Source of the DNA: a virus
Lineage: Duplodnaviria; Caudoviricetes
Reading direction: 5' to 3' (one strand)
Length of the DNA: 64,000 bases
IMG/VR virus record: IMGVR_UViG_3300017722_003538
Location: 1-64,000 of that record
The notes beneath the pieces are model-generated. The model did no database searches. It worked only from the letters and a program-made list of their open reading frames with translations, and was not told where the DNA came from. Positions 1-64,000 of this stretch are shown in pieces (position 1 is the first letter of the stretch; every line of letters begins with the position of its first letter). Made by a program: the position numbers and the translations under genes.

Positions 1-1
1 A

Positions 2-493
2 CAAATTAAATTTCAAGATAACTTTATAACATCAAAAATCCGTTCATTTTACGGAGATAACGAGCGAGAAATTCTTAAAGAGTTTATGGGTACTGCACAG
101 GCCGTTTTTAATCAAAGCGCTTCAATTCAATTTGCTGGGCATAATATTAAAAACTTTGATTTTCCGTATCTAATAAAAAGAGCTATTGTAAATGGAGTTG
201 CAACACCTCATCAGTTTCATTTACAAAAGAAAAAACCATGGGAAAACTGTCTCGTAGATACCTATGAAATTTGGAAATTTGCAGGTTGGAATAGCGCATC
301 TTTAGATTTGATTTGCGATACTTTAAACATTCCATCTCCTAAAACTATAATGGAAGCAAGCAGTACTACTGAAGAGTATTGGAACGGTAATCTTGAAAAG
401 ATAAAAACATACTGCGAAGGAGATGTTAAAGCGACTATGAACGTGATGCTTAAAATATCCGGAATGGATATGGTTGATGAAGTACCATTTTAA
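2..493 (+). CDS. 3'-5' exonuclease, PolB-exo-like DEDD family (5'-partial)
   Basis: Frame is open from position 2 (QIKFQDNF...EILKEFM). Contains ExoII-like GHNIKNFDFPYL, DTYEIW, SLD and ExoIII-like YCEGDV. Confidence 0.8.
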   Translation, partial: QIKFQDNFITSKIRSFYGDNEREILKEFMGTAQAVFNQSASIQFAGHNIKNFDFPYLIKRAIVNGVATPHQFHLQKKKPWENCLVDTYEIWKFAGWNSASLDLICDTLNIPSPKTIMEASSTTEEYWNGNLEKIKTYCEGDVKATMNVMLKISGMDMVDEVPF

Positions 494-504
494 ATTTAAA
501 GTAT

Positions 505-627
505 ATGAGACCAGGCGCAAGTTACACAGAAAATGAATTAGGAGATTCTCCTAAAAAAGAACCTATAAAATTAGGATTTTTAGAACTACTAAGAAAATTA
601 TTTAGAAAATTGTTAATAACTTTTTAG
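505..627 (+). CDS. putative 40-aa peptide with amphipathic C-terminal helix
   Basis: My translation: MRPGASYTENELGDSPKKEPIKLGFLELLRKLFRKLLITF*. Below the ORF-track size cutoff; fills the gap after the exonuclease. Confidence 0.35.
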   Translation: MRPGASYTENELGDSPKKEPIKLGFLELLRKLFRKLLITF

Positions 628-634
628 TAAAAAG

Positions 635-668
635 TTTTACCATGTCAGGAATTTGTATTATATTTACA
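635..668 (+). promoter_or_regulatory. early (host-sigma, Bacteroidota-like) promoter
   Basis: TTTT at 635 and TATATTTACA at 659-668; the same 24-bp offset occurs at six sites; resembles TTTG-N19-TAnnTTTG. Confidence 0.7.
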
Positions 669-691
669 TATCAAATTAAAACCTTATAATT

Positions 692-985
692 ATGGACGAA
701 GACTTTAACAATTTATTTGAAGAACAAGAAGACGAAATCGACACTATTAAAAAAGAAGCCGAAATGAATAACATAATGTATGATTTGAAAATCAAACTTG
801 CAAATGAGAATTATGATTCGATAATTTCTAAGGGAGTTGATTTTAAATTAATGAAAAAACAAGAACTTGATATTGAACCCGTTGTTAAAATCCTCGGAGA
901 CATGTTAGAGCTTTTTGAAGAGCTTGAAGAGTACGAAAAGTGCGCTCAAATAAATAAATTACTTAAAAAAGCAGAGGTCCTATAA
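692..985 (+). CDS. hypothetical protein with C-terminal UVR-like EEYEKC motif
   Basis: FEELEEYEKCAQINKL; motif shared with ORFs 2071 and 2419. Confidence 0.7.
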   Translation: MDEDFNNLFEEQEDEIDTIKKEAEMNNIMYDLKIKLANENYDSIISKGVDFKLMKKQELDIEPVVKILGDMLELFEELEEYEKCAQINKLLKKAEVL

Positions 986-997
986 GGACCTTTTTTC
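975..997 (+). terminator. intrinsic terminator
   Basis: AGGTCCT-ata-AGGACCT followed by a T tract. Confidence 0.65.
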
Positions 998-1031
998 TTT
1001 AATATATAAAGTACTAATAAAGTATATCAAT

Positions 1032-1244
1032 ATGGACCCAGAAATATTAAAAAAGATTGCAGATAGTCTAGAAAGAATTGCAATCTGTATGGAAAACAAA
1101 CAATTGAGAGAAATTGCAACCTATCGAAAAGGTCAGGCTGCCCTTATTGCCGAGAAAAAAGCAGATAATAAGAAGCAGGCAAAATCACAACCAATTATTC
1201 CTGTAGTAAAACAGACAGTTAGAGTTAGAAATTCCAAAAAATAA
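1032..1244 (+). CDS. hypothetical basic protein
   Basis: 70-aa ORF downstream of AATATATA (1001-1008). Confidence 0.6.
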   Translation: MDPEILKKIADSLERIAICMENKQLREIATYRKGQAALIAEKKADNKKQAKSQPIIPVVKQTVRVRNSKK

Positions 1245-1250
1245 ACTCTA

Positions 1251-2078
1251 ATGAACCACTACGAAACTCTTAACGTTTCAAAAGATGCAACTCCAGAAGA
1301 GATTAAAAAATCTTATAGGAAGCTTGTAAAAGAGCATCATCCTGACAAAACAGGGGGAGACGATTTAAAATTTAAACAAATATCCGAAGCATACGAAACT
1401 CTTTCTGACCCTGTCAAAAAAGAGAAATATGATAATAAGTCTAGCGGCTATTCCACATTTAATAACTTCCGAAGAAATCAAGAATACACGTCTGCCTGGC
1501 AAAATGCATTTTCCGGGTTTGGTGGTGATTTTGCCGACATGTTTAATCAATCATTTGGAGGAGAGGCAAGAGGACATGACGTTAGAATTTCTATGAATAT
1601 TACCCTCGAAGAATCTTATGATGGTGTTAGAAAATATATCGACGTCGGGATGGGCGGATTTAATATTAATATACCTCGAGGAATCTATAGCGGAACAAAA
1701 CTTAAAGTTCCAGGCCGAGGAGCCCCACATTCTGTAAATTCATCCGCACCTCCTGGTGATATTATCCTGACTATCAATGTTTTACCAGACCCTGAACTTA
1801 TTGTTAATGGTAGTGATATTTATATTGACTTAACCCTAAGCTGGATTGACCTCTTGCTTGGAGGAGAATTTGAAATCCATACTAAGTTTAAAACGATTAA
1901 AATTAAAGTTCCTCAAGGTTCTCATGATTCAAAACTCTTACGGGTTGTTGGACAGGGAATGCCAATATATAACGCAGAAGGATTCGGAAATCTTATGGTA
2001 AAACTTAGAACACTTCCTGTAAATTTATCCGAATCTGAAATAGAATTACTCAAAAAAATAAAAAATCAAAATGAGTAG
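1251..2078 (+). CDS. dnaJ: DnaJ/CbpA-type co-chaperone (J domain plus C-terminal domain, no zinc finger)
   Basis: N-terminal HYETL...IKKSYRKL..EHHPDK (HPD motif), G/F-rich linker, C-terminal domain with GDIIL and GQGMP motifs. Confidence 0.92.
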   Translation: MNHYETLNVSKDATPEEIKKSYRKLVKEHHPDKTGGDDLKFKQISEAYETLSDPVKKEKYDNKSSGYSTFNNFRRNQEYTSAWQNAFSGFGGDFADMFNQSFGGEARGHDVRISMNITLEESYDGVRKYIDVGMGGFNINIPRGIYSGTKLKVPGRGAPHSVNSSAPPGDIILTINVLPDPELIVNGSDIYIDLTLSWIDLLLGGEFEIHTKFKTIKIKVPQGSHDSKLLRVVGQGMPIYNAEGFGNLMVKLRTLPVNLSESEIELLKKIKNQNE

Positions 2079-2325
2079 CATTGAAGAAAGTCCGGAAGAA
2101 TCTAGAAAATTTATAAAAAAACTACACGAGGCATCCAAAGAAGACATGATGGATGCAATGTACTCCTCTATTATTAACGGCAGAATGGGTGCCTTAAAGT
2201 ATGATGGAAGTATTAAAGAGAAAATAGAAGGTGTCCAGACGGTTCTTAATTTTTTTAAAGAGAAAGAAGATTATGAAAAATGCAAAGAACTCAAGAAAAT
2301 TATCGATGACCTGTCGGTAATATAA
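2071..2325 (+). CDS. hypothetical protein with UVR-like EDYEKC motif
   Basis: FFKEKEDYEKCKELKKI at the C-terminus. Confidence 0.7.
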   Translation: MSSIEESPEESRKFIKKLHEASKEDMMDAMYSSIINGRMGALKYDGSIKEKIEGVQTVLNFFKEKEDYEKCKELKKIIDDLSVI

Positions 2326-2418
2326 TATAGTAACCTTTTTAACCCGGATACCTTAAATCCTGCCGGTTAAAATATATATTATATGCGACTCATGTCGCTT
2401 TAAAAACATTACACCAAG

Positions 2419-2676
2419 ATGGGAGATATTACAGGGGAGGAAAGAGATTCTCTGATGAGGTCCAGCTACTACATACTTACTAGAAATTTCACCAAGACCA
2501 TCAATAGATTTGTTGTTTATAACGATGGCAGTCACACAATAGACATTCCGCACGGAATCGGACAGCGAAGTAAATTCGTAGATGTCCTAATAGAATATTT
2601 TGTTGAGTTAGAGGAATATGAAAAATGTGAATCGCTCAAAAAATTAAAAGAACTGGTCATGATGACTGGTGATTAA
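2419..2676 (+). CDS. hypothetical protein with UVR-like EEYEKC motif
   Basis: YFVELEEYEKCESLKKL at the C-terminus. Confidence 0.7.
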   Translation: MGDITGEERDSLMRSSYYILTRNFTKTINRFVVYNDGSHTIDIPHGIGQRSKFVDVLIEYFVELEEYEKCESLKKLKELVMMTGD

Positions 2677-2692
2677 ATAAATACAAATTTGT

Positions 2693-3448
2693 ATGCAAAG
2701 AAAAACTGTGGAAAGTAAATCAAGATCGACTAAGGCAAAACCAAAAACTACAACTTCTAATCCGGTTGGAAGACCTAAAAAGACAGTAGTTAAAGAATTA
2801 GATTTAGTTGGAGTTCAATTAAAACCAGGACAATATGATTATTTTGAAAAAATTAAAAAGAATGAAATAACATTCTGCTCAGGTCCGGCTGGTACTTCAA
2901 AAACATTTACTGCATGCTACACTTCACTATGGTTATTGGCAACTCAGGCAGTTTCAAAAATTATACTATGTAAACCAATTCAAGAATCCGGAGAAAAACT
3001 TGGATTCTTACCTGGAGATATTGCAGACAAGGTCGACCCATACATGCAATCATATATTTCGAACTTTAAAAAAATAGTAGGTGACGAATTAACAGAAGGT
3101 TTAATCGCTTCAGGTGCTATTGAATTTAAGCCGCTTGCATTTATGAGAGGTGATACATTTGACGATTCATTCATGATTCTAGATGAAGCCCAAAATGCTT
3201 CCTTTAAACAATTAATGTTATTTACGACCCGTATGGGTAAAAATTCTAAAGTTCTGGTAACTGGAGACGTTAGTCAATATGATATACCAAAAGCAAGTGC
3301 TGGTCTTCCAGGATTCATGCAATTAATGAAGGGAATCAGAGGAACTGCAGAACATGTTTTTGAAAATAAAGATATTGTAAGAGCTAAAATCCTTCAAGAC
3401 GTTGTAGACCGATACGACAAATGGAGAGTTGAAAATCCTGAAAAATAA
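2693..3448 (+). CDS. phoH: PhoH-like ATPase
   Basis: GPAGTSKT Walker A variant, LGFLPG, FMRGDTF, ILDEAQN, TRMG, GDVSQYD. Confidence 0.95.
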   Translation: MQRKTVESKSRSTKAKPKTTTSNPVGRPKKTVVKELDLVGVQLKPGQYDYFEKIKKNEITFCSGPAGTSKTFTACYTSLWLLATQAVSKIILCKPIQESGEKLGFLPGDIADKVDPYMQSYISNFKKIVGDELTEGLIASGAIEFKPLAFMRGDTFDDSFMILDEAQNASFKQLMLFTTRMGKNSKVLVTGDVSQYDIPKASAGLPGFMQLMKGIRGTAEHVFENKDIVRAKILQDVVDRYDKWRVENPEK

Positions 3449-3449
3449 G

Positions 3450-3476
3450 AAACTATCTGGAATCCATCTATATAAT
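3450..3476 (+). promoter_or_regulatory. AAAC-N17-TATAAT promoter (putative middle class)
   Basis: AAAC 3450-3453, TATAAT 3471-3476; the exact 17-nt spacer recurs at six sites. Confidence 0.65.
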
Positions 3477-3493
3477 ACTTATAAAATATATAG

Positions 3494-4126
3494 ATGGAAA
3501 CTAGACAAATACAACTTAAACACTCCTACTCTGGAGATGAATCAATTATAGAAATTGGTGTTGACGAGGCCGGTCGAGGTTCACTAAGTGGACCTGTCAC
3601 CGTAGCCGCATGTATAATGCCATTTGGTTTTGAAAACCCTCTAATCAAAGATTCAAAACTATTAAATGAGCAACAGCGAAAAGACGCCAGAAAAATTATT
3701 GAGGAAAACGCGATTGCATATCATATTGAACACATATCTCCCGAAGATATTGAGGCAACTAATATCTTAAAGGCAACCTTAATTGGAATGCAACGTTGCC
3801 TAGAAAGTGTACAAACCAATTCTCAATTTGATTTTATATTAATAGATGGAGACCAATTCCACGGATTTGAGGGAATTCCATTTGAAACTGTAATTGGAGG
3901 AGACAATAAATACATTTCAATTGCAGCCGCAAGTATCTTAGCTAAAACCGAACGGGATTCAGTAATGAAAGATTTGGATATTGAAATTCCTGGATATGGT
4001 TGGAATTCAAATAAAGGATACGGTACAAAAGCGCATATTGATGCAATTAAATCTTTAGGTCCGAGTAAACAACATCGAATGAGTTTTATTTCTCATCTTT
4101 TAACCGAAACCGGCACCCTATTTTGA
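3494..4126 (+). CDS. rnhB: ribonuclease HII
   Basis: GVDEAGRG, DSKLL, LIDG, SIAAASILAK, NKGYGT, HRMSF motifs. Confidence 0.95.
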   Translation: METRQIQLKHSYSGDESIIEIGVDEAGRGSLSGPVTVAACIMPFGFENPLIKDSKLLNEQQRKDARKIIEENAIAYHIEHISPEDIEATNILKATLIGMQRCLESVQTNSQFDFILIDGDQFHGFEGIPFETVIGGDNKYISIAAASILAKTERDSVMKDLDIEIPGYGWNSNKGYGTKAHIDAIKSLGPSKQHRMSFISHLLTETGTLF

Positions 4127-4467
4127 GAGCGCTAATTTACGGTATTCTATTGTTCCTGTTTGGGCAATCGTTTATATGGTTTCAAACAAATGGTCAGTTT
4201 ATTTGGCCATGGTTTAAAAAGAATCCACTCCTAGTTGCAATAATTGGAGGGTCTACGATATCATATGTTTTTATAGAGGCTACTAGAATGATTGCAGAAT
4301 ATTATGATGGTCAACTTTGGCCTGGTAGATTTATTGGATTTGCAATGGGTATGATTTCATTTTCAGTCCTAACTTATTTGATAATGGATGAACCATTAAA
4401 TGCAAAGACCATAATTTGTTTGTTACTTTCATTTATTATTATTTGTGTCCAGATATTTTGGAAGTAA
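4123..4467 (+). CDS. small 4-TM membrane protein (SMR/EamA-like)
   Basis: Four hydrophobic segments in 114 aa; TTG start overlaps the rnhB stop. Confidence 0.6.
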   Translation: MRALIYGILLFLFGQSFIWFQTNGQFIWPWFKKNPLLVAIIGGSTISYVFIEATRMIAEYYDGQLWPGRFIGFAMGMISFSVLTYLIMDEPLNAKTIICLLLSFIIICVQIFWK

Positions 4468-4494
4468 ATTGTTAATAACTTTTTGAAAATAATT

Positions 4495-4523
4495 ACCCGA
4501 CATTTTACAGTGTCGGGTTTTTT
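4495..4523 (+). terminator. intrinsic terminator overlapping an early promoter
   Basis: ACCCGACA-ttttacag-TGTCGGGT followed by a T run. Confidence 0.75.
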
Positions 4524-4536
4524 GATTATATTTACA
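4503..4536 (+). promoter_or_regulatory. early promoter
   Basis: TTTT at 4503; TATATTTACA at 4527-4536. Confidence 0.7.
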
Positions 4537-4561
4537 TATCTAATTTTAACAAAGAAATATT

Positions 4562-4930
4562 ATGTCAGTTTACAAAGAAGGTTACCACGCCGTTAAAGAA
4601 ATTCAAGCTCAATCAGTACAAATTTATTCAGATGCATGCGACTATGGTGTTCCATGTAAAAAAGGAGATTCAACATGGAACCTTACCAACCAACTTGCCA
4701 CTTGGTATGGTGATAAAAATACAAAAAAGGTACGAGTATTTCAAAGGTATCTTAAAACACCAGAAGCAAAACAAGTAGATATTGTTGTTACTTTAATGGA
4801 TGAATGGGCTGTTTCAGACGAACGTAAAACTATTAAAGAAGCTACTGAAAATTATAATCTAAGTTTTGTAACTTGTAAAACTGGAAAATGTAAAGGTTAT
4901 GATGGTTATGTAACTTTAACAAAAATTTAA
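4562..4930 (+). CDS. hypothetical early protein
   Basis: 122-aa ORF directly behind an early promoter. Confidence 0.7.
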   Translation: MSVYKEGYHAVKEIQAQSVQIYSDACDYGVPCKKGDSTWNLTNQLATWYGDKNTKKVRVFQRYLKTPEAKQVDIVVTLMDEWAVSDERKTIKEATENYNLSFVTCKTGKCKGYDGYVTLTKI

Positions 4931-4994
4931 CACTTAAAGTTTTCCCGTTTCAACAATATTGATTATATTTACATATCTAATTAAAACAAAGAAA
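4926..4994 (+). repeat. 69-bp exact direct repeat copy 1 (early promoter and leader cassette)
   Basis: TTTAACACTTAAAGTTTTCCCG...CAAAGAAA is identical to 5275-5343; contains TATATTTACA at 4964-4973. Confidence 0.95.
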
Positions 4995-4998
4995 CACC

Positions 4999-5268
4999 AT
5001 GACTCACAAAGAATTTATTTTAGTAGCAAATCAAGACATCAAAGAATTTAGTAGAGGTATTGAAGTAGTAAGTATTGCAAAAGGAAGTAGTATTACGGTC
5101 ACTGAAGACGCATTTAATAAACTACAGAAAAATGAGACCATTAAAATTTATACTAGAGAAGGTATATTAGAGTATGATAAATACATGTTCGAAAACGAGG
5201 TTAATTACACTGAAGTAACTATTGAATATGGTACTAGAAAGTTGGGACAAAGAAAAAATAAACTTTAA
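4999..5268 (+). CDS. hypothetical early protein
   Basis: 89-aa ORF between the two repeat copies. Confidence 0.7.
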   Translation: MTHKEFILVANQDIKEFSRGIEVVSIAKGSSITVTEDAFNKLQKNETIKIYTREGILEYDKYMFENEVNYTEVTIEYGTRKLGQRKNKL

Positions 5269-5274
5269 CAAAAC

Positions 5275-5343
5275 TTTAACACTTAAAGTTTTCCCGTTTC
5301 AACAATATTGATTATATTTACATATCTAATTAAAACAAAGAAA
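5275..5343 (+). repeat. 69-bp exact direct repeat copy 2 (early promoter and leader cassette)
   Basis: Identical to 4926-4994; TATATTTACA at 5313-5322. Confidence 0.95.
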
Positions 5344-5347
5344 TATT

Positions 5348-5608
5348 ATGAGTTACACAAATTTTGACAGACACGAATTTATGACCGCTGAAACTAGAAG
5401 TGATATCATCGATATCATTAGAGAACTTAGAGATAACGACCACTCTAGAAACTTAGAAAACATGATGTACGGTTTATTTGATGGATATTTGTATGATAAC
5501 ATTCAAATTGAAGCACTTCAATTACCTACCGAATTAGCATCGAAAGTTATGCGAATCTTCGATATCTGTAACCGTTACCCTAAATACGAACCTCAAACAA
5601 ATTATTAA
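5348..5608 (+). CDS. hypothetical early protein
   Basis: 86-aa ORF behind the repeated promoter. Confidence 0.7.
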   Translation: MSYTNFDRHEFMTAETRSDIIDIIRELRDNDHSRNLENMMYGLFDGYLYDNIQIEALQLPTELASKVMRIFDICNRYPKYEPQTNY

Positions 5609-5610
5609 TC

Positions 5611-6135
5611 ATGGACACTTTCGAAAAAATAGAAGTAGTAAAAAAACTAGTTGCAAAATATCTTAAAGAAAACGGTGCACATGCCGGATTATCCGAAGCA
5701 GATTGCCAAAATGACCACATCGTTCAAATTGGAACTTCAATCTTATGTACTAGATGGAATGTTGGATATGCAGGCGGTGGATTTGTTCAAGCAGTTGTAG
5801 ATAATGATTTGCAAAGAGCAATTGCAAATGCAGATAGTACAAATGTTCGTGCTCTTAAATTCTATTGTCAATTAATTTATAACGTTGGCATGCCTTATTT
5901 TAATGAGGAGCCGTTAGACCCAATGGAGCAATTCATTAAAGATATTGCAAATGATTATCAATTCGACAAGTCTCATCCTGAATACTGTGGATTCTTAAAC
6001 ATTAACCCAACAGACCATGAAATGGGTCTGGCATATGTTAGAAACTGGAGAAGTTACGGTGATTTATTGTCTAAATACAGAATTAGATTAGAATCAGTAC
6101 CTAACGAAGAGGAAGTAGTATTCTTAGAATTATAA
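5611..6135 (+). CDS. hypothetical phage protein
   Basis: Contains GGGFVQAVVDNDL..A..NAD..N..AL, a motif I recall from small phage proteins of unknown function. Confidence 0.65.
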   Translation: MDTFEKIEVVKKLVAKYLKENGAHAGLSEADCQNDHIVQIGTSILCTRWNVGYAGGGFVQAVVDNDLQRAIANADSTNVRALKFYCQLIYNVGMPYFNEEPLDPMEQFIKDIANDYQFDKSHPEYCGFLNINPTDHEMGLAYVRNWRSYGDLLSKYRIRLESVPNEEEVVFLEL

Positions 6136-6160
6136 ACTTTTAAAATTAACTTAATATAAT
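6134..6160 (+). promoter_or_regulatory. AAAC-N17-TATAAT promoter
   Basis: AAAC 6134-6137, TATAAT 6155-6160. Confidence 0.65.
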
Positions 6161-6164
6161 ATAC

Positions 6165-7082
6165 ATGGGAGCTAACTACGGATATTGTTGCATAAATTTG
6201 ACTCTTGATAAGAGTGGTATTAAAATCGGGCGTTCAATGATTAAAAAAACATTTGATGCAAAAGGTATCAAATATGCTGGTGAACTTGCCGAAGCAAATA
6301 TCCGAGACATGATAGAAATCATTAAATGGAATCATAAAAACGGCGTTACGCTATATCGTATGTCCTCTAGTATGTTTCCGTGGATGTCCGAATACGAGCT
6401 TACTGATTTACCAAATTGGGACACTATTTCAAATCTACTAAAAGGTGCAGGTTCTCTAGTACAAAAATACGGACAGCGAATTGGTTTCCATCCTGGTCAG
6501 TTTTGTGTCCTTCCCAGTCCAAATCAAAAAACTGTCGATAATTCTATCAAAGAACTTAATCAACATGCATTTATACTTGATACCATGGGCCTTCCGGCAA
6601 CTCCTCAATATTCTATGAATATCCATGTTGGTGGTTCTTATGGTGACAAAGAGGCTGCAATCTTAAGATTTATCGAAAACTTTAAATTGTTATCACCTTC
6701 AGCCCAGTCCCGTTTAATCCTTGAAAATGACGATAAACCTGCTCAATACTCTGTAAGTGACTTGTACCGCATCTACGAAGCAGTTGGTACTCCTATTACT
6801 TTTGATTATCATCACCATAGATGTTACAATGACCCAATGCCGGAAGAAGATGCACTTCGATTGGCAGCATCTACATGGCCTAAAGGTATTCGCCAATTAT
6901 GCCACTACTCAAGTGCTAAAAAATTACACGAAGACCCTACTGTTATTATCAGGGCCCATGCTGATTACCTATACGAATCAATCAACACTTACGGCCTAGA
7001 TATTGATATTGAAATCGAAGCAAAAGCAAAAGAATTGGCCCTTCAAAAATATCAAAAAGAATATATACTCTGTGAAAAATAA
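6165..7082 (+). CDS. uvsE: UV-damage endonuclease (UvdE/UvsE)
   Basis: GYCCIN, YRMSS.MFP, HPGQF.VL, IHVGG, LENDDK, FDYHHH, HYS, AHADY, EAKAKE. Confidence 0.95.
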   Translation: MGANYGYCCINLTLDKSGIKIGRSMIKKTFDAKGIKYAGELAEANIRDMIEIIKWNHKNGVTLYRMSSSMFPWMSEYELTDLPNWDTISNLLKGAGSLVQKYGQRIGFHPGQFCVLPSPNQKTVDNSIKELNQHAFILDTMGLPATPQYSMNIHVGGSYGDKEAAILRFIENFKLLSPSAQSRLILENDDKPAQYSVSDLYRIYEAVGTPITFDYHHHRCYNDPMPEEDALRLAASTWPKGIRQLCHYSSAKKLHEDPTVIIRAHADYLYESINTYGLDIDIEIEAKAKELALQKYQKEYILCEK

Positions 7083-7389
7083 AACGATTGAGTTAGAAAA
7101 TCTTAAAAAAGAAGCTAACTTATTTTTAGAGGCTCTTAAAAAGGAAGGCATTGAAACAAAATCAATGTCTAAACTTGTAACAACATGTGTAATAGAACGT
7201 AGACCTTTAACAGACGAAGAGGGAAAGAAGTTTGCAAATCAATTAAAGAATCTGGTTAAAACTCTAGGGCTAGCCACAATAATTCTAATGCCAGGAGGTT
7301 CTATAATTTTTATATTGATGCACTATTTAAAACTTCGGGACTACTTCCTATCAGACAGTTTCAGTTATTTAAAAAACAAAGATATATAA
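7072..7389 (+). CDS. membrane-associated hypothetical protein (LETM1-like helix-PGG segment)
   Basis: NQLKNLVKTLGLATIILMPGGSIIF. Start moved to GTG 7072, just after AATATATA (7060-7067); the track gives 7003. Confidence 0.55.
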   Translation: MKNKTIELENLKKEANLFLEALKKEGIETKSMSKLVTTCVIERRPLTDEEGKKFANQLKNLVKTLGLATIILMPGGSIIFILMHYLKLRDYFLSDSFSYLKNKDI

Positions 7390-7416
7390 AATCTAAACAA
7401 AAATACAAATAAAACT

Positions 7417-7899
7417 ATGGCTAGTATTAAAAAATTCGAGGAATTTGTTTCAGAAATGGACAGAGCTGAGGAAATAGAACAAGAAGTTGTTGACAAAGGA
7501 ACTCCTGAAGTAAAAACTGAAGAGGAAACTGAAGAGGAAGCAGAAGAGGTTCAGGGATTAGATGAGGCTGGAGAAGCCAATATCGGTGTTGACCCTAAAA
7601 AAATTAAAGAAGAAACTAAACCAGTTGCCGACATGTTAAAGGCATGTTACGAAGCTGTTATTGCAGAAGCTAAAGCATGGGAAGAAGATGCACATGATGA
7701 GCATACTGTAGAAACTTACATGGCCGAAAATGCATCACTTGTTGCAGGTATGGCAGCTAATTGTGTAAAAGAAATGAAAGAAGATATGGCATCTGAAGCA
7801 TACGAAGCATGCTTAAATAAAATGACTGAAGCTTTCACTAAGAAAATTAATGAAAGCAAAGAGGCTACTGCTGCTACCGACGCTGACGATATCAACTAA
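7417..7899 (+). CDS. acidic putative internal head/core protein with capsid-targeting-like leader
   Basis: MASIKKFEEFVSE leader, very Glu-rich; late motif GATATATA at 7381-7388. Confidence 0.6.
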   Translation: MASIKKFEEFVSEMDRAEEIEQEVVDKGTPEVKTEEETEEEAEEVQGLDEAGEANIGVDPKKIKEETKPVADMLKACYEAVIAEAKAWEEDAHDEHTVETYMAENASLVAGMAANCVKEMKEDMASEAYEACLNKMTEAFTKKINESKEATAATDADDIN

Positions 7900-7917
7900 T
7901 AAATCCGGTTAACCGGT

Positions 7918-7944
7918 AAACTAAATAAAAAGTCTATATATAAT
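7918..7944 (+). promoter_or_regulatory. AAAC-N17-TATAAT promoter
   Basis: AAAC 7918-7921, TATAAT 7939-7944. Confidence 0.65.
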
Positions 7945-7966
7945 ATAACATATATAGACTTTTTTT
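7927..7966 (+). terminator. 15-bp inverted repeat / probable terminator overlapping the promoter
   Basis: AAAAAGTCTATATAT (7927-7941) pairs with ATATATAGACTTTTT (7950-7964). Confidence 0.55.
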
Positions 7967-8479
7967 ATGCCAAAAATTCCGACGGAAATAATTTATATGC
8001 AAGTTGCATATCAGTTCGCAAAACTTAGTTATGCTGAACGCAGAAAGGTAGGATGTGTTATTGTAAAAGACAAACAAGTAATTTCGTTTGGATATAATGG
8101 TACTCCCCATGGGTTTGAAAATGAATGCGAGTGCGAGGTTCACATGGACCCTGAGGCCGGAGCATGGATAGACATTGAAACAATCGAGGAAAAATGGCCA
8201 TACACAAATGAAAAGGGTAGATATAACTTGACTACTAAACGAGAAGTCCTTCATGCAGAATCTAACGCAATTATGAAAGTTGCAAAGTCTACAATGAGTT
8301 GTGAAGGAGCAGATTTATATACTACAACATGCCCCTGTTTTGATTGCGCAAAATTAATCATACAGGCCGGAATAAAAAAGGTCTACTACACAGAAGATTA
8401 TAGAGACATGAGTGGTGTTGAACTACTTAAAAGAGCAGAAATTGAAGTTGAACAAGTAATAACATGGAATGAGCATTAA
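7967..8479 (+). CDS. dCMP deaminase
   Basis: VGCVIV, GYNG, HAESNA and PCFDC zinc-binding motifs. Confidence 0.95.
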   Translation: MPKIPTEIIYMQVAYQFAKLSYAERRKVGCVIVKDKQVISFGYNGTPHGFENECECEVHMDPEAGAWIDIETIEEKWPYTNEKGRYNLTTKREVLHAESNAIMKVAKSTMSCEGADLYTTTCPCFDCAKLIIQAGIKKVYYTEDYRDMSGVELLKRAEIEVEQVITWNEH

Positions 8480-8669
8480 TAAAATATTTGTTCCGGAAAA
8501 AAAGGAACTTAAGCAATTTCTTAAAAGTAACGGTAGCGAATTATTCTATTCGAGATATGTTAAAAAAGCGGATGCCTTAATTGGAAGTTCAAAGTCTATA
8601 GACTACATCGATAAATTTATAAATAAATACAGTAATGAGAATGATTCGGTCTTTTTTGAATTGGACTAG
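8469..8669 (+). CDS. hypothetical protein
   Basis: 66-aa ORF overlapping the upstream gene end. Confidence 0.55.
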   Translation: MSINKIFVPEKKELKQFLKSNGSELFYSRYVKKADALIGSSKSIDYIDKFINKYSNENDSVFFELD

Positions 8670-8670
8670 G

Positions 8671-8697
8671 AAACATTTTTTCAAAAATCAATATAAT
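8671..8697 (+). promoter_or_regulatory. AAAC-N17-TATAAT promoter
   Basis: AAAC 8671-8674, TATAAT 8692-8697. Confidence 0.65.
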
Positions 8698-8715
8698 CAT
8701 AAAAATACACTAAAA

Positions 8716-9228
8716 ATGGAACTAGTGAAAGAAGATGTAAGAAAATATCAATGGAGATCCGGAGATAACTTTGGTAAAATAGTCGAAGTTGAATCAGTCG
8801 ACGGAGAATTTACAAACTTTACTGATGGCAGTAGAATATACAATAATGTTTTATCGGAATTTCTAGAAGAAATTGTAGATGGAGTAATACCATTTCCAGG
8901 AGTTCAAGAACTAGGTTCAATAGCTCCTGTTGTTAACGTAACTCCAAACATACAGGACGTAACTCCTACTAAACCTAAAGAATCTCCACTAGAACAATTA
9001 ATTAACAAGCTTTCTAAAAAGAATGTTGAACCCTTTGAAGCCAAAATTAACTTAAACATACCAAACAAAAAGGTATTTGATATGTTAATAGAAAATGCCG
9101 ATGAGGACAGAGAAGAACTAATTAAAACTATTGCAAAAGTGGCAGTGTCTCAAATTGAGATAGATAAACTACAAGAATATCTAACCGAAGAAGTATCAAT
9201 TTTTATAAACAATTACTATAATGGCTAA
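8716..9228 (+). CDS. hypothetical protein
   Basis: Start revised to MELVKED at 8716 because the promoter lies inside the longer 8635 ORF. Confidence 0.65.
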   Translation: MELVKEDVRKYQWRSGDNFGKIVEVESVDGEFTNFTDGSRIYNNVLSEFLEEIVDGVIPFPGVQELGSIAPVVNVTPNIQDVTPTKPKESPLEQLINKLSKKNVEPFEAKINLNIPNKKVFDMLIENADEDREELIKTIAKVAVSQIEIDKLQEYLTEEVSIFINNYYNG

Positions 9229-9613
9229 AACAGCAACAGTCTCTAGAAGACAAAGAAGAGCTCAATTGAGCGCAATGGGTTATTTAAAAATCAAAAACCA
9301 ATTAAATCCACTTTCTACTGAAGGTATCGAGCTAAGAAATAGCTTAAGAGCAAGTTCTAAAGCGGCAAAAGAGGCTTTTGAAAAAAGAATTATGGACCAA
9401 ATTGAGGAACAATTAGCTCAAAAGGCTGAAAGTTTAAAAGGTACCTGGAAGGAAATTGGGTATAATGATGCAGAAATCGAAATGTTAAGTGAGGCATTTT
9501 TTACATTATCTGTTAAAAATAAACAAACCCTTAGAGAAGACAAAAAAGCGGCTAGAAAATTAATGAAAGACGCAAAAGATTCACTAATAGGGAGATTAAA
9601 TGCAAACAGTTAA
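9221..9613 (+). CDS. hypothetical basic helical protein
   Basis: 130-aa ORF overlapping its neighbours in operon fashion. Confidence 0.65.
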   Translation: MAKTATVSRRQRRAQLSAMGYLKIKNQLNPLSTEGIELRNSLRASSKAAKEAFEKRIMDQIEEQLAQKAESLKGTWKEIGYNDAEIEMLSEAFFTLSVKNKQTLREDKKAARKLMKDAKDSLIGRLNANS

Positions 9614-9923
9614 GATAACGCTAGCAGACAACGGTGTTATTAAAACGGTAGTAGATGATAATATTAATGCTGGAGGAGAAAGTTATGAATCAACAGTAGT
9701 ATATGATTTCACTGACCAAATTTCCAAAATTAAATTCATTGAAGACCTTTGCATCGACATAGGTCTTTCTTTTGGTAATTCCAAAAGTAAAAACCAAATC
9801 AAAATTATCGAGACATGGGGAGTTGATTACATTCCAAATGACAAAGATAAAAATGAAAAAATAGAAGCTTTAATATCCGATCTTAAAAAATTATCGGGTG
9901 GAAAGTTAACAGTTAATGAATAA
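9600..9923 (+). CDS. hypothetical protein
   Basis: 107-aa ORF in the operon. Confidence 0.65.
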   Translation: MQTVKITLADNGVIKTVVDDNINAGGESYESTVVYDFTDQISKIKFIEDLCIDIGLSFGNSKSKNQIKIIETWGVDYIPNDKDKNEKIEALISDLKKLSGGKLTVNE

Positions 9924-10323
9924 CCTACAAATTGATTGCATTTGGTGTCCATCACGCAGAGATTTTAATAGGTTTATAAAGGGTACAATAAAAGAGTCGA
10001 CTAAAATAATCGACTTTTTTAGTATTAAAAATAAACTTATAAAAGCTGATCCATACTGTGGAGACCCGAATGACTCAATAATTGGTTTAACTATAATAAA
10101 CGAAATTACGCGATGCTTGCGATCCGACACAAAGGACGTAGATCGCGTAATTTATGTTTTTAGAAGTCTTGATGATGATATTGTAAGTAACTTTAAAACC
10201 TTAATTCAAGCAAACACTGAAAGAGAATTCTCAATCTCTTTAATCGTCATCGATAAAAATAAAAAAATTGACGAGACAATACTGGCCCAATTCGACAGTA
10301 TTGAACTAATACAAAATGATTAG
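9916..10323 (+). CDS. hypothetical protein
   Basis: 135-aa ORF in the operon. Confidence 0.65.
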   Translation: MNNLQIDCIWCPSRRDFNRFIKGTIKESTKIIDFFSIKNKLIKADPYCGDPNDSIIGLTIINEITRCLRSDTKDVDRVIYVFRSLDDDIVSNFKTLIQANTEREFSISLIVIDKNKKIDETILAQFDSIELIQND

Positions 10324-10903
10324 ACATAAACTTTTTTCAAAGGGTGAATATATCAATGTTCTAATAACTAATAATAGATATAGCAATATTGTTTTCCCTG
10401 TTAAAGCAATTATCCATGATATTGAGTTTAACGATAAAATGCCCAGATATCAGATCAGAATTGTTAAATTTTACGACGACATAGACTTTCTTAAAAGATA
10501 CATGTTTGATATGAAATTTGACCGAAATTTCGAGGGTGGACATACAATCTTTAGAATTTCTAGAGTAAATGTACCGAGCGTAAAAGAACTTCAGAACTAT
10601 ATTGACGCAAAATGGGAAACCTTCTTAATAGTTGTAGATTCAGTAATGTGCGTCCGAACTTTTGACGAACTTAATGAATTACAGAACAACATCCAAGATT
10701 TTTTGGTTGAAAAGTCTATTAGAGACCTTTATGAACTTACAACTCGATCGACATATTCTAAGGGTAAATATTACTATGAAAGTCGAGGAGTATTCGAGGC
10801 TCATATTAAAAAGTTCTTAGATAAAAGAGCAGGAACTCAAAAAGATTATTTTGATAAATTACTATATAGACCTCTTTCCGTCGACTACGATAATTTAGAA
10901 TAG
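10316..10903 (+). CDS. hypothetical protein
   Basis: 195-aa ORF in the operon; ends with TAG. Confidence 0.65.
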   Translation: MIRHKLFSKGEYINVLITNNRYSNIVFPVKAIIHDIEFNDKMPRYQIRIVKFYDDIDFLKRYMFDMKFDRNFEGGHTIFRISRVNVPSVKELQNYIDAKWETFLIVVDSVMCVRTFDELNELQNNIQDFLVEKSIRDLYELTTRSTYSKGKYYYESRGVFEAHIKKFLDKRAGTQKDYFDKLLYRPLSVDYDNLE

Positions 10904-10914
10904 CCTGTTTCTGT

Positions 10915-10922
10915 GATATATA
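10915..10922 (+). promoter_or_regulatory. putative late promoter (RATATATA), representative site
   Basis: GATATATA before the first structural gene; the same octamer precedes many structural genes. Confidence 0.6.
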
Positions 10923-10947
10923 CTTAAACAAATATACTTAATAGGAA

Positions 10948-12825
10948 ATGCCAGTATCAACAGGATATAGCCCAGAGACAGGAAAACCAAAATCTTATTT
11001 TGATAAACTACAAGATAAAGCAAATTCTGCATTTAAAACTACTAAAGAATCCGCTATAGGAAAAGGTTTTATTAGTGCCGTTAAAAATGTAACTGGATTA
11101 GACCTCGAGAATTTAGATGGGTCAAATCCGGATGGTGTGCATTCTGGTTCAAAGGGTAAAAAAAAGGCAGTTGGAAAAAATAAGAAAACAGAAGATAAAA
11201 CTCAAGCCAGGGCTGCCGCAACCGATACCCCTTTTACAATATTAGGAGCTGAACCTGGAAAATCAAAATACTATAGTGATATTGTTGATTCTGAAACTTA
11301 TAAGTCGACTCAACCAGGAACTGAAGGTAAAAAGATAACAGTCGGTCCAAGACCATATTCTGCTTTTAATAAATATTCTTTAATTAATTATAGAGGGAAT
11401 CCACTAGATTCTACTAAAGATGGATTTGTATCTGACGTTAAGGGAAATACGGTTTATCAAAAAATAAATATTAAAGACCTTCAAAATCCGACAGTTACTC
11501 AAATTATAGAAAGAACCTCAGCTCTTACTGATAACTATGCATATAGATACCAATATTCAGATTTTGCTTTAGCGAAATACTATGGCAAAATACCAAACAA
11601 TATGCTTATTACTCTTCGTAGGTTTTCATACCCTGCTGCTGATGATATTGTAACTCCACAAGCGCTTTCTGCGGATGGAAAAACAATGGAAAAAATCCAG
11701 CAACCAGATATTGCTCGAGCCGTAACTTGGATTGGTGAGGCACCGGGTAATGTATTAGGAGAAATAGTAAAATTTTCAAATGGATATTCATGGAAAGATG
11801 CAGAATCAACAGTACAAACTTTGAATTCTCAGCAAGGAGCTTCATCTGGAAAATTTGGTAGTATTGTTGAAGGAAATAAAGTACTTTCCGCAATGGCAAA
11901 TGCCGGCGCTGGTAGAGATGCGGTTGCTGCTAATGCAAATAAACAAAATGCCGGATTCGACTCATTTAGTGCTACATATCCAAACCATGTTTTTGGTCCA
12001 ATGAACGTTATTAAGCAGGTATTAGTTAGAGAACAGGGTCTTAATTTTTCGCAAGAATTTAAAATTAAGTTTGAATACGAACTTAGAGCATTTGAAGGAG
12101 CCAATCCTAAAATTATGATGCTTGACCAACTTGCAAATATATTGGCATTAACATATAACAATGCTCCTTTCTGGGGAGGTTCTGTTAGATATATTGGAGA
12201 TGGATCGGTTGCAAAACCTCTAGGTAATTTAAGTAAACTTCGAGAAGGAGATTATCTTGGATTTGCCGGAAGTATTGTTGATGATATGGGTAAAATGTTT
12301 AAAGGAGCTGGAGCTGGATTTGGTGGAGCAGCCGGCGCATTAATGAATGGAGATATTGGAGGAGCATTAGGAGCGCTTAAAGATAATAAGTTCTTAAATA
12401 ATCTTATTGGTGGAATGGCGATGGACATGTTTAACACTCCACAAGGAGGACAGGCAGCAGCTTCATTACTTACTGGGGATCCGACAGGAAATTGGCATTT
12501 AACAGTAGGAAATCCGCTTAATCCAATAATGGTAATTGGTAACTTATGTATGACTGACTGTGAGATAACTTTTGAAGGAGGTATGGGAATTCAAGATTTT
12601 CCTGAACATATGACCGCGGTTATATCATTAAAACCAGGTCGACCAAGGGACAAAGCAGAAATTGAATCAATGTTCAACTCGGGAAGAGGGCGTTTTTACG
12701 TTCAACCGGACGATGTTGCAGATATTAATAAAACGGTTGATGTTAATGAATATGGAAACAAAGATAGAGGTGGAGCAGGTAAAGATACCTTTGTAAATAA
12801 CTTTAGAAAATTAAGTAACGGATAA
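10948..12825 (+). CDS. putative baseplate/tail-tube initiator structural protein
   Basis: First gene of the baseplate cluster. C-terminal HLTVGNP...IGNLCMT.CEITF...FP resembles tube-fold (gp48/gp54-like) proteins. Confidence 0.45.
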   Translation: MPVSTGYSPETGKPKSYFDKLQDKANSAFKTTKESAIGKGFISAVKNVTGLDLENLDGSNPDGVHSGSKGKKKAVGKNKKTEDKTQARAAATDTPFTILGAEPGKSKYYSDIVDSETYKSTQPGTEGKKITVGPRPYSAFNKYSLINYRGNPLDSTKDGFVSDVKGNTVYQKINIKDLQNPTVTQIIERTSALTDNYAYRYQYSDFALAKYYGKIPNNMLITLRRFSYPAADDIVTPQALSADGKTMEKIQQPDIARAVTWIGEAPGNVLGEIVKFSNGYSWKDAESTVQTLNSQQGASSGKFGSIVEGNKVLSAMANAGAGRDAVAANANKQNAGFDSFSATYPNHVFGPMNVIKQVLVREQGLNFSQEFKIKFEYELRAFEGANPKIMMLDQLANILALTYNNAPFWGGSVRYIGDGSVAKPLGNLSKLREGDYLGFAGSIVDDMGKMFKGAGAGFGGAAGALMNGDIGGALGALKDNKFLNNLIGGMAMDMFNTPQGGQAAASLLTGDPTGNWHLTVGNPLNPIMVIGNLCMTDCEITFEGGMGIQDFPEHMTAVISLKPGRPRDKAEIESMFNSGRGRFYVQPDDVADINKTVDVNEYGNKDRGGAGKDTFVNNFRKLSNG

Positions 12826-13316
12826 TGCAGTTTGATACACTAAATAAAAAGAAATTAGTAGATGGTAAATATAAATTTACTAAGCCTACCCTTGTATTTA
12901 TAGAAACTAACGAGACTATAAACGAACACACTGTTACCGAGGATCAGGTTGGTAGAATTGATTTAATTTCGCTACTATATTATAGAAATGCAAACTACTG
13001 TGATTACATACTAAAATGGAATGGTATTTCAAATCCATTTTCTATAAAATTAGGAGACATTTTAGAGATTCCAAACCACAGACAGGCTCTTAAAACTGTT
13101 AAAGAAATCAAAATCCTAAGTTCAACAAATGAACCTTCGATTAGGGACCAGTTTATAGACACTAAAAGACTTCCGGTTAAAGATGCGAAGAGAATTGAAT
13201 ATCTACAAAGAAAAGCATCTCAAAAACCAAACGGAGCAAAACAAATACTACCTCCAAATATCTTAAAAGAGGGAGACACAAATATTAAAATCGGTAACGG
13301 ACAAATTAGAATTTAA
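12825..13316 (+). CDS. baseplate wedge protein, LysM-like (T4 gp53-like)
   Basis: RIDLISLLYY...ILKWNGISNPFSIKLGDILEIP. Confidence 0.75.
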   Translation: MQFDTLNKKKLVDGKYKFTKPTLVFIETNETINEHTVTEDQVGRIDLISLLYYRNANYCDYILKWNGISNPFSIKLGDILEIPNHRQALKTVKEIKILSSTNEPSIRDQFIDTKRLPVKDAKRIEYLQRKASQKPNGAKQILPPNILKEGDTNIKIGNGQIRI

Positions 13317-15271
13317 TGGCATCAATTAATAATCATATTCTTACAATAACAGAACCTACTATTAAATTAGATGAGGTTGTTTTTGAATCATTCGGCGAGG
13401 GAGAAGGAGATGCAACCAAGGCTGAAACTAGTAAGGGTTATTTAATCATGGTTTCTATCAATGGATATGTTTTCAGCGATAAGGACATTTTAAACATGGT
13501 ATTAGATTGCAATGGTTCTCTTCCTACTATAGAACTTACTCTTTCCGATAACCAAGGACTATTTACAATTGATACGTTTCCTAGAGATGGGGATGTTATA
13601 AATTTTAGAATGGGTACCCTTGAGAAAACGTCATATAAAGATATTCGAATAGATTTTGATATTACAAGCGCAGACCAACCTAAACAAAACTCAAACGTTA
13701 AGGGAGGAAAGTATAGTTTTTCAGGAAGGATTAAAGTTCCAGGTCTATATGCAGATGAATGTAAGTCTTATGGAGTAGGAACTTCATTAGACCATATTGA
13801 ATCAATTGCAAATGATTTAAAACTTGGAGTTGCAACAAACATTGACTCGGCTGATGATAAGATGAACCTAATCCTACCTTATAGTAGTAGATTTGATACA
13901 TTGGAAGATTTGGTAAAACACTCGTATATTGACGAGGAAAGCTTTCAGGCTTATTGTATTGACCAATTCTATTATATCAATTATGTAAATTTAAACACAT
14001 TGTTGGAGTCAGAAGAATCTATCGAAGAGCTTGTTGCAGGATATGATAGAGAATTGAATGACGTTCCTGGAAATGGGTCTGAAGACGCAGCAAATCAAAC
14101 TAAAAAACCACTTATACTAACTAATCATAAAAGAGATACGGGTACTAACCTATTTATAGAGGCCCAGTCTCTAGCAAATAGTGCCGGAGAAAAGACAAAA
14201 AAGAATGGTTATAAAAGAACCCTTCAATTTTTTGAAAATGATTCAGATGAGGGACTAGTAAGCCATGAAATTGAGCCACTTGCAAGTAAAAAAATGTCAG
14301 ACATTGAAGAGCCTATGAAGGGTCGAAGAGATGAAGAACGATATAAAGGTGAAACCAAGACCAAATACACCGGTAGAAAGAACTCAGATCCTGAAACATC
14401 ACACACTCACTTAAATTATGAGTATTCTGCAATAAGTAATGCGCAAAACCTGGATGAAGTTAAAAAAATGTCACTTGAAGTTTCGATGGCATCTTTTAAT
14501 CCTGCAATCCACCTGTATCAAAAATTACCGATTGCAATTTATACAAACCAACAAGAAAAATTAGGTGCAGATAAAGTTATTAAAACCGCTAAAAAAGAAA
14601 AGGGATTTGATACTACAGTAGAAGAAGATAAATCAACAGTAGATCCTGGAGAATATGTACTTGATGAATTCCTATCAGCATACTATGTTGTTGGAGGAAT
14701 TGAATATACATTTAAAGCAGGTTTTCCATCAGTTAAACAAAAATTAAAATTGTTACGAAGAGAATGGCCAAGTAGAATTAACAACATTAATCCAGAGACG
14801 GTAGCTAAGCCAACTCCTGCTGCGCCGCCACCTGCACCGCCAGTAACTCCGCCTGCACCTGCTCCGGTTCCAACACCACCGCCAGCTCCGCCTAAAAAAG
14901 AAGAACCATTAAAGATCGATATTACAATGAATAGTGGAGATGTTCAACAAGATACATGGTCTCCATTTCAAAGTCAAAACAAATATGTTATATTAACTGG
15001 AAGTTATACAGCGAACAGACCGCAAGGTGAGTTGGTATTTGATTCGTTTAGTGCAACAATAGATGAGGTTGCTGGAGGAGATAGTTTTGATATTAATGAC
15101 GGTAATGGAATGCGGGTTAAAAAAGATGGCGGAATTCTTATAGATATGGAATCCGAAGCAGGTTCTATGAGTCCAGGAAAATATACACTAAATGTTACAT
15201 TAAAGGCAGAAGGAAAAACATTTAAAAAAGGACCAATAAGCTTTAATGTAGTAGACGTTCCAAAAAACTAA
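13316..15271 (+). CDS. putative baseplate hub protein (gp27-like) with Pro-rich linker and C-terminal beta domain
   Basis: Lies between the gp53-like and gp5-like genes; SAYYVVGGIEY...QKLKLLRRE hub-like end; poly-Pro tract at 14809-14893. Confidence 0.5.
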   Translation: MASINNHILTITEPTIKLDEVVFESFGEGEGDATKAETSKGYLIMVSINGYVFSDKDILNMVLDCNGSLPTIELTLSDNQGLFTIDTFPRDGDVINFRMGTLEKTSYKDIRIDFDITSADQPKQNSNVKGGKYSFSGRIKVPGLYADECKSYGVGTSLDHIESIANDLKLGVATNIDSADDKMNLILPYSSRFDTLEDLVKHSYIDEESFQAYCIDQFYYINYVNLNTLLESEESIEELVAGYDRELNDVPGNGSEDAANQTKKPLILTNHKRDTGTNLFIEAQSLANSAGEKTKKNGYKRTLQFFENDSDEGLVSHEIEPLASKKMSDIEEPMKGRRDEERYKGETKTKYTGRKNSDPETSHTHLNYEYSAISNAQNLDEVKKMSLEVSMASFNPAIHLYQKLPIAIYTNQQEKLGADKVIKTAKKEKGFDTTVEEDKSTVDPGEYVLDEFLSAYYVVGGIEYTFKAGFPSVKQKLKLLRREWPSRINNINPETVAKPTPAAPPPAPPVTPPAPAPVPTPPPAPPKKEEPLKIDITMNSGDVQQDTWSPFQSQNKYVILTGSYTANRPQGELVFDSFSATIDEVAGGDSFDINDGNGMRVKKDGGILIDMESEAGSMSPGKYTLNVTLKAEGKTFKKGPISFNVVDVPKN

Positions 15272-15300
15272 TACCATTAAATAAAAATAATATATAATAC

Positions 15301-16506
15301 ATGTCAGATTTTAAAACAACAATGGATTTTAGAAAGGGTTCCTATAGGAAATTCCCTTACCAAGATCCGACATATCTTTCTTTTGCATTATTATTCGATT
15401 TTTATGATATAGAAAGCTCACCACTTCTTGCTGGAGGGGCTGAGAATTTTTTAAAACCATTAGCAGAACAAGACTCTTTTTATAAAGAGCGACTTAATGA
15501 CTTACAGAATTTTATAAAAACATTAAAGGAAATTAATCAAGAATTGCCATGGTTTTGGCAATCTTTTAAAGGACTTGAGAGATTACAACAATACAATCCT
15601 GAAAATGCATATATGGGAGGTGATGATGCAAAATTTGAAATTGAAACATTAGAATCTTTAAATCTTACAATCTCAGGTTTGATGCACTTATATAGAAGAG
15701 CGATATTTGATGAGAGAAAGTGGAGCTATATAATTCCTTCCAATCTAAGAGTTTTTAGAATGTGGATATATGTTACTGAAATTCGATCAATTGCAATCCT
15801 AGAAAATATAAAGGTAAATGGAATTCCTAAAAAACTGGATAAAAGTACAATAACTGGATTTCCAGATAATATTAAACCAAAAATTGACGTTGAAAATAAA
15901 AATGCAGGTATCTCTGGTACTGAAGGACGTCCATACTTTTTGGTAGGAGCAAAATACTGTGAATTTGATTTATCTTCAGGAACAACTATTTTTGCGGATC
16001 TTAGCAAGAACCCTGAAATGGCAAAAGAGGCTGTTACTATAAAATATGGAAAACTTGAAAAGGTAGAGGCAAGAGTATTGAATGGAATAATTAAACAAAG
16101 TTATGCGGAGGGACAATTGTCTCCATCCCCTGACCAGGAGATATTTGCATCACAATCAAAAACACCTCTTGAATTTGCTAAAGATAAAATCAAAGGTAAA
16201 ATTGACAAAATAAAAGATAGTGCCGTACAAGACCTTAAAGCTCTTGCTGAAAAAAAGAAGGCGGAATTACTTCAAAAGCTAAAAGACGAAACAATTAATA
16301 GAGTTCCTAAGTTTGAAAATGTATTTGGAAATGTTATAAGAAAGGCAGATCAAGCATCTACTGCAGCCCTAAATGATGTTGTTGCAGGTAGAAATATAGG
16401 AGCAGCTATTCAGGCTAACGTATATGGAATCTTACCCGGAACTACAATAGGACAGGGACTTAATAGAGCAGCAATTAATAACTTAGGTAACGTTTATAAT
16501 CAATAA
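15301..16506 (+). CDS. putative tail-tube-fold baseplate protein
   Basis: Structural context; late motif at 15289-15296. Confidence 0.4.
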   Translation: MSDFKTTMDFRKGSYRKFPYQDPTYLSFALLFDFYDIESSPLLAGGAENFLKPLAEQDSFYKERLNDLQNFIKTLKEINQELPWFWQSFKGLERLQQYNPENAYMGGDDAKFEIETLESLNLTISGLMHLYRRAIFDERKWSYIIPSNLRVFRMWIYVTEIRSIAILENIKVNGIPKKLDKSTITGFPDNIKPKIDVENKNAGISGTEGRPYFLVGAKYCEFDLSSGTTIFADLSKNPEMAKEAVTIKYGKLEKVEARVLNGIIKQSYAEGQLSPSPDQEIFASQSKTPLEFAKDKIKGKIDKIKDSAVQDLKALAEKKKAELLQKLKDETINRVPKFENVFGNVIRKADQASTAALNDVVAGRNIGAAIQANVYGILPGTTIGQGLNRAAINNLGNVYNQ

Positions 16507-17225
16507 TGGCAACAGATACTGAATTAGAAAAGGATAATATTAGAGAAACCCACTGGATTGGTGAGGTTGTCGACAATGCGGATCCTAAAGATTGGGGAAG
16601 ATGTAGAGTTAAAGTATTTGGAAAGTTTGACAAACTACCTAATGACGCTATTCCATGGGCAACACCAATGAATAGAGACTTTGCAGGTGCACACCATACT
16701 CCAAATGTTGGAACAATTGTTGCAGTTCGTTTTGACAATGGAAATCTTTATCACCCTGAGTATTGGTTTCAAATCAATCAAAGTAAAGCACTTAAAGCAG
16801 ATATTCTTGAAAATTCAGGCGAGGCACATAATGTCGTTTCATTAGTATATGACGAAATCAGAAATGTTAGAATCTATCACTCCCCTGAAGATGGATTGGT
16901 AATTACCAGAGGAACTGGAGCTAAAGAAAGACCCTTAATTCAAATCGATGAAAATGGATTTATTAAAATTTCAACAAGTGAAAAGATATTCCTTGACTCT
17001 GGAAATGTATTTTTAAGTAACACTGGAGAAGGAAGTGAAAATGAAGATGAACCTACAGTACGTGGAGTTTCCCTAGAAAAATGGTTAAATAAATTATTGG
17101 ATGACTATAAAGCACATATCCATCCAACGCCAACAGGACCTTCAGGCCCTCCTTCACCGCCTACCCCATCGACGGTTTCAAGCCTTAAAAGCTCGCACAT
17201 AACTTACCAACAAAGGGATAAATAA
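16506..17225 (+). CDS. baseplate central spike (T4 gp5 / VgrG-like, no lysozyme domain)
   Basis: OB-fold GEVVDNADP...GRCRVKVFG...PWATP...P.VG..V.V.F..G...P; C-terminal HIHPTP metal-binding tip. Confidence 0.85.
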   Translation: MATDTELEKDNIRETHWIGEVVDNADPKDWGRCRVKVFGKFDKLPNDAIPWATPMNRDFAGAHHTPNVGTIVAVRFDNGNLYHPEYWFQINQSKALKADILENSGEAHNVVSLVYDEIRNVRIYHSPEDGLVITRGTGAKERPLIQIDENGFIKISTSEKIFLDSGNVFLSNTGEGSENEDEPTVRGVSLEKWLNKLLDDYKAHIHPTPTGPSGPPSPPTPSTVSSLKSSHITYQQRDK

Positions 17226-17256
17226 TTGGGATAAATATCCTATAAATTAAATCAAT

Positions 17257-19527
17257 ATGCCTGCACAGTGGCCAATATTTATTAATAACCTTTCCCAAAA
17301 ACTGGCCAGTAGAACTTCTAAAGGACCGGACGATATTGGTATGTTTGTTGCTAATGAGTATTTTAATGCTGTTAAAACTGCACAAACTCCATTTGGAAAT
17401 ATCCACAAATCTGGCCAAAAGGCAATACTTGAAACTGGATTTAAAAAGGCATTCAATATGCTATTCAAATCCGTCGAACCTCAACTAGAAGATAAATTTG
17501 GAAACCCACCTTACGATGATATGTTTGAAAAACTGCCTGGTGTAGATTTAAGCGTAAATCCAGACTGCGACTTCCAAGAGTGGACTATTAAAAACAAGGA
17601 AACCATAGACCCCTTTGAATTCTATCCCCTGTTTCCTACAACATGTATAATTCCAAAGCCAATTGTTCCGCCTACAAATCTATATGGAGATATCGATATT
17701 ACCGCAGAAAATGTCGACTCTCAACCAGAACTTCGATATGTTACAATGTCAGTTGAAGGTGGGGGTGGAACCTTTCCATACGAATTTACATATTCATTAA
17801 ATGGAGTAATACAACCAACATTGACTTCTGATAGTCAAGGAGTTGTAAAGTTTTTGGCTCCTACTGATGTTGGAAAATACGATTACACATTTATTAGTGC
17901 AATTGACGCATCTAAAAGAGAAGAGATTAAAAATATAGATAGAAGTGCTTCAATTGAAATTAAAAAAGATCCAAAAGCAGTCGATATTAAAGTTGATCCG
18001 CCAAAACCATTTCCTCTAGTAAAGCCGATGACAGAGGCCCAGCAAATCGATGAAATAGCAAATAGAGTATACTACGAAAATGACGGAACCGAGGAGTATT
18101 TAGATTGGGTTGAAAGACTTCCCTATAATGGGGCTCTTGCAAAAAAGGTAAGCAAAAAAGTTTTAGAACTTTTAGACAAAGAAACTGCGGAGATAAAAAA
18201 GAGTACTGGAATAAGTGGACTACCGAATGCAAGTACTCCTGGGGCTGTTGTTACTAACAACGTCAACTTCTACGATAAGATTAATCTGATTGAAGAATCT
18301 ATTAGAAAGGCGCAAGACAAACTCGATAAATTAAATAAAGCGGATCCTCCTCCTGTAACTAATAGATTAGGTAATGTAGTTTCAAATTCAAATAATAAAT
18401 CTAAAGTCGACCCAATTGAAAAGGCGTATGCAAAAGTTGAGCTCCTACAAGCAAAAATTTTATTGGAAAAAACGTATATAGCATCAACTCAAAGATGGAA
18501 TAGTGGTTATATTGATACCTATAGAAATGATAGAATTGAAAACCTAACTAAGGAACTTTCATTAGAATTACAAATAGTTAATGTTGAAATTCTTAGAAAA
18601 AATGTTAATGAAATTAAAGATGTCAATTCAATCGATTATATAATGGCTAAGATTCGTTTATATCAAAATGAATTAATAGTCGCAACGTATAAAAAAGATG
18701 ATGCAAAAATAGACTCCATAAATAGAGAGTTAACAGTACAATCTCTTAGGGTATTAAAACTTAGGAATAAAATTAAAAGCGAAGCGGCGATAAATGATCG
18801 ACTATTCCAAGAGGAATATGATGATAGACCGGATATTATGCCAAAATTCATAACAGCAAATTTGATTTGTATATTTTCATATGTTAAAGGAATTGATGGC
18901 AATCAAAAGAGTGCTCCAGATAAAAATCCTTTAATTGCACTTGCAACATCAACATCTAGCACTGGCTATAGTAATAATACCTTTGGTAGCATCTGGGGTA
19001 ATTCAAAACCTGAAACATATTCAGAATGGTCTAGAAGAACAGAACCTGGCCGTCAAAGAGCAAAGCTACTTAGATATGCAATCGAAAAGGTTAGATATAG
19101 AGAGTTAAAAATCAGACATATTAATCAAATTGCCGAAGATAATAAAAAGGCTGGAAACCTTTGTGGAGCCGATGACGCTTATTGTGTAATGTCAAAATGC
19201 ATAATTGACTATTGGAAATCTACAGCAGCCCAGCCGTTTGCAAAAACACCACCAATATTACCCTGTTTAATACCAGATCCTGGAAGTTACATTCCAGTCT
19301 ATTATGGTGACGAGGCAAAATTAGGAGCAGACTTAAGAAGAGCATGGAATACTGGTAAGAGATTTAAAATGGAGCCAACCCTACAAACTGCAACAAAAGC
19401 GGTTGCAACTGCAGTTGCCGCGTCATGTGCAAAGCACCTATTGGACCTTAAGTTTATATACAGTGGAAAGATTCCAGTTGGAACCAGTACTGCCCCAATG
19501 ATAGGATTTTCACCATTGGCCCTATAA
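17257..19527 (+). CDS. large hypothetical virion protein
   Basis: 756 aa after the spike gene; Ig-like beta segment and coiled-coil middle; GATAAATA at 17230. Confidence 0.55.
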   Translation: MPAQWPIFINNLSQKLASRTSKGPDDIGMFVANEYFNAVKTAQTPFGNIHKSGQKAILETGFKKAFNMLFKSVEPQLEDKFGNPPYDDMFEKLPGVDLSVNPDCDFQEWTIKNKETIDPFEFYPLFPTTCIIPKPIVPPTNLYGDIDITAENVDSQPELRYVTMSVEGGGGTFPYEFTYSLNGVIQPTLTSDSQGVVKFLAPTDVGKYDYTFISAIDASKREEIKNIDRSASIEIKKDPKAVDIKVDPPKPFPLVKPMTEAQQIDEIANRVYYENDGTEEYLDWVERLPYNGALAKKVSKKVLELLDKETAEIKKSTGISGLPNASTPGAVVTNNVNFYDKINLIEESIRKAQDKLDKLNKADPPPVTNRLGNVVSNSNNKSKVDPIEKAYAKVELLQAKILLEKTYIASTQRWNSGYIDTYRNDRIENLTKELSLELQIVNVEILRKNVNEIKDVNSIDYIMAKIRLYQNELIVATYKKDDAKIDSINRELTVQSLRVLKLRNKIKSEAAINDRLFQEEYDDRPDIMPKFITANLICIFSYVKGIDGNQKSAPDKNPLIALATSTSSTGYSNNTFGSIWGNSKPETYSEWSRRTEPGRQRAKLLRYAIEKVRYRELKIRHINQIAEDNKKAGNLCGADDAYCVMSKCIIDYWKSTAAQPFAKTPPILPCLIPDPGSYIPVYYGDEAKLGADLRRAWNTGKRFKMEPTLQTATKAVATAVAASCAKHLLDLKFIYSGKIPVGTSTAPMIGFSPLAL

Positions 19528-19567
19528 AACAAATATATAATTTATTAACCTTTTAAAAATAACAAAA

Positions 19568-20782
19568 ATGTCACAAGACGTTTTAACAAAACCAACAGAG
19601 AATCTAGTAAACGATATCTCTAACTTTGATTGGGATGCATACTCTGCAGATTGCCCATCCTCTCTTAGAAAAATAAACCACCACATAAAAGCTCCAGAAG
19701 GGGTTAAGGTGTATTCAAGAGAACCTTATGCCCAAGAACTTCTTAATTTAATGGAAAGTCACTGGAGCGAAAACACACAAACACATGCAATAAACGCCGG
19801 AGAAACTCACACTGGTAAAGTCTATGCAGTAGACATGGAATGGGCATCGATCGATATTGGATATCGTGAGATGGTATACGTTCAATTGTCAAAAGAATCC
19901 GCAATCTCAAGAGCACGATTAGTTCCTGGGACTGAAATATCTGTTGAAATTACGGCAGAAAAAAGTAAAAGCACTAGAGGATTTATATTGGGTTCAGTGG
20001 AGGCTGGAATTAAAGCCGCTACCCTAAGAGAAATCTTAGCAGCTGCCGAAACTGGAAATACCGCATACATGGGAACTGTAACTAGTATGATTCCAGGTGG
20101 AGGTTACTTTGTTAACGTACAGGGAGTTGATTGTTTCATGCCAGGTTCTCTAGCAGGTATTAATAAACTTGCAGACTTTGGTTCTGTAATTAACACTCAA
20201 ATGTACGTAGTACCAATGAGTTATTCTCCTGAAAAAGGAACAGTAATTGTATCTCACCGAAAATATCTTCAAGCATTAATTCCAAATGCAATTGAAGACC
20301 TTAGAAATAACGCCGGAGAAACCAAAGAGGGTAATGTAACGGGTTCTGCAAAATATGGAGTATTCGTTGAATTTGATGGCTGTTTAACTGGAATGATTCA
20401 TGCAAATGATTTAAACCCAGAAATGGCAAGAAAACATAAAGCCAGAGAAATTAATCCAGGAGATGTTATTGAATTCAAGATTAAAGAGATAATCAATAAC
20501 GATAAAATCACGTTGACTCAATTAGAGCATGTAGAAATAAATGACCCATGGACTGATGTTGCGACTAAATACAAAAGCTTTCCAGTTGAAGTTAAAGGTA
20601 CAATAAAATCTGTTAAAGATTATGGAGTATTCGTAGATGTTGGAGATGGAATTGTTGGATTACTTCACGTTTCAGAACTTCCTGATAATATTAAAGTCGA
20701 TTCACTTGTTAAGAACGATAATATTACCGTTCAAATTACAAGAATGGATGTTGCTACCCGAAAGGTATTCTTAAAACTATAA
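19568..20782 (+). CDS. rpsA: ribosomal protein S1 homologue (about four S1/OB repeats)
   Basis: GGYFV.VQGVDCFMPGS, IVSHRKYL, YGVFVEF.G..GMIH..DL, YGVFVDVGDGIVGLLHVSEL are typical S1 repeats. Confidence 0.85.
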   Translation: MSQDVLTKPTENLVNDISNFDWDAYSADCPSSLRKINHHIKAPEGVKVYSREPYAQELLNLMESHWSENTQTHAINAGETHTGKVYAVDMEWASIDIGYREMVYVQLSKESAISRARLVPGTEISVEITAEKSKSTRGFILGSVEAGIKAATLREILAAAETGNTAYMGTVTSMIPGGGYFVNVQGVDCFMPGSLAGINKLADFGSVINTQMYVVPMSYSPEKGTVIVSHRKYLQALIPNAIEDLRNNAGETKEGNVTGSAKYGVFVEFDGCLTGMIHANDLNPEMARKHKAREINPGDVIEFKIKEIINNDKITLTQLEHVEINDPWTDVATKYKSFPVEVKGTIKSVKDYGVFVDVGDGIVGLLHVSELPDNIKVDSLVKNDNITVQITRMDVATRKVFLKL

Positions 20783-20810
20783 TTGTTAATAACTTTAACA
20801 TAAAATTAAC

Positions 20811-20839
20811 AACCCAGATTTTCGGATCTGGGTTTTTTT
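20811..20839 (+). terminator. intrinsic terminator overlapping an early promoter
   Basis: AACCCAGAT-tttcgg-ATCTGGGTT followed by a T run. Confidence 0.8.
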
Positions 20840-20874
20840 GTTTATATTTACATTATAATTAAAACAGATATATA
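20819..20874 (+). promoter_or_regulatory. tandem early promoter and late motif
   Basis: TTTT 20819, TATATTTACA 20843-20852, GATATATA 20867-20874. Confidence 0.65.
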
Positions 20875-20878
20875 AATC

Positions 20879-21667
20879 ATGACTAAATTTAAGACATACG
20901 GACAATTCATTAATGAATCAAAACAAGATAATATTGTCAATGTTATCCTAGATTCGTTGGAGCCTACAATCGTTGAGATGGTTGCTGCAACCGAAAAATG
21001 GTTTGTAGAGACTTTTAAACAGGAGTTCACTAAGTATGACAGAGAGATGGCTAGAATCAATTTAACCTATGATATGGTTAAATCTATTGAAATGTATACC
21101 TTACCAACCGATTCAATGTTATCAATGAACGTACGTAAGAGTGTTAAAGGAAATATTCAAATTGATGCTCAAATCCAAAGAGGAGAAGAGACTTATAGTT
21201 TTTCAACTGAAGCGATTTATGCAGGAGGACACAATATCCAAAGACTTCACTATAGATATATTGTTAAGACAAGTATTCCAAAAACTGGAGCTAATGAAAT
21301 TGCTAAAGAATACGCAGATAAAATTAAGAAAATGTCTAAGCTTGAACAACTAAATAAAGAAATAAATAGTTACGAGCAACGTATTAAAACAGAACAAGAA
21401 AAACTTGAAGTTAACTCTAAATTAACAGATGATGAGATTAAGGCAAAAGGTGACTATGTATGGCCGACTTGGAAAGAAATTGTAAAGAGAGGTGCTGCTA
21501 AAAATTATAATAATGACGAAGCATACTACTATCAAGAACAAGAAAAAAGCTTACAACGCCAAATCGATTCATGGAAACAGATTAATGTTATTTCAAAACA
21601 ACAATGGCTAGCTAGCATTAACAAATCACTTCAAAAGCTTATATCAAAACGAGATTCTATGGTATAG
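20879..21667 (+). CDS. hypothetical protein with capsid-targeting-like leader
   Basis: MTKFKTYGQFINES leader; coiled-coil C-terminal half. Confidence 0.65.
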   Translation: MTKFKTYGQFINESKQDNIVNVILDSLEPTIVEMVAATEKWFVETFKQEFTKYDREMARINLTYDMVKSIEMYTLPTDSMLSMNVRKSVKGNIQIDAQIQRGEETYSFSTEAIYAGGHNIQRLHYRYIVKTSIPKTGANEIAKEYADKIKKMSKLEQLNKEINSYEQRIKTEQEKLEVNSKLTDDEIKAKGDYVWPTWKEIVKRGAAKNYNNDEAYYYQEQEKSLQRQIDSWKQINVISKQQWLASINKSLQKLISKRDSMV

Positions 21668-21719
21668 TTATTTTTTAATTGGATATATAACCTAACTTAA
21701 GTTAATATATCCAAATTGA

Positions 21720-23012
21720 ATGAATAATCTAAATGAATCTAGTATTTTGCAGAATGCCCTTGTAGGCGTTGAATTTGAATTTTACTCAAATTTCAGTGCT
21801 GAAGATACTGCAAAAAAACTTGCAAAATTACTTGGCAAAAAAATTCACGTTGAGGATAAATCACATAGTGATTTTGAAGTAACCAAAGATGAATTTAAAA
21901 TAGAACCTGATATGTCAGGTGGTGCTAAACTTCTTGAGTTGGTTACTGGAGCCCTTCCATATACCGCAGCCCGATTAATGATAATTAACGTTTGTAAGTG
22001 GATTGAAGAGAATGGATATACAAATGACAGGTCTTCGATACATTTAAATCTTTCATTTGATAAATCAAAAATTGAAAACAAATATCGTATCTCTAAAATG
22101 AACGTTCTTAAATTCATTTTAGATTTTAATGAGGAACAGGTCTTTAAATTCTTTCCTAAAAGAGAAAACTCAGCCTACGCAAAATCGATTAAATTTGTCT
22201 TGCCAAAAGAGGACACTTACTTTTTTGATGGAAAACATATCAATCAACAGAATTTTATTTACCCTGATACAAAATACTACGGGATAAATTTTGACAAGAG
22301 ACATAAAAATTATCTAGAATTCCGATATATTGGAGGAAAGGATTGGGAAAAGAAAACAACTACAATTCTTTATTTAGTTGATCGTTTCCTACTTCAATTA
22401 TGGAAATCTACCGAAGATACAAACTTTACGGAATTAAATGCAATTGAATTAAAAAAGATAGTTGCAGGCAATCAAAGAATAATCGACGCTAGAAGGGACT
22501 GGAAAACAATTAAAGATAATTGGAAAAACGTTAAGTTTACGATAGACATGAACGACGACCCTAGAGTGGTTGACATGTACTGGAGTTCAGTTAAGGAGAG
22601 AGTGATGAGATTATTTACGCACGGAGACCTTAGTAAAGGACATATCAATTATGATTCTGACGCGGGTCGGATTCAAGTAAATGGAGGTCGTCTAGAATAT
22701 TGTGTTGACCTTAGAGGATATGAATTTGTAAGTTGTTTCTTACGAGGAGAATTTACCGAATGTGATATGTATGGATGCGACGTTAATGGCTCCGATATTC
22801 ATTATTGTAATTTCTATCAGTCAACTCAGCTTACTAGTTCCAAATTAGACGGTTCATATGTTCATGGTACATGTACCGCAAATGATTGTTACGTATATGG
22901 AAAAGGAACTTTTAAAGGAACAATGAATGGAGGAATCTTTAGAGAGGGTTCATTCGATAAAAAACTGGCTAAATTTAATGATGTTGAAATTGTTAAATCT
23001 AGAGCAATATAA
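21720..23012 (+). CDS. putative amidoligase (COOH-NH2 ligase-like) with C-terminal beta-helix-like repeats
   Basis: GVEFE, EPD.S, ELVT, SSIHLN, KYYGIN, LEFR motif series; C-terminus has short G/C-rich repeats. Confidence 0.7.
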   Translation: MNNLNESSILQNALVGVEFEFYSNFSAEDTAKKLAKLLGKKIHVEDKSHSDFEVTKDEFKIEPDMSGGAKLLELVTGALPYTAARLMIINVCKWIEENGYTNDRSSIHLNLSFDKSKIENKYRISKMNVLKFILDFNEEQVFKFFPKRENSAYAKSIKFVLPKEDTYFFDGKHINQQNFIYPDTKYYGINFDKRHKNYLEFRYIGGKDWEKKTTTILYLVDRFLLQLWKSTEDTNFTELNAIELKKIVAGNQRIIDARRDWKTIKDNWKNVKFTIDMNDDPRVVDMYWSSVKERVMRLFTHGDLSKGHINYDSDAGRIQVNGGRLEYCVDLRGYEFVSCFLRGEFTECDMYGCDVNGSDIHYCNFYQSTQLTSSKLDGSYVHGTCTANDCYVYGKGTFKGTMNGGIFREGSFDKKLAKFNDVEIVKSRAI

Positions 23013-23027
23013 AAAAATAATAAAAAG

Positions 23028-23858
23028 ATGAGTGATATAACAGCAATTGGAAATTCAAGTCTATTAAATCCAGAATGGGAAACGGAATGCCGTAATAATT
23101 TTGTAAATGAACTTGCGGCTGACATAACAGGTTCATGTATGATACCGATGAACCTTCCAAAAAGTGAAGTTCAAAATATAGTTGAAAGGGCTAAGAAGTG
23201 GTTCTATAAAAATTACGAGTATTCAGTTCAAGAAAACTTTTTAGTAATTCCGGCAGCGATGTTTCAAACTCCACATTTTAAATTAACTAGAAGTTTTACT
23301 CTTCCAGGAATAGACCCTGTAACGAAAGGCGGTGAGGTATTTTCAGTATTTGCAATTATGGAAAGAGGAAGTTCTTGGGGTGGAAGTATGGATATTAACT
23401 TTACGCAAGGAGATTTTTCGGTTGAAAGAATGTTAATGGGTGGAATTTACGGAGGTTCTAAAACGGGACAAGCCGCAGAAAATCTACAGTACTACGTAAT
23501 CAATGAATCTTTCTTTGACCTAGCGCGTCAGATTTTTAACAATCCATATAGTTTTCATTACAGTCAACTAACGCATGAATTAAAATTTACTGGAGAAACT
23601 CCGAAAAAAGATACAATCCTAAAAGTTTACCAAACTATTCCGGAATGCGCTCTATTTGGAGATGAAGCATTTTTTAGATATTGTTCAGCTAAAATTAAAA
23701 TTTCATTAGGACAAAAACTTGGAATATTTGGATTTGCCCTTCCTGGAAATATTCAAGTAAATCCAGACCTGATTAAAGGACTTGGTGAAGAGGAACTATC
23801 CAATGTGATCGAAGAAATTAAGAGCGACGAAGGTACCGACTGGATGTTCCATTCTTAA
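23028..23858 (+). CDS. neck/head-completion protein (T4 gp13-like)
   Basis: C-terminal FFRYCSAKIK..LG.KL..F...LPG..QVN...I...G.EE matches the gp13 pattern. Confidence 0.7.
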   Translation: MSDITAIGNSSLLNPEWETECRNNFVNELAADITGSCMIPMNLPKSEVQNIVERAKKWFYKNYEYSVQENFLVIPAAMFQTPHFKLTRSFTLPGIDPVTKGGEVFSVFAIMERGSSWGGSMDINFTQGDFSVERMLMGGIYGGSKTGQAAENLQYYVINESFFDLARQIFNNPYSFHYSQLTHELKFTGETPKKDTILKVYQTIPECALFGDEAFFRYCSAKIKISLGQKLGIFGFALPGNIQVNPDLIKGLGEEELSNVIEEIKSDEGTDWMFHS

Positions 23859-23874
23859 ACAAATATATACTATT

Positions 23875-24228
23875 ATGGAATTGTACATAAAATCACTAGA
23901 AGACCCTAACTATGACGAGGATCAGTTACAAATCGACGAAGATATTGCACTGATAATATCTCAAATCGAAACATTGATATTTACTGAGAAAGGCGACGTT
24001 ATGGGAGACCCTGAATTTGGGCTTAACCTTGAAGATTATGTGTATTCCTTTATGTATAATGATACAATGTTACAAGGGGTAGTTCAAAGTGCTATTTCGC
24101 GATATGTTCCACTAGCCGCAAAAATACCAGTCCATGTTACTGTTGAGTTTGCTGAATTGACCGAGAAGAATATGGTTTTTATAGACATATCTATTGACTA
24201 TAGATTTGGAATAACAATCGCTATATAA
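23875..24228 (+). CDS. baseplate wedge subunit (T4 gp25-like)
   Basis: LIFTEKGDVMGDPEFGLNL...I.RYVP. Confidence 0.85.
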   Translation: MELYIKSLEDPNYDEDQLQIDEDIALIISQIETLIFTEKGDVMGDPEFGLNLEDYVYSFMYNDTMLQGVVQSAISRYVPLAAKIPVHVTVEFAELTEKNMVFIDISIDYRFGITIAI

Positions 24229-24241
24229 AAAAATAAATGAG

Positions 24242-26062
24242 ATGACTGAATTAAAATTTTTATCAAGAGCCAGAATTAAGGCTACTGAAATGATTGCCGA
24301 TACTCGAACATATATTTCAAGAGTATATGGTCGATCAAGCGATTTATTTACAACAGCTTCGCCATATTCTCAAATACTTGAAGTACTAGCTGAACTTACT
24401 AATTTAAACTTTCTTTATATTGAGGATGCTGTAGTTGAACAAAATATCCTAACAGCACAGGACCCAGAATCTATATATGGACTTGCAAGACTTGCAGGCC
24501 ATGATGCATTTAGAGGTTCATCTGCTCTAGGTGAATTAAAAATAAGACTAAATACCAGCGCATTTAATGATATCGAAGGAAGCACATTAAATATTCCTGC
24601 GAATTCAATAATCAAGGCAAGTAAAAATGGTTTAGAATATATTTTAAGAACAAACAATGACCAGTTTGTAATTCAAAAAAGTAATCCAGATTACATATAC
24701 ATACCAGTGATTCAGGGTAAAATTGAAAAACAAACCCTAACCGGTACTGGTGAAAAGTTACAATCATTTAATGTAATTACTAAAAAGAACACAGATAACG
24801 ACTCGGTTAGAGTTAGTGTTAATAGTGAATTGTGGAGCAAATATGATTCTCTATATGATATGAAAGTTGGGACCAAAGGATATATGGTTAAAACTGGAAT
24901 AACTGGAGGTCTAGATATTTATTTTGGTAATGGTTCATTTGGAATGATTCCACCGACAGGTTCTTCTATTGATATTGAATACCTTATTTCAGAAGGTAGT
25001 AAAGGTAATTTGACAGGTTCTAAAGACCTTAATTTTAAATTTCAAACTGAAGGATTTGATTCTCTTGGAAATTCATGTGACTTAAACAAATTACTAGAGG
25101 CTTCTTTTACAGTTGCTCCAACGATGGGATCCGATCCTGAGAGTATTGAACTTACTAAATTGATTGCACCACTACAAAGTCACTCATTTGTACTTGCAAC
25201 TCCAGATAATTATGAGTCGTTTCTTTCTAAGTACGGAATGTTCTCATATTTAGACGCATACAATACGACAAATGATGGATATATCGATGATGATAATGTG
25301 ATATACTTATTCATGTTGCCAGATACCAAAAGAAAACTGAGCAAAAATAACGACTATTTTAACCTACATCAAGAGGAATTCTTTTTTTCAGAAGAGGAAA
25401 AGAATGCATTTCTTAGAACTTTAGAAAATTCAGGTCGACAAATGGTTACTACTGAAGTTAAAATCGTCGAACCTAAGGCTCAATATTTTAGAATGGACGT
25501 TAAGGTAAGATACTTTGAAGGATTTAATAAAGTTAACCTGTTTGGCGAAATACGAACAAAAATATCTGATTACTTAATCAATATAACACGTAGAGACCGT
25601 TTACCAAAATCAGATATTATTGCACTATTAGAAGGCGTTGAAGGTATCGATTCGGTAAATGTGCGATTTGTTTCTGAAAAGGAGGAGACAGCTAGAAGAC
25701 TAGGATATTATGTGAGTGAAACGGTAACGGTAACTCCATCAACTACAACTCTTGAAGATATTGGAAATGGAAAACAAAAATACGTTTTCTTTAAAAGAAA
25801 TGTACAAACAACACTGGTTAATTTTGAACCAAATGCTCCTCTTCCGGAGAATGTTATTAATCTTGACTCTTTTGGAGATATTATTTTAGAGAAAGAAGAG
25901 GTTGCACTATTCAGAGGAGGATGGGTAGATCGTGAAGGTGCTCCAGTACTTGATGATGCTAAAGTTGGAGAAATGGCAGCACTATCAGTTTACTTTGATG
26001 AACCTGCGGTACCAAACACTATTTTTAGTAGAGTACAGGCTCAAAATAGAAAAGCATTATAA
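24242..26062 (+). CDS. baseplate wedge subunit (T4 gp6-like)
   Basis: SIYGLARLAG, IYFGNGSFGMIP..GS.I.IEYL.SEG..GN, GSDPESIE, T..NYE motifs. Confidence 0.85.
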   Translation: MTELKFLSRARIKATEMIADTRTYISRVYGRSSDLFTTASPYSQILEVLAELTNLNFLYIEDAVVEQNILTAQDPESIYGLARLAGHDAFRGSSALGELKIRLNTSAFNDIEGSTLNIPANSIIKASKNGLEYILRTNNDQFVIQKSNPDYIYIPVIQGKIEKQTLTGTGEKLQSFNVITKKNTDNDSVRVSVNSELWSKYDSLYDMKVGTKGYMVKTGITGGLDIYFGNGSFGMIPPTGSSIDIEYLISEGSKGNLTGSKDLNFKFQTEGFDSLGNSCDLNKLLEASFTVAPTMGSDPESIELTKLIAPLQSHSFVLATPDNYESFLSKYGMFSYLDAYNTTNDGYIDDDNVIYLFMLPDTKRKLSKNNDYFNLHQEEFFFSEEEKNAFLRTLENSGRQMVTTEVKIVEPKAQYFRMDVKVRYFEGFNKVNLFGEIRTKISDYLINITRRDRLPKSDIIALLEGVEGIDSVNVRFVSEKEETARRLGYYVSETVTVTPSTTTLEDIGNGKQKYVFFKRNVQTTLVNFEPNAPLPENVINLDSFGDIILEKEEVALFRGGWVDREGAPVLDDAKVGEMAALSVYFDEPAVPNTIFSRVQAQNRKAL

Positions 26063-26331
26063 TGGGTATTTTAAGTAATTTATTTAAAGTTCGTAAAGTA
26101 AAGAGTTACGACACGAGACTTTCAGCAATGGACCAAAGGTTAAACGAAGGTAACGATTATCGAACAAATATATTAAGTAATTCATTATCGAAATACATAC
26201 AACGAAATAGTACAATGTTTGATTTTATTACGATGATGCAACATGTTGTCGCAGACTGGGTTGATTCTGTTTCTTATTTAAAAGCATATAAATCATACAC
26301 AGTCAGAAAAGACGATAAAAAAGTTAAGTAA
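26062..26331 (+). CDS. hypothetical (baseplate) protein
   Basis: 89-aa ORF coupled between the gp6-like and gp7-like genes. Confidence 0.6.
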   Translation: MGILSNLFKVRKVKSYDTRLSAMDQRLNEGNDYRTNILSNSLSKYIQRNSTMFDFITMMQHVVADWVDSVSYLKAYKSYTVRKDDKKVK

Positions 26332-26333
26332 GA

Positions 26334-29321
26334 ATGGCAAATCCAAATTTAAGATTTTTTGATAGTGAATCAAATGACCTAAACCTTCTATACAATTCTG
26401 ATACGAATATATGGGAGGGAGTTTGTTATTTACCGAAAGTATCGACTGGACTGTATGAGACTTTAACAATATACATATTAGAACAGGTTGAAGGTGAATT
26501 AGGTGGCGACAAGTTTATTACACCAATTGGGACTGGTTCCAATCCCGGAAATAAGTTTAAGTTTAAGTTTTTTAGTGGTTATGAATTTAGCGAAGACATT
26601 TTTATGTATAGCGCTAAAAATAATAATGGAGTTCTTGAAATTCAAAAGGATGATATTCAAATTCACCCTATATTAAATGGGAATACTCATATAGGAACAA
26701 ATGGAGATGGCTTTAGAATAATTAGTAGTAATATTCCAATGATTCCTGTTAAGTGTAACATTGCTCTTATGAGCGAGGAAGATAATTACCATACCCGAAT
26801 ACTTGATATTTACGAAATATACTATGATACTGAGGACGGTCTTCCATACGGACCTGGTACAGAAGTATTAATTGCAAGCATTAGAATATACGGAGAAACT
26901 GAAGCTGAAGATGAAAGATTAGGAGTTCTACTATCCAATATGGGAATGTCCCTATCCGAAGAGGAATATATTATACTTAGAGATTCAAACATTATGGAGA
27001 TGTCTCCAGACTGGATTTTAATGAATCAAAAGAGAAAGGAACTTCTACTACAAGCATCACAAATAAAACCTTTTGTTGGTACATATAAAGCGCTCTTAAA
27101 TGCCATTGATTTTTACGGTTACAATAAAATAACGCTTAAAGAATATTGGTTGAACATTAATGAGCAAGCAGAAAACTTTGGAAAACTGCAAGCAATTGCA
27201 CTTCCAAATCAAGACACTGTTGGATTTCTTGCAAATAAAAATCAAGGAAACCAGTTGCCAAGTTCTAATTTAAAAAAGACTAGCAGATTTTCTCTTGTTT
27301 ATCGTTTAAACGAGGCAGACGGAAATGTTGACGAGTGGGATATCCCAACTGTAGTTGAATCGACTGATTATAGTCCTGATGAAGTACTTATAAAACTATA
27401 TGGACTTAAGAATAAATTGCAAGAAAAATACTTGCCTCTCCAGTCTAAAATCGTCGATATTACCGGAGAAGGAGATTACTTTGCTCAATTTAATTTAAAC
27501 GTTTGGAACAATCAGCATTTTATCAAAGACCAAACTGCCGGACAGAAGGTTGACTTTAGTAGATACCCAAAGGAGAGACAATTATATATTGAAGACCTTA
27601 GAAAGGTTGACTACAGATTAACTGGAATTAACCAAAACTTTTCTGCTCTTAGTAATAACATCAGAGAAGCTATTTCGAATTCTATTATAAATTTTTATGA
27701 TGAATATTATTTTGATGAGTTGTCAAGCTTTAATACTCTTGCCGGGATTCCAGTTGGATGTCCTATTGTTTTAAATGCCGACTCATTTATTGGAAGCTGG
27801 GATTCTGCTGAATTTACATGGTTAGATTCAGGAAAAGACTATGTAGGTGGAGCGGTTGGATATAACTTTTTTGATGATTTTCCACCACACCCTACAAATG
27901 CAACTGGAGTTAGGCCTAATACAATATGTTATGGGCCAACATGCCCTATACCTTTACCAATAGGTACAGTACCATTAGGAACGCCGCCCGTGGTAAACTT
28001 TACATATTGGGATTATTTGCATGCGAATGAACCGTATATTTTATGTACATGGGATAACTGGTGGAGACAGGGAATCTATGAATTAGAGTGGACAATACTT
28101 GGACCTAGAGGTTATTCAGAATCTTTTAGAGGACCTGTTGGATTCTATGATATTACTGGAACATTCCGTCCACGATACCAAGAGTTTCCTATAGTACTTC
28201 CATATGCTGGAACCTACTCTGTTGAATTGTCTATATTTGACCTTTATAATGTTCGAAGTTCTTATAGAAAGCCTGACTATTTTGAAGTTAAAAACAAAAA
28301 TGTCGAAGTTTACGGAATATTCCAAAGAATGTTACCTCAATTAAATTGGAACGAGTACAAGTACTCTTATGATGTTGCAGGTAGTGACTGGGATTGGGCT
28401 AGAGAGAATACAATCGACGTTGATAGTGTTATCGCAACATATTACTTAACGTTAGACCGCGCCAACTATACACACGACGAAGAGGATGGTCCGGAATTCT
28501 CTACAGTGAGAAGATATGTTGACCCAAATACAGTGACTGGATTTAATGAAACTGCTGGACCATATCAGTGGAGAGAGTTAAGAACCCAGCTTTGGGAAGA
28601 TGGAGAAGAGGTTAATTGGGACATGATGCGGGTTGGAGCCGATATAAATTCGTCATTTAAAATAGATTTAAGACAATCTAATGGGTACAATAATGGTTGG
28701 ATCTTTTTTATAACTCAATATGACGTGAATACAAACCAACTAGTTACAGATTCACATCCAATACAATCTCCATATCCGATTGATGAATTTGATTTATCAG
28801 CATGGAATGATATTGCCGATGAACTTTCTCAATTAGATCCGGTTCAACATCCAATCTTGACAAAATTTAATTATAATCCAATCTTAGTCGATACGGATAA
28901 CGATGGAACTGAAGATATTTGTGAGTACATATTAGTAGTTGCTGAAGAACCTTCAAGAACCCATGATTATTTTAGTGTTGGTTTTAATGACCCTACTGGT
29001 GGAGAAGTAGTTGCAGGTTCTGAGTTACATTTTGAAAGTTACAATCCAAACTATCAAGACCTTTGCGTTATTGATACTCACATGGAGGTTAAAAGATTAA
29101 ATCATGTTACATTTTCATATGACACTACGAATATGCCCGGAATTATTGGACAGCGCTGGACGCTTAAAAATAATAATGAAAATGTAAATGATATATATTA
29201 TAGTAATACATGGCTGACATATCTATTCAAATACAAAGGTGATTACACTATTGAATTAGAACTGACCGACGTTAATGGAAATAAAAACACAATAAATAAA
29301 AATATATTAAAAATCATTTAA
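26334..29321 (+). CDS. baseplate wedge protein (gp7-like) with PKD/Ig-like domains
   Basis: GTYKALLNAIDFYGY resembles the gp7/P2-I KGT motif; AGTYSVELSI and KGDYTIELELTD.NGN are PKD-like strands. Confidence 0.6.
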   Translation: MANPNLRFFDSESNDLNLLYNSDTNIWEGVCYLPKVSTGLYETLTIYILEQVEGELGGDKFITPIGTGSNPGNKFKFKFFSGYEFSEDIFMYSAKNNNGVLEIQKDDIQIHPILNGNTHIGTNGDGFRIISSNIPMIPVKCNIALMSEEDNYHTRILDIYEIYYDTEDGLPYGPGTEVLIASIRIYGETEAEDERLGVLLSNMGMSLSEEEYIILRDSNIMEMSPDWILMNQKRKELLLQASQIKPFVGTYKALLNAIDFYGYNKITLKEYWLNINEQAENFGKLQAIALPNQDTVGFLANKNQGNQLPSSNLKKTSRFSLVYRLNEADGNVDEWDIPTVVESTDYSPDEVLIKLYGLKNKLQEKYLPLQSKIVDITGEGDYFAQFNLNVWNNQHFIKDQTAGQKVDFSRYPKERQLYIEDLRKVDYRLTGINQNFSALSNNIREAISNSIINFYDEYYFDELSSFNTLAGIPVGCPIVLNADSFIGSWDSAEFTWLDSGKDYVGGAVGYNFFDDFPPHPTNATGVRPNTICYGPTCPIPLPIGTVPLGTPPVVNFTYWDYLHANEPYILCTWDNWWRQGIYELEWTILGPRGYSESFRGPVGFYDITGTFRPRYQEFPIVLPYAGTYSVELSIFDLYNVRSSYRKPDYFEVKNKNVEVYGIFQRMLPQLNWNEYKYSYDVAGSDWDWARENTIDVDSVIATYYLTLDRANYTHDEEDGPEFSTVRRYVDPNTVTGFNETAGPYQWRELRTQLWEDGEEVNWDMMRVGADINSSFKIDLRQSNGYNNGWIFFITQYDVNTNQLVTDSHPIQSPYPIDEFDLSAWNDIADELSQLDPVQHPILTKFNYNPILVDTDNDGTEDICEYILVVAEEPSRTHDYFSVGFNDPTGGEVVAGSELHFESYNPNYQDLCVIDTHMEVKRLNHVTFSYDTTNMPGIIGQRWTLKNNNENVNDIYYSNTWLTYLFKYKGDYTIELELTDVNGNKNTINKNILKII

Positions 29322-29322
29322 A

Positions 29323-29889
29323 ATGGCGAGTATAACAACAATCCTAGGAACCGACAGTGTTTCTTCATCTAGAATCGTAATCAATAACAATTTTGCAGCT
29401 CTTAATCAAGAGTTAGCAGATATTGCTAATTTGCTTAATACGACAAATCAAACTCTTACACTAACCGGACAAATTCAAGGTGGTACGTTAAAGGTTAATA
29501 ATGGAACTATTGACACTTTTAAAGTTAATAACGCGGATGCTGATGTAAACGTACCTATTAACTTTAATCAAGACGTTGTTTTAAACAATGGACTAAAGCA
29601 TTCTGTATACGTTGGAGCCACATCTCTTCCAAGTGCACCAAACTCTTATGTTTATACTACATACGTTTTAACTGCAACTTCATTTCCAACTCCGGTACTG
29701 TTATCAGCAGCGGATCAAGGTCAAGAAATTACATTAATTGCAAATGGTGGTTCAGTAGATATCAATGATACTAACATAGCGGGAGTTACTACAGATATTG
29801 AGATTATAGATCAGGGATCGTTAACACTAAGATATATTGGAAGTGAATTCTTTGTAGTTGCTTCATCTAATTGCTCTGTAGTATACTAA
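29323..29889 (+). CDS. virion structural protein
   Basis: N-terminal D...SR.VINNNF..L anchor similar to the fibre N-termini. Confidence 0.55.
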   Translation: MASITTILGTDSVSSSRIVINNNFAALNQELADIANLLNTTNQTLTLTGQIQGGTLKVNNGTIDTFKVNNADADVNVPINFNQDVVLNNGLKHSVYVGATSLPSAPNSYVYTTYVLTATSFPTPVLLSAADQGQEITLIANGGSVDINDTNIAGVTTDIEIIDQGSLTLRYIGSEFFVVASSNCSVVY

Positions 29890-29914
29890 TACTAATAAAA
29901 ACAAAATAGCTTAA

Positions 29915-31864
29915 ATGGCAACACCATTAATAAGAATACCCCAAGAACAGGGAGGTACATTGTATGCATTTTCAAGTGCTGCTCGAGATTTGACAAGGGC
30001 TTATTATAATCCTGACATAAATTTTGAGTACTCTAAGTTTGCTTTAATAGATATTCCAGTAGTATCGGCTCCTTCGCCAGGTAGTGGAGACAATTTCATT
30101 CAGTTTGACAATTTATACGAAGGTGGTATTGTTCCACCTGGAGGTCAGGCTCCATCATATACTCCTGATGGAAATGCAAATGTTGATTTTGCCCAGACCC
30201 TACAGAACTATGCGCTTAATTTTGAAAATTTTATCCTAACAGATGATGACTTCGACAATGCTTTATATTCTACTGACGCTGAAAAAATATTGTTTAAATG
30301 GTTACACCATTTAGGTGCATTTGATGTTAAAGCCGCAAATTCACAACAAGTTGTTAGTGGATATTCTAGAGCTATTGAAAATGAAGATACTACCGATACT
30401 GGTAATAATTATTCTAGAGTTGTAAAATACGTTGGAAATATCGATGTTTCGAATGACAAAAATTATCAAGGAAACACTTACAATGAAATATTTGTAAACG
30501 TTCCATCTTCAGTAGGTTATACTCCTGAAATATTATTTAAGTCAACTCCCTATAATACAACTGCAACGACATACCAGCCAGATACTGAAATAAACGGAAG
30601 AAGCGGACAAACACATCCGGATGCCTTTTTAACTTTAGATTCTCTTGCAGATGCTGACAATGGTAAAATTAATATGGACCCTGTCGACCTATACAACTAT
30701 GGTATTGAATGGAATACTTCAGTATATGCCAAAATTGCAAATGACCCCCAGTTAAATAACTTTTTAGAGTATTCTAAAAGAGGAGGAGACTTTAGGTTTA
30801 ATGCAATCTTAGTGTACTATGACTTGTATTCAAAATCGAACATTGCTAATAAGTCTACTAATCTATATGGTATATTAATACTAGACAATTTTAAGGATGA
30901 CTCTCCAATTACTGGATGGTACATTCCTGAACTTGCCAAATATAAACCAAATGACGTTACAGGTTTAAATGGAAATGCTTTTGCACTTAAATTAAATGTA
31001 AAATTTAACTCATCTTTAGATAATGTAGGCGTTGAACTAAATATTAACGACTACTCTACGTTTTCGATGGATATTTTCTTGGACACAACAACTGCCCTTG
31101 AAAATGCTGCTAAACTCTTAGTTGACGCTGGAAATTCATACGCTGCAATTGCGCAAAGATTAGGTGAATTAGAAAATTTAATGGCGTATAGTACCTCAAC
31201 CGATTTTTCTCAAAGAATATCTACTTTAGAAACTGCTATTGAAAACGCTTCTTTAAATTATGCGTCTTCAACTTCAATACTAGACATGATTACCTCGGTA
31301 AACAAGAGGTTAAATCAAGTAATTAGTGGAGTTATTCCTACAGAAATTCAGTATAACACTAACGTGCTTGGGGCTGGAGATGGAATAAAAATCGACAAGT
31401 CAAATCCTAGCATGATTAAAATAGTCAACGACAATAATGGATATACATTAAATTCTGTTTTTGATTATGATTTTATAGCGGGAACTGCTGGTTCTTTAAT
31501 TGCTCTAAGTAATCCATTTAATTTGAATCTTACCGCTTCAAATGGTTTAATTACAAGAATACGACCATTTGATAATTTAATAAGAATCAATACGAATCAG
31601 GGTACAATGACCGGAGACTTGAATATATACCTAGATGACAGTATTAATTCTTGGAAAAACGGACAAACTGTTAAGTTTTCTTTTAAAAATTCGATTCCAA
31701 ATCTAAACAATACTTACAAAATAAATATATACACAGATAAAAATAACGGATATGTTTTAAAGGCTTTTATAGATAGCAGTAATATCTTAAGTCAAAAACC
31801 TTACTTTGAATTAATATGTGTCGACGAAATAAACAAGACATTTGAACTTGAAATAATAAGATAA
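29915..31864 (+). CDS. virion structural protein
   Basis: 649 aa, tightly packed in the structural operon. Confidence 0.55.
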   Translation: MATPLIRIPQEQGGTLYAFSSAARDLTRAYYNPDINFEYSKFALIDIPVVSAPSPGSGDNFIQFDNLYEGGIVPPGGQAPSYTPDGNANVDFAQTLQNYALNFENFILTDDDFDNALYSTDAEKILFKWLHHLGAFDVKAANSQQVVSGYSRAIENEDTTDTGNNYSRVVKYVGNIDVSNDKNYQGNTYNEIFVNVPSSVGYTPEILFKSTPYNTTATTYQPDTEINGRSGQTHPDAFLTLDSLADADNGKINMDPVDLYNYGIEWNTSVYAKIANDPQLNNFLEYSKRGGDFRFNAILVYYDLYSKSNIANKSTNLYGILILDNFKDDSPITGWYIPELAKYKPNDVTGLNGNAFALKLNVKFNSSLDNVGVELNINDYSTFSMDIFLDTTTALENAAKLLVDAGNSYAAIAQRLGELENLMAYSTSTDFSQRISTLETAIENASLNYASSTSILDMITSVNKRLNQVISGVIPTEIQYNTNVLGAGDGIKIDKSNPSMIKIVNDNNGYTLNSVFDYDFIAGTAGSLIALSNPFNLNLTASNGLITRIRPFDNLIRINTNQGTMTGDLNIYLDDSINSWKNGQTVKFSFKNSIPNLNNTYKINIYTDKNNGYVLKAFIDSSNILSQKPYFELICVDEINKTFELEIIR

Positions 31865-31865
31865 T

Positions 31866-34800
31866 ATGAGCGCTAGCAATTCAATATCACAATTACTTGA
31901 ACAGTTTCTTGAGTTAAATACTAACTCGCTAGAAACATTTGTAAGAATTAATGAAGCTATCACTACCGACAAGGAAACTGTTAGTATTGACCTTTTTAAT
32001 AGTAAAACAAACAAGATGGAAACTATTCAAATACCTGCCTTTGGGTACTTGAAGAGAGAAATCGATCGTTTGAATAGTAATGTGAGCTCAATTAGTGGAC
32101 TTGAAGGTTCGAATGCAAACGTAAGATTAAAAGACGGTACTTTTAGAACTATTCATACTTCAAGATTAAAAGGACCATCTCCTTCTATCACGTCACTTGC
32201 ATCTCCTACCCAGTTTTCAACCAAGTTAAATGACTTTTTTGAAAACTTTTTAAATCCATTACTTACAATCAATTTAGATGTAAGTAACCAAATCCCTGTA
32301 GAAACAGAAAAGGTATATGTTGAAAGATATATTTTTAATGAAAATGACCTAGCTTCAATTACAGCATTTGATGAACTTTACAGAGGAGGTAGTGAAATTG
32401 TTTATTCAGATTTTAAAAATCAGTTAACAGTTAATAACTTTGTCTACTATTTAGATTCTCAAGTTATTGATATGCCAATTAGAACAATTCAGTACACCGG
32501 ATTTTTTGATGTGGTTCGAATTGATAATGCTCAAAAGACAGTTGTTATTGATGGAACAACTCAAACAAAAACTGTTAAATTATTTACGCTTAATAAGTTG
32601 ACTTTTACCGATTCAACTAAAGCCCTAAAAGAAACTGAAACATTAAAAACTGGAGATTCTCTTATTGTTAACTCTGGTAATTATAGAACAAGATACAGAA
32701 TTCTTTCTATTGATGCTTCTACTTCACAAGTAGAGTTGCTATTACTTGAAGGTTCTGAGTCTATTAAGATTGGAATCGATTCACTTGGAATTTATAAAGA
32801 TGTTGATACTGATTTGAATATAGAAATCAATGTTGCATTTAATGAAAGACAGGTTATCTTTGTTAAACCAATCGACCCTGTTTCAAAAATACCTGCTGAG
32901 AATTTTTCACCAGGAGTTGGATTCTATTCTAATAGTTTAGAAATGAACGACGTGTCTGGTAATAGAATGACGCTAGCAGAATATTACAAAAATGAGGTTG
33001 CAGATTTTGGACAATTCCTTAAATCACTAAAGGTAGATTACATTCCACCTGCGGCATCTGGAATTAAGCCAACACCACCTGTTATTAATGTTGAAAACTT
33101 TAAAGTTGTTCAAATTAATAAGCACTTAACTGACAATACAACAACCGATAAAATTAAACAATTAAAGGCTGATAAATCATCGACAGAGCAGTCATTAAAA
33201 CAGCTTGACGAATCGATTAAACAGAAAAAATCTTTAATTAATACAAAGAAATTTACTTCTCAGGCTGAGAGTGATACTAGTAAAAATGAATTAAATGCGC
33301 TTGTTTCTCAAAGAGATTCTGAATCAAAACTTTTTTCATCTGTAGTTAGCGAAATTAAATCTTCAGCGGAATCTGCAGATTTACAAACAGCCGCTCCAAA
33401 ATATAAAGTTAGAGGATTCTGGTCAGTTCCAGAGCCGAAAACAGTTGGAAACCAAGTATCACAAGAGGTTGTACAATTTAAAATTAGATACCGATACGTT
33501 TCTACTTCAGGAAAAACTTCAAATGTCGATCAATTAAAATTTATCGATGCAACAAACCAAACTGAAAAAACAGCTGCTTTTTCAAATTGGGTAGAAGTTC
33601 TTGGACCTGTTAGAAAGAGAGCAATGGATGCCAAAGGAAAGTATGGTTGGATTCTTGAAAGCGAAGAGGATGCTAATGCAGTAAACTTTAACTCTTTTGA
33701 TATATCAATTAACCCTGGAGAGGTTGTCGAATTTATGATTAAATCAATTTCAGAAGCTGGATTCCCTGCGAATCCTCTAGAATCTGATTGGTCAGAAATT
33801 CAAAGAATAGAATTTCCACAAGGTGAAATTAATACCGACAGTTTAGGAAATGTTATTAAAGCAAATGAACTTGACCTATTAAAAGTACAAATTCAACAGG
33901 ACTTAGAATCAGCAGGCGTATTTAAACACGTTGGAGAATCTTTTACAGTTGGAAGTCAAACATTTGCCCATAGTGCAAACACAATCGCTTCTGGATTTAT
34001 TACTGACAATCAAGCGCCGATCACCGTATATGAAAAGTTATTGGCTCTTCAAAACGAGGTCTTGAGCTTAAGAGCGGTTATTGAAAAAACATCTGGTGAG
34101 TTACTTGTAAGAATTATTGATGAAAATGGAAACGTTACACCAGTAACAAACAATTCAACTGTACAGTTGTTTGCGGGTTACTATACTCAAGAAATACCAG
34201 CAGTTAATGGAAAAGGTGCAATCGTTACTAAAAACTTTAAAGTTGAATTATCAAATACTAAAGCGACTGACCTCGAGTTAATATCCCGAATCGTAGGAGA
34301 CATTACTCAACCTGCACCCGTTTCTACAGTAAATAACAGGTTTGGTCTTGGAACTGGTACAATAGATTCTGTTTACAATAGCGATTATTATACTAAAGAA
34401 GCCCGATATGATTTGGTTCCGGTAGTTTATCAAAATGTTAGCAACGCTACCGCTCAAGACTATTTTAACAACGCGCCAGATCAGTCTTCTCAGCTAAAGG
34501 GACAATTTATATACTCTAGATTCAAAAATATTGCAAATGACGATAATCTATATGTAATCAATGAAGGTACTTTAAGTGATGGTAATATTAATAACATATC
34601 GGCTTCGGCGGATCTTGGTATAAATAGTGCTTATGATTTATATGAATATGGAATCTCATATAAGTTTGGTGCGCTTGGAGCACCAAATACACCATCTATA
34701 GTTCCACCAAGTGGGAATGGATTTAAGAATTTCTCAAACAATATTGGAATCCCGTTTGCTACAGCGGCAGCTAGTCCAAACAACTTTATTTGGTCTGGTG

Positions 34801-35618
34801 GTTTTGCAGCTGGAGTTCCTGCCAAAGTTGCAATCGGAGTTGGAACAATAACAAATACAGAATATTCAAATGGTATTTATTTACACGTAGACCATCCACT
34901 TTTGCAAACAATTAATGATACTGTTGTTATCGCCGGAATTCCTACTAATGTTCCAGGTACTGCTTTAAAATATATTGCAAGTAATGGATTGGTTGGAATA
35001 CCTAAAACTGCGACCTTAAGAGCGAACGATTTACATGGTAAAAAACAAACTCCACTCAGGTTAATAGATACTATAAGTACTAATACACCTACTCCAAATA
35101 CTCCAGGTATAAGAGGAACTGGTAAGGCAGGATTCTCTCCTGAAGACCAATATTTATTAGGAGGTCGATCATGTGGTTCTTTCCTTTATATTTCTCCACT
35201 AAATACTACTTCATTGGTCGTAGATGCTTCTAATAAGAGTGGTAAAAAATTAATTCCAGGAGGAAGTGCAAATGCGATATCGATTGACTTAGTGTTTCAA
35301 TATCGTATGACTGATTATTACGGACCTAAAGCTACCGGAACTGGTAGGATAGGAGGAATCTTAGATAATACTTTTACAAATTTAAGTTATGCTAAAAAGA
35401 TTGGTATTGATATAATCGATTTTGGAAGTAATGATTTTAAATTTGATGTTGAAGTAACTGCTAAATATGCTGCAGAAGGTAGAAATATTAACAATGTAAC
35501 TAGTACAATGTTAACAAATTACCAAAACAATTATCAACCAGGATTTAGAGGAAGACGTAGATTTTTATCTTCAAGTTTCTTAAATCTTTCTTTCCCAGAT
35601 ATTAATCAGTACTACTAG
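31866..35618 (+). CDS. large virion structural protein
   Basis: 1250 aa with a central coiled coil and FN3-like SDWSE segment. Confidence 0.55.
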   Translation: MSASNSISQLLEQFLELNTNSLETFVRINEAITTDKETVSIDLFNSKTNKMETIQIPAFGYLKREIDRLNSNVSSISGLEGSNANVRLKDGTFRTIHTSRLKGPSPSITSLASPTQFSTKLNDFFENFLNPLLTINLDVSNQIPVETEKVYVERYIFNENDLASITAFDELYRGGSEIVYSDFKNQLTVNNFVYYLDSQVIDMPIRTIQYTGFFDVVRIDNAQKTVVIDGTTQTKTVKLFTLNKLTFTDSTKALKETETLKTGDSLIVNSGNYRTRYRILSIDASTSQVELLLLEGSESIKIGIDSLGIYKDVDTDLNIEINVAFNERQVIFVKPIDPVSKIPAENFSPGVGFYSNSLEMNDVSGNRMTLAEYYKNEVADFGQFLKSLKVDYIPPAASGIKPTPPVINVENFKVVQINKHLTDNTTTDKIKQLKADKSSTEQSLKQLDESIKQKKSLINTKKFTSQAESDTSKNELNALVSQRDSESKLFSSVVSEIKSSAESADLQTAAPKYKVRGFWSVPEPKTVGNQVSQEVVQFKIRYRYVSTSGKTSNVDQLKFIDATNQTEKTAAFSNWVEVLGPVRKRAMDAKGKYGWILESEEDANAVNFNSFDISINPGEVVEFMIKSISEAGFPANPLESDWSEIQRIEFPQGEINTDSLGNVIKANELDLLKVQIQQDLESAGVFKHVGESFTVGSQTFAHSANTIASGFITDNQAPITVYEKLLALQNEVLSLRAVIEKTSGELLVRIIDENGNVTPVTNNSTVQLFAGYYTQEIPAVNGKGAIVTKNFKVELSNTKATDLELISRIVGDITQPAPVSTVNNRFGLGTGTIDSVYNSDYYTKEARYDLVPVVYQNVSNATAQDYFNNAPDQSSQLKGQFIYSRFKNIANDDNLYVINEGTLSDGNINNISASADLGINSAYDLYEYGISYKFGALGAPNTPSIVPPSGNGFKNFSNNIGIPFATAAASPNNFIWSGGFAAGVPAKVAIGVGTITNTEYSNGIYLHVDHPLLQTINDTVVIAGIPTNVPGTALKYIASNGLVGIPKTATLRANDLHGKKQTPLRLIDTISTNTPTPNTPGIRGTGKAGFSPEDQYLLGGRSCGSFLYISPLNTTSLVVDASNKSGKKLIPGGSANAISIDLVFQYRMTDYYGPKATGTGRIGGILDNTFTNLSYAKKIGIDIIDFGSNDFKFDVEVTAKYAAEGRNINNVTSTMLTNYQNNYQPGFRGRRRFLSSSFLNLSFPDINQYY

Positions 35619-35684
35619 GAACCCTACCTCTTATATTGTTCCATAATCTGGGATATATAATATAAATAAAAAGAGGTGTCCTAA

Positions 35685-38600
35685 ATGGCTATAATTAACG
35701 AAAGCGCTGTAAACAATTCAATAGATAATAAATCTTTTGCCTTATTAAGAACAAATCCAAAGTTAACAAGTAATATAAAGTTACTTGTTAACTCAAAGGG
35801 TGACCTGTTTTTAAGTTCTTTTAGGGCAAATAAAGAACTTTCTAAAATTGAGTATCAAAAATACGATGTTAAATCTTCAGGAATATATTCTATTGACATT
35901 GCAAATTTTTATAAACAACTTCCACTAACACAAAGATACGAAACTCTTAGAGCCTCTTCAGACGTTACCCTATTTTCTGATTATGAATTTCAATATGAGG
36001 ATCAGTATCAGTATGGAGCCATTCAAAACGTTACCAAATTATATGATGAGCAATATAAAATATTTGCTCCAATTTGGCTTGAAAAAAATGTACCAACTAA
36101 ATTCATAGTTTACAGAATTGAAGACGTTGATTTCAAGACCGACTATACTGAAGATACAGTTGGACAAAATTCTAGGATTTTAGAACTTCTTAAAAATGCA
36201 ACAATAATTAAGACGTTTGATTTAGGTAAATTTTCAAAAATTGGAGAGTACTTAAATACACATGTTAACGATAAAAGATTTCCAAACTCATTAATTACAG
36301 TAAATTTTAAAGAGGGTTCACAGTCAACTTTTAATGGTATTGACTGTGCTAATGGTGGATTTGTTACAAGAACAGAACAGTTAGACAAAGATTATATTCA
36401 AATTGATTATCCAGAAATTTTTAGCAACGAAACTATTACAAACGGATTTGAAAGAAATGGTATTGTCTCTGCTAATATAGTTAATTTAGAATTCTTATTT
36501 GATGATTATACGGCAGAGAACTATAAAATTTATAGATACTTTGGTATTTATGCAGATGATATTGATGAAGGAAACTTTGGATCTGTTGGACTTGATAATA
36601 GTGGAAATTTGAGTATTGAATATAATAGTTATAGAACCCTTTATGACCTATCACAATCTACAACACCACTAGTTGACATCAATATGTTTCCTGGAACTGA
36701 CCAATTTCAAATTCCAACACTACAATATCTTAAAGACAAATCTGGTAATTTTTGTAATGTTAAAAATACATCTACTAAATTAATTGACGCCGGAGACCCT
36801 TTATTAAATATACCGGAAATATGGTCTTACAAGTTTTTGATATCACCAAATAGTAATTCTGCCGAATCTTTTATTGGATTTGCAAAAAATGGTAAAAAAA
36901 TAACGGCAGATTTAAGAAACCCAAGTCCTAAAGGATTTCTTAAAGTTACCGTAAAGGATGTTCCAAGTGCTAATGATAGAATATTTATCGGAGACCGGAC
37001 AGAACTTCAAATTTCGCAATACAATCTAGGAGACTATTTAGTTATTGCAGACCCTTCTTTACCCGCTGCAAGGGCAGATGGTAATAGGTTTTCAAATCTG
37101 GGAAGTTTGCAACAAATAGCAATTGCTCTTGCATCTGCTATTAATAATGGAGAAATCATAACGTATAAAACAAAGGTTGTAGATACTTCGATAATTATCG
37201 AAGAGATTGTTAATGGAAATAAGAGAAGACAAACTGCTTTTGGAATATTTAACGCAAATTTAGTCGATTGGATCGAAGTTTCTAATGGTGAATTTAATGA
37301 CATTGGCTTAAATAGTGTTGATGGAAAAATTAACGTTAGTATTGTTGGAGCATGTTCTATATTAGGAGGTATTTGGAAAGAAACAGGAATGTATAATGGC
37401 AAAAAAGAATACTCTAAACTAACACAACCATCTAGAAAAATTTCATACGATGGAAATAAATGGGTCTTATGGGACGGTCCATTAACTCCTAAATATTTTG
37501 AAAATTTAACAGTTCCACTTGATACTAATCCCCCAACAACAGGCTGGGCTGGTGTTACATGTGTAGGAGCTTCGATGTCCCTATCTTTTATAGTTAATAA
37601 TTTTGTAAACAATTGGAACATTTGGACTACAATCGCTGGATCAGTCGAAGGCCAATCTATTCTTGTTAAATCTTCAGAAATTGGAAATGTACAGGTTGGA
37701 GAATATTTAAAACAAAAAGATTCTGACTACTTTGTTAGAATTATAGAAATTGACCAAGACCCGTTTGACACAGATTATTATAGAGTTATTTTAGATAGAC
37801 CTACAAAACTTTCAAATGACAAAGTATTTGAAGTTTACAATGAATATAAAACGGTTCACGGTAGATTTGCAGCTTATGACTTTAAAGATTTTGATTTTGA
37901 TTTTTACTCTACTAGAAATTCAAATTTAGGAGACCTTGTTTATGATAAAAAATTAGACAATACTGACGTAGATGCTCAATCGTTTTATTCAGGTCTTAGA
38001 GATATTTTATCCGGTGAAACTTCAAAGGCAGTTGTTAAAACTGAACTATTAAATGAATATGACCGTCTTAAAGAAAATAGTCTTAAAGAAACTTCTCTTT
38101 TAAGTAGAGTGGTTCCTACTATCTGTAAATATGAACTTAAAAATTCATCTAACGCTAGAAATTTACCTTATGTTTTAAATGTGAATGAGGCATTTGGAGA
38201 TGACAATTTATCGCCGAACATAGAATTAGATTCAACTAGAAATATTGAATTCTTAAACATGGAGCACTTTCATATAAATAAGATTCCAGTTAATGTATTA
38301 GGAGTAAGAAGAGACTTAAATAATTATTTAGATTTTGCAAATGATGGAGGGTTAACCGTTTACAAGTTAAAAAGAACTGATTTTAATTTCTTTGATAAAC
38401 ATTTTAATTGGACCGGATATTTTGACCCGTACACATTGTCTGGTGCAGTATCTGGAAAATGGCACGATAACTCTTTTAAAAGATTATGGTCTAAATTTGA
38501 TAGTGGTAATTTTGAAAAAAATTCATCAACTGTTTTCAGAGGTCTTCGATATGTGTTCCAAAAAAGAAAAGAACTTATTAATGAAATTCCAACCGAATTT

Positions 38601-40439
38601 TTAAAAGGAATAGACATTAGTGATTATAAGTTCGGTGCGTATCTTTCTTATAATACAAATGATAGTATTAAATCAAATTCAATAGTGTTTAACTGCATTA
38701 AAAATGACAAGTTTAAATTTATTTGTGTTAATGTTGAGTTAAATGTAGTTGAAAATGATATAGGAGAAGATGAATTGTCTAGATACCTTTTATACACATT
38801 GACTGATTTAACATTAGGTTTAAATGGTGATGGGACTCCTAACGTTATAGATACTATAATTCCATTTCGTATTGATTTTGTTGGAGCAGCTAATGCCGCA
38901 GATGCAGTCAATCCGGATGAACCTTTTACTATTAACGCTTCAACTTTAAATGCAGTAGGAACTGCTAAATTTACAGATTTTGTTAAAAGAGATTCTCTTG
39001 GAGAATATTCTTGGATACATTTTTCTCTTTCTGCAGTAACATATGCCGTAAAAGTCGTCGATGTTATTGATGACACTTCAATACTTGTGAGTGGATGGCC
39101 CTATGAGTATGATACGGTAAGCAATCTCCCTCTTGTGGGTAGATTATCCCCAGGTTCAATGGCATTAGTTGCTGAAACTGGACCTTTCTATTATGCACTG
39201 GGAGGTGCCAATGAATTTGCAAACTTATTGGATTCAATAAGTGCATATAGATATTCTAAAAGATTTAATTCATTTGGACAGGTAAATTACATTACAGTTG
39301 CTGAAGACGGAACAGAATCAAAGAATGACTATGTTCTTTCTATAGAATCAGGTGTTGATGTTGTTAAACCCTCTATTGTTCAGCCTGCTGCGGACCCAGA
39401 AAGACCAAAAGCATATAGATTATCTTCAAATCAAATCGGAAACGTTATAGAAGACAGAGAAGACGGTGGATATGCTACTATTTTGAGAAGAATGAATGGA
39501 GACTATAACCCAATTTTTAATAACATTGTAACATTTTCCGATATTAATTCAGATAAAAAATTATTGTTAAATTCGGCAGATCCTGCATTAGTAACATATA
39601 ATCAATTAAACGGTAGGGGAATCGCATTTGATTCTTTTAAAGAAAATACAAACAACTATGGTTTTATTAATAACTATTTTTATCATAAAGTTAATGAACA
39701 AGACTCGAAAAACATATTAAAACTTTCGCAGACAACTGATAAATTACCATTGTACCCTTTAATTGGTGAGATAGCAATCGATAAAAAGGACATTAATGTT
39801 TTTAAATCTAAGTATTCAAAGGACTATTTTACAAGAGCCCTAAGTGCTGGAGAATCTGAAACAACAAATGGAACCCTAAGTCCAGTAGAAAAGAAAACTT
39901 TTATGACATCAACAATCATGAAGGTCCGAGATACGTATGACATAACGAAGTTTGATAGTACTCAAGAGGCTTCAATTGAAGCACTTGATAAAATAAGATT
40001 TGCACAGTCTAATAAAACAGCGATACATTGGATCGATGAAGATTCTCAGATTATTGCAGATTTTTATTTACCAACGGCAATACTAAATGAATTAGTTGAA
40101 GATGGAATTGAACAAAAATTTAGAACATACGTTAATCCTTCTACATCTTATGGAGACAAATCATCCTTAAAAGATGACCTTCAAATATATTCAAAAGCAA
40201 ATATATCTCCTCGTTTTATTATTGACGCTATTAAAATCTACGGAATTGAAGGCAAAGGGTTAGAAACTGGTTTTGTATCAGTTACCGAAACTTCTCAATT
40301 AACCGCTGATAATTATAGAGAGGTAACTAATTTTAACATTCAAAGTTATCAAAATGATGGTTTGAGTTTTAGACTAATATATAATAAACAGGGTAAATAC
40401 TCATACAACTTTAAAGTACACGTTAAAATACAAGCATAA
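35685..40439 (+). CDS. large virion structural protein
   Basis: 1584 aa; GATATATA at 35652 and TATAAATA at 35661 upstream. Confidence 0.55.
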   Translation: MAIINESAVNNSIDNKSFALLRTNPKLTSNIKLLVNSKGDLFLSSFRANKELSKIEYQKYDVKSSGIYSIDIANFYKQLPLTQRYETLRASSDVTLFSDYEFQYEDQYQYGAIQNVTKLYDEQYKIFAPIWLEKNVPTKFIVYRIEDVDFKTDYTEDTVGQNSRILELLKNATIIKTFDLGKFSKIGEYLNTHVNDKRFPNSLITVNFKEGSQSTFNGIDCANGGFVTRTEQLDKDYIQIDYPEIFSNETITNGFERNGIVSANIVNLEFLFDDYTAENYKIYRYFGIYADDIDEGNFGSVGLDNSGNLSIEYNSYRTLYDLSQSTTPLVDINMFPGTDQFQIPTLQYLKDKSGNFCNVKNTSTKLIDAGDPLLNIPEIWSYKFLISPNSNSAESFIGFAKNGKKITADLRNPSPKGFLKVTVKDVPSANDRIFIGDRTELQISQYNLGDYLVIADPSLPAARADGNRFSNLGSLQQIAIALASAINNGEIITYKTKVVDTSIIIEEIVNGNKRRQTAFGIFNANLVDWIEVSNGEFNDIGLNSVDGKINVSIVGACSILGGIWKETGMYNGKKEYSKLTQPSRKISYDGNKWVLWDGPLTPKYFENLTVPLDTNPPTTGWAGVTCVGASMSLSFIVNNFVNNWNIWTTIAGSVEGQSILVKSSEIGNVQVGEYLKQKDSDYFVRIIEIDQDPFDTDYYRVILDRPTKLSNDKVFEVYNEYKTVHGRFAAYDFKDFDFDFYSTRNSNLGDLVYDKKLDNTDVDAQSFYSGLRDILSGETSKAVVKTELLNEYDRLKENSLKETSLLSRVVPTICKYELKNSSNARNLPYVLNVNEAFGDDNLSPNIELDSTRNIEFLNMEHFHINKIPVNVLGVRRDLNNYLDFANDGGLTVYKLKRTDFNFFDKHFNWTGYFDPYTLSGAVSGKWHDNSFKRLWSKFDSGNFEKNSSTVFRGLRYVFQKRKELINEIPTEFLKGIDISDYKFGAYLSYNTNDSIKSNSIVFNCIKNDKFKFICVNVELNVVENDIGEDELSRYLLYTLTDLTLGLNGDGTPNVIDTIIPFRIDFVGAANAADAVNPDEPFTINASTLNAVGTAKFTDFVKRDSLGEYSWIHFSLSAVTYAVKVVDVIDDTSILVSGWPYEYDTVSNLPLVGRLSPGSMALVAETGPFYYALGGANEFANLLDSISAYRYSKRFNSFGQVNYITVAEDGTESKNDYVLSIESGVDVVKPSIVQPAADPERPKAYRLSSNQIGNVIEDREDGGYATILRRMNGDYNPIFNNIVTFSDINSDKKLLLNSADPALVTYNQLNGRGIAFDSFKENTNNYGFINNYFYHKVNEQDSKNILKLSQTTDKLPLYPLIGEIAIDKKDINVFKSKYSKDYFTRALSAGESETTNGTLSPVEKKTFMTSTIMKVRDTYDITKFDSTQEASIEALDKIRFAQSNKTAIHWIDEDSQIIADFYLPTAILNELVEDGIEQKFRTYVNPSTSYGDKSSLKDDLQIYSKANISPRFIIDAIKIYGIEGKGLETGFVSVTETSQLTADNYREVTNFNIQSYQNDGLSFRLIYNKQGKYSYNFKVHVKIQA

Positions 40440-40442
40440 TTA

Positions 40443-42782
40443 ATGGCTATTAATATAAAAGAACTTTTTGTAACCGACCTGAATCCAAACAGTAACTTCT
40501 GGTGGTCTAGAGACAAAGTCGATAAGATTAATTATAATTTTAATCAGCTTTCAAATGGTGGTATGCCAGGCCCTCAGGGTACTATCGGAGTAGATGGAGG
40601 GTTTGGTCCTATAGGAAATCAAGGAGACACTGGGTATCAAGGACCTCAGGGATACCAGGGACCTCAAGGTGAGGGTAGTTTAAATGATTGGGTTTATTTT
40701 CCAGAATCCGGAGGTCTGCCGGGGTATTTATATCCTAGAAAAAATCCTGTTGGAATCGACCAAACCACACCAGTTGCCCTAAGAATAGGATATTTAGAAA
40801 ATCCACAAGACCCTGAGTACTTAGTAGGAGAAACACCTACTGATACTCCAATTCAAATTGTAAAAGCTCCAAATAGCTCTTGGGTTAATTTCAGAGTAGA
40901 AGACAATAATAATATAAATGGTTACAGTTTCAGTTTTAAAGGTTCTGACTTAAACCCTGAATTTGAAATTTCTCCAAATATGAGCGGTGCCCGATTTCAA
41001 ATTATTTGGAATGCTCAAACTATAGTATTGAGAACTGGAACCAACCCTAATTCATTAATTGATTCGATTAAGATTACTGATTCTCAAATTACTATCAATG
41101 GACCGATATTTAATTTAAGTAATGTTTTAGGTAAATTTACAAAATCTGAAGACGAATTTAGATATACACCAGGAGCTAATATAAATAAAGTTCTAGTTTC
41201 AATAAATGCAAATGGTGATGTTGAGTGGAAAAATATTAAGGATGTTTTTGGGACATTTCCAATTGGTTCTATAATTTCAATTAGAGAGAGTGAATTTATA
41301 CCTGCTCATTTTTGGTTAAATGATTCTATTAATGTAACATCAGGTTCTCCATTAAATAATATTTATGGACGAGGAAAGGCAGGTACTGATTATGAAGGAT
41401 GGTACCTTTGTAATGGAGAGACTTGGGAAACAGAACAAGGGTTTAACCAAACACTAACACCAAATCTAAATAATTTTAGTTATACTATAGATGCAAATGG
41501 AGATGTACAAAATCTAATTACCGTCCCTGAAGATAACCCAGTTTTAATCGGTGGATATGACCTGAGAATTGCAGTAATACCAGATATGAATGGACTATAT
41601 GATGTTCAATATACTACTCCATTCCTATCTAATAATACTTCTCCTGGAAATAACACGATTTCTATGGAAACAGCAACCGGAGGTGCGCATTATACAAGTC
41701 GAATGATTCATCTTGTTTATCTAGAAAGAACAGATTTAAAATGGTCAAATACCGGAGTTTTTGCACCGCCTGTTTCTACAACTCAAATTCTTTTAACTCA
41801 ACCTCAAAATTTAATACTGTGTGATGAAGCACCTGGTTTTGATTACAGTTGGACCGGTCCTAACCCATTAGTTTGGAATACATTTTCACCTCTTTCCTTA
41901 TATAGTCTATTTAATTTAGGTACCACAAATTTTGCTCCGGCTGGATGGTATATTAATATCGATGGATATCCAATATACTGGAATGGTACAAACTTTACAC
42001 AAAGAGGAACTACATGTATCAGTGCACCACCACCTGATCCTAATACCACACCTAATCTTACATATAGTTTATTAGTAGATGACTTAAATGGACCAGTGCC
42101 TGGCTTTGGTGGTGACCTTCTATATCTAGATACAACTTCAACTGTGGGTGCACATGTAAGTTTAGCATTGGCAACAGGTTTATTCTGGTCCGATGACCAA
42201 ACAGTATATCCAACTGGAGACCCTGCACCTACTGGATGGTATCGAGATGTAGATACTGGACTTAGAAGATATTGGAATCAAGGTACACAAAGTTTTGAAG
42301 GTGTTTCATTTAATCAAGATTATGTTAATAGAGTTCGATTTGAATTTGGTGAATTTAGTCCAGGTTACAACAATGCGCTAGGAAACCAAACAACTTTTGA
42401 CTCAAATGGAAATCCGGTTACTACTAGTATTTGTAACCAAGAACAAGAGATACATCTAACATATGTTGCAGGAAACTTAAATTTACTTAATAGTACAGGG
42501 GTAATTACCCACACAAATAATGTTAGAAATTACCAAAATAATCTGGGACTTTACCAAAATCCTCCAGCCAACGGTACAGGTCTATTTGTTACAGTTCAAT
42601 GGCAAACGCCGATGATGGATATTAACGGTGAAGTAGTAAATACTCCACCTTTGATAAATGTAAAAGACCAAAATAGACCATTTGCAACAAATAAATATAC
42701 TAAAGTCTATATGGATGGATCCGATTATGGTACAATAGCATCGACGACTGGTAAAATACAAAATATCTTGGGTTGTCCTTAA
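40443..42782 (+). CDS. tail fibre protein with collagen-like repeat and collar domain (paralogue 1)
   Basis: DKINYNFNQL anchor, GXY repeat (GPQG...), PIGSIIS...GWYLCNG...PNL collar. Confidence 0.75.
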   Translation: MAINIKELFVTDLNPNSNFWWSRDKVDKINYNFNQLSNGGMPGPQGTIGVDGGFGPIGNQGDTGYQGPQGYQGPQGEGSLNDWVYFPESGGLPGYLYPRKNPVGIDQTTPVALRIGYLENPQDPEYLVGETPTDTPIQIVKAPNSSWVNFRVEDNNNINGYSFSFKGSDLNPEFEISPNMSGARFQIIWNAQTIVLRTGTNPNSLIDSIKITDSQITINGPIFNLSNVLGKFTKSEDEFRYTPGANINKVLVSINANGDVEWKNIKDVFGTFPIGSIISIRESEFIPAHFWLNDSINVTSGSPLNNIYGRGKAGTDYEGWYLCNGETWETEQGFNQTLTPNLNNFSYTIDANGDVQNLITVPEDNPVLIGGYDLRIAVIPDMNGLYDVQYTTPFLSNNTSPGNNTISMETATGGAHYTSRMIHLVYLERTDLKWSNTGVFAPPVSTTQILLTQPQNLILCDEAPGFDYSWTGPNPLVWNTFSPLSLYSLFNLGTTNFAPAGWYINIDGYPIYWNGTNFTQRGTTCISAPPPDPNTTPNLTYSLLVDDLNGPVPGFGGDLLYLDTTSTVGAHVSLALATGLFWSDDQTVYPTGDPAPTGWYRDVDTGLRRYWNQGTQSFEGVSFNQDYVNRVRFEFGEFSPGYNNALGNQTTFDSNGNPVTTSICNQEQEIHLTYVAGNLNLLNSTGVITHTNNVRNYQNNLGLYQNPPANGTGLFVTVQWQTPMMDINGEVVNTPPLINVKDQNRPFATNKYTKVYMDGSDYGTIASTTGKIQNILGCP

Positions 42783-42803
42783 TTAAAATAATATATAGTC
42801 TAT

Positions 42804-44189
42804 ATGACAATTAACCTTAAACAAATAAGAGTATTAGATACTAATAATATCAAGCTTGACAAAATTAATTATAATTTTGACCAGTTAATTGTCAATGGTG
42901 GAGGTCCTAAAGGTTACAATGGTCCAGATGGACCACTAGGTCCTCAAGGATTTCAAGGAGCATTAGGTAATCAAGGAGATAGAGGACCTCAAGGACCTCA
43001 AGGACCAGATGCATCGTCTTCATCTTCATATTGGGATGTTGTTCCTCAAAATTTAACAACTGGAGATGTTGCGGCAACCCTATTTTCAAAGCATCCTATC
43101 GGATCGCCAACCCCAACCTTTCCAACAGTTGTCGGTGCTGGTTATATAGATTCAGAAAACGGATATGATGCAATACCGAGTCCAAATAATGGTTTACCTA
43201 ATTATCAATGGATTATTAATAGAAGGAGTGCTAAAGTTTCTAGTAATTTAAGATTCACAAGTGCTGGAGTTATAGGGAATGCATTTGATATTACAATGGA
43301 TAATTCTGCGCCAATATCATCTCCAACAACATACAAACTGCGTTTAGGTTTTATTAATGATACCATAGACTCTCAATTAAATTTACAAGCTAAAGAACAT
43401 ATTATTAGAAGTGTTACTGGAACTGGAGCCGATTTATTAAAGGTTTCAAATACGGGTGGAGAGATTAATGTCGATACTGTTTTTGAAAATCCAGTTAAAT
43501 TAAATCAGCAATTAACTGTTAAAAATTCTGGTGAGGGTGTTAACAAAGTTGCAGCTGCGATTGATAGTACAGGAGAGATAGAATTTAAAACAACAGCAGA
43601 ACTTGGAGGTTCCGTTAAAATCGGTACAATAATTTCTATATTGCCTTCAATATTTAGCGACTCATCAAAATTTGTATGTGCTCAAACAATAGATTCAAGT
43701 ACTGACCCAAATAATCCATTAAAAATAAGGATGGGCGCCGGTCTTGGAGATTATGCAGGTTGGTATGTTTGTAATGGACAATCATGGACAGATGGAAGCA
43801 GTTCTGGAACATTAGTTCCAGACCTTAATTCATTTTCATACCAAATTGTTTCGAATCCGATTACTGATAATTTGAATAGTCAAGGTACAGTTAACGTAAC
43901 CAATGATGAAGTTCATCTAATTGGAGGAGCTAATATTGAAGTTGTCGTAGACCAGACTAACCCACCAGGATCGAGTAGTGCGATGTATGTCAATACTCTT
44001 GATGATAACTCATTTGACCCAGAAATCGCAACAAATACTGCAGGAAACATATTCAATATTAAAAAGCTTCCTCAAATTATTTATCTAGGATCCACAAATT
44101 TATATTGGTCACAATTAGGAACCGGACAACTTACAACATCAGATTATAATTCATCTGATTATAATGTTGCAGATTTTGACGCATCTTAA
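42804..44189 (+). CDS. tail fibre protein with collagen-like repeat and collar domain (paralogue 2)
   Basis: DKINYNFDQL, GXY repeat, IGTIIS...GWYVCNG...PDL. Confidence 0.75.
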   Translation: MTINLKQIRVLDTNNIKLDKINYNFDQLIVNGGGPKGYNGPDGPLGPQGFQGALGNQGDRGPQGPQGPDASSSSSYWDVVPQNLTTGDVAATLFSKHPIGSPTPTFPTVVGAGYIDSENGYDAIPSPNNGLPNYQWIINRRSAKVSSNLRFTSAGVIGNAFDITMDNSAPISSPTTYKLRLGFINDTIDSQLNLQAKEHIIRSVTGTGADLLKVSNTGGEINVDTVFENPVKLNQQLTVKNSGEGVNKVAAAIDSTGEIEFKTTAELGGSVKIGTIISILPSIFSDSSKFVCAQTIDSSTDPNNPLKIRMGAGLGDYAGWYVCNGQSWTDGSSSGTLVPDLNSFSYQIVSNPITDNLNSQGTVNVTNDEVHLIGGANIEVVVDQTNPPGSSSAMYVNTLDDNSFDPEIATNTAGNIFNIKKLPQIIYLGSTNLYWSQLGTGQLTTSDYNSSDYNVADFDAS

Positions 44190-44213
44190 AAATAAAAAAT
44201 AAAAATTTAAAAC

Positions 44214-44876
44214 ATGGCAACATACAATTCAGTACTAACATTAATCCAAACCTTATTACAAACTAATAGTGATATAACAGCGACTGAACATCGACAGGTT
44301 GAAGAGGCTATTTTAACTTTTGCTAGAGACCAATGGTTAACTGGAGATATAAAAGAAGTCGATTGCGATAACGCGTATATTGCACAAAATTTCGACAACA
44401 CTGGAAAAGGAATAGTAGGTGGAGAAAGAGAGGGCTGGGCAATATGCAACGGACAAAATGGAACAAAAAACCGAACAGGTTTGGTTTCTGTAGCTTATGG
44501 CTTAACTGCTCCTACACTAAATTCGGCAGCATTTCCAAGCATAGAAAGTGCACTTACACCAGGAGCTCCTAGGTATGGAGGTAATAAAAATGCGATATTG
44601 ATTTCGCATAAACATGATTCTGTGGTATTTAGCAATTTAGCTGGTAATAAAACTTTAGCTAATAATGCAGGAAATGGCGCGCCACAACTGTCACAAACCG
44701 TTCACATGACCACAACCAACGTAAACGCTAATTCTCCAGCAAACGTAACATCTGTAAACGGAATAACAAATACCGTTAATGATGTTTTCATCGAATCATC
44801 AACAGTAACCGGTGTCGATAAAAACATGCAACCATACATAGTTACCCTATTTATTCAAAAAATACCAAACCCATAA
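44214..44876 (+). CDS. short fibre / collar-domain protein
   Basis: GWAICNGQNGT, HKH, C-terminal NMQPYIVTLFIQK typical of gp10/gp12-like tips. Confidence 0.7.
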   Translation: MATYNSVLTLIQTLLQTNSDITATEHRQVEEAILTFARDQWLTGDIKEVDCDNAYIAQNFDNTGKGIVGGEREGWAICNGQNGTKNRTGLVSVAYGLTAPTLNSAAFPSIESALTPGAPRYGGNKNAILISHKHDSVVFSNLAGNKTLANNAGNGAPQLSQTVHMTTTNVNANSPANVTSVNGITNTVNDVFIESSTVTGVDKNMQPYIVTLFIQKIPNP

Positions 44877-44919
44877 TACCTTCTAAAAATTAGAATATAT
44901 AATCTAAATATAGATAGGT

Positions 44920-47367
44920 ATGCCAATTACTCTCAAACATATAAACTACTCAGATTCTGACACTATTAAACTTGACAAAGTCAATTATAATTTTGATCAG
45001 TTAGTCGCAAATGGAGGAGGACCCTTGGGGCCTCAAGGTGCTATAGGACAGAGTGGACCTCAGGGTACAACCGGACAACAAGGATTTCAAGGACCTATAG
45101 GAGACATTGGAAACCAAGGTACTCCAGGTCCTGTTACAGATAATTACTGGTACAAACCACCAACATCAATTATTTTATTACCAACAAGCTCTACTGTTGA
45201 TTATATAGTTCCAGTCTATACACCGCTAGACCAATTTGCACCTGTTGTAAATATTGGGTATATTGATACAGAGGCCCAGTACGGAACAAAAGAGGCTCTT
45301 GTTGGAGGAAAAACCCCATATCAATGGTTAATTAATCGAAAAGCATATTCAAGTTCAAATTTAACACTATTAAATGGTGATTCTCTTGGAAACGGTATTG
45401 ATTTTAAATTAGAAAAAAGTCTAGGAAAGGACAAATTAACTATAGGTTTTATTAATTATAGTAATTCTACAAAAAGTATTTATAAGGCAGCTATAACATT
45501 TTTTAAAGGTACTAACATTTCGTCAGATACCTTAGTAGTTGATGATGGTTCTGCTAAATTTAGAACAAATACAGAAATTAATTCACCTGTTATTGTTCAT
45601 CGAAGGTTAATTATTCAAGATCCAACAGCAGGTACTAATAAAATTGTTATTTCAGAAGACTCAACGGGTCTTGCTAAATTTAAAAGTGTGCAAGAACTTG
45701 GAGGAACTGTTCCATACGGTACTATAGTTTCAATATTACCTTCTGTATTTTTAAATAACAATAATTTTATTAACAGCGAAACTGTTAACCCTGGATCTGG
45801 TGTTGTCACTATATCAGTAGGTAAAGGAGTTAACAATTATGATGGATGGTATCTTTGTCACGGCAAGGACTGGACCGACGGTACACCTGCAGGAACATAT
45901 CCAGTTCCTATGTTAGGAAATTTTAACTATGCTATAGAAGATAATCCATTTTCAACGGATCCATCTAGTCAAGGTGGTAAAACTACTTCAAATTTTAGAA
46001 CGCATATTACTGGAGGTTCTGATATAGATATGACCGCGACTTCGGCTCCGGGAATGGTTTATAATATTACATCTACTGTTAGTACATCAACAGTTCAGGT
46101 AGGTCCTGGTAGCGGATCAATTTATAAAATTAAACAACTACCTCAAATTATTTATTTGGGTAGAAGTGATTTATATTGGTTTGACCCTGGAAGCGGACAA
46201 GCGCCTTCAGTACCAGTATCGTGGTTATTAGATGATTCAAACCCAAACCCATCAAAATTAAACCCGGATCCTTACCCATTAGGTACAGTAGGAAATCAAC
46301 CTGAAGGTGCTTCATATTCTTTTGCATCTGAAGTTGAGACTCCAAATGGATATTACTGGGAGAGAGTGCCAACCCCTGGAGATATTACCGGAGTTCCAAC
46401 GTGGGCTACAATTACTAGTATATCTTTAGTTCCAGGTCAGGGAGCATATCCAACGAGAATTGCAATAAGTATTAGTGTAAGTTCGCATCCAGCAGCTTCG
46501 CAAAATCAATCACCAGTAAACTTAGGTATTAATACAAACCAATCTGGTAATGTTTTTATTGAACCAGCTACTGTACAAATAACACTTGTTAGACAAGACC
46601 TTGGAACACAATATTATACATGTTCTACACCAAATACAACAGCTATACAATACAATTTTAATACAGGTTATAATTATCAATTAGTATTTACAGCAGCGGC
46701 AGGACAAAAATTTTACAATTCTCAATTTCAAGGTATATTTTCCGGAGTTTCCTATACTGGAGGGATATTTTTTGCGCCACCCTTAGGAGCTGGTGTTATA
46801 ACTATTTTAAATTGGGCGGTATCAAATAATGATACAACTTTAACCGTAAACCTTAAATTAGATCAAGTCCCACTTACTGGTTATTTAACAACACAGGGAT
46901 ATGCAATAACAGCCGTTACATATCCTACTGCCCCAAGAATTACTACTCCAATTAACGCTATTGCTGAAATTACATCATCAAATGGAACAGGAATAGTTAC
47001 TAAAAATCTTGCAATTGACAATGGAACCGGAGCTCCTGTTTATTTATGGATTGGAATATATCAATTTTATACAGGAAGCGGAATTAATGCAGCAGTAAAT
47101 GCAGAAGCTAGCTTTACATATATAGATCCATTTCTAGGATTTCCATCTACTCAAACAATATCGGTTAGTGCACCTGCAACAACAACAAACACTCAATATT
47201 ATAGTACTAATTCGTATCAATTAGGAGGAGGAGTTTTTAATATCCAATCAGTTACTTCTGCTTTTAAAAGATTTGCAACAAGCGATGGCGGTCATACCGT
47301 AAAATTATTTTGGTCTACTTCTAGTTCGCCAACAGCACCAAAAACACAACTTATATATAGCCCATGA
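44920..47367 (+). CDS. tail fibre protein with collagen-like repeat and collar domain (paralogue 3)
   Basis: DKVNYNFDQL, GXY repeat, PYGTIVS...GWYLCHG...PML; distinct C-terminal region. Confidence 0.75.
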   Translation: MPITLKHINYSDSDTIKLDKVNYNFDQLVANGGGPLGPQGAIGQSGPQGTTGQQGFQGPIGDIGNQGTPGPVTDNYWYKPPTSIILLPTSSTVDYIVPVYTPLDQFAPVVNIGYIDTEAQYGTKEALVGGKTPYQWLINRKAYSSSNLTLLNGDSLGNGIDFKLEKSLGKDKLTIGFINYSNSTKSIYKAAITFFKGTNISSDTLVVDDGSAKFRTNTEINSPVIVHRRLIIQDPTAGTNKIVISEDSTGLAKFKSVQELGGTVPYGTIVSILPSVFLNNNNFINSETVNPGSGVVTISVGKGVNNYDGWYLCHGKDWTDGTPAGTYPVPMLGNFNYAIEDNPFSTDPSSQGGKTTSNFRTHITGGSDIDMTATSAPGMVYNITSTVSTSTVQVGPGSGSIYKIKQLPQIIYLGRSDLYWFDPGSGQAPSVPVSWLLDDSNPNPSKLNPDPYPLGTVGNQPEGASYSFASEVETPNGYYWERVPTPGDITGVPTWATITSISLVPGQGAYPTRIAISISVSSHPAASQNQSPVNLGINTNQSGNVFIEPATVQITLVRQDLGTQYYTCSTPNTTAIQYNFNTGYNYQLVFTAAAGQKFYNSQFQGIFSGVSYTGGIFFAPPLGAGVITILNWAVSNNDTTLTVNLKLDQVPLTGYLTTQGYAITAVTYPTAPRITTPINAIAEITSSNGTGIVTKNLAIDNGTGAPVYLWIGIYQFYTGSGINAAVNAEASFTYIDPFLGFPSTQTISVSAPATTTNTQYYSTNSYQLGGGVFNIQSVTSAFKRFATSDGGHTVKLFWSTSSSPTAPKTQLIYSP

Positions 47368-48179
47368 TAGACTTTAAAAAATACATACCGACAAACCGAA
47401 ACATTATCCTATTTGGAGCCATAGTAATATTGGTTTTATTACTAATGCAACAATGTGATAGAAATGCAACTCTTAAAGAGGAAGCCACAACTGCTCAAGG
47501 GATTGCAACCCGAAATTTTAACAATTATAAAGCGTCACAAGATACTATTAAGTTTGAAAGAAACAAGAATGGTCAATTAGTTGCTATTAAATTGGCTTAT
47601 GAATTTGATATTAATACTCTAACCGCTGAAAATAAGAGGGTTATTGGTGATTATCAAAGGGCTCTAGGTCTTAATAAAGACCTTAAGGGTGTAAATTCAC
47701 TCTTAAGAGCCGAAATCAAAATCAAAGATTCTATCATTAATGCCCGAAGTTCAGTTGCAACTACAAGTGATTCAACTGCTACCGTTTCGATTAGTGATGA
47801 AAAAAAATGGGATAAATATAATTGGAGAACCTTTAATGGAACTGTTGACCTTTTAAGGGATAAAAAGACAAACACCATTAGTGTTGTTTCAAATAAATTT
47901 AACTTTGAGCAAGGAATTGAACTTAAGGCTGCAATTATAAACGAAGAGGGTATTAACAAGTTAAAAATTACATCACCTTCCCCTGGAGTTCTATTTACTA
48001 ATATTGAAAATATTAACCTGGTTAACGACAAACTGAACCAAAAACATGAAAAAAAGGCAGGTTGGTCTCTTGGAGTTGGAGTTGGTTATGGAATTAACCT
48101 CAACAATAATCAAGTAATTAGTATCGGACCATCGATAAATGTAGGACTTATATGGTCTCCAAAGTGGCTTAGGTTTTAA
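47364..48179 (+). CDS. putative spanin-like envelope protein
   Basis: N-terminal TM ending in QQC, coiled coil, C-terminal amphipathic beta hairpin GWSLGVGVGYG...GPSINVGLIW...F. Confidence 0.5.
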   Translation: MIDFKKYIPTNRNIILFGAIVILVLLLMQQCDRNATLKEEATTAQGIATRNFNNYKASQDTIKFERNKNGQLVAIKLAYEFDINTLTAENKRVIGDYQRALGLNKDLKGVNSLLRAEIKIKDSIINARSSVATTSDSTATVSISDEKKWDKYNWRTFNGTVDLLRDKKTNTISVVSNKFNFEQGIELKAAIINEEGINKLKITSPSPGVLFTNIENINLVNDKLNQKHEKKAGWSLGVGVGYGINLNNNQVISIGPSINVGLIWSPKWLRF

Positions 48180-48193
48180 AAAATTATAGAGTA

Positions 48194-50254
48194 ATGGCAA
48201 AATCATCAAGATTCGTTAAATTAGACGAAGACGTATTATTAGAATTCATGTATCATGACCAATCAGAACCTGATTTGGTTAAAATTGAGAATGACAATAA
48301 TGGAAGTCAAATCAAGTATTTAGATACAATTGATGGTGACACTAGTGCTTCGAGGTTTTTAATACATGAACTTGGATCAGATGTTGTAGAATTTACAGTG
48401 ACAACCTCGAATGGATTTGTTGTTATTAATAGTTTTGCATCTCGCGCCCTATTACTAAAAAATGGAAGTACTTATAAATTTGACCTAAGTGATGGTACTA
48501 TAAATAACCCAGCAGGATTTAATATTCCTGGTGGTGGAGGTTTTCTATCGGGAACGACATACATTTATACTCCAACAACTAATGGTAAATATGCATACAC
48601 TTATACCAATTTAGCAGGAGTTGAATTCTCTGGAGGAGAAATCCAAGTATCTGACCGTGCAAGTTCACTATTTTCAGTTCCTTTTGCAGAAACTGGAAAT
48701 GATATTAGAACCGCACCTGGACAGTCTGGAAGATACTATGCAGTTCCAACAGAAGAAGCAAGCACATGGGCCATTCTACAAAATAACCTTGATTATCTAG
48801 ATTCAACTGAATGGTTAGGAACCAATTCCAATGATTTACAACCCGTTGCTATTGGAGATGTTGCAGCAGTATGGTATGACACTATAAGATTACACTTAAG
48901 AACAGGGTACTCATTTAACGGTAGAGGATACGATGGATTCTTATTCCAAACCAAGGTTAAAAGAAACTCTGGAGTCTATAATTATTTTAATTCAACGGTT
49001 TATTTAAATCAGTCAAATTTTGAAATTCAAAACCCAAATCCATTTATATTAGGGGAGTCTTCATATTCTAAGTATATTGAAATCAAAGTACCTTCATTGG
49101 TTGATATGTTTTCAGTTGCTACAAATGAAGAATTTAAAGATACATTCTTTGCACCTTCAGGTGTTGATTCAATTCCACCAACCGCAAATTATGAATTTGA
49201 TTTTAAATTAATTGATAGTGTAGTTACTCTTAGTGGTTATGATTACATTAAATTAGCAGAAGGAAAATCGCTAACCCTAGCCCAAGAGGACGAATACGCT
49301 GATATCGTTGTTAATGTCGAACATGCAAATGATGGAGACTATTTTAAAATCTATGGTACTTATAATGGAGACCAAGCCGCTTTTGAAAATTATATAACAG
49401 GTAGAATTGCAACATCAGGAGATGACATTACTATATTTTATGAAGTTCAAGTTGCTGAACAGCTGGGTCTTAATTACATTAATACGTTCAATAATACATT
49501 TACACAAACTTCAAATTATGATGAGGCAATCGTATTTAGACCCGTTATTTTAAATTCATCAGTATCAAGTAACTTCTTGATAACTGTTAACATGAGAATT
49601 TATAACGAAACTGATAATACTCAAATTGTAAAAACCGCTTCTCTAATATATACACAACCTAAAAAGTACGGTAAAAAATTACTAAAACTGGCTCTTAATT
49701 CAAATTTTGCTCCAAGTGTAGTTTACAATACCCTACCAAATACAAGCGTTAACCGAGAATTGAATCAATTTGTAAATTCTATTCGACCTAGTGTTGGAGA
49801 AACTAAATATGTTCCTGTAGCCCTTGATACTTATAGAATTATGGGTGGAAGTACTCAAGTAACAGTTGATGGAGCCGCGGTAAATGATATAACTTCGATG
49901 GATTACAAAAAAGAGGGAGATGGAATTATTACACTTTCAAAAGTTTCTGATAATTACATTAAGTTTAAAGTTGCTCAACCTGACGGAGATTCTATGAAGA
50001 GTATTAGTCTTGTAAATGCCGAAGACCTAATACTTATTATTAAAAGTGGAACAATTGAACAACAAATATCGCACGACCCTAGTTTTCCAGGAGTGGACTT
50101 AGGAATCGGAGAAGTTTTCTTTAAAGTACCAAAAAGTGTAGCAGTCCGATTTGACCAAAGTGATACGAATCAAACGTCAGACAAATTTTATATTAACATT
50201 AAAAACGGAAGTACTGAATCACTATTGTACTACGGAACAGTAAACATCATATAA
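48194..50254 (+). CDS. virion structural protein
   Basis: 686 aa, beta-rich, in the structural operon. Confidence 0.5.
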   Translation: MAKSSRFVKLDEDVLLEFMYHDQSEPDLVKIENDNNGSQIKYLDTIDGDTSASRFLIHELGSDVVEFTVTTSNGFVVINSFASRALLLKNGSTYKFDLSDGTINNPAGFNIPGGGGFLSGTTYIYTPTTNGKYAYTYTNLAGVEFSGGEIQVSDRASSLFSVPFAETGNDIRTAPGQSGRYYAVPTEEASTWAILQNNLDYLDSTEWLGTNSNDLQPVAIGDVAAVWYDTIRLHLRTGYSFNGRGYDGFLFQTKVKRNSGVYNYFNSTVYLNQSNFEIQNPNPFILGESSYSKYIEIKVPSLVDMFSVATNEEFKDTFFAPSGVDSIPPTANYEFDFKLIDSVVTLSGYDYIKLAEGKSLTLAQEDEYADIVVNVEHANDGDYFKIYGTYNGDQAAFENYITGRIATSGDDITIFYEVQVAEQLGLNYINTFNNTFTQTSNYDEAIVFRPVILNSSVSSNFLITVNMRIYNETDNTQIVKTASLIYTQPKKYGKKLLKLALNSNFAPSVVYNTLPNTSVNRELNQFVNSIRPSVGETKYVPVALDTYRIMGGSTQVTVDGAAVNDITSMDYKKEGDGIITLSKVSDNYIKFKVAQPDGDSMKSISLVNAEDLILIIKSGTIEQQISHDPSFPGVDLGIGEVFFKVPKSVAVRFDQSDTNQTSDKFYINIKNGSTESLLYYGTVNII

Positions 50255-50808
50255 TGATATTAAATAGTAGAAATAATTTATTCAATTTTAAGTTTCCTAG
50301 GACTTTTATTCCTAAGGAGGTAGCTGAGAAATATCGAAAGTATTTGAATAGACTTCCAGGTAATTTAATTACTGAACCTATTGATTTTATAAATTACTCA
50401 ATTCAAGGTGTTGGTCTTCCAGGAATCAGTTTTGACCCAATCGAAACCTCACCAAATGACGGTACAATAACATATCATAGAGGTTCGATTCCAATACAAA
50501 ATACAATCGATAGACAGTTCAAAGTAACAATGCAACTCCTTGATGGTTATATAAATTATTGGATTATGCAGGACACCCTACTATATTACTATTCGAAGGG
50601 GGTTAAAGATCCGTTTATCAACGACATTAAACTTCAGATAATGGACGCAGAAGGAATTCACCTTATGAGCGCTGTTTTTGAAAAACCAATACTTAATTCA
50701 ATTTCAGACCTTGAGTTAAATATGAGTTCAAATATTGCAGAATTTACGACGTTTGAACTGAACTTTTATTATAATAAATTCGACATAACATTAGAAATAG
50801 ATAATTAA
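50254..50808 (+). CDS. tail tube / tail completion protein (T4 gp3/gp19 fold)
   Basis: SIQGVGLPGIS...FKVTMQL.D...NY...I.LQI.D...F.....SISDLEL...F.L.FYY pattern. Confidence 0.65.
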   Translation: MILNSRNNLFNFKFPRTFIPKEVAEKYRKYLNRLPGNLITEPIDFINYSIQGVGLPGISFDPIETSPNDGTITYHRGSIPIQNTIDRQFKVTMQLLDGYINYWIMQDTLLYYYSKGVKDPFINDIKLQIMDAEGIHLMSAVFEKPILNSISDLELNMSSNIAEFTTFELNFYYNKFDITLEIDN

Positions 50809-50809
50809 T

Positions 50810-51178
50810 ATGAAAACATTTTTAGATTACATAGCAGAACAGAACATAACTGAAAATGAGTTACAAGTACTGAACGAATCCCTTCAAACTGAATGGACCG
50901 AAGAACTTGAAGCGAAAGTTGACGCTGCTCTAGAACAATTTTCAAATACTTATAAAAATCCTGATGGAACCTATAATATCCAAGCGTTCAACGAAGAGAT
51001 TACTAACGAAGGTGTTTTAGGTAGTATCTTTGGAGGACTTGCAGGTTTTGCTCTTGGTAAAACTATTGGGAAAACTATTGCCAATATCTTGGGAATCCAA
51101 AGTGGTATAATGTATGACATGTTAACCTCAAGACTAGTAGGAGCCGCTCTTGGTTCTTCTCTTGGTAGTAGATTATAA
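50810..51178 (+). CDS. capsid-targeted protein with glycine-zipper C-terminus
   Basis: MKTFLDYIAE leader; GVLGSIFGGLAGFALG...VGAALGSSLG. Confidence 0.65.
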   Translation: MKTFLDYIAEQNITENELQVLNESLQTEWTEELEAKVDAALEQFSNTYKNPDGTYNIQAFNEEITNEGVLGSIFGGLAGFALGKTIGKTIANILGIQSGIMYDMLTSRLVGAALGSSLGSRL

Positions 51179-51180
51179 AT

Positions 51181-51837
51181 ATGAATTTCGTAACAATTGA
51201 CTTTTCCTTAAATTCTCCAGGTATTTGTATCTTCTCAGATAATAAATATCATTTTATTGGGTATTTAAAACCAAACACAGGCACCAAAGCCGAACAAAAG
51301 ATTCAAGAGGAACTACACCTACTTGAAGATTGTCAGATTCACGATCAGCCGGATTGGACGAATAACGAGGCCTATTCGAAGAGTGAAATGATTAAAATCC
51401 AAAGACACACTCGAACTGCAAATGACATTATTGATATGGTTATTGAAATTACAGGAGAAGACCCTGAAGTTGTTGTTGCGTTTGAGGGCTCCTCTTATGG
51501 TTCTTCAGGTGGAACTAATAACATTATTGATATGGCGGCTGGAGCAGCAATCTTAAAGATGGAACTCATGTCGAGGCTTAAAGTCAAGGATATGATGACG
51601 ATCGCACCTTCGACAATTAAGAAGCATGCTGGAAAGGGTAACATGAAGAAGGATGAACTTTGGGTTAAATTCTTGGATAACGTTTTAAACGATTCAGTGC
51701 TTGAAAACTCATCACTGCTTAGATACTGTAAAACCCAAATCGGAGAGGTTAAAAAAGTCCCAAAACCCTTAGATGATTTGGTGGATGCCTACTTTCTGAA
51801 TCATCTAGCCCGAACTCTATTTTACCCGGAGGCTTAA
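51181..51837 (+). CDS. RuvC-like Holliday junction resolvase
   Basis: TIDFSLNSPG, AFEGSSY, PSTIKKHAGKGNMKKD, DDLVDAY acidic motifs. Confidence 0.8.
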   Translation: MNFVTIDFSLNSPGICIFSDNKYHFIGYLKPNTGTKAEQKIQEELHLLEDCQIHDQPDWTNNEAYSKSEMIKIQRHTRTANDIIDMVIEITGEDPEVVVAFEGSSYGSSGGTNNIIDMAAGAAILKMELMSRLKVKDMMTIAPSTIKKHAGKGNMKKDELWVKFLDNVLNDSVLENSSLLRYCKTQIGEVKKVPKPLDDLVDAYFLNHLARTLFYPEA

Positions 51838-51967
51838 AGACTTTAGTTATATTCAACATGTAAGTTTTTGTTTCAAGAATCTTAAAAAATATTTTAAGGT
51901 GGTAAATTTGTGCCTCCAGGGACAGGTTCCCCTAATAAAAAAGATATATAATCTATATAGAATCTTG

Positions 51968-51994
51968 AAACAAAAAAGAGAGTTTCTATATAAC
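51968..51994 (+). promoter_or_regulatory. AAAC-N17-TATAAC promoter (late GATATATA also at 51943)
   Basis: AAAC 51968-51971, TATAAC 51989-51994. Confidence 0.6.
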
Positions 51995-52066
51995 TATCAT
52001 AAGTAATTAAAGGGCCCTTAAGACTTATTAAATTTAAAGTTTAACAAAATTAAAGCAATTAAAGAC

Positions 52067-52990
52067 ATGCAAGAATTTGACATTTTTAATCTTGGCGTAA
52101 ATGACGTCGACACACACGAAACACAAGCTTCATCTGGAAGCGATCTTTACAAACCTACCGCAGATGACGGTAAGGATGGAACTTATAAAGCAATGATTCG
52201 CTTTGTTCCTAACCCAACAAACCCACGAAACTCTTTAGTAAAAAAATACGTACATTGGCTAACAAACGCTAATGGTGACGGTAAAATGGTAGACTCTCCA
52301 TCGACAGTTGGAGCTCCATGTCCTATCGCAGACGTATTCTTTAAGTTACGTAAAAGTGACTCAGCAGTTGACCGTAAAATGAGTGATAAACTTAAAAGAC
52401 GTGAGCAATACTTTGCACTTATTAAAATTATCAAAGACCCACAAAATCCTGAACTAGAAGGACAATACAAAGTCTTCAAATTTGGTTACAAAATCAAAGA
52501 GAAAATCGATGAGGAATTAAAACCAGCTTTTGGAGAACCAACTCAAGTATTTGACCTATTTGCAGGTAAAAACTTCGAATTGATTATTACTCGTCAAGGT
52601 GATTTCAACAACTACGATAAATCAAAGTTCTCTTCAAAAACATCACCTATTGAGATTGATGGTAAAGCAGCGACTCGTACTCCTGAATCGATGGGTGCTA
52701 TTAAAACCGAGTTGGAAACGGCTCCAAGTTTAGAGCCATACGAATACAAAGCATGGGACGGAGAAACTCTTGATTTTGTTAATTCTATTCTTAGAAATTA
52801 CTTAAATCCCGGAAGTTCAATAGATTCAGTTGTTAACAAACCTGCTGCTAAAAAAGCACCAGCGAAATCTGAACCGGTTGCAGAAGCTAATGATTTTGAG
52901 TTCCCATCAGATATGGTAGGAAATCCAGACTCTACGAATGTAGACTCTTCAGATGACTTAGATTCATTCTTGAATGACTTAGATATTTAA
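52067..52990 (+). CDS. single-stranded DNA-binding protein (T4 gp32-like)
   Basis: IRFVP, CPI, IIKDPQNPE.EG..KVFKFG.KI, FDLF.G.NF, NYDKSKF, acidic tail DDLDSFLNDL. Confidence 0.92.
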   Translation: MQEFDIFNLGVNDVDTHETQASSGSDLYKPTADDGKDGTYKAMIRFVPNPTNPRNSLVKKYVHWLTNANGDGKMVDSPSTVGAPCPIADVFFKLRKSDSAVDRKMSDKLKRREQYFALIKIIKDPQNPELEGQYKVFKFGYKIKEKIDEELKPAFGEPTQVFDLFAGKNFELIITRQGDFNNYDKSKFSSKTSPIEIDGKAATRTPESMGAIKTELETAPSLEPYEYKAWDGETLDFVNSILRNYLNPGSSIDSVVNKPAAKKAPAKSEPVAEANDFEFPSDMVGNPDSTNVDSSDDLDSFLNDLDI

Positions 52991-53011
52991 TCTAAGTTAC
53001 TTTTATAAACT

Positions 53012-53041
53012 AAAGGGCTAATTAAACTTAGCCCTTTTTTT
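53012..53041 (+). terminator. intrinsic terminator overlapping a promoter
   Basis: AAAGGGCTAA-ttaaac-TTAGCCCTTT followed by a T run. Confidence 0.8.
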
Positions 53042-53050
53042 CTATATAAT
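53024..53050 (+). promoter_or_regulatory. AAAC-N17-TATAAT promoter
   Basis: AAAC 53024-53027, TATAAT 53045-53050. Confidence 0.65.
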
Positions 53051-53053
53051 AGT

Positions 53054-54178
53054 ATGCAGAGTCAAAAAATCACAGAAGATTTAAAGATAAAAATCAGAAG
53101 CTTGGTAAAACAAGCAATTGTAAAGGCTCATAATGAGCCCAACAAGCATATGATTAAAGAGATGCCGGGTAGAATTACGATGGCATGTCCCTATTGTGGT
53201 GACTCGACGACTGACCATAAAAAGAAGCGTGGAAATCTCTACTGGGACACCTTACAATTCCATTGTTTTAACTGCGGAGTCCACTCAAATGCATACCAAT
53301 TATTAAAAGACCATCACGTAAAATTCCAAAGTACTGATGATTCTATCCAAGTTATTGACTACATTCAAGAACATAAGATGGAAACAAATGAAATCGAAGT
53401 GCTTGAACATGATGTGTTTAAATTAACTTATGATATGGCTCCTACCAGAAAGGAACTTATGGAATGGTTTAAATTTAAAGAGGTCGAACCTGGAGACCCT
53501 GCATTTTTCTATCTTAAGAATCGTTTATTAGCCAGCCAAATGCACCGTTTTATGTACTCACCCAAAGATAAAAGAATTGTGGTACTCAATGTAGCTCCAA
53601 ATGACAAAGTTATCGGTTTTCAAACTCGTTCAATCGACAAGCGTTCTAATTCTCGTTATTTAACTTATGACCTTGAGAAAATATATCAAGAAACTCAACG
53701 GGAGATTGTGCTGACTGATGAAGAGCTGATTGGCGTTAAGAAACTGTCAACCCTGTTCGGTGTAATGATAGTTGACTTTGAACGCGATGTTACGATGTTT
53801 GAAGGACCTATTGACGCAATGTTTATGCAGAATTCGATTGGATTGGCAACTGCTGGTCGTTCAACTCTAGAATTTGATGAGATACCTACAATACGATATA
53901 TGTTTGATAATGATACTACCGGTAAAAAGAAGATGATGGAGAAGATCCGAAGAGGCAAACAAATATTTACATGGGAGAAATTCTTTAAAGATACTAAAAT
54001 TGACCAGGACTGGGAAGAGTATTTGCTAAAATTGAACAAAGATGAAAGAGATAAATATCCTAAACAAATAGGTGATTTAAACGATTTAGTGATTGCGTCA
54101 TGGCTAACCAAAAATAAATGCTTAGCCCAAATTCAAAAATATTTTACTAACTCCAGGCTAGATGCATATTACCTATGA
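53054..54178 (+). CDS. DNA primase (T4 gp61-like)
   Basis: CPYCGDS...HCFNC zinc finger; Toprim EGPIDAMF and FDND; DLNDL. Confidence 0.92.
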   Translation: MQSQKITEDLKIKIRSLVKQAIVKAHNEPNKHMIKEMPGRITMACPYCGDSTTDHKKKRGNLYWDTLQFHCFNCGVHSNAYQLLKDHHVKFQSTDDSIQVIDYIQEHKMETNEIEVLEHDVFKLTYDMAPTRKELMEWFKFKEVEPGDPAFFYLKNRLLASQMHRFMYSPKDKRIVVLNVAPNDKVIGFQTRSIDKRSNSRYLTYDLEKIYQETQREIVLTDEELIGVKKLSTLFGVMIVDFERDVTMFEGPIDAMFMQNSIGLATAGRSTLEFDEIPTIRYMFDNDTTGKKKMMEKIRRGKQIFTWEKFFKDTKIDQDWEEYLLKLNKDERDKYPKQIGDLNDLVIASWLTKNKCLAQIQKYFTNSRLDAYYL

Positions 54179-54393
54179 TAAAAATAGATTTTTTAGAAAT
54201 GGTTGCCCAAGAATTCGAAGAATTTGAAAACGAAAAAAACAAAAGAAAGAATATTAAGATGATGCTTGATTTTAGCACTTCAACATATTCTCACACCGAA
54301 AAAGAATTTAAAATGACTAAGCCGCGATTAAAGGCAAAGTTAAAAAGTTCAGTATTTATTAAGGACAAGAACAAAGGAAATTCACTTTTTTAA
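54175..54393 (+). CDS. hypothetical protein
   Basis: 72-aa ORF with ATGA overlap. Confidence 0.55.
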   Translation: MIKIDFLEMVAQEFEEFENEKNKRKNIKMMLDFSTSTYSHTEKEFKMTKPRLKAKLKSSVFIKDKNKGNSLF

Positions 54394-54404
54394 AAAAGAA
54401 TTAT

Positions 54405-54833
54405 ATGACAGACGTCAAAGACAAAATAACACAGCTCGACGAATACTTAGTTAAACAGCGAGAGGATTGGACCCAAAAAATAAAAGGCCTAACCGAGGAA
54501 CTTAAGTTAGGTAACAATCTAGAGAGCGTAAGTGCATTCACACTTAGCTATCGACAAATATTGGTTGAACACTTAGCAACCATGGGTAATCGAATCAAAA
54601 CCCAAAAATCAGTAGTAGATAGAAAATATAAAGATAAATGGATTGAGTACTATAGTTACGACTATAAACTCACCGATAAAATGCGTGAAAAATTCGTCGA
54701 AGCAGACATTGCCGATGACACGAATATCCTTGAGTTGCTGATAACTCAGAAAAACTTTTTTGAGGGTTCAATTAAGACACTCGATAATATGGGCTTTGCA
54801 ATTAAGAATCGCCTCGATATTAGTCGTTTATAA
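54405..54833 (+). CDS. uvsY: recombination mediator UvsY-like
   Basis: Helical ~140 aa with EYYS, EAD and IKTLDNMGFAIKN motifs; adjacent to UvsW. Confidence 0.75.
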   Translation: MTDVKDKITQLDEYLVKQREDWTQKIKGLTEELKLGNNLESVSAFTLSYRQILVEHLATMGNRIKTQKSVVDRKYKDKWIEYYSYDYKLTDKMREKFVEADIADDTNILELLITQKNFFEGSIKTLDNMGFAIKNRLDISRL

Positions 54834-54849
54834 AAAGATCACATGAGAT

Positions 54850-56358
54850 TTGATTTTAACATTAACGGATGATAATCAATTTTTAAGAATTGATGAAGCA
54901 ACCGAAATTGAGTTAGAGCAGATTAGAATCTCTCTGACCAAAAGAATAGAAAGCTGGAGGTTTCACCCTCTAGTTAAACGTGGAGTTTGGGATGGATACG
55001 TATCATATATTAAAGATGATAAATGGATTCCTGCCGGACTTTGGCGTCATGTTATGACAATATGTAAAGAATACCGATACGAACTTAAAATCGAGGATAT
55101 TAAGAGGCTTATTGACTCCAATATTAATGCAGAACAGTTTGAGGAATGGGCTCTAGAATTTTTTAAAGGTTCACAGTTTACTCCTCGTGATTATCAAATA
55201 GAAACTGCATATAACATTCTAAAATTTAGAAAGTGTCTAGCAGAGCTTGCAACTTCAGCAGGTAAGACACTGATTAGCTTTTTGACCGTTGCTTACATGC
55301 TTGAAAAGGGACATGCACAACGGATTCTTTTTATTGTACCTAACGTTTCATTGGTAGTTCAGGCACACGAAGATTTCCACGAATATAACGTTAGAAATAG
55401 AATTGACCTAAGAATCCAACAAATATTTGCGGGACAAGAGGTTAAAAAGAACAAAAACATAATTATTGGAACCTATCAATCATTGATTAAAAAGGATGCC
55501 GCCTATTTTGCAGAATTTGACGCAGTTATTGTCGATGAAACTCACAAGGCAAAAGGAGCCAGTATTAAAGAAATCCTTGGTAAATGTGTAAATGCAAAGT
55601 ACAGATTTGGACTTTCAGGTACAATTCCAAAGGATGGTACACTTGACAAATTAACCCTAATGAGTCAGACTGGCCCGGTTATTAGTGAAGTTAAGGCAAG
55701 TTTCTTACAAGAGCAGGGACATATTGCTCAATGTGTTGTTAAGGTTATTGAAATGAACTATGCAACTCCAAAACAGCGAACAGCTTTCATGGAATTGGCC
55801 CAAAACCGATATGAAAATAAAGATGTGTTCTCATTGGAGCAAAACTTTGTAATCACTAGTGAGGCACGACTTAATTTTATATCAAACGTAATTGCAAGAG
55901 TACCCAGAAATTCATTAGTGCTTTTCCATCGAATTGAACATGGACAGAGACTATATGAGAAGTTAAGACAAGAAAGTAACAAGAGGGTATTTTATGTTGA
56001 TGGTGGAACTGATTCAGATATTAGAGAGGAATATAAAAAGAAGATGGAGGCTGGAGATGAAATTGTAATTGTTGCAAGTTTCGGAACCTTCTCAACTGGT
56101 ATCTCTATTAAAAAAATTCACAACATATTTTTTACTGAATCATTCAAATCAGAGGTAATTATTAGACAATCGATTGGACGTGGTCTAAGGCAACATGCAT
56201 CAAAAGACAAGGTATTAATTGTTGATTTTGTCGATGATATTAGAACCTTAGAGTGGGATAATTATTTGTACAAACACGGAAAGGTACGCCAATCTATTTA
56301 TAAACAAGAGAAATTTGAATACACTGTAAAGAAAGTGGATTTTGATGGGGATATATAA
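54850..56358 (+). CDS. uvsW: SF2 DNA helicase UvsW
   Basis: WDG, PRDYQ, ATSAGKT, VDETH, GLSGT, GTFSTGISI, QSIGRGLR. Confidence 0.95.
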   Translation: MILTLTDDNQFLRIDEATEIELEQIRISLTKRIESWRFHPLVKRGVWDGYVSYIKDDKWIPAGLWRHVMTICKEYRYELKIEDIKRLIDSNINAEQFEEWALEFFKGSQFTPRDYQIETAYNILKFRKCLAELATSAGKTLISFLTVAYMLEKGHAQRILFIVPNVSLVVQAHEDFHEYNVRNRIDLRIQQIFAGQEVKKNKNIIIGTYQSLIKKDAAYFAEFDAVIVDETHKAKGASIKEILGKCVNAKYRFGLSGTIPKDGTLDKLTLMSQTGPVISEVKASFLQEQGHIAQCVVKVIEMNYATPKQRTAFMELAQNRYENKDVFSLEQNFVITSEARLNFISNVIARVPRNSLVLFHRIEHGQRLYEKLRQESNKRVFYVDGGTDSDIREEYKKKMEAGDEIVIVASFGTFSTGISIKKIHNIFFTESFKSEVIIRQSIGRGLRQHASKDKVLIVDFVDDIRTLEWDNYLYKHGKVRQSIYKQEKFEYTVKKVDFDGDI

Positions 56359-56391
56359 ACATATTAACGTAATAAAAAAACATATTAAAAA

Positions 56392-59300
56392 ATGGCACAA
56401 GTAAATAAAATTTCTTCATTTAAGAGTTTTACTGAAGTTAAGAATCAGGAAGCTACATTGAAACTAAGAGAAACAAACAATGCAAAAAGACAGGAAACTG
56501 TTGGTAAAATTGGAGCAATCCTTGACGAAATGGGTTTAACTTCTCTATCTGAATTGGATGAAGTTAAAAAACAGGCACTAATCAACAAAATGTTTGGAAA
56601 TGTTTCAGAAGATGAAGCAGAAGATATTGAAGATGAAATTAATAAATTAGGAGAACCTAAAAAACTAGAAGAGAGAAATGCATTCTTAGGAGCTAGAGCA
56701 AAGGCTATTGAAGAGGACAAAACTGAATTTGAGTTTAACGGTAAAACCTACAAAGTAAAAGTAAACGAAGGTAATGCTTTCGGAGACGCTGTTAGAAAAG
56801 CTAAAGAGGCTGGAGAGAAAGAATTTGAATTCGATGGTAAAACTTACAAAGTTGAGGAAGGTAATGCCTTTGGAGACGCTGTTAGAAAAGCAAAAGAGGA
56901 TGGAGAAGAGGAATTTGAATTTGACGGTAAAACTTTTAAAGTTGAAGAGGCTTTAAATGCCATAAATGAAGGTCGAGTTAAAGCGGCTACCCTACTACAA
57001 GAATTAATTGACGGAAATACTTCTAGAGCAGAAGGTATTAAAATGTCAAAAGACTTAGCTGAACATTATTTATATTGGTTAAGAACTTCTCCTTATGGCA
57101 AGAAAAATGCTGACCTACCTCTTTACATGTTAATCAAAGCAAGTTTTGTTTGGGGAATTGAAAGACAATTAGACCCTAAATTAAAAGTAGAACTTGAAGC
57201 CCTAAAAGGTAGTATTAAAGAATCAGTAGATTTTATTAATGAGGCTCGTACAATTGCTAAAATTCAATATGACTGGTCTAAACTGACAACTACAATGGCT
57301 GCAACTGCACAAAATTAGAAAACTGCCGAAGGTCCTGCTAAAGAAATGTTACTTGGAAAATTAAAAGAGATGACAGCTCAAAAGAAAGGATTAGAAACTG
57401 AATTGGATGCTGCTATCGCTGATAAAGACAAAGACATCGAATTGGTAGTTTCTGAAGCATTCTTTAGATTACCAAAAGATGTTATTGGAAATGAGTTATA
57501 TATGGCAACCCAAAATTTAGCTAACCTATATGGTTCAATTTTAGCTGGAAATGATGTTGATGCTGGTGTTATTGATACAGTTATTAAAGCACTTACCACT
57601 GTTAAAAAATCTGTTAAGAAATTTAATAACAAAGAAGAGGTTTTAGGAACTGTTTACGAAGGAGAAGTTAATGAAGCCGATATGACTAAATTCTACGATG
57701 GTTTTAAAGTTCTTGACGACAAAACCGGAAAGATGACTAAATTTCATTATGTCAAAGGTAGAAAAAATACAGATGTAGAAAACGAAGCTATTGCCAAGTT
57801 AATGAAGGCAACTGGATCATCGAGAGCAAATTTTGGAGTTCATGGATTTGTTAAAAAGGGTGAATGGAATATGGATAAAACTCCAGTATTTGAATCTACA
57901 GTTAATGAAGCTGACTCTGTAAAATCAGAAGCAATATCTAGACTTGCAGATTTTTTCCGTATAAGTCCTTACGCTCTTTCAAAATTTAATTTTGATGGAA
58001 ACGATAATATTAAAGAACTTACCAAAGTTTTAAACTCTACGTCAGATGAAGGTACTAAACTTTATTACGACACATGCATTAAATTAGCCAAAAAAGATTT
58101 AGGAATTAATGAATCTACAGTTAATGAAGCTGAAAAATTCAAAAGTACTCAAGATTTTGAAGAGTTCTTAGAGGAAATCGATGGTATGCCAGAGGTTAGA
58201 ATCAAAAGAATCATGGGTAAAGATTACATCGATACTCCAGGAGGTTTTAGAGATGAAGCAGATGATTACGATAATGACATAGTAGAGTATACTCTTTCTA
58301 ACATGGGTCGTAAAGATTTTGAAGCACTTAAAGCATGGTGGGAAAACAATGTTCAAGAATCTTTAACTGAAGGAATGATTAGCCCTAAAATGGCAAATAG
58401 TTTTAAAATTGGAAACAAAATTAAAACTCAAAAAGATACTTACACAATAACTGGATTCGGTTCAAAGACTGGGGCAACCAGAGATTTTGAAGCTGAAAAT
58501 GAAAACGGAGAACAATTTAACTTGAGAGTTTCATTAAAAGGCGCTACTGGAATTCAAGTTGCTGTTGGAGCTAGAAATTTAAACTTTCCAGAACAACAGG
58601 AAATGTTAGAGTCAGTAGTTACTGAAGCAGCCGCTAAACAATTCGATGTTGACTTCACGTCGATGGTTAGAAATATTAAATCAGGATATGGTTGGATCGA
58701 TCCAGAATACGTTGCAGATACTTGGGAAAATTCAAGTGACTCTATCGATTTTGAATTAGTTAAAGGAGAAATCTACAAAAGATTAATAGCAGCTGGTTTA
58801 TTAGCCTACGCTGATGATGAGGACGAAGAAGTAGCAGGAAAATATGTTAAATCATTAAAAGAACTTGGAATTAAAGAATCTTTTGTTAATGAAGCAGTTT
58901 CAAACCCAAGTGAATTAACTAGCTTTATTAATAAGAATGAAAGTCATTTTGCAGCATTTTTAAAACCTAAAAAAATAAACACTTCAGTTGAAGGTAATAA
59001 AGCAATTATCAAACCTGCATCTGGTAGTTTTACTATAACTGTTGATTTTGACAAATCAACTATAGATAGCACAGGAAAACCAAAAAACCCAGAATCAACT
59101 TCATACGTTGAAATAATAGAGTACATCAAAGGAAACACTAAATTTAAAGTTCTTAATGAGTCTGCAGAAGTAAATGAAGCTGAAGTTAAATCTGACGATG
59201 AATTTAAAGAATATGCAATGACTGTCTTGAAAAAAGCATTTGGAGATGACTTTGATGAGGCTAAAGCTACCGAAGTAGTTGATGGAATTCTTAAAAAATG

Positions 59301-59619
59301 TGGAGATGATTATGGTGCATGTGTTGGAATGTTAACAAGTTCATTAGGAGAATCAGTAGTTACTGAAGCATTTGATGCAAACTACTGGGAAGATTACCAA
59401 GAAGGTGCTCAAAAAACAAAAAACCCAACTGCTATGGTAATCATGCAAGACGTACAAGCTGCAGTTGAAGAGTGGAATGATAATAATGAAAACGGAGTTG
59501 AAAATGAAGTAACTCCGGCTGGAGAAAAGAAAGTCCTGAAACTTGCAAAAGAATTTGTTAAAGCAAAAGGATATATCTCATTCGATATTATTGATGCAAT
59601 GATCGCTCAGGAATCTTAA
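56392..59619 (+). CDS. modular internal-head polyprotein interrupted by an in-frame TAG (57316-57318)
   Basis: ORFs 56392-57318 and 57346-59619 are in the same frame with a single TAG between them. Leader KISSFKSFTE; recurring ES..VNEA-type linkers. Confidence 0.7.
56671..56946 (+). repeat. three tandem 30-32 aa coding repeats
   Basis: E(G/R)NAF..A..KA.E....EFEF.GKT(Y/F)KV x3; units start at 56671, 56767 and 56857 (96 and 90 bp periods). Confidence 0.9.
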
Positions 59620-59636
59620 AAATAATCTAAATAAAT

Positions 59637-59681
59637 AATACCTGATGTTTTACCATGTCAGGTATTTTTATTATATTTACA
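59637..59681 (+). promoter_or_regulatory. hairpin terminator overlapping an early promoter
   Basis: AATACCTGA...TCAGGTATT stem; TTTT 59648; TATATTTACA 59672-59681; GTTTTACCATGTCAGG is identical to 634-649. Confidence 0.7.
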
Positions 59682-59683
59682 CT

Positions 59684-59956
59684 ATGAAACATATTAACCT
59701 ATTTGAAGAGTTTTTAAATGAGTCTGACTATGCAGAGGCCAAAGCTGACCTTTCATTAAAGGCATCTGATTTACTCCAAAAAAGAAAGGAACTTAGAAAT
59801 AAAGTTAATGACCTAAACCAAAATGCGGATGACCCAAAGTCTGCAATTCAAGCCCAAATAGCAACCCTTAAAATGGCAGCCCTTGACCTTGATAATCAAA
59901 AAAATAGAATCAACGCAAACATACTTGATTTAAGCAGAAAATTAGAAAGTTTATAA
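59684..59956 (+). CDS. coiled-coil protein with capsid-targeting-like leader
   Basis: Start revised to MKHINLFEEFLNES at 59684. Confidence 0.7.
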   Translation: MKHINLFEEFLNESDYAEAKADLSLKASDLLQKRKELRNKVNDLNQNADDPKSAIQAQIATLKMAALDLDNQKNRINANILDLSRKLESL

Positions 59957-59958
59957 CA

Positions 59959-60507
59959 ATGAAACACATCCAATTATTCGAACAATTTATTAATGAGGCA
60001 AAGGTTGACTACGCTAAATATGTAAAAGACACATCTAAAAAAATATTTGCAAGAGGTGGTAACGGTCAAAATGTACTTGATTACCTGGTAGACCTTGGAA
60101 AATATATTAATAGTACGATTGACCCAAAGGCAGACCAATGGTATGGTCCACAAACACCTTCACTATTTCAAGAATTGGTTAATGGTATGGGAATTGATGA
60201 TATCGAGCATAATAATGTTTCAGGTAAGAAAAGTAGTAAAAAACCAGAAGCATTCAGAGGTGCAAGCGATTTAATTGCTGTTACAAATGACGCAATTAAC
60301 CGTGCAAAATCCAACGGAGGAAACGATGCTGGATGGGGTAAAGCCGCTTTAGAACTTGCTGGACACCTTCAAGCATATAAAGTAGGTGCTGGTAATCCAG
60401 GTCCTGGAGAAGACGGATTCTATACTGCTCCAACCTTAAGTACATTCACAAGATTGGTTGATGATATTGCCATGGAAAATATCAAAAAGAATAGAGTAAC
60501 ACAATAA
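59959..60507 (+). CDS. hypothetical protein with capsid-targeting-like leader
   Basis: MKHIQLFEQFINEA leader; weak internal duplication (WYGPQTPSLFQELV / FYTAPTLSTFTRLV). Confidence 0.7.
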   Translation: MKHIQLFEQFINEAKVDYAKYVKDTSKKIFARGGNGQNVLDYLVDLGKYINSTIDPKADQWYGPQTPSLFQELVNGMGIDDIEHNNVSGKKSSKKPEAFRGASDLIAVTNDAINRAKSNGGNDAGWGKAALELAGHLQAYKVGAGNPGPGEDGFYTAPTLSTFTRLVDDIAMENIKKNRVTQ

Positions 60508-60514
60508 TAAAACT

Positions 60515-61804
60515 ATGAAAACAAGAATCCTTAATTTTAACCGTTTCATAACTGAAAAGTATGAAGTTAAATTGAATGAGCAGTTATTATTAGAAGGTGG
60601 AGCAGCTGGACATATGTCCCATCCATTCGATAATAATGACCTAACATTTGGAGACTTTAAGAATATGATTATTGGTGGACTTCAAGGAGAATTAAACTTC
60701 GAAGAGGAGCCTACTGAAAAAACCGATGGTCAAAACGTATTTGCAACAATTCAAAATGGCGAGGTTAAATTTGCCAGAAATAAAACTGAGTTGCAAAACC
60801 CTATGAGTCTTAAGGATTTTCAAAATAAATTTGAGGGACATGCAAGTAAACTGGTACAAGATACTTTTCAATTTGCAGCCGCTGATTTAGCAACCCTGCT
60901 TATAAAGTTACCCGCTAAAACACAAGAGGAAGTGTTCCAGAATGGGCTGAACTTCATGAACATGGAGTTGATATATTCTGCTAACCCTAATGTAATTCAC
61001 TATGATGTTGATGTAATTCAATTCCATGGTATTAAGAAGACTGATGGGGCTGGAAATATAGTTGGAGATGACAATAGTGCGGCAAAAAGTGTTAGTGGAG
61101 TACTTAAATCCTTAAATGCTAATGTCGGAAAAACATTTACAATTATCCCTCCTCAAGTTATTAAACTACAAAAAGACATAAACTTTGAAGAGAATCAGAC
61201 CAAATTCTTAGGAAAACTTGAAGCTCTTAAAAATCGTTATAATTTAACCGATGCTGATGCTGTTGCTCGCTACCATGAAATGTGGTGGAGAGAACAAATT
61301 GAAACTATATTCGGTGACCTACCACAAAATATCAAAGAGGGTCTATTATTAAGATGGGCATATGACGATAAGAAAACCCTAAACCTTCGTTCATTGGACA
61401 AAGAATTAACTCCAGCTCAAGCTGAAGCAGTTAAGAAATTTGACAAAGAGGATGTTAAAAAGAAATTCAAAGAAAATATTCGACCATTTGAAGACCTTTT
61501 CTTAGAATTAGGAAGTGTTATCTTAAAGAATGCTAGTAACTTTGTTGCTGCTTCACCAGACAAAGAAATGCAAAGGTTACATAATGAAATCCGAACCGAA
61601 GCCGATAAGATTAAACTTAATGGAGATGTAACTCAAATTGAGAAAGTTGCAAAAGAACTTGACCGACTTGAAAGAATTGGAGGAATCCAATCTATTATAC
61701 CGACTGAAGGTATTGTATTTTCATACAAAGGACACATGTACAAATTAACAGGAACATTCGCTGCTATTAATCAGTTGATGGGAATTATAAAATACGGAAG
61801 ATAA
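60515..61804 (+). CDS. ligase-like nucleotidyltransferase-fold protein (KxDG motif) with leader
   Basis: EGGAAGHMSHPFD, TEKTDGQN (motif I), MELIY, EGIVF (motif IV), YKLTG (motif V). Confidence 0.65.
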   Translation: MKTRILNFNRFITEKYEVKLNEQLLLEGGAAGHMSHPFDNNDLTFGDFKNMIIGGLQGELNFEEEPTEKTDGQNVFATIQNGEVKFARNKTELQNPMSLKDFQNKFEGHASKLVQDTFQFAAADLATLLIKLPAKTQEEVFQNGLNFMNMELIYSANPNVIHYDVDVIQFHGIKKTDGAGNIVGDDNSAAKSVSGVLKSLNANVGKTFTIIPPQVIKLQKDINFEENQTKFLGKLEALKNRYNLTDADAVARYHEMWWREQIETIFGDLPQNIKEGLLLRWAYDDKKTLNLRSLDKELTPAQAEAVKKFDKEDVKKKFKENIRPFEDLFLELGSVILKNASNFVAASPDKEMQRLHNEIRTEADKIKLNGDVTQIEKVAKELDRLERIGGIQSIIPTEGIVFSYKGHMYKLTGTFAAINQLMGIIKYGR

Positions 61805-61805
61805 A

Positions 61806-62174
61806 ATGAAACACTTTAAACTATACGAGGAATTCGTAAATGAGTCTATAATTAACGAAGGCATAAGTATGCCAAAAGGATATAATCCATCTAAAGATGT
61901 TAAAGATGGTCCTGAAATTTGCAAATCTATAATAGAAATAGTTAATAAATATGCAAAACTAAATCCTATGAAATTCAAAAAATTGATTAAGAAATCTACT
62001 GAAGACTATCCGTACATTGAACACACTGCAACAGAAGCATCTATCATTGATTTTTATATAATCTTAGCTGATTATGTTGTATTAGAAACAGATACTTCTA
62101 AAGAGGATAAATTAAAAATGGAAAAAGAAATAACAGACTTAATCAATAAAAAAACTGGGATAAACTTTTATTAA
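61806..62174 (+). CDS. hypothetical protein with capsid-targeting-like leader
   Basis: MKHFKLYEEFVNESIINEG. Confidence 0.7.
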   Translation: MKHFKLYEEFVNESIINEGISMPKGYNPSKDVKDGPEICKSIIEIVNKYAKLNPMKFKKLIKKSTEDYPYIEHTATEASIIDFYIILADYVVLETDTSKEDKLKMEKEITDLINKKTGINFY

Positions 62175-62187
62175 AACAATATATAAT

Positions 62188-62508
62188 ATGAAACACATTA
62201 AACTATTTGAAGAGCATATAAACGAGGCTATCGATAAACCATCATTAGATTCTCAAACAGGATTAATTTATTATTTTGATATACCATTCACATCTGAAGA
62301 TATTGAGGAAATATTAAGTTCTTCTAAAACTGTGTTGAACGCAAAATTTACACCTAATAAACAATTTGAAATTCAACCAATGATTTTTATCAAAGATAAA
62401 GTTAATGGTGGAGAACACACTTTTAGTGTTTCACAAATTGGTATATTAGGTTCATTTTACGAAAAGAATAAAAACAACACAGCATCCCGAAAAGATTTTA
62501 CCAATTAA
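62188..62508 (+). CDS. hypothetical protein with capsid-targeting-like leader
   Basis: MKHIKLFEEHINEA; AATATATA at 62178-62185. Confidence 0.7.
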   Translation: MKHIKLFEEHINEAIDKPSLDSQTGLIYYFDIPFTSEDIEEILSSSKTVLNAKFTPNKQFEIQPMIFIKDKVNGGEHTFSVSQIGILGSFYEKNKNNTASRKDFTN

Positions 62509-62519
62509 AAAACAAAGAG

Positions 62520-64000
62520 ATGGCATTACAAAAATTAAGAGAGTACTTTAACGAAACCAATAGAGAAACCTTTATTGATATGTTAAAAAATAGAGTGTTA
62601 GTGACTGAGAAAGTTGCAGCACCTACATTTCTTGTTAAAAGAAATCTTGATGGGTTTGAATATTTTAAATCTTCAAATTCAGACAAATTAAATCTAGTTG
62701 ACCGAACTGTTATCTCCCTATATGAGATTGCAATCAACTACATGCAAAGTTTGCCAAGCTCTACTAAAAACCAAATGCCACTTGATTGGAGATTTGGTTT
62801 TGAATACCTACCAGAAGTTAATGTATCTAAAATTAAATACGGAAAGACCCCAAAAAATAACCTAATCCTAACACATATTCAACAATTAGGAGAAGCAGAC
62901 AGGGTTAAGAAAACCATAAATGATCCGGTAATCCTAAATAAATGGGCAAAAATTCTGGATGTTCAACAACCAAGCGTAATTTTTGATGGCTATTTATCTC
63001 AATTACAGAGAGATGAACTTCTTGAATTACTTGGAATGAGCGATAGAGAATTTAGCGAATCATTTGATTATTTAGAGGAAACAAAAGACAAGCTTAGTTT
63101 TACCAGTAAAATAGTTAAACTTTTTAATTCAAGCGCGTTTGAAACTGCCTTAAATTCAGATATTGATGATGAATTTGATGGATTGGTTGTTAATTTTATT
63201 GACGAAAAATCGATGAAGTCTTTTAAATTAGAGGATTTTACCAGAAAAACTGGAATGGATAACTCTTCAAGCCACATGTACCAAATTGCAGTGACTGACT
63301 TTTTAGAATTTGCAACTCAATTTAATATCGACGAAATCCAACTCGAAGACGAGAGAGCAGACTACAGATATCTTGAAATAATGTCGATAATGTTTAATGA
63401 ATATGTTGACAAGAATTCCTCAAAATATATTGGAGTTAATTTTGAAAGCGCTGAATTTTCATCAGCACAATCTTTTAAATTAAATACAAAATACATTCTT
63501 GACGAAAAGACCCTAAAATATACATCAAACGATATTTTAGCAGAGTTACTAAAAATGGTTTTAAGTTCTTTTAGAAAGAAGAGAACCAAAACAAGCGACC
63601 TAATCGACGAGGACACTATGAATCGTATGAATGAAATTATCGAAAAAATCAATCAGAAAATATTTGTTGAAAGTACTGACGAGAATGCAATATATGATTA
63701 CCAAAATTTTATGTTGCGCGACAGGATTAAAACTTCAGTCAACCTAAATGAGGCACTTAAACTGACTCATGTTGAACAAGGAAAACAGCCAGTAAATATG
63801 TTTGTTGGAAGATTTCAGCCCTTTACATTAGGACATGCTAAAGTTTTAGAGACTATTCATAAAGAAAATGGCTATCCAGTAGTTGTATTTCTAGTTAAAG
63901 CAAAAACCAAAAAGAAGGGTGATGAATTTAGCAGACCATACGATGAGAAGACCCAAATTGAAATGTTTAAAAACGTTCAAAAACAATACACATTCCTTAA
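62520..64000 (+). CDS. degenerate RNA-ligase-like domain fused to an HxGH-type cytidylyl/adenylyltransferase (3'-partial)
   Basis: Not in the ORF track because it runs off the window. My translation: MALQKLREYFNE...VTEKVAAP...FGFEY...LNEA...MFVGRFQPFTLGH (63807-63836). Confidence 0.75.
   Translation, partial: MALQKLREYFNETNRETFIDMLKNRVLVTEKVAAPTFLVKRNLDGFEYFKSSNSDKLNLVDRTVISLYEIAINYMQSLPSSTKNQMPLDWRFGFEYLPEVNVSKIKYGKTPKNNLILTHIQQLGEADRVKKTINDPVILNKWAKILDVQQPSVIFDGYLSQLQRDELLELLGMSDREFSESFDYLEETKDKLSFTSKIVKLFNSSAFETALNSDIDDEFDGLVVNFIDEKSMKSFKLEDFTRKTGMDNSSSHMYQIAVTDFLEFATQFNIDEIQLEDERADYRYLEIMSIMFNEYVDKNSSKYIGVNFESAEFSSAQSFKLNTKYILDEKTLKYTSNDILAELLKMVLSSFRKKRTKTSDLIDEDTMNRMNEIIEKINQKIFVESTDENAIYDYQNFMLRDRIKTSVNLNEALKLTHVEQGKQPVNMFVGRFQPFTLGHAKVLETIHKENGYPVVVFLVKAKTKKKGDEFSRPYDEKTQIEMFKNVQKQYTFL

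What the first reader, a model, noticed from the sequence alone, without database searches (positions are those of the whole stretch)
56392..59619. Cassette-like polyprotein of ~11 small modules joined by prohead-protease-type linkers
Seen: after a leader and three short repeats, the frame consists of 11 mutually unrelated segments of 63-95 aa. Each is delimited by a conserved linker: AINE|G (56968), IKESVDFINE|A (57241), VVSE|A (57454), YEGEVNE|A (57673), FESTVNE|A (57907), NESTVNE|A (58126), QESLTE|G (58369), LESVVTE|A (58624), KESFVNE|A (58891), NESAEVNE|A (59176), GESVVTE|A (59365); the protein ends in QES. Known: T4 gp21 prohead protease cuts after [IL]-x-E, and T4 internal proteins are packaged, trimmed and injected (IPI* inhibits the GmrSD nuclease). 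Inference: one targeting leader loads a whole array of small proteins into the head, where they are released and injected as a battery of effectors or anti-defence proteins. I do not know of this being described as a system.
Basis: partly seen in the sequence, partly recalled or inferred. Interest (0 to 1): 0.92.

Follow-up and report, generated by a model that had tools for sequence, protein, structure and literature searches.

The report
Phage head-cargo polyprotein with swappable modules
A large uncultured freshwater relative of phage T4 strings eleven small, unrelated, separately folding protein modules behind one address tag, joined by a short peptide that fits the cutting rule of the T4-type head protease, so the modules are probably loaded into the capsid together and cut apart there, although no cutting or packaging has been measured.

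Summary
Contigs of four public runs and all homologues read TGG (Trp) there, so the natural gene is one 1075-aa protein.

Comparative evidence is strong. In 120 homologues there are 73 architectures built from 52 module families. The N- and C-terminal frame is conserved and the middle is shuffled, with breakpoints at the linkers. Seven window modules occur elsewhere directly behind an MKHIxLFEEFxNE| leader, in the same register. Twelve of 91 genes on this contig carry that leader, which resembles the T4 IpII/IpIII targeting sequence. Relatives that carry the polyprotein encode a gp21-type S77 protease and a gp23-type capsid protein whose N-terminus carries the same motif. AlphaFold gives separate small domains with confidence dips at the linkers.

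Cleavage, packaging, ejection and module function are not shown, and no fold or family match was found.

Five literature searches found no description. The closest concepts are T4 internal proteins and Aravind's polyvalent proteins. This scan has already noted the same phenomenon on seven other genomes.

The parts
56392..59619 (+). Whole polyprotein frame (1075 codons plus stop). It is interrupted in this record only by TAG at 57316-57318.
56392..56670 (+). Conserved N-terminal leader region (residues 1-93). It begins MAQVNKISSFKSFTE, which resembles the MKHIxLFEEFxNE leaders, and is present in 114 of 120 homologues.
56671..56970 (+). Three repeats (residues 94-186) plus ALNAINE. Each repeat models as a helix plus beta-hairpin and ends in V-x-E before G/A. 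In most homologues this region is replaced by variant N5 or N16.
56971..57243 (+). Module M1 (91 aa, helical, pLDDT 67-89). It occurs directly behind an N-terminal leader in P0242 and P0177.
57244..57456 (+). Module M2 (71 aa, helical, pLDDT about 88-90), present in 116 of 120 homologues. It contains the TAG.
57316..57318 (+). In-frame TAG. It reads TGG (Trp) in 4 of 4 laid runs and in the homologues.
57457..57675 (+). Module M3 (73 aa).
57676..57909 (+). Module M4 (78 aa, strand-strand-helix-strand, pLDDT 86-95 with its own alignment). It is variable, present in 20 of 120 homologues.
57910..58128 (+). Module M5 (73 aa, helical, pLDDT 89-95 with its own alignment). It is present in 7 of 120 homologues.
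58129..58371 (+). Module M6 (81 aa, helical, net charge -12), present in 87 of 120 homologues. Its position relative to M8 varies.
58372..58626 (+). Module M7 (85 aa, beta-rich), present in 5 of 120 homologues. A contig in run X4 skips 255 nt (58363-58617), which removes exactly one module-plus-linker unit in frame.
58627..58893 (+). Module M8 (89 aa), present in 98 of 120 homologues. It occurs directly behind an N-terminal leader in P0262, P0248 and P0253.
58894..59178 (+). Module M9 (95 aa), present in 4 of 120 homologues. A joint in run X1 has both of its sides inside the flanking linkers.
59179..59367 (+). Module M10 (63 aa, three helices, pLDDT 85-91). It is present in 120 of 120 homologues and is the only part shared with the more distant 460-620-aa versions (L028-L061).
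59368..59616 (+). Module M11 (83 aa, pLDDT 80-96), present in 108 of 120 homologues. It ends in QES.
59684..59956 (+). Stand-alone gene that starts MKHINLFEEFLNE|S (the ATG at 59684 lies inside the longer ORF 59645-59956).
59959..60507 (+). Stand-alone gene that starts MKHIQLFEQFINE|A. It has two tandem domains homologous to module N6, which sits inside the polyproteins P0005, P0042 and P0070.
60515..62508 (+). Three further leader-bearing genes (429, 122 and 106 aa).
62520..64000 (+). Leader-bearing 623-aa gene (MALQKLREYFNE|T) with a cytidylyltransferase-like domain. It runs past the window end to 64391.

Best explanation
The gene encodes a head-cargo polyprotein of an uncultured freshwater jumbo phage (about 270 kb) with T4-type head morphogenesis. 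I infer the following mechanism. A conserved N-terminal region with a T4-CTS-like leader takes the 120-kDa precursor into the prohead core. The gp21-type (S77) prohead protease then cuts after the Glu of each E-S-x-V-[N/T]-E|[A/G] linker. This frees about 11 small folded proteins of 7-10 kDa, the size of T4 IPI* and IPII*. These stay in the head with the DNA and probably enter the host with it. The conserved frame (leader, M1-M3, M10, M11) probably has a role in the core itself. The shuffled middle modules are exchangeable cargo. The repeated linker also acts as the joint at which recombination adds, removes, reorders and exchanges modules, including exchange with stand-alone leader-bearing genes. 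Shown here: the anatomy, the shuffling at linkers, the equivalence of leader and linker, the protease and capsid genes in relatives, and the separate folding of modules. Inferred: targeting, cleavage, retention, ejection and any function of the modules.
For: (1) Linkers: 11 of 11 are confirmed. The motif is about 9 times denser here than in the rest of the contig. Over 237 distinct junctions in 120 homologues, P1 is Glu in 202, and Glu lies within one position in 233. The other positions read P1' Ala 57% or Gly 22%, P3 Val 61%, P2 Asn 50%, P6-P5 Glu-Ser 67% and 59%. E284, E355 and E992 are at least 90% conserved and E929 is invariant, in an alignment whose mean column identity is 22%.

(2) Shuffling: there are 52 module families and 73 architectures in 120 homologues. 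In 145 more distant cluster representatives, 188 of 319 internal phmmer domain starts lie -10 to +3 from a P1' (14.6% expected). Likewise 159 of 300 domain ends lie within 6 residues of a P1 (13.6% expected). One laid contig skips exactly module M7, and 6 of the 17 loose ends shown lie in linkers.

(3) Leader equals linker: M1, M2, M3, M6, M8 and M9 follow an N-terminal MKHIxLFEEFxNE| leader in other proteins with the same first residue register. M5 does so within 3-5 residues. Module N6 is the window's stand-alone gene 59959-60507.

(4) T4 IpII and IpIII start MKTYQEFIAE|A. The first 10 residues of IPIII suffice for targeting, and gp21 cuts after L/I-x-E (PMC9026906, passages).

(5) In 3 of 3 relatives' records that carry the polyprotein there is a PF03420 S77 protease hit (about 46 bits, cut-off 27). 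In 2 of 3 there is a gp23-type capsid gene. The capsid protein starts MANLINE|A, the protease ORF has RVNE|AYGFVNE|G after its protease domain, and a leader-bearing small gene sits between portal and protease.

(6) AF2 on the full length gives pTM 0.25. Ten of the 11 linkers lie in or within 2 residues of segments with pLDDT below 50. M4-M5 with its own alignment gives mean pLDDT 87.5, falling to 66 at the linker block.

(7) Twelve of 91 genes on the contig carry the leader, mostly in one island downstream of this gene.
Against: There is no direct evidence of cleavage, packaging or ejection. No cultured relative carries the gene (no tblastn match in 50,697 phage records), so no virion proteome exists. 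The 93-kb contig itself holds no protease or capsid gene (it is about 34% of a genome), so the link rests on relatives. P3 is mostly Val rather than the Leu/Ile of the T4 rule. Most modules are acidic or neutral (overall pI 4.8), unlike the basic T4 internal proteins. The linker at residue 193 is not a low-confidence site, and the linker at 355 sits inside a modelled helix. Three more of the ten dips (at 506, 660 and 745) border modules M4 and M7, which had no aligned rows in that run, so those dips are uninformative there. The dip at 506 was confirmed separately. The first leader has Val, not Ala/Gly/Ser, after its Glu. No module has a recognisable function.
Confidence: 0.62

Rival explanations
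1. It is a prohead core or scaffold protein, like T4 gp22, gp67 and gp68. It is loaded into the core, cut at many sites, and the pieces are expelled to make room for DNA. On this reading the modules are filler and not delivered cargo.
For: T4 core proteins are cut by gp21 into multiple fragments that mostly leave the head (PMC9026906, passages). The frame modules (leader, M2, M10) are nearly universal (114, 116 and 120 of 120), as expected of a core gene. The composition is acidic.
Against: The modules are compact folded domains of 7-10 kDa. They are not coiled coils or short peptides. They are conserved as units, move between genes, and exist as stand-alone leader-bearing genes. Filler would not be expected to behave this way.
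Confidence: 0.15
2. It is an uncleaved multidomain 'polyvalent' protein. The linker is only a conserved inter-domain connector and a recombination joint, and the protein acts or is delivered whole.
For: Polyvalent phage proteins with 2-15 domains are known, and some are packaged unprocessed (PMC5512222, passages). Linker DNA offers 20-23-nt identical runs. Cleavage is unmeasured.
Against: A connector would not need an invariant Glu followed by Ala or Gly. It would not recur at the end of the N-terminal leaders of single-module genes in the same register. It would not recur at the capsid protein N-terminus or after the protease domain.
Confidence: 0.12
3. The polyprotein is processed, but not in the head. 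The leader and linker would be read by another protease or sorting system, and the products would act inside the infected cell.
For: Leaders also precede enzymes (a 623-aa cytidylyltransferase-like protein and an ATP-grasp-like protein), and head packaging of these is unproven.
Against: The motif fits the Glu-specific rule of S77 proteases. It sits on the capsid protein and on the protease-scaffold ORF of relatives. No other peptidase was looked for or seen in the loci read.
Confidence: 0.06
4. These are two separate genes (308 and 757 aa), or TAG is recoded or read through, as table 11 of the window suggests.
For: There is an in-frame TAG at 57316-57318 and an ATG at 57346.
Against: The base is G in all contigs of 4 of 4 laid runs. 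Homologues have Trp and an uninterrupted frame. TAG ends 7 of 92 ORFs normally. No tRNA gene lies in the window.
Confidence: 0.03

Closest known systems
Phage T4 internal proteins IPI, IPII, IPIII (and Alt): capsid targeting sequence plus gp21 processing
   Same: Both have a short N-terminal leader of the same pattern (T4 IpII/IpIII MKTYQEFIAE|A; here MKHIxLFEEFxNE|A/G/S). Both are cut after Glu behind a hydrophobic P3. The products are of similar size: T4 IpI is 95 aa and IpII 100 aa before processing, and the modules here are 63-95 aa. In both, the sequences behind a conserved tag are hypervariable, and relatives here have a T4-type protease and capsid gene.
   Different: In T4 each internal protein is its own gene with its own tag. 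Here up to about 14 modules share one precursor and the tag's cutting end is repeated as the linker. No sequence homology to the T4 proteins was found. The modules are mostly acidic rather than basic. Nothing has been measured.
Polyvalent proteins of phages and conjugative elements (Iyer, Burroughs, Anand, de Souza, Aravind 2017, PMC5512222)
   Same: Many unrelated domains sit in one phage polypeptide that is predicted to travel with the DNA. Architectures are variable, and processing into separate products has been proposed.
   Different: Polyvalent proteins are defined by known enzymatic and DNA-binding domains. Processing is proposed to be by a built-in metallopeptidase (MPTase) domain. Here no domain matches any family and no peptidase domain is present. 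The modules are very small and are separated by a regular linker that fits the prohead protease.
T4 prohead core proteins gp22, gp67 and gp68, and the multiply cut propeptides of phiKZ/SPN3US head proteins
   Same: A Glu-specific prohead protease cuts the same chain several times (PMC9026906 and PMC10052503, passages).
   Different: Those cuts destroy scaffold or propeptide that is mostly removed. Here the pieces between the cuts are conserved, folded, exchangeable domains.
Polyproteins of RNA viruses
   Same: One translation product is cut by a viral protease into separate proteins at short conserved sites.
   Different: Those are unrelated viruses and proteases. Gene content and order there are fixed rather than shuffled, and the products make up the replication and structural set.

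Membership tests
T4-type head-internal (CTS-bearing) proteins | N-terminal capsid targeting sequence of about 10-20 residues ending in hydrophobic-x-Glu | tested here: met
   The polyprotein starts MAQVNKISSFKSFTE. Twelve of 91 genes on the contig start with the MKHIxLFEEFxNE pattern. T4 IpII/IpIII start MKTYQEFIAE|A. This is a resemblance of pattern only; targeting itself was not tested.
T4-type head-internal (CTS-bearing) proteins | The phage encodes a gp21-type (Peptidase_S77) prohead protease | tested here: met
   PF03420 is found in 3 of 3 relatives' records that carry the polyprotein (45.6-46.6 bits, cut-off 27). It is absent from the window's own 93-kb contig, which is about 34% of a genome.
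T4-type head-internal (CTS-bearing) proteins | Cleavage C-terminal to Glu after L/I-x-E by the prohead protease | not testable with these tools
   The sites fit by sequence (P1 Glu in 202 of 237 junctions; P3 Val 61%, Ile 11%, Leu 6%). Actual cleavage needs mass spectrometry or an enzyme assay.
T4-type head-internal (CTS-bearing) proteins | Presence in the mature head and ejection into the host | not testable with these tools
   There is no cultured relative and no proteome.
T4-type head-internal (CTS-bearing) proteins | Sequence homology to IPI, IPII, IPIII or Alt | tested here: not met
   There is no Pfam or PHROG family for either ORF at E <= 0.01 other than two weak PHROGs of unknown function. 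There is no tblastn match in 50,697 phage records.
Polyvalent proteins (PMC5512222) | Several unrelated domains in one phage polypeptide with variable architecture | tested here: met
   There are eleven mutually unrelated modules and 73 architectures in 120 homologues.
Polyvalent proteins (PMC5512222) | Domains belong to the known enzymatic, DNA-binding or anti-defence families of that class, often with a built-in peptidase | tested here: not met
   There are no Pfam hits, no PDB sequence hit better than E 0.042, and no fold match at E <= 0.001 in PDB.
Prohead scaffold/core proteins (T4 gp22-like) | Elongated coiled-coil or unstructured chain that is degraded to peptides | tested here: not met
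   AF2 gives compact helical or alpha/beta domains with pLDDT 70-96 for M1, M2, M4, M5, M6, M8, M10 and M11. A separate 646-aa protease-scaffold ORF exists in relatives.

The most novel reading that the evidence does not exclude
The linker is a dual-purpose element. As peptide it is the prohead-protease site, and as DNA it is the recombination joint. A whole lineage of freshwater and other aquatic giant phages would then run a protein-level cassette system, comparable in logic to an integron. Small injected effectors, probably counter-defence proteins, are swapped in and out of one or two polyproteins and of stand-alone leader genes. They are loaded in fixed proportion behind one address tag and delivered with the DNA before any phage gene is expressed.
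Probability: 0.35. Interest if true: 0.92.

Novelty: new variant of a known kind. Interest (0 to 1): 0.8.

Why it matters
If the modules are cut free in the head and injected, these phages carry a large, fast-evolving library of first-minute proteins. This one gene family has 1360 clusters at 50% identity. Each protein is small, folds on its own, and has a predicted exact mature N-terminus. That would give a catalogue of candidate anti-defence or host-takeover proteins that can be expressed one by one. It would also be a natural example of multi-cargo loading into a T4-type capsid, which is what engineers of T4 delivery vectors build by hand with the capsid targeting sequence. It would extend the known logic of T4 internal proteins from one tag on one protein to one tag on many exchangeable proteins.

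Tried and rejected
1. TAG recoding, read-through or a two-gene reading is rejected.

2. Family and fold assignment gave nothing usable. Pfam and PHROGs found nothing useful for the polyprotein. A PDB profile search had a best E of 0.042 to LSm8, taken as chance. The ESM Atlas had no usable hit and no model. The whole-model fold searches returned only long low-TM matches (TM 0.04-0.09) and are meaningless for a beads-on-a-string model. The M4-M5 model had 0 PDB matches at E <= 0.001.

3. The cultured phage collection had no DNA or protein match.

4. A mosaic alignment of module fragments from loci (A1) was misaligned by MAFFT and was not folded. Several local MAFFT trials showed that permuted modules cannot be aligned in one pass. 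In the full-length fold, M4 and M7 therefore had no aligned rows and M5 and M9 had very few, so their low confidence there is uninformative.

5. The T4 late-promoter word TATAAATA is not enriched (14 found against 12.1 expected).

6. BLAST HSP ends as a breakpoint test were noisy. Of 313 internal ends, 167 lay within 8 aa of a linker against 19.5% expected, but only 45 of 117 distinct positions did. The phmmer domain test is cleaner.

7. Contigs of an RNA-library run cover 26 of 30 bins of the gene. DNA can be present in such libraries, so this is not counted as evidence of transcription.

8. Silent-site identity of the linkers shows only a modest excess: 127 identical of 182 same-residue codon pairs against 91 expected from contig codon usage, and less against the gene's own usage.

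9. No complex prediction was run, because protease with substrate is a poor case for that tool.
Full report
WHAT IS THERE

The window is the first 64 kb of a 93,070-bp IMG/VR virus record that CheckV rates 34% complete. The genome is therefore about 270 kb. Relatives reach 236 kb at 77% completeness. Of 92 called ORFs, 91 lie on the + strand, and the stops are TAA 80, TAG 7 and TGA 5.

There is an in-frame TAG at 57316-57318. Table 11 therefore gives a 308-aa ORF and a 757-aa ORF that starts at ATG 57346.

All 11 of 11 linker coordinates given are the first base of a Glu codon followed by Ala (9) or Gly (2). The module lengths are 91, 71, 73, 78, 73, 81, 85, 89, 95, 63 and 83 aa. With linkers trimmed, the best pairwise match among the modules has E = 0.30. 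The three N-terminal repeats are real, and each ends in V-x-E before Gly or Ala.

The motif [VILF][NTS]E before A/G/S occurs 14 times in 1065 aa here. It occurs 40 times in the other 28,257 aa of the contig. Of those 40, 16 lie within the first 25 residues of a protein and 6 lie in a second multi-site protein at 64416-66746.

THE STOP CODON

The database protein P0001 is 100% identical over 1075 aa and has Trp at codon 309. P0002, P0003, P0005 and P0011 also have Trp there. Polyprotein ORFs in related loci are uninterrupted.

I laid contigs of three DNA runs and one RNA-library run of freshwater metagenomes on the gene. Base 57317 is G in all of them at full depth, on contigs that otherwise differ by 0-1 letters. 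No tRNA gene is in the window. The TAG is a private variant or an error of this record, and the natural product is one 1075-aa, 120-kDa protein of pI 4.8.

COMPARATIVE ANATOMY

A word-indexed search gave 492 proteins at E <= 0.001 among 7,997 scored candidates, of which 120 were listed. A full phmmer scan of 1.84 billion cluster representatives gave 1360 clusters at E <= 0.001, 755 at <= 1e-10 and 178 at <= 1e-30.

I built a module library from the window's 13 segments. Every uncovered stretch of 40 aa or more in the 120 homologues was added as a new module. This gave 52 families that cover a median 98% of each protein, and 73 distinct architectures.

- A frame is conserved: leader 114, M2 116, M10 120 and M11 108 of 120. 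M8 (98), M6 (87), M3 (78) and M1 (74) are common.
- The middle is shuffled. M4 is in 20, M5 in 7, M7 in 5 and M9 in 4 of 120. M6, M8 and M4 occur in different orders, and many modules are seen once.
- By eye, nearly all of the 39 new modules end in an ES..[NT]E-type linker, although they were delimited by lack of similarity and not by the motif.

Over 237 distinct junctions upstream of window-type modules, P1 is Glu in 202, and Glu lies within one register position in 233. P1' is Ala in 57% or Gly in 22%, P3 is Val in 61%, P2 is Asn in 50% or Thr in 17%, and P6-P5 is Glu-Ser in 67% and 59%.

In the 73-row alignment, E929 is invariant and E284, E355 and E992 are at least 90% conserved, against a mean column identity of 22%.

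As a test that does not use the motif, I took phmmer domains of P0001 in the 145 newer, more distant representatives.

- Of 319 internal domain starts, 188 lie -10 to +3 from a P1' (14.6% expected).
- Of 300 internal domain ends, 159 lie within 6 residues of a P1 (13.6% expected).
- Relatedness inflates such counts, so I give no probability.

Variation among wild contigs points the same way.

- A contig in run X4 skips 58363-58617. That is 255 nt, or 85 codons: one module (M7) plus one linker-equivalent, in frame.
- A joint in run X1 has its two sides inside the linkers that flank M9.
- Six of the 17 loose ends shown (57667, 57670, 58610, 58873 and 59169 twice) lie in linkers and run on into other sequence.
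- The other 11 loose ends lie inside modules or are too short to judge.

LEADER EQUALS LINKER

Twelve of 91 genes on the contig begin with a leader of the pattern MKHIxLFEEFxNE followed by A, G, S or K. Nine of them form an island directly downstream of the polyprotein, and the island is syntenic in relatives.

In the fetched proteins, window-type modules occur as the first module directly behind such a leader:

- M1 in P0242 and P0177
- M2 in P0134
- M3 in P0198
- M6 in P0140
- M8 in P0262, P0248, P0253, P0226 and P0249
- M9 in P0171
- M5 in P0130, P0235 and P0255

In 16 of the 26 cases listed, the projected module start falls directly after a Glu. The M5 cases are offset by 3-5 residues. Three of the 26 are probably N-terminal fragments.

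The converse also holds. Module N6, which is internal in P0005, P0042 and P0070, is homologous to both halves of the window's stand-alone gene 59959-60507 (41% and 39% identity, E 3e-16 and 2e-13). Other multi-module proteins in related loci share M2, M5, M6, N5, N7 and N25 with this family.

A cut after the Glu would thus give the same mature N-terminus whether a module is encoded alone or inside the array.

LINK TO THE HEAD PROTEASE

The contig itself has no PF03420 or PF07068 hit. In 3 of 3 relatives' records that carry the polyprotein, PF03420 (Peptidase_S77, T4 gp21) is found at 45.6-46.6 bits (cut-off 27). In two of these records it lies in a 646-647-aa ORF. In the third the ORF is cut by the contig end at 240 aa. 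In 2 of 3 records a gp23-type capsid gene is found (E about 1e-42).

In G003 the gene order is portal, a 113-aa gene that starts MKIIKTFEQFTSS, the protease-scaffold ORF, then the capsid protein. The protease ORF has RVNE|AYGFVNE|G just after its protease domain. The capsid protein starts MANLINE|AEIR.

T4 IpII and IpIII start MKTYQEFIAE|A, and T4 gp24 starts MAKINELLRE|S (read from AF158101). From passages of PMC9026906:

- gp21 cuts after Glu behind L/I-x-E.
- gp22 is cut at a Glu-Ala bond.
- The first 10 residues of IPIII suffice for head targeting, with residues 4 and 7 serving targeting and residues 8 and 10 serving processing.
- Virion proteins lose propeptides of 7-65 residues.
- Core proteins are cut into several pieces that mostly leave the head.

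STRUCTURE

AF2 on the full 1075 aa with 72 homologues (A2) gave mean pLDDT 63.4 and pTM 0.25.

- Confident separate domains are M1, M2, M6, M8, M10, M11 and the three repeat units, each modelled as a helix plus hairpin.
- Segments with pLDDT below 50 lie at or within 2 residues of 10 of the 11 linkers. The exception is residue 193.
- Three of those ten (506, 660 and 745) border M4 and M7, which had no aligned rows. The linker at 355 sits inside a modelled helix.

M4-M5 with its own alignment (23 and 10 well-aligned rows) gave mean pLDDT 87.5. M4 is a strand-strand-helix-strand domain and M5 is a helical domain. Confidence falls to 66 in the block that holds FESTVNE|A and to 57 and 32 at the trailing linker. 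The protein is therefore a string of separately folding domains and not one fold.

FUNCTION

Nothing was found.

- There is no Pfam hit, and only two weak PHROGs of unknown function.
- There is no PDB sequence relative and no Atlas hit.
- There is no PDB fold match at E <= 0.001 for either model.
- The four BFVD matches at E <= 0.001 have TM 0.06-0.08 and are not meaningful.

Module sizes of 6.8-10.4 kDa resemble T4 IpI and IpII (95 and 100 aa before processing). Most modules are acidic or neutral.

LINEAGE AND HABITAT

Upstream lie a UvsW-type helicase and a primase, and a gp6-like baseplate wedge lies further upstream. The relatives' capsid protein is closest to an uncultured 462-kb phage (52% identity) and to the Prevotella Lak phages (34-37%). 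The 24 listed runs that hold the gene or parts of it, from 20 studies, are mostly labelled freshwater metagenomes.

LITERATURE

Five full-text searches found no description of a phage polyprotein of head cargo modules joined by prohead-protease sites. I read passages, not whole texts, of PMC9026906, PMC3012670, PMC5694885, PMC10052503, PMC5512222 and PMC7824862. Supplements were not available. The nearest concepts are the T4 internal proteins with their capsid targeting sequence and the polyvalent proteins of PMC5512222.

EARLIER NOTES OF THIS SCAN

A sequence look-up showed that the same phenomenon has been reported by agents of this scan on seven other genomes, with the same reading. I had written my reading down before seeing them. 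Everything stated here was tested on this window. Those notes are not independent evidence.

VERDICT

The cassette-like architecture and the equivalence of linker, leader and protease-type site are well supported by comparison. The mechanism (loading, cutting, delivery) is an inference at about 0.6, and module function is open.

Noticed in passing
L068:2416-4743 (contig 64416-66746, just past the window end): A second multi-site protein of 776 aa starts MNFNEFLNE|G and has five further motif sites. Its length varies from 701 to 982 aa among relatives. In some loci the corresponding gene shares modules (M2, M5, M6, N5, N7, N25) with the first family.
   Followed up: partly
window 62520-64000 (to 64391 on the contig); L069:839-1927: Leader-bearing genes include enzymes. 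One is a 623-aa protein with a cytidylyltransferase-like domain (PF01467, E 1.5e-7). Another is a 363-aa protein with weak ATP-grasp matches that starts MIPIRLFEEFVYKE. If the leader means head packaging, enzymes are packaged too.
   Followed up: partly
window 50810-51178: A 122-aa gene starts MKTFLDYIAE|Q, the closest match on the contig to the T4 IpII/IpIII leader. It is conserved at the same place in 6 of the 13 related loci examined. It has no Pfam family.
   Followed up: partly
window 35685-40439 and 21720-23012: A 1584-aa and a 430-aa ORF in the structural region start MAIINE|S and MNNLNE|S. The capsid protein of relatives starts MANLINE|A, so these may be short propeptides on other virion proteins.
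   Followed up: no
window 57886-57909 versus 58105-58128; 58606-58626 versus 59347-59367: Two pairs of linkers with the same peptide share DNA. One pair has 23 identical bases and the other 20 of 21. These are long enough to serve as microhomology for recombination. Over all linker pairs the excess of identical synonymous codons is modest (127 of 182 against 91 expected).
   Followed up: partly
L068:6124-6963 (contig 68124-68966): A 280-aa gene at the end of the leader-gene island has an N-terminal DUF3008 domain (PF11450, E 5e-12) and no leader.
   Followed up: no
L062 and L066 (relative G003): The S77 protease domain is fused to a long helical, repeat-rich scaffold-like region in one 646-aa ORF. 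In T4 these are separate genes 21 and 22.
   Followed up: no
window 56671-56970: The three repeats (consensus GNAFxxAxxKAKxxGxxEFEFxGKTYKV) model as a helix plus beta-hairpin. In most homologues they are replaced by related variants (N5, N16, N14). Their only family match is a weak PHROG of unknown function (phrog_22068, E 7e-4).
   Followed up: partly

Follow-up and report, generated by a model that had tools for sequence, protein, structure and literature searches.

Two genes at the downstream end of the window, called A and B here, form a conserved module in a clade of uncultured large T4-like myophages; we read it tentatively, with somewhat less than even confidence, as a nucleic-acid (probably RNA) end-joining module that is probably loaded into the phage head. 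The window (the whole 64,000-nucleotide stretch analyzed) covers positions 1 to 64,000 of the IMG/VR record IMGVR_UViG_3300017722_003538, which is 93,070 bases long and 34% complete; the window truncates gene B, the remainder of which was recovered from the record (Table 1). What the analysis shows directly are the predicted folds and motifs, the pairing of the genes, and a frequent fusion of A-type domains to HIGH-superfamily domains.

An earlier sequence-only reading had named catalytic motifs in both genes, and all were found where it had placed them when translations and coordinates were checked. These motifs go beyond chance because those of A are invariant among its homologs and lie on a predicted fold of ligase type, and because the HIGH domain of B scores above its Pfam cut-off. 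Fold searches, which that reading had named as the test able to overturn it, found both the ligase and the HxGH folds.

Table 1. Features of the A/B locus (window positions, with record positions where a feature runs past the window; aa, residues of the encoded protein)
Feature	Position	Strand	Description
Gene A	60515..61804	+	429 aa; covalent-nucleotidyltransferase (RNA-ligase-like) of a large unnamed family; from ORF list, AlphaFold2 model, and structure searches
N-terminal leader of A, MKTRILNFNRFITE	60515..60556	+	F8 at -6, F11 at -3, I12 at -2, E14 at 0
Motif I of A, TEKTDG, aa 67-72	60713..60730	+	K69 is the predicted nucleotidyl-accepting lysine; E68, K69, D71, G72 invariant in 30/30
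Helical insertion of A, ~210 aa (aa 187-395), motif IIIa to motif IV	61073..61699	+	From model secondary structure
Motifs IV and V of A, PTEGIVFSYKGHMYKLTG (PTEGIVF ... YKLTG), aa 396-413	61700..61753	+	P396, E398, G399, F402, K410, T412, G413 invariant
Small ORF between A and B	61806..62174	+	122 aa; leader MKHFKLYEEFVNES; no family match (Pfam, PHROG)
Small ORF between A and B	62188..62508	+	106 aa; leader MKHIKLFEEHINEA; nothing above threshold (Pfam, PHROG)
Gene B	62520..64000 in window; end at 64391 of record	+	623 aa; Rnl2-like ligase fold with helical domain, linker, HIGH nucleotidyltransferase, conserved C-terminal tail
Variant motif I of B, VTEKVAA, aa 28-34	62601..62621	+	Lysine kept, usual following D/H-G lost; V28, E30, K31 invariant in 22/22
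Motif IV/V-like stretch of B, E-x-DGLVVNF ... SFKLEDF, aa 218-240	63171..63239	+	E218, G221, L222, F226, S234, K236, E238, D239, F240 invariant
LNEA linker of B, aa 409-412	63744..63755	+	Candidate head-protease site joining ligase-like part to HIGH domain; E411 invariant
HIGH-superfamily nucleotidyltransferase domain of B, aa 423-601	63786..64000 in window; end at 64322 of record	+	PF01467, TIGR00125, fold search
GRFQPFTLGH of B, aa 430-439	63807..63836	+	(H/T)xGH signature with upstream arginine; invariant in 22/22

Gene A and its family

Gene A is best explained as an intact lysine-nucleotidylating enzyme of the ligase/capping superfamily whose predicted structure is nearest to those of ATP-dependent RNA ligases. 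Across 30 homologs (34%–86% identity), residues E68, K69, D71, G72, R88, E151, H171, E398, G399, and K410 are invariant, and motifs III, IIIa (FHG, aa 170-172), IV, and V follow motif I in the correct order, again without variation (E151, F170/H171, E398-G399, and K410; 30 sequences); ATP-dependent RNA ligases share this motif order and the invariant lysine. The AlphaFold2 model has a mean pLDDT of 85.4, and in it the nucleotidyltransferase domain is interrupted by the helical insertion.

The description of A as ligase-like survives structure prediction and search: ligases head all three structure searches, although at Z values of only about 9, a middling range by the tool's own scale. The best ligase matches are modest (Z 8.8–9.1 over ~185–200 residues in two of the searches), and the alignments stretch across model residues 29–423 yet cover only those ~185–200 residues. 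Foldseek placed fungal Trl1 ligase domains, T4 Rnl1, and archaeal RNA ligases in its leading rows, the best E-value being only 5.3e-3; the first 37 rows of the VIA list were all ligases, as were the first 13 of a separate search covering 48,161 chains. On VIA re-alignment, the Naegleria enzyme NgrRnl (Rnl5; 6vt3) scored Z 9.1 (198 residues, rmsd 4.7), Trl1 (6n67) 8.7, T4 Rnl1 (5tt6) 8.5, Trypanosoma brucei REL1 (1xdn) 8.3, and T4 Rnl2 (2hvr) 7.9; the first four resemble A in predicted fold at Z 8.3–9.1 over 175–200 residues, and with Z values lying within 1 no single ligase family stands apart.

A differs from the ATP-dependent RNA ligases in its ~210-residue insertion between motifs IIIa and IV, in a motif V with one conserved lysine rather than two, in lacking a family-specific flanking domain, and in having no detectable sequence similarity to them. 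It has no match in Pfam, NCBIfam, or PHROG; ligase family profiles (PF09414, PF09511, and others) gave nothing for A at E ≤ 0.1 and nothing for 30 A-family members at E ≤ 0.01. Neither for A nor for the N-terminal part of B did sequence searches (Pfam, PHROGs, NCBIfam, PDB sequences) provide a ligase link.

The unnamed family to which A belongs is very large (1847 clusters at 50% identity). Among the 150 best cluster representatives, the A domain forms the C-terminal end of the protein in 148, and a HIGH domain lies N-terminal to it in 104; hand-picked members searched against Pfam (n = 21) carried CTP_transf_like (nine), Zeta_toxin/AAA_33 kinase (four), and a CCA-adding/poly(A) polymerase head (one). 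The sole cultured carrier found, Microcystis phage Mel-JY01, bears a HIGH-A fusion. The proposed pairing of A with B stands as a conserved arrangement: of the 45 phage loci in which A stands alone, 43 have B directly behind it (the other two run off the contig end), but strict adjacency does not hold in the window, where two small leader-bearing ORFs intervene. In more distant viral loci, a HIGH domain (E ≤ 1e-5) was present in just four of 35. No similarity was found between A and the N-terminal part of B.

T4-like cyanophages carry a comparable pair, in which a KxDG protein of the DUF6267 family (PF19782) is followed by a HIGH enzyme, the "cytidylyltransferase," in seven of eight loci opened; like A, the DUF6267 protein has its motif IV/V at the far C-terminus behind a long insertion (H171 ... 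E366 G367). Unlike A/B, the cyanophage pair lacks an Rnl2-like part. In two of seven DUF6267 loci, the annotation of the gene behind it goes no further than hypothetical, "similar to gp184." The neighbors of A in a language-model search were clusters with DUF6267 in 23%–24% of members (score 0.98). The PF19782 profile matched 0 of 30 A-family members at E ≤ 0.01, and comparison of A with DUF6267 by hhalign fell short of significance (E 0.018, probability 2.6%), although the alignment pairs motif I, the N-x-I-x-Y element, and the histidine in order.

Domains of gene B

The ligase part of B has a predicted fold of the T4 Rnl2 type, in which the motif I lysine is kept and the rest of the motif is lost. 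Foldseek matched T4 Rnl2 (2hvr_A) at E 6.1e-6, probability 1.00, over 368 columns, and residues 1 to ~380 correspond to the full-length enzyme (2hvr, 2hvq) including its C-terminal helical domain. The model is of moderate quality (mean pLDDT 69.1, pTM 0.41), with pLDDT ~80–90 at residues 20–240 and lower values beyond. A language-model look-alike search with residues 1–415, useful as a lead only, returned viral PF09414/T4_Rnl2_C clusters (score 0.93); B itself matches neither PF09414 nor PF18043, PF01467 being its sole Pfam family at E ≤ 0.1, and matches to the HIGH domain occupied the whole VIA list, leaving no row for the N-terminal part.

Motif I of Rnl2 is K-x-H-G-x-N. The earlier description of B as ligase-like with a degenerate motif is borne out by the Rnl2-type fold and by VTEKVAA; a complete motif I (lysine plus H/D-G) was not found in B, where only E30-K31 is kept in 22 of 22 homologs and positions 33–35 vary (A/Q/S, A/G/S, P/S/A). 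Besides this reduced motif, B differs from Rnl2 in its fused HIGH nucleotidyltransferase. Order and spacing suggest that residues 218–240, which contain model strands at 222–227 and 232–237, represent motif IV/V.

The linker between the two parts falls within a stretch (383–415) with pLDDT under 50, and all 22 homologs retain the pattern hydrophobic-(N/S)-E-(A/G); in one locus each part has an ORF of its own. A shared polyprotein that is later cut could mean common delivery, not common chemistry.

The C-terminal domain is apparently an active HIGH-superfamily nucleotidyltransferase, with nicotinamide mononucleotide adenylyltransferase (NMNAT) as its nearest relative. It scores 29.8 bits against PF01467 (cut-off 21) and 36.2 against TIGR00125 (cut-off 27.7); a second signature, ISATAVR (aa 561–567), lies beyond the window at 64200–64220 of the record. 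VIA aligned the domain with the Methanocaldococcus jannaschii NMNAT (1f9a) at Z 14.7 (156 residues, rmsd 2.7), and Foldseek with NadM (2qjo) at E 5.2e-6; overall, residues 423–601 resemble archaeal NMNAT (MJ0541, M. thermoautotrophicum) and bacterial NadM at Z 14.1–14.7 and rmsd 2.7–3.2. GRFQPFTLGH aligns with GRFQPFH(K/L)GH of 1f9a and 2qjo, so that GRFQPF-x-x-GH and ISxTxxR are common to B and these enzymes, and B residues R431, H439, and R567 appear to correspond to R11, H19, and R136, mutated in M. thermoautotrophicum NMNAT entries. B differs in that threonine replaces the first histidine of the signature, as it does in PPAT, and in that it is joined to a ligase fold rather than to a Nudix or kinase partner. 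The earlier call of an HxGH-type nucleotidyltransferase in B holds up in structure prediction and search. NMNAT, however, is only the nearest relative: the equivalog scores fall far below their cut-offs (TIGR01527, 34.5 bits versus 181.2; NF003791, 27.3 versus 409), and structures of NMNAT and PPAT match the domain about equally well (Z 14.7 and 14.3).

Leaders, head protease, and probable packaging

That A is leader-tagged, as had been proposed, is upheld by the presence of the pattern in all 45 stand-alone orthologs, down to 58% identity, with varying residues behind it; model residues 16–32 have pLDDT under 50, and by family search the homologous domain begins near residue 20–23. Of the 93 ORFs of the record, 13 show the pattern within their first 30 residues, versus 14 occurrences in 26,976 other residues (an N-terminal enrichment of ~9x), and nine of the 13 ORFs lie at 59.6–68.1 kb, around A and B. 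A conserved cleavable N-terminal leader was also considered for B and rejected, the glutamate at position 12 varying among E, K, A, N, Q, and S in 22 homologs; conserved instead is a copy of the leader core at the C-terminus.

As described for T4, the capsid-targeting sequence has targeting residues at 4 and 7, processing residues at 8 and 10, and a cut after Glu (PMC9026906). The leader of A agrees with this spacing and, like those of T4 IPI-III and Alt, is short and N-terminal with glutamate at the cut; the conserved tail of B is paralleled by the C-terminal propeptide of Alt. Leaders here are ~3 residues longer and sit on many unrelated neighboring proteins. The T4 cargo consists of small basic proteins or an ADP-ribosyltransferase, whereas the putative cargo here comprises nucleic-acid enzymes and polyproteins.

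A T4-type (gp21-type) head protease (PF03420) scores above cut-off in four of five larger relatives; none was found in the 93-kb record, itself 34% complete. The T4 late-promoter word is absent near A and B and is not enriched in the window (14 versus 12.1 expected). Virions of cyanophage S-SZBM1 purified on CsCl contained the cytidylyltransferase, the product of gene 140 (PMC9146016). Gene 140 adjoins a DUF6267 gene, has an N-terminal leader with equal spacing, and is a remote relative of B (hhalign E 0.0032, probability 9.9%).

Function and alternative readings

In the end-joining reading, the module would seal broken nucleic acid, likeliest RNA such as cleaved tRNA, and the HIGH enzyme would provide or recycle an adenylylated cofactor or intermediate for sealing. 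A, and perhaps B through its leader-like C-terminal tail, may enter the prohead by the T4-type capsid-targeting leader, be trimmed after glutamate by a gp21-type protease, and be injected with the DNA, which would permit action ahead of phage gene expression. The T4 Pnkp and Rnl1 system for anticodon-loop repair is likewise one in which a phage ligase is proposed to undo host RNA cleavage, and the fusion of some A-family proteins to P-loop kinases is a further likeness. T4 Pnkp and Rnl1 are made after infection and are not known to be packaged. In the A/B lineage, neither kinase nor phosphatase was found in the record and four relatives; a polynucleotide kinase of the AAA_33 type was found in none of these records (34%–76% complete), a result that speaks against repair by a full heal-and-seal pathway. 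One of the five records (34%–76% complete) has a CCA-adding enzyme, and no tRNA genes or Rfam matches were found near A/B.

A rival idea, which we consider doubtful, is that A and B are not packaged and are ordinary cytoplasmic phage enzymes whose shared N-terminal words reflect cassette shuffling among neighbors or translation-start context rather than a capsid address. The variable N-terminal glutamate of B, the missing late-promoter word, and the position of the genes beside replication genes (UvsW helicase, 54850–56358) would fit such enzymes, but leader spacing held across the A orthologs while following residues vary, the N-terminal enrichment, the T4-type protease in the lineage, and the like leader on the virion-detected product of S-SZBM1 gene 140 argue for an address. 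Action on DNA, by sealing or modifying phage DNA ends at entry or by supplying DNA hypermodification with an activated nucleotide donor, seems very unlikely. In its favor, a ligase fold alone does not tell RNA from DNA as substrate (African swine fever virus, T7, Chlorella-virus, and human DNA ligases also match A, at Z 5–7), activated donors are common products of HIGH enzymes, and a helical domain resembling that of 5-hmdU DNA kinase is encoded at 74938–76122 of the record. RNA ligases nevertheless outscore DNA ligases for A in all three structure searches, no OB domain of the DNA-ligase type was seen, the N-terminal part of B matches Rnl2 including its C-terminal domain, and a CCA-adding enzyme head and P-loop kinases resembling polynucleotide kinase are among the fusion partners in the A family.

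If instead the C-terminal domain of B is a true NMNAT, the main job could be rebuilding NAD+ after host NAD+-depleting defenses, with the ligase folds in another or accessory role; this we hold to be unlikely. NadM and archaeal NMNAT are its nearest relatives in sequence and structure, GRFQPF(H/T)xGH and ISxTxxR are kept, and jumbo phages are described as having NMNAT-type HIGH enzymes in NAD+ salvage (PMC7824862). Against this stand the low equivalog score (34.5 versus 181), the structural tie with PPAT, and the families matched by the scanned ORFs, which include no nicotinamide phosphoribosyltransferase and no Nudix partner; the HIGH/ligase-type fusion in 104 of 150 clusters would also be left unexplained. 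A bolder scheme, which we regard as quite improbable, joins ligase fold and NMNAT-like enzyme in one undescribed two-enzyme ligation chemistry delivered ready-made in the capsid. Adenylylating a 5'-phosphate RNA end follows the same chemistry as NMN + ATP -> NAD+, and in one version the HIGH domain would adenylylate such an end while the motif-I-poor ligase fold of B only seals. In the other version, the ligases would take AMP from NAD+ and the fused NMNAT would return NMN to NAD+; if true, the kit would not rely on the host once the host's NAD+ had been destroyed.

Because it unites ligase-like shapes, an NAD-synthesis-like fusion, and a T4-type head-loading tag on A, the module is possibly an uncharacterized repair kit that enters the cell with the phage DNA.

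A ligase-like family outside the named RNA ligases

Gene A encodes a 429-residue RNA-ligase-like protein with no match in Pfam, PHROGs, NCBIfam or the sequences of the PDB; every sequence word quoted by the sequence-only reading from gene A and from its neighbor, gene B, was found in place. An alignment of gene A with 29 homologs (identity 34-86%) contains the invariant residues E68, K69, D71 and G72 (motif I, with K69 the predicted nucleotidyl-accepting lysine), R88, E151 (motif III), H171 after F170 (motif IIIa), P396, E398, G399 and F402 (motif IV), and K410, T412 and G413 (motif V). AlphaFold2 models the protein confidently (mean pLDDT 85.4, pTM 0.83); residues 16-32 are disordered, and a helical block (approximately 187-395) lies between motifs IIIa and IV.

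RNA ligases lead the Foldseek matches of this model with weak E-values (5.3e-3 and worse). Re-alignment with VIA gives Z scores of 9.1 for NgrRnl (198 residues, rmsd 4.7), 8.7 for Trl1, 8.5 for T4 Rnl1, 8.3 for REL1 and 7.9 for Rnl2, on a scale where 7-8 is common for models without a clear match; ligases occupy the top 37 rows throughout. Ligases also make up the top 13 rows (best Z 8.8) when 48,161 representative chains are searched independently. Profile searches of PDB sequences with the 30-sequence alignment and with a second alignment profile found no ligase. The assignment is made on three features jointly: each list is headed uniformly by ligases, between 165 and 208 residues are aligned, and none of the five catalytic motifs varies. 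We conclude that gene A is a predicted covalent nucleotidyltransferase of ligase type, outside all named RNA ligase families; the Z scores of Rnl5, Trl1/Rnl1 and Rnl2/REL1 fall within 1 of each other. Weak matches of the gene A insert (residues 207-303) to eS6 (E 0.007-0.03) probably reflect lysine-rich helical composition, and the dynamin-like rows obtained for the helical insert with the 30-sequence profile (E 0.007-0.03) were also taken as composition.

The gene A family is among the larger uncharacterized enzyme families of phages. It has 1072 matches among 8000 candidates scored in a 90%-identity collection, where all 120 of the matches listed are unnamed or "hypothetical protein"; in 50%-identity representatives its 1847 clusters at E <= 1e-3 (516 at E <= 1e-30) come almost exclusively from uncultured viruses. 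When 50,697 phage records were searched with tblastn, the family turned up in three, one cultured (Microcystis phage Mel-JY01) and two uncultured huge phages. The Mel-JY01 carrier is a 639-residue fusion of a HIGH domain (the nucleotidyltransferase superfamily with an (H/T)xGH signature) to an A domain, annotated as "cytidylyltransferase like protein."

Gene B and the association with a HIGH enzyme

The window cuts gene B; its remainder, sought by the sequence-only reading, extends the gene to record position 64391 (623 residues). Conservation is high among 22 aligned sequences (61-91% identity), and the model reaches moderate confidence (mean pLDDT 69.1), with residues 20-240 at approximately 80-90 and residues 239-253, 300-338, 383-415 and 603-617 below 50. 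The ligase and HxGH folds suspected in the earlier reading were recovered by structural search: ligases head the gene A lists, and Foldseek aligns gene B with full-length T4 Rnl2 (2hvr, 368 columns, E 6.1e-6), with separate further matches to NadM, archaeal NMNAT and PPAT. The HIGH domain (residues 423-601) aligns with the NMNAT of M. jannaschii (Z 14.7), a PPAT (14.3) and NadM (14.2); all 50 rows shown by VIA concern this domain, and the Rnl2-like part thus carries no Z value. The domain scores above the PF01467 and TIGR00125 cut-offs and far under every NMNAT equivalog cut-off of NCBIfam, and its invariant GRFQPFTLGH and ISATAVR words align with the equivalent motifs in 1f9a and 2qjo. E30-K31 is invariant in the ligase-like part, where the usual D/H-G positions vary among small residues; the invariant stretches FGFEY, LILTHI, DGLVV and FKLED, on the expected strands of the model, appear to represent motifs III, IIIa, IV and V, respectively. 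The folds assigned to both genes are very probably correct. Paralogy between gene A and the ligase-like part of gene B was considered and rejected, with nothing found by BLASTP or by hhalign of both alignments. Co-folding of gene B (20-605) with gene A (23-429) scored 0.00 in two runs without controls, a score that carries no weight for or against an interaction.

A domain census used profiles of the A domain, the two parts of gene B, and the HIGH domain at the N-terminus of four fused homologs. In the best 150 of the 1847 A-family cluster representatives, which include the four sequences behind the fused-HIGH profile, a HIGH domain precedes the A domain within one protein in 104, no HIGH domain is detected in 46, and the ligase-like part of gene B is found in none; the A domain ends the protein in 148 and is preceded by more than 100 residues in 131. 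Pfam searches of 21 A-family proteins chosen by length (20 representatives and the Mel-JY01 protein) identified CTP_transf_like in nine, a Zeta_toxin/AAA_33 kinase in four, and, in one each, a PolyA_pol head with RNA-binding domain, DUF5661, and a below-cut-off MTPAP-like match; eight had no match.

Among the best 80 IMG/VR loci, A stands alone in 45 (58-97% identity). Gene B follows on the same strand in 43 of these, usually after a few dozen bases (a single ORF in 40, cut by the locus end in two, and split into two ORFs in locus L032), and the other two loci end just after A. In the remaining 35 loci the A domain ends proteins of 508-1274 residues, only four of which have a HIGH domain at E <= 1e-5, a count that speaks against a link between ligase and HIGH enzyme. 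Functional coupling of the A-type ligase fold with a HIGH enzyme is nevertheless likely. A proteins of approximately 670 residues have N-terminal extensions of about 260 residues.

Leaders, possible head packaging and the cyanophage parallel

Gene A begins with MKTRILNFNRFITE; in this and the other leaders, positions -6 and -3 are aromatic, -2 is hydrophobic and 0 is glutamate, which is the spacing of the T4 capsid-targeting sequence. For T4, published accounts describe the first 10 residues of IPIII as enough for loading, with residues 4 and 7 for targeting and 8 and 10 for processing, cleavage after glutamate, and a C-terminal propeptide on Alt as well (PMC9026906; PMC3012670). A six-frame scan for [FY]-x-x-[FHY]-[ILVT]-[NTS]-E found 12 words on the plus strand, 10 of them at an ORF start, and none on the minus strand. 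Of 93 ORFs, 13 have a looser pattern within their first 30 residues, versus 14 occurrences in 26,976 other residues (approximately nine times the chance rate), and nine of the 13 lie at 59.6-68.1 kb, around gene A and gene B. The leader pattern is present in all 45 stand-alone A orthologs, followed by 7-19 variable residues, and the family-wide A domain starts near residue 20-23 of gene A, past a second site, LNE. Among 35 fused A-family members, 17 carry a hydrophobic-x-Glu site followed by a small or polar residue in the 25 residues ahead of the domain, versus 68 of 362 control windows. No T4-type protease (PF03420) occurs in the 93-kb record (34% complete); the family is above cut-off in four of five larger relatives with A at 60-86% identity.

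Unlike the gene A leader, the N-terminal word of gene B has a glutamate that varies among homologs. The last 12 residues of gene B (IMTFEQFINKDI) repeat the leader core, with T614, F615 and F618 invariant in all 22 sequences and a glutamate just upstream in most; by analogy with T4 Alt, this tail may be a C-terminal targeting propeptide. Because the LNEA word between the two halves falls in a disordered linker of the model and its glutamate is kept in 22 of 22 sequences, gene B may be cut into two proteins.

Other ORFs share these features (see table). At least eight small ORFs (66-193 residues), without a family match among those scanned, have near-identical MKHI-x-(L/T)-(F/Y)-E-x-F-x-N-E leaders, and leader-like starts also occur far from the cluster. 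Two long ORFs without family matches are apparent strings of modules joined by (V/T)-(N/T)-E-(A/S/G) words (STVNEA, VVTEA, FVNEA); they may be head-cargo polyproteins cut by a prohead protease.

Features of the record by position
Position	Feature	Remark
7417-7899	ORF, leader-like start MASIKKFEEFVSEM
20879-21667	ORF, leader-like start MTKFKTYGQFINES
50810-51178	ORF, leader-like start MKTFLDYIAEQ	just after tail-tube-like gene
54850-56358	UvsW helicase with UvsW_N domain	Pfam
56392-57318	acidic protein, 308 aa	directly after UvsW gene
57346-59619	long ORF, 757 aa
59645-60507	small leader ORFs
60515-61804	gene A
61133-61423	gene A insert	eS6 matches
61806-62174	small ORF, leader like that of gene A	between genes A and B
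62188-62508	small ORF, leader like that of gene A	between genes A and B
62520-64391	gene B
64353-64388	gene B tail	outside window
64416-66746	long ORF, 776 aa
66748-68122	small leader ORFs
69317-70753	DUF2828 + DUF7788 protein, 478 aa	about 5 kb downstream of gene B
74938-76122, 76634-78028, 84261-85454	PF18723 domain (at 74938-76122) and two ORFs of the split family-B polymerase	PF18723 E 9.8e-9
83016-83216	small leader ORF
window	baseplate wedge, hub, tail tube and sheath pieces, gp32-like SSB, primase, RuvC-like resolvase	PHROG/Pfam
past window end	RNR, UvsX/RecA, gp41-type helicase, gp46/47-like pair, gp15, split family-B polymerase

A parallel exists in T4-like cyanophages. In a language-model search, A adjoins clusters with PF19782 (DUF6267) in 23-24% of members (score 0.98); the Pfam profile matches no member of the gene A alignment, and profile-profile comparison with eight DUF6267 proteins from annotated cyanophage records is not significant (E 0.018, probability 2.6%), with motif I, an N-x-I-x-Y stretch and the motif IIIa histidine aligned in matching order. 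DUF6267 shares the unusual layout of A (K50-x-D52-G53, then H171, E366-G367 and finally a lysine close to the C-terminus). A is probably a distant relative of DUF6267 and not a member. A full-text literature search for DUF6267 found no paper. The gene after DUF6267 is a "cytidylyltransferase" or unnamed equivalent in seven of the eight loci, with an unannotated gap there in S-CAM1. The cyanophage block (OL473597, 76000-85500, and other loci) is kept as hypothetical (approximately 410-470 residues), DUF6267, cytidylyltransferase, hypothetical.

For Synechococcus phage S-SZBM1, the published account reports LC-MS detection of gene 140 ("cytidylyltransferase," 362 residues) and of gene 139 (hypothetical, 457 residues), which follows it, in CsCl-purified particles (PMC9146016). 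Gene 141, directly upstream of gene 140, is DUF6267 (E 3.7e-130), and gene 140 combines PF01467 with an N-terminal leader spaced as here. Since the similarity of gene 140 to the gene B HIGH domain is weak (hhalign E 0.0032), this detection is a parallel to, not proof of, packaging of gene A and gene B products. A literature search by title and opening of abstract found nothing on a packaged ligase, and the packaged phage domains described in an excerpt of one account are ARTs, Macro, NADAR and Nudix, without ligases (PMC9503650). On balance, we lean slightly toward packaging.

Phage setting and a possible repair unit

The 93,070-base record, of which the window is bases 1-64000, is rated 34% complete by CheckV, has a GC content of approximately 33%, and carries nearly all genes on the plus strand. 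PHROG and Pfam matches identify it as a distant T4-like myophage, probably a jumbo phage because contigs with close gene A homologs reach 236-261 kb. Thymidine in the phage DNA may be hypermodified, judging from a 5-hmdU DNA kinase-like helical domain (PF18723), and the family-B DNA polymerase is divided between two ORFs approximately 6 kb apart. The 308-residue acidic protein, with no solid match in Pfam or PHROGs, contains three tandem units of about 30 residues (F-E/D-F-x-GKT-Y/F-KV ... EGNAFGDAVRKAKE).

Several observations argue against the presence of a full RNA-repair kit: the record and four relatives, all of them incomplete, contain no AAA_33 kinase; no tRNA gene or Rfam family occurs in the window or the following 29 kb; and the T4 late-promoter word (TATAAATA) occurs 14 times in the window versus 12.1 expected, never near gene A or gene B. 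A CCA-adding enzyme is encoded in one relative among these incomplete records. The 478-residue protein with the putatively TROVE-like DUF2828 (E 2.5e-32) and DUF7788 (E 5e-53) has a DxSGS-type metal-site word and is a candidate RNA-binding platform of TROVE/vWA type. For some jumbo phages, a published account describes ROT/TROVE proteins as platforms for RNA repair (PMC7824862).

In the proposed mechanism, gene A would be an active ligase-type enzyme; gene B would contribute a second ligase fold, possibly sealing-only, and an active HIGH adenylyl/cytidylyltransferase; the module would rejoin breaks in nucleic acid, with RNA the likeliest substrate; and the gene A product, at minimum, would be loaded into the head and injected. 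RNA as the substrate is an evenly balanced call, and the chain as a whole is tentative, falling just on the doubtful side. Precedents exist for RNA ligases, for NMNAT-type enzymes and for capsid-targeted cargo taken singly; the ligase-fold family, its habitual HIGH fusion or pairing, and the capsid-type leader were not found in the literature searched, a scope exclusive of the 2016 RNA-repair survey and of supplements.

If the mechanism is correct, the A-type ligase fold and HIGH enzyme would together make up a recurrent unit for nucleic-acid repair, different from T4 Pnkp/Rnl1, Rnl2 and RtcB, and T4-like phages would be able to deliver pre-made repair enzymes in the head, ahead of phage gene expression. 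The DUF6267/"cytidylyltransferase" core gene pair of marine cyanophages would gain a function, and the presence of the cytidylyltransferase in virion proteomes would be explained. Through the leader rule, the set of proteins that uncultured T4-like phages inject can also be read from sequence.
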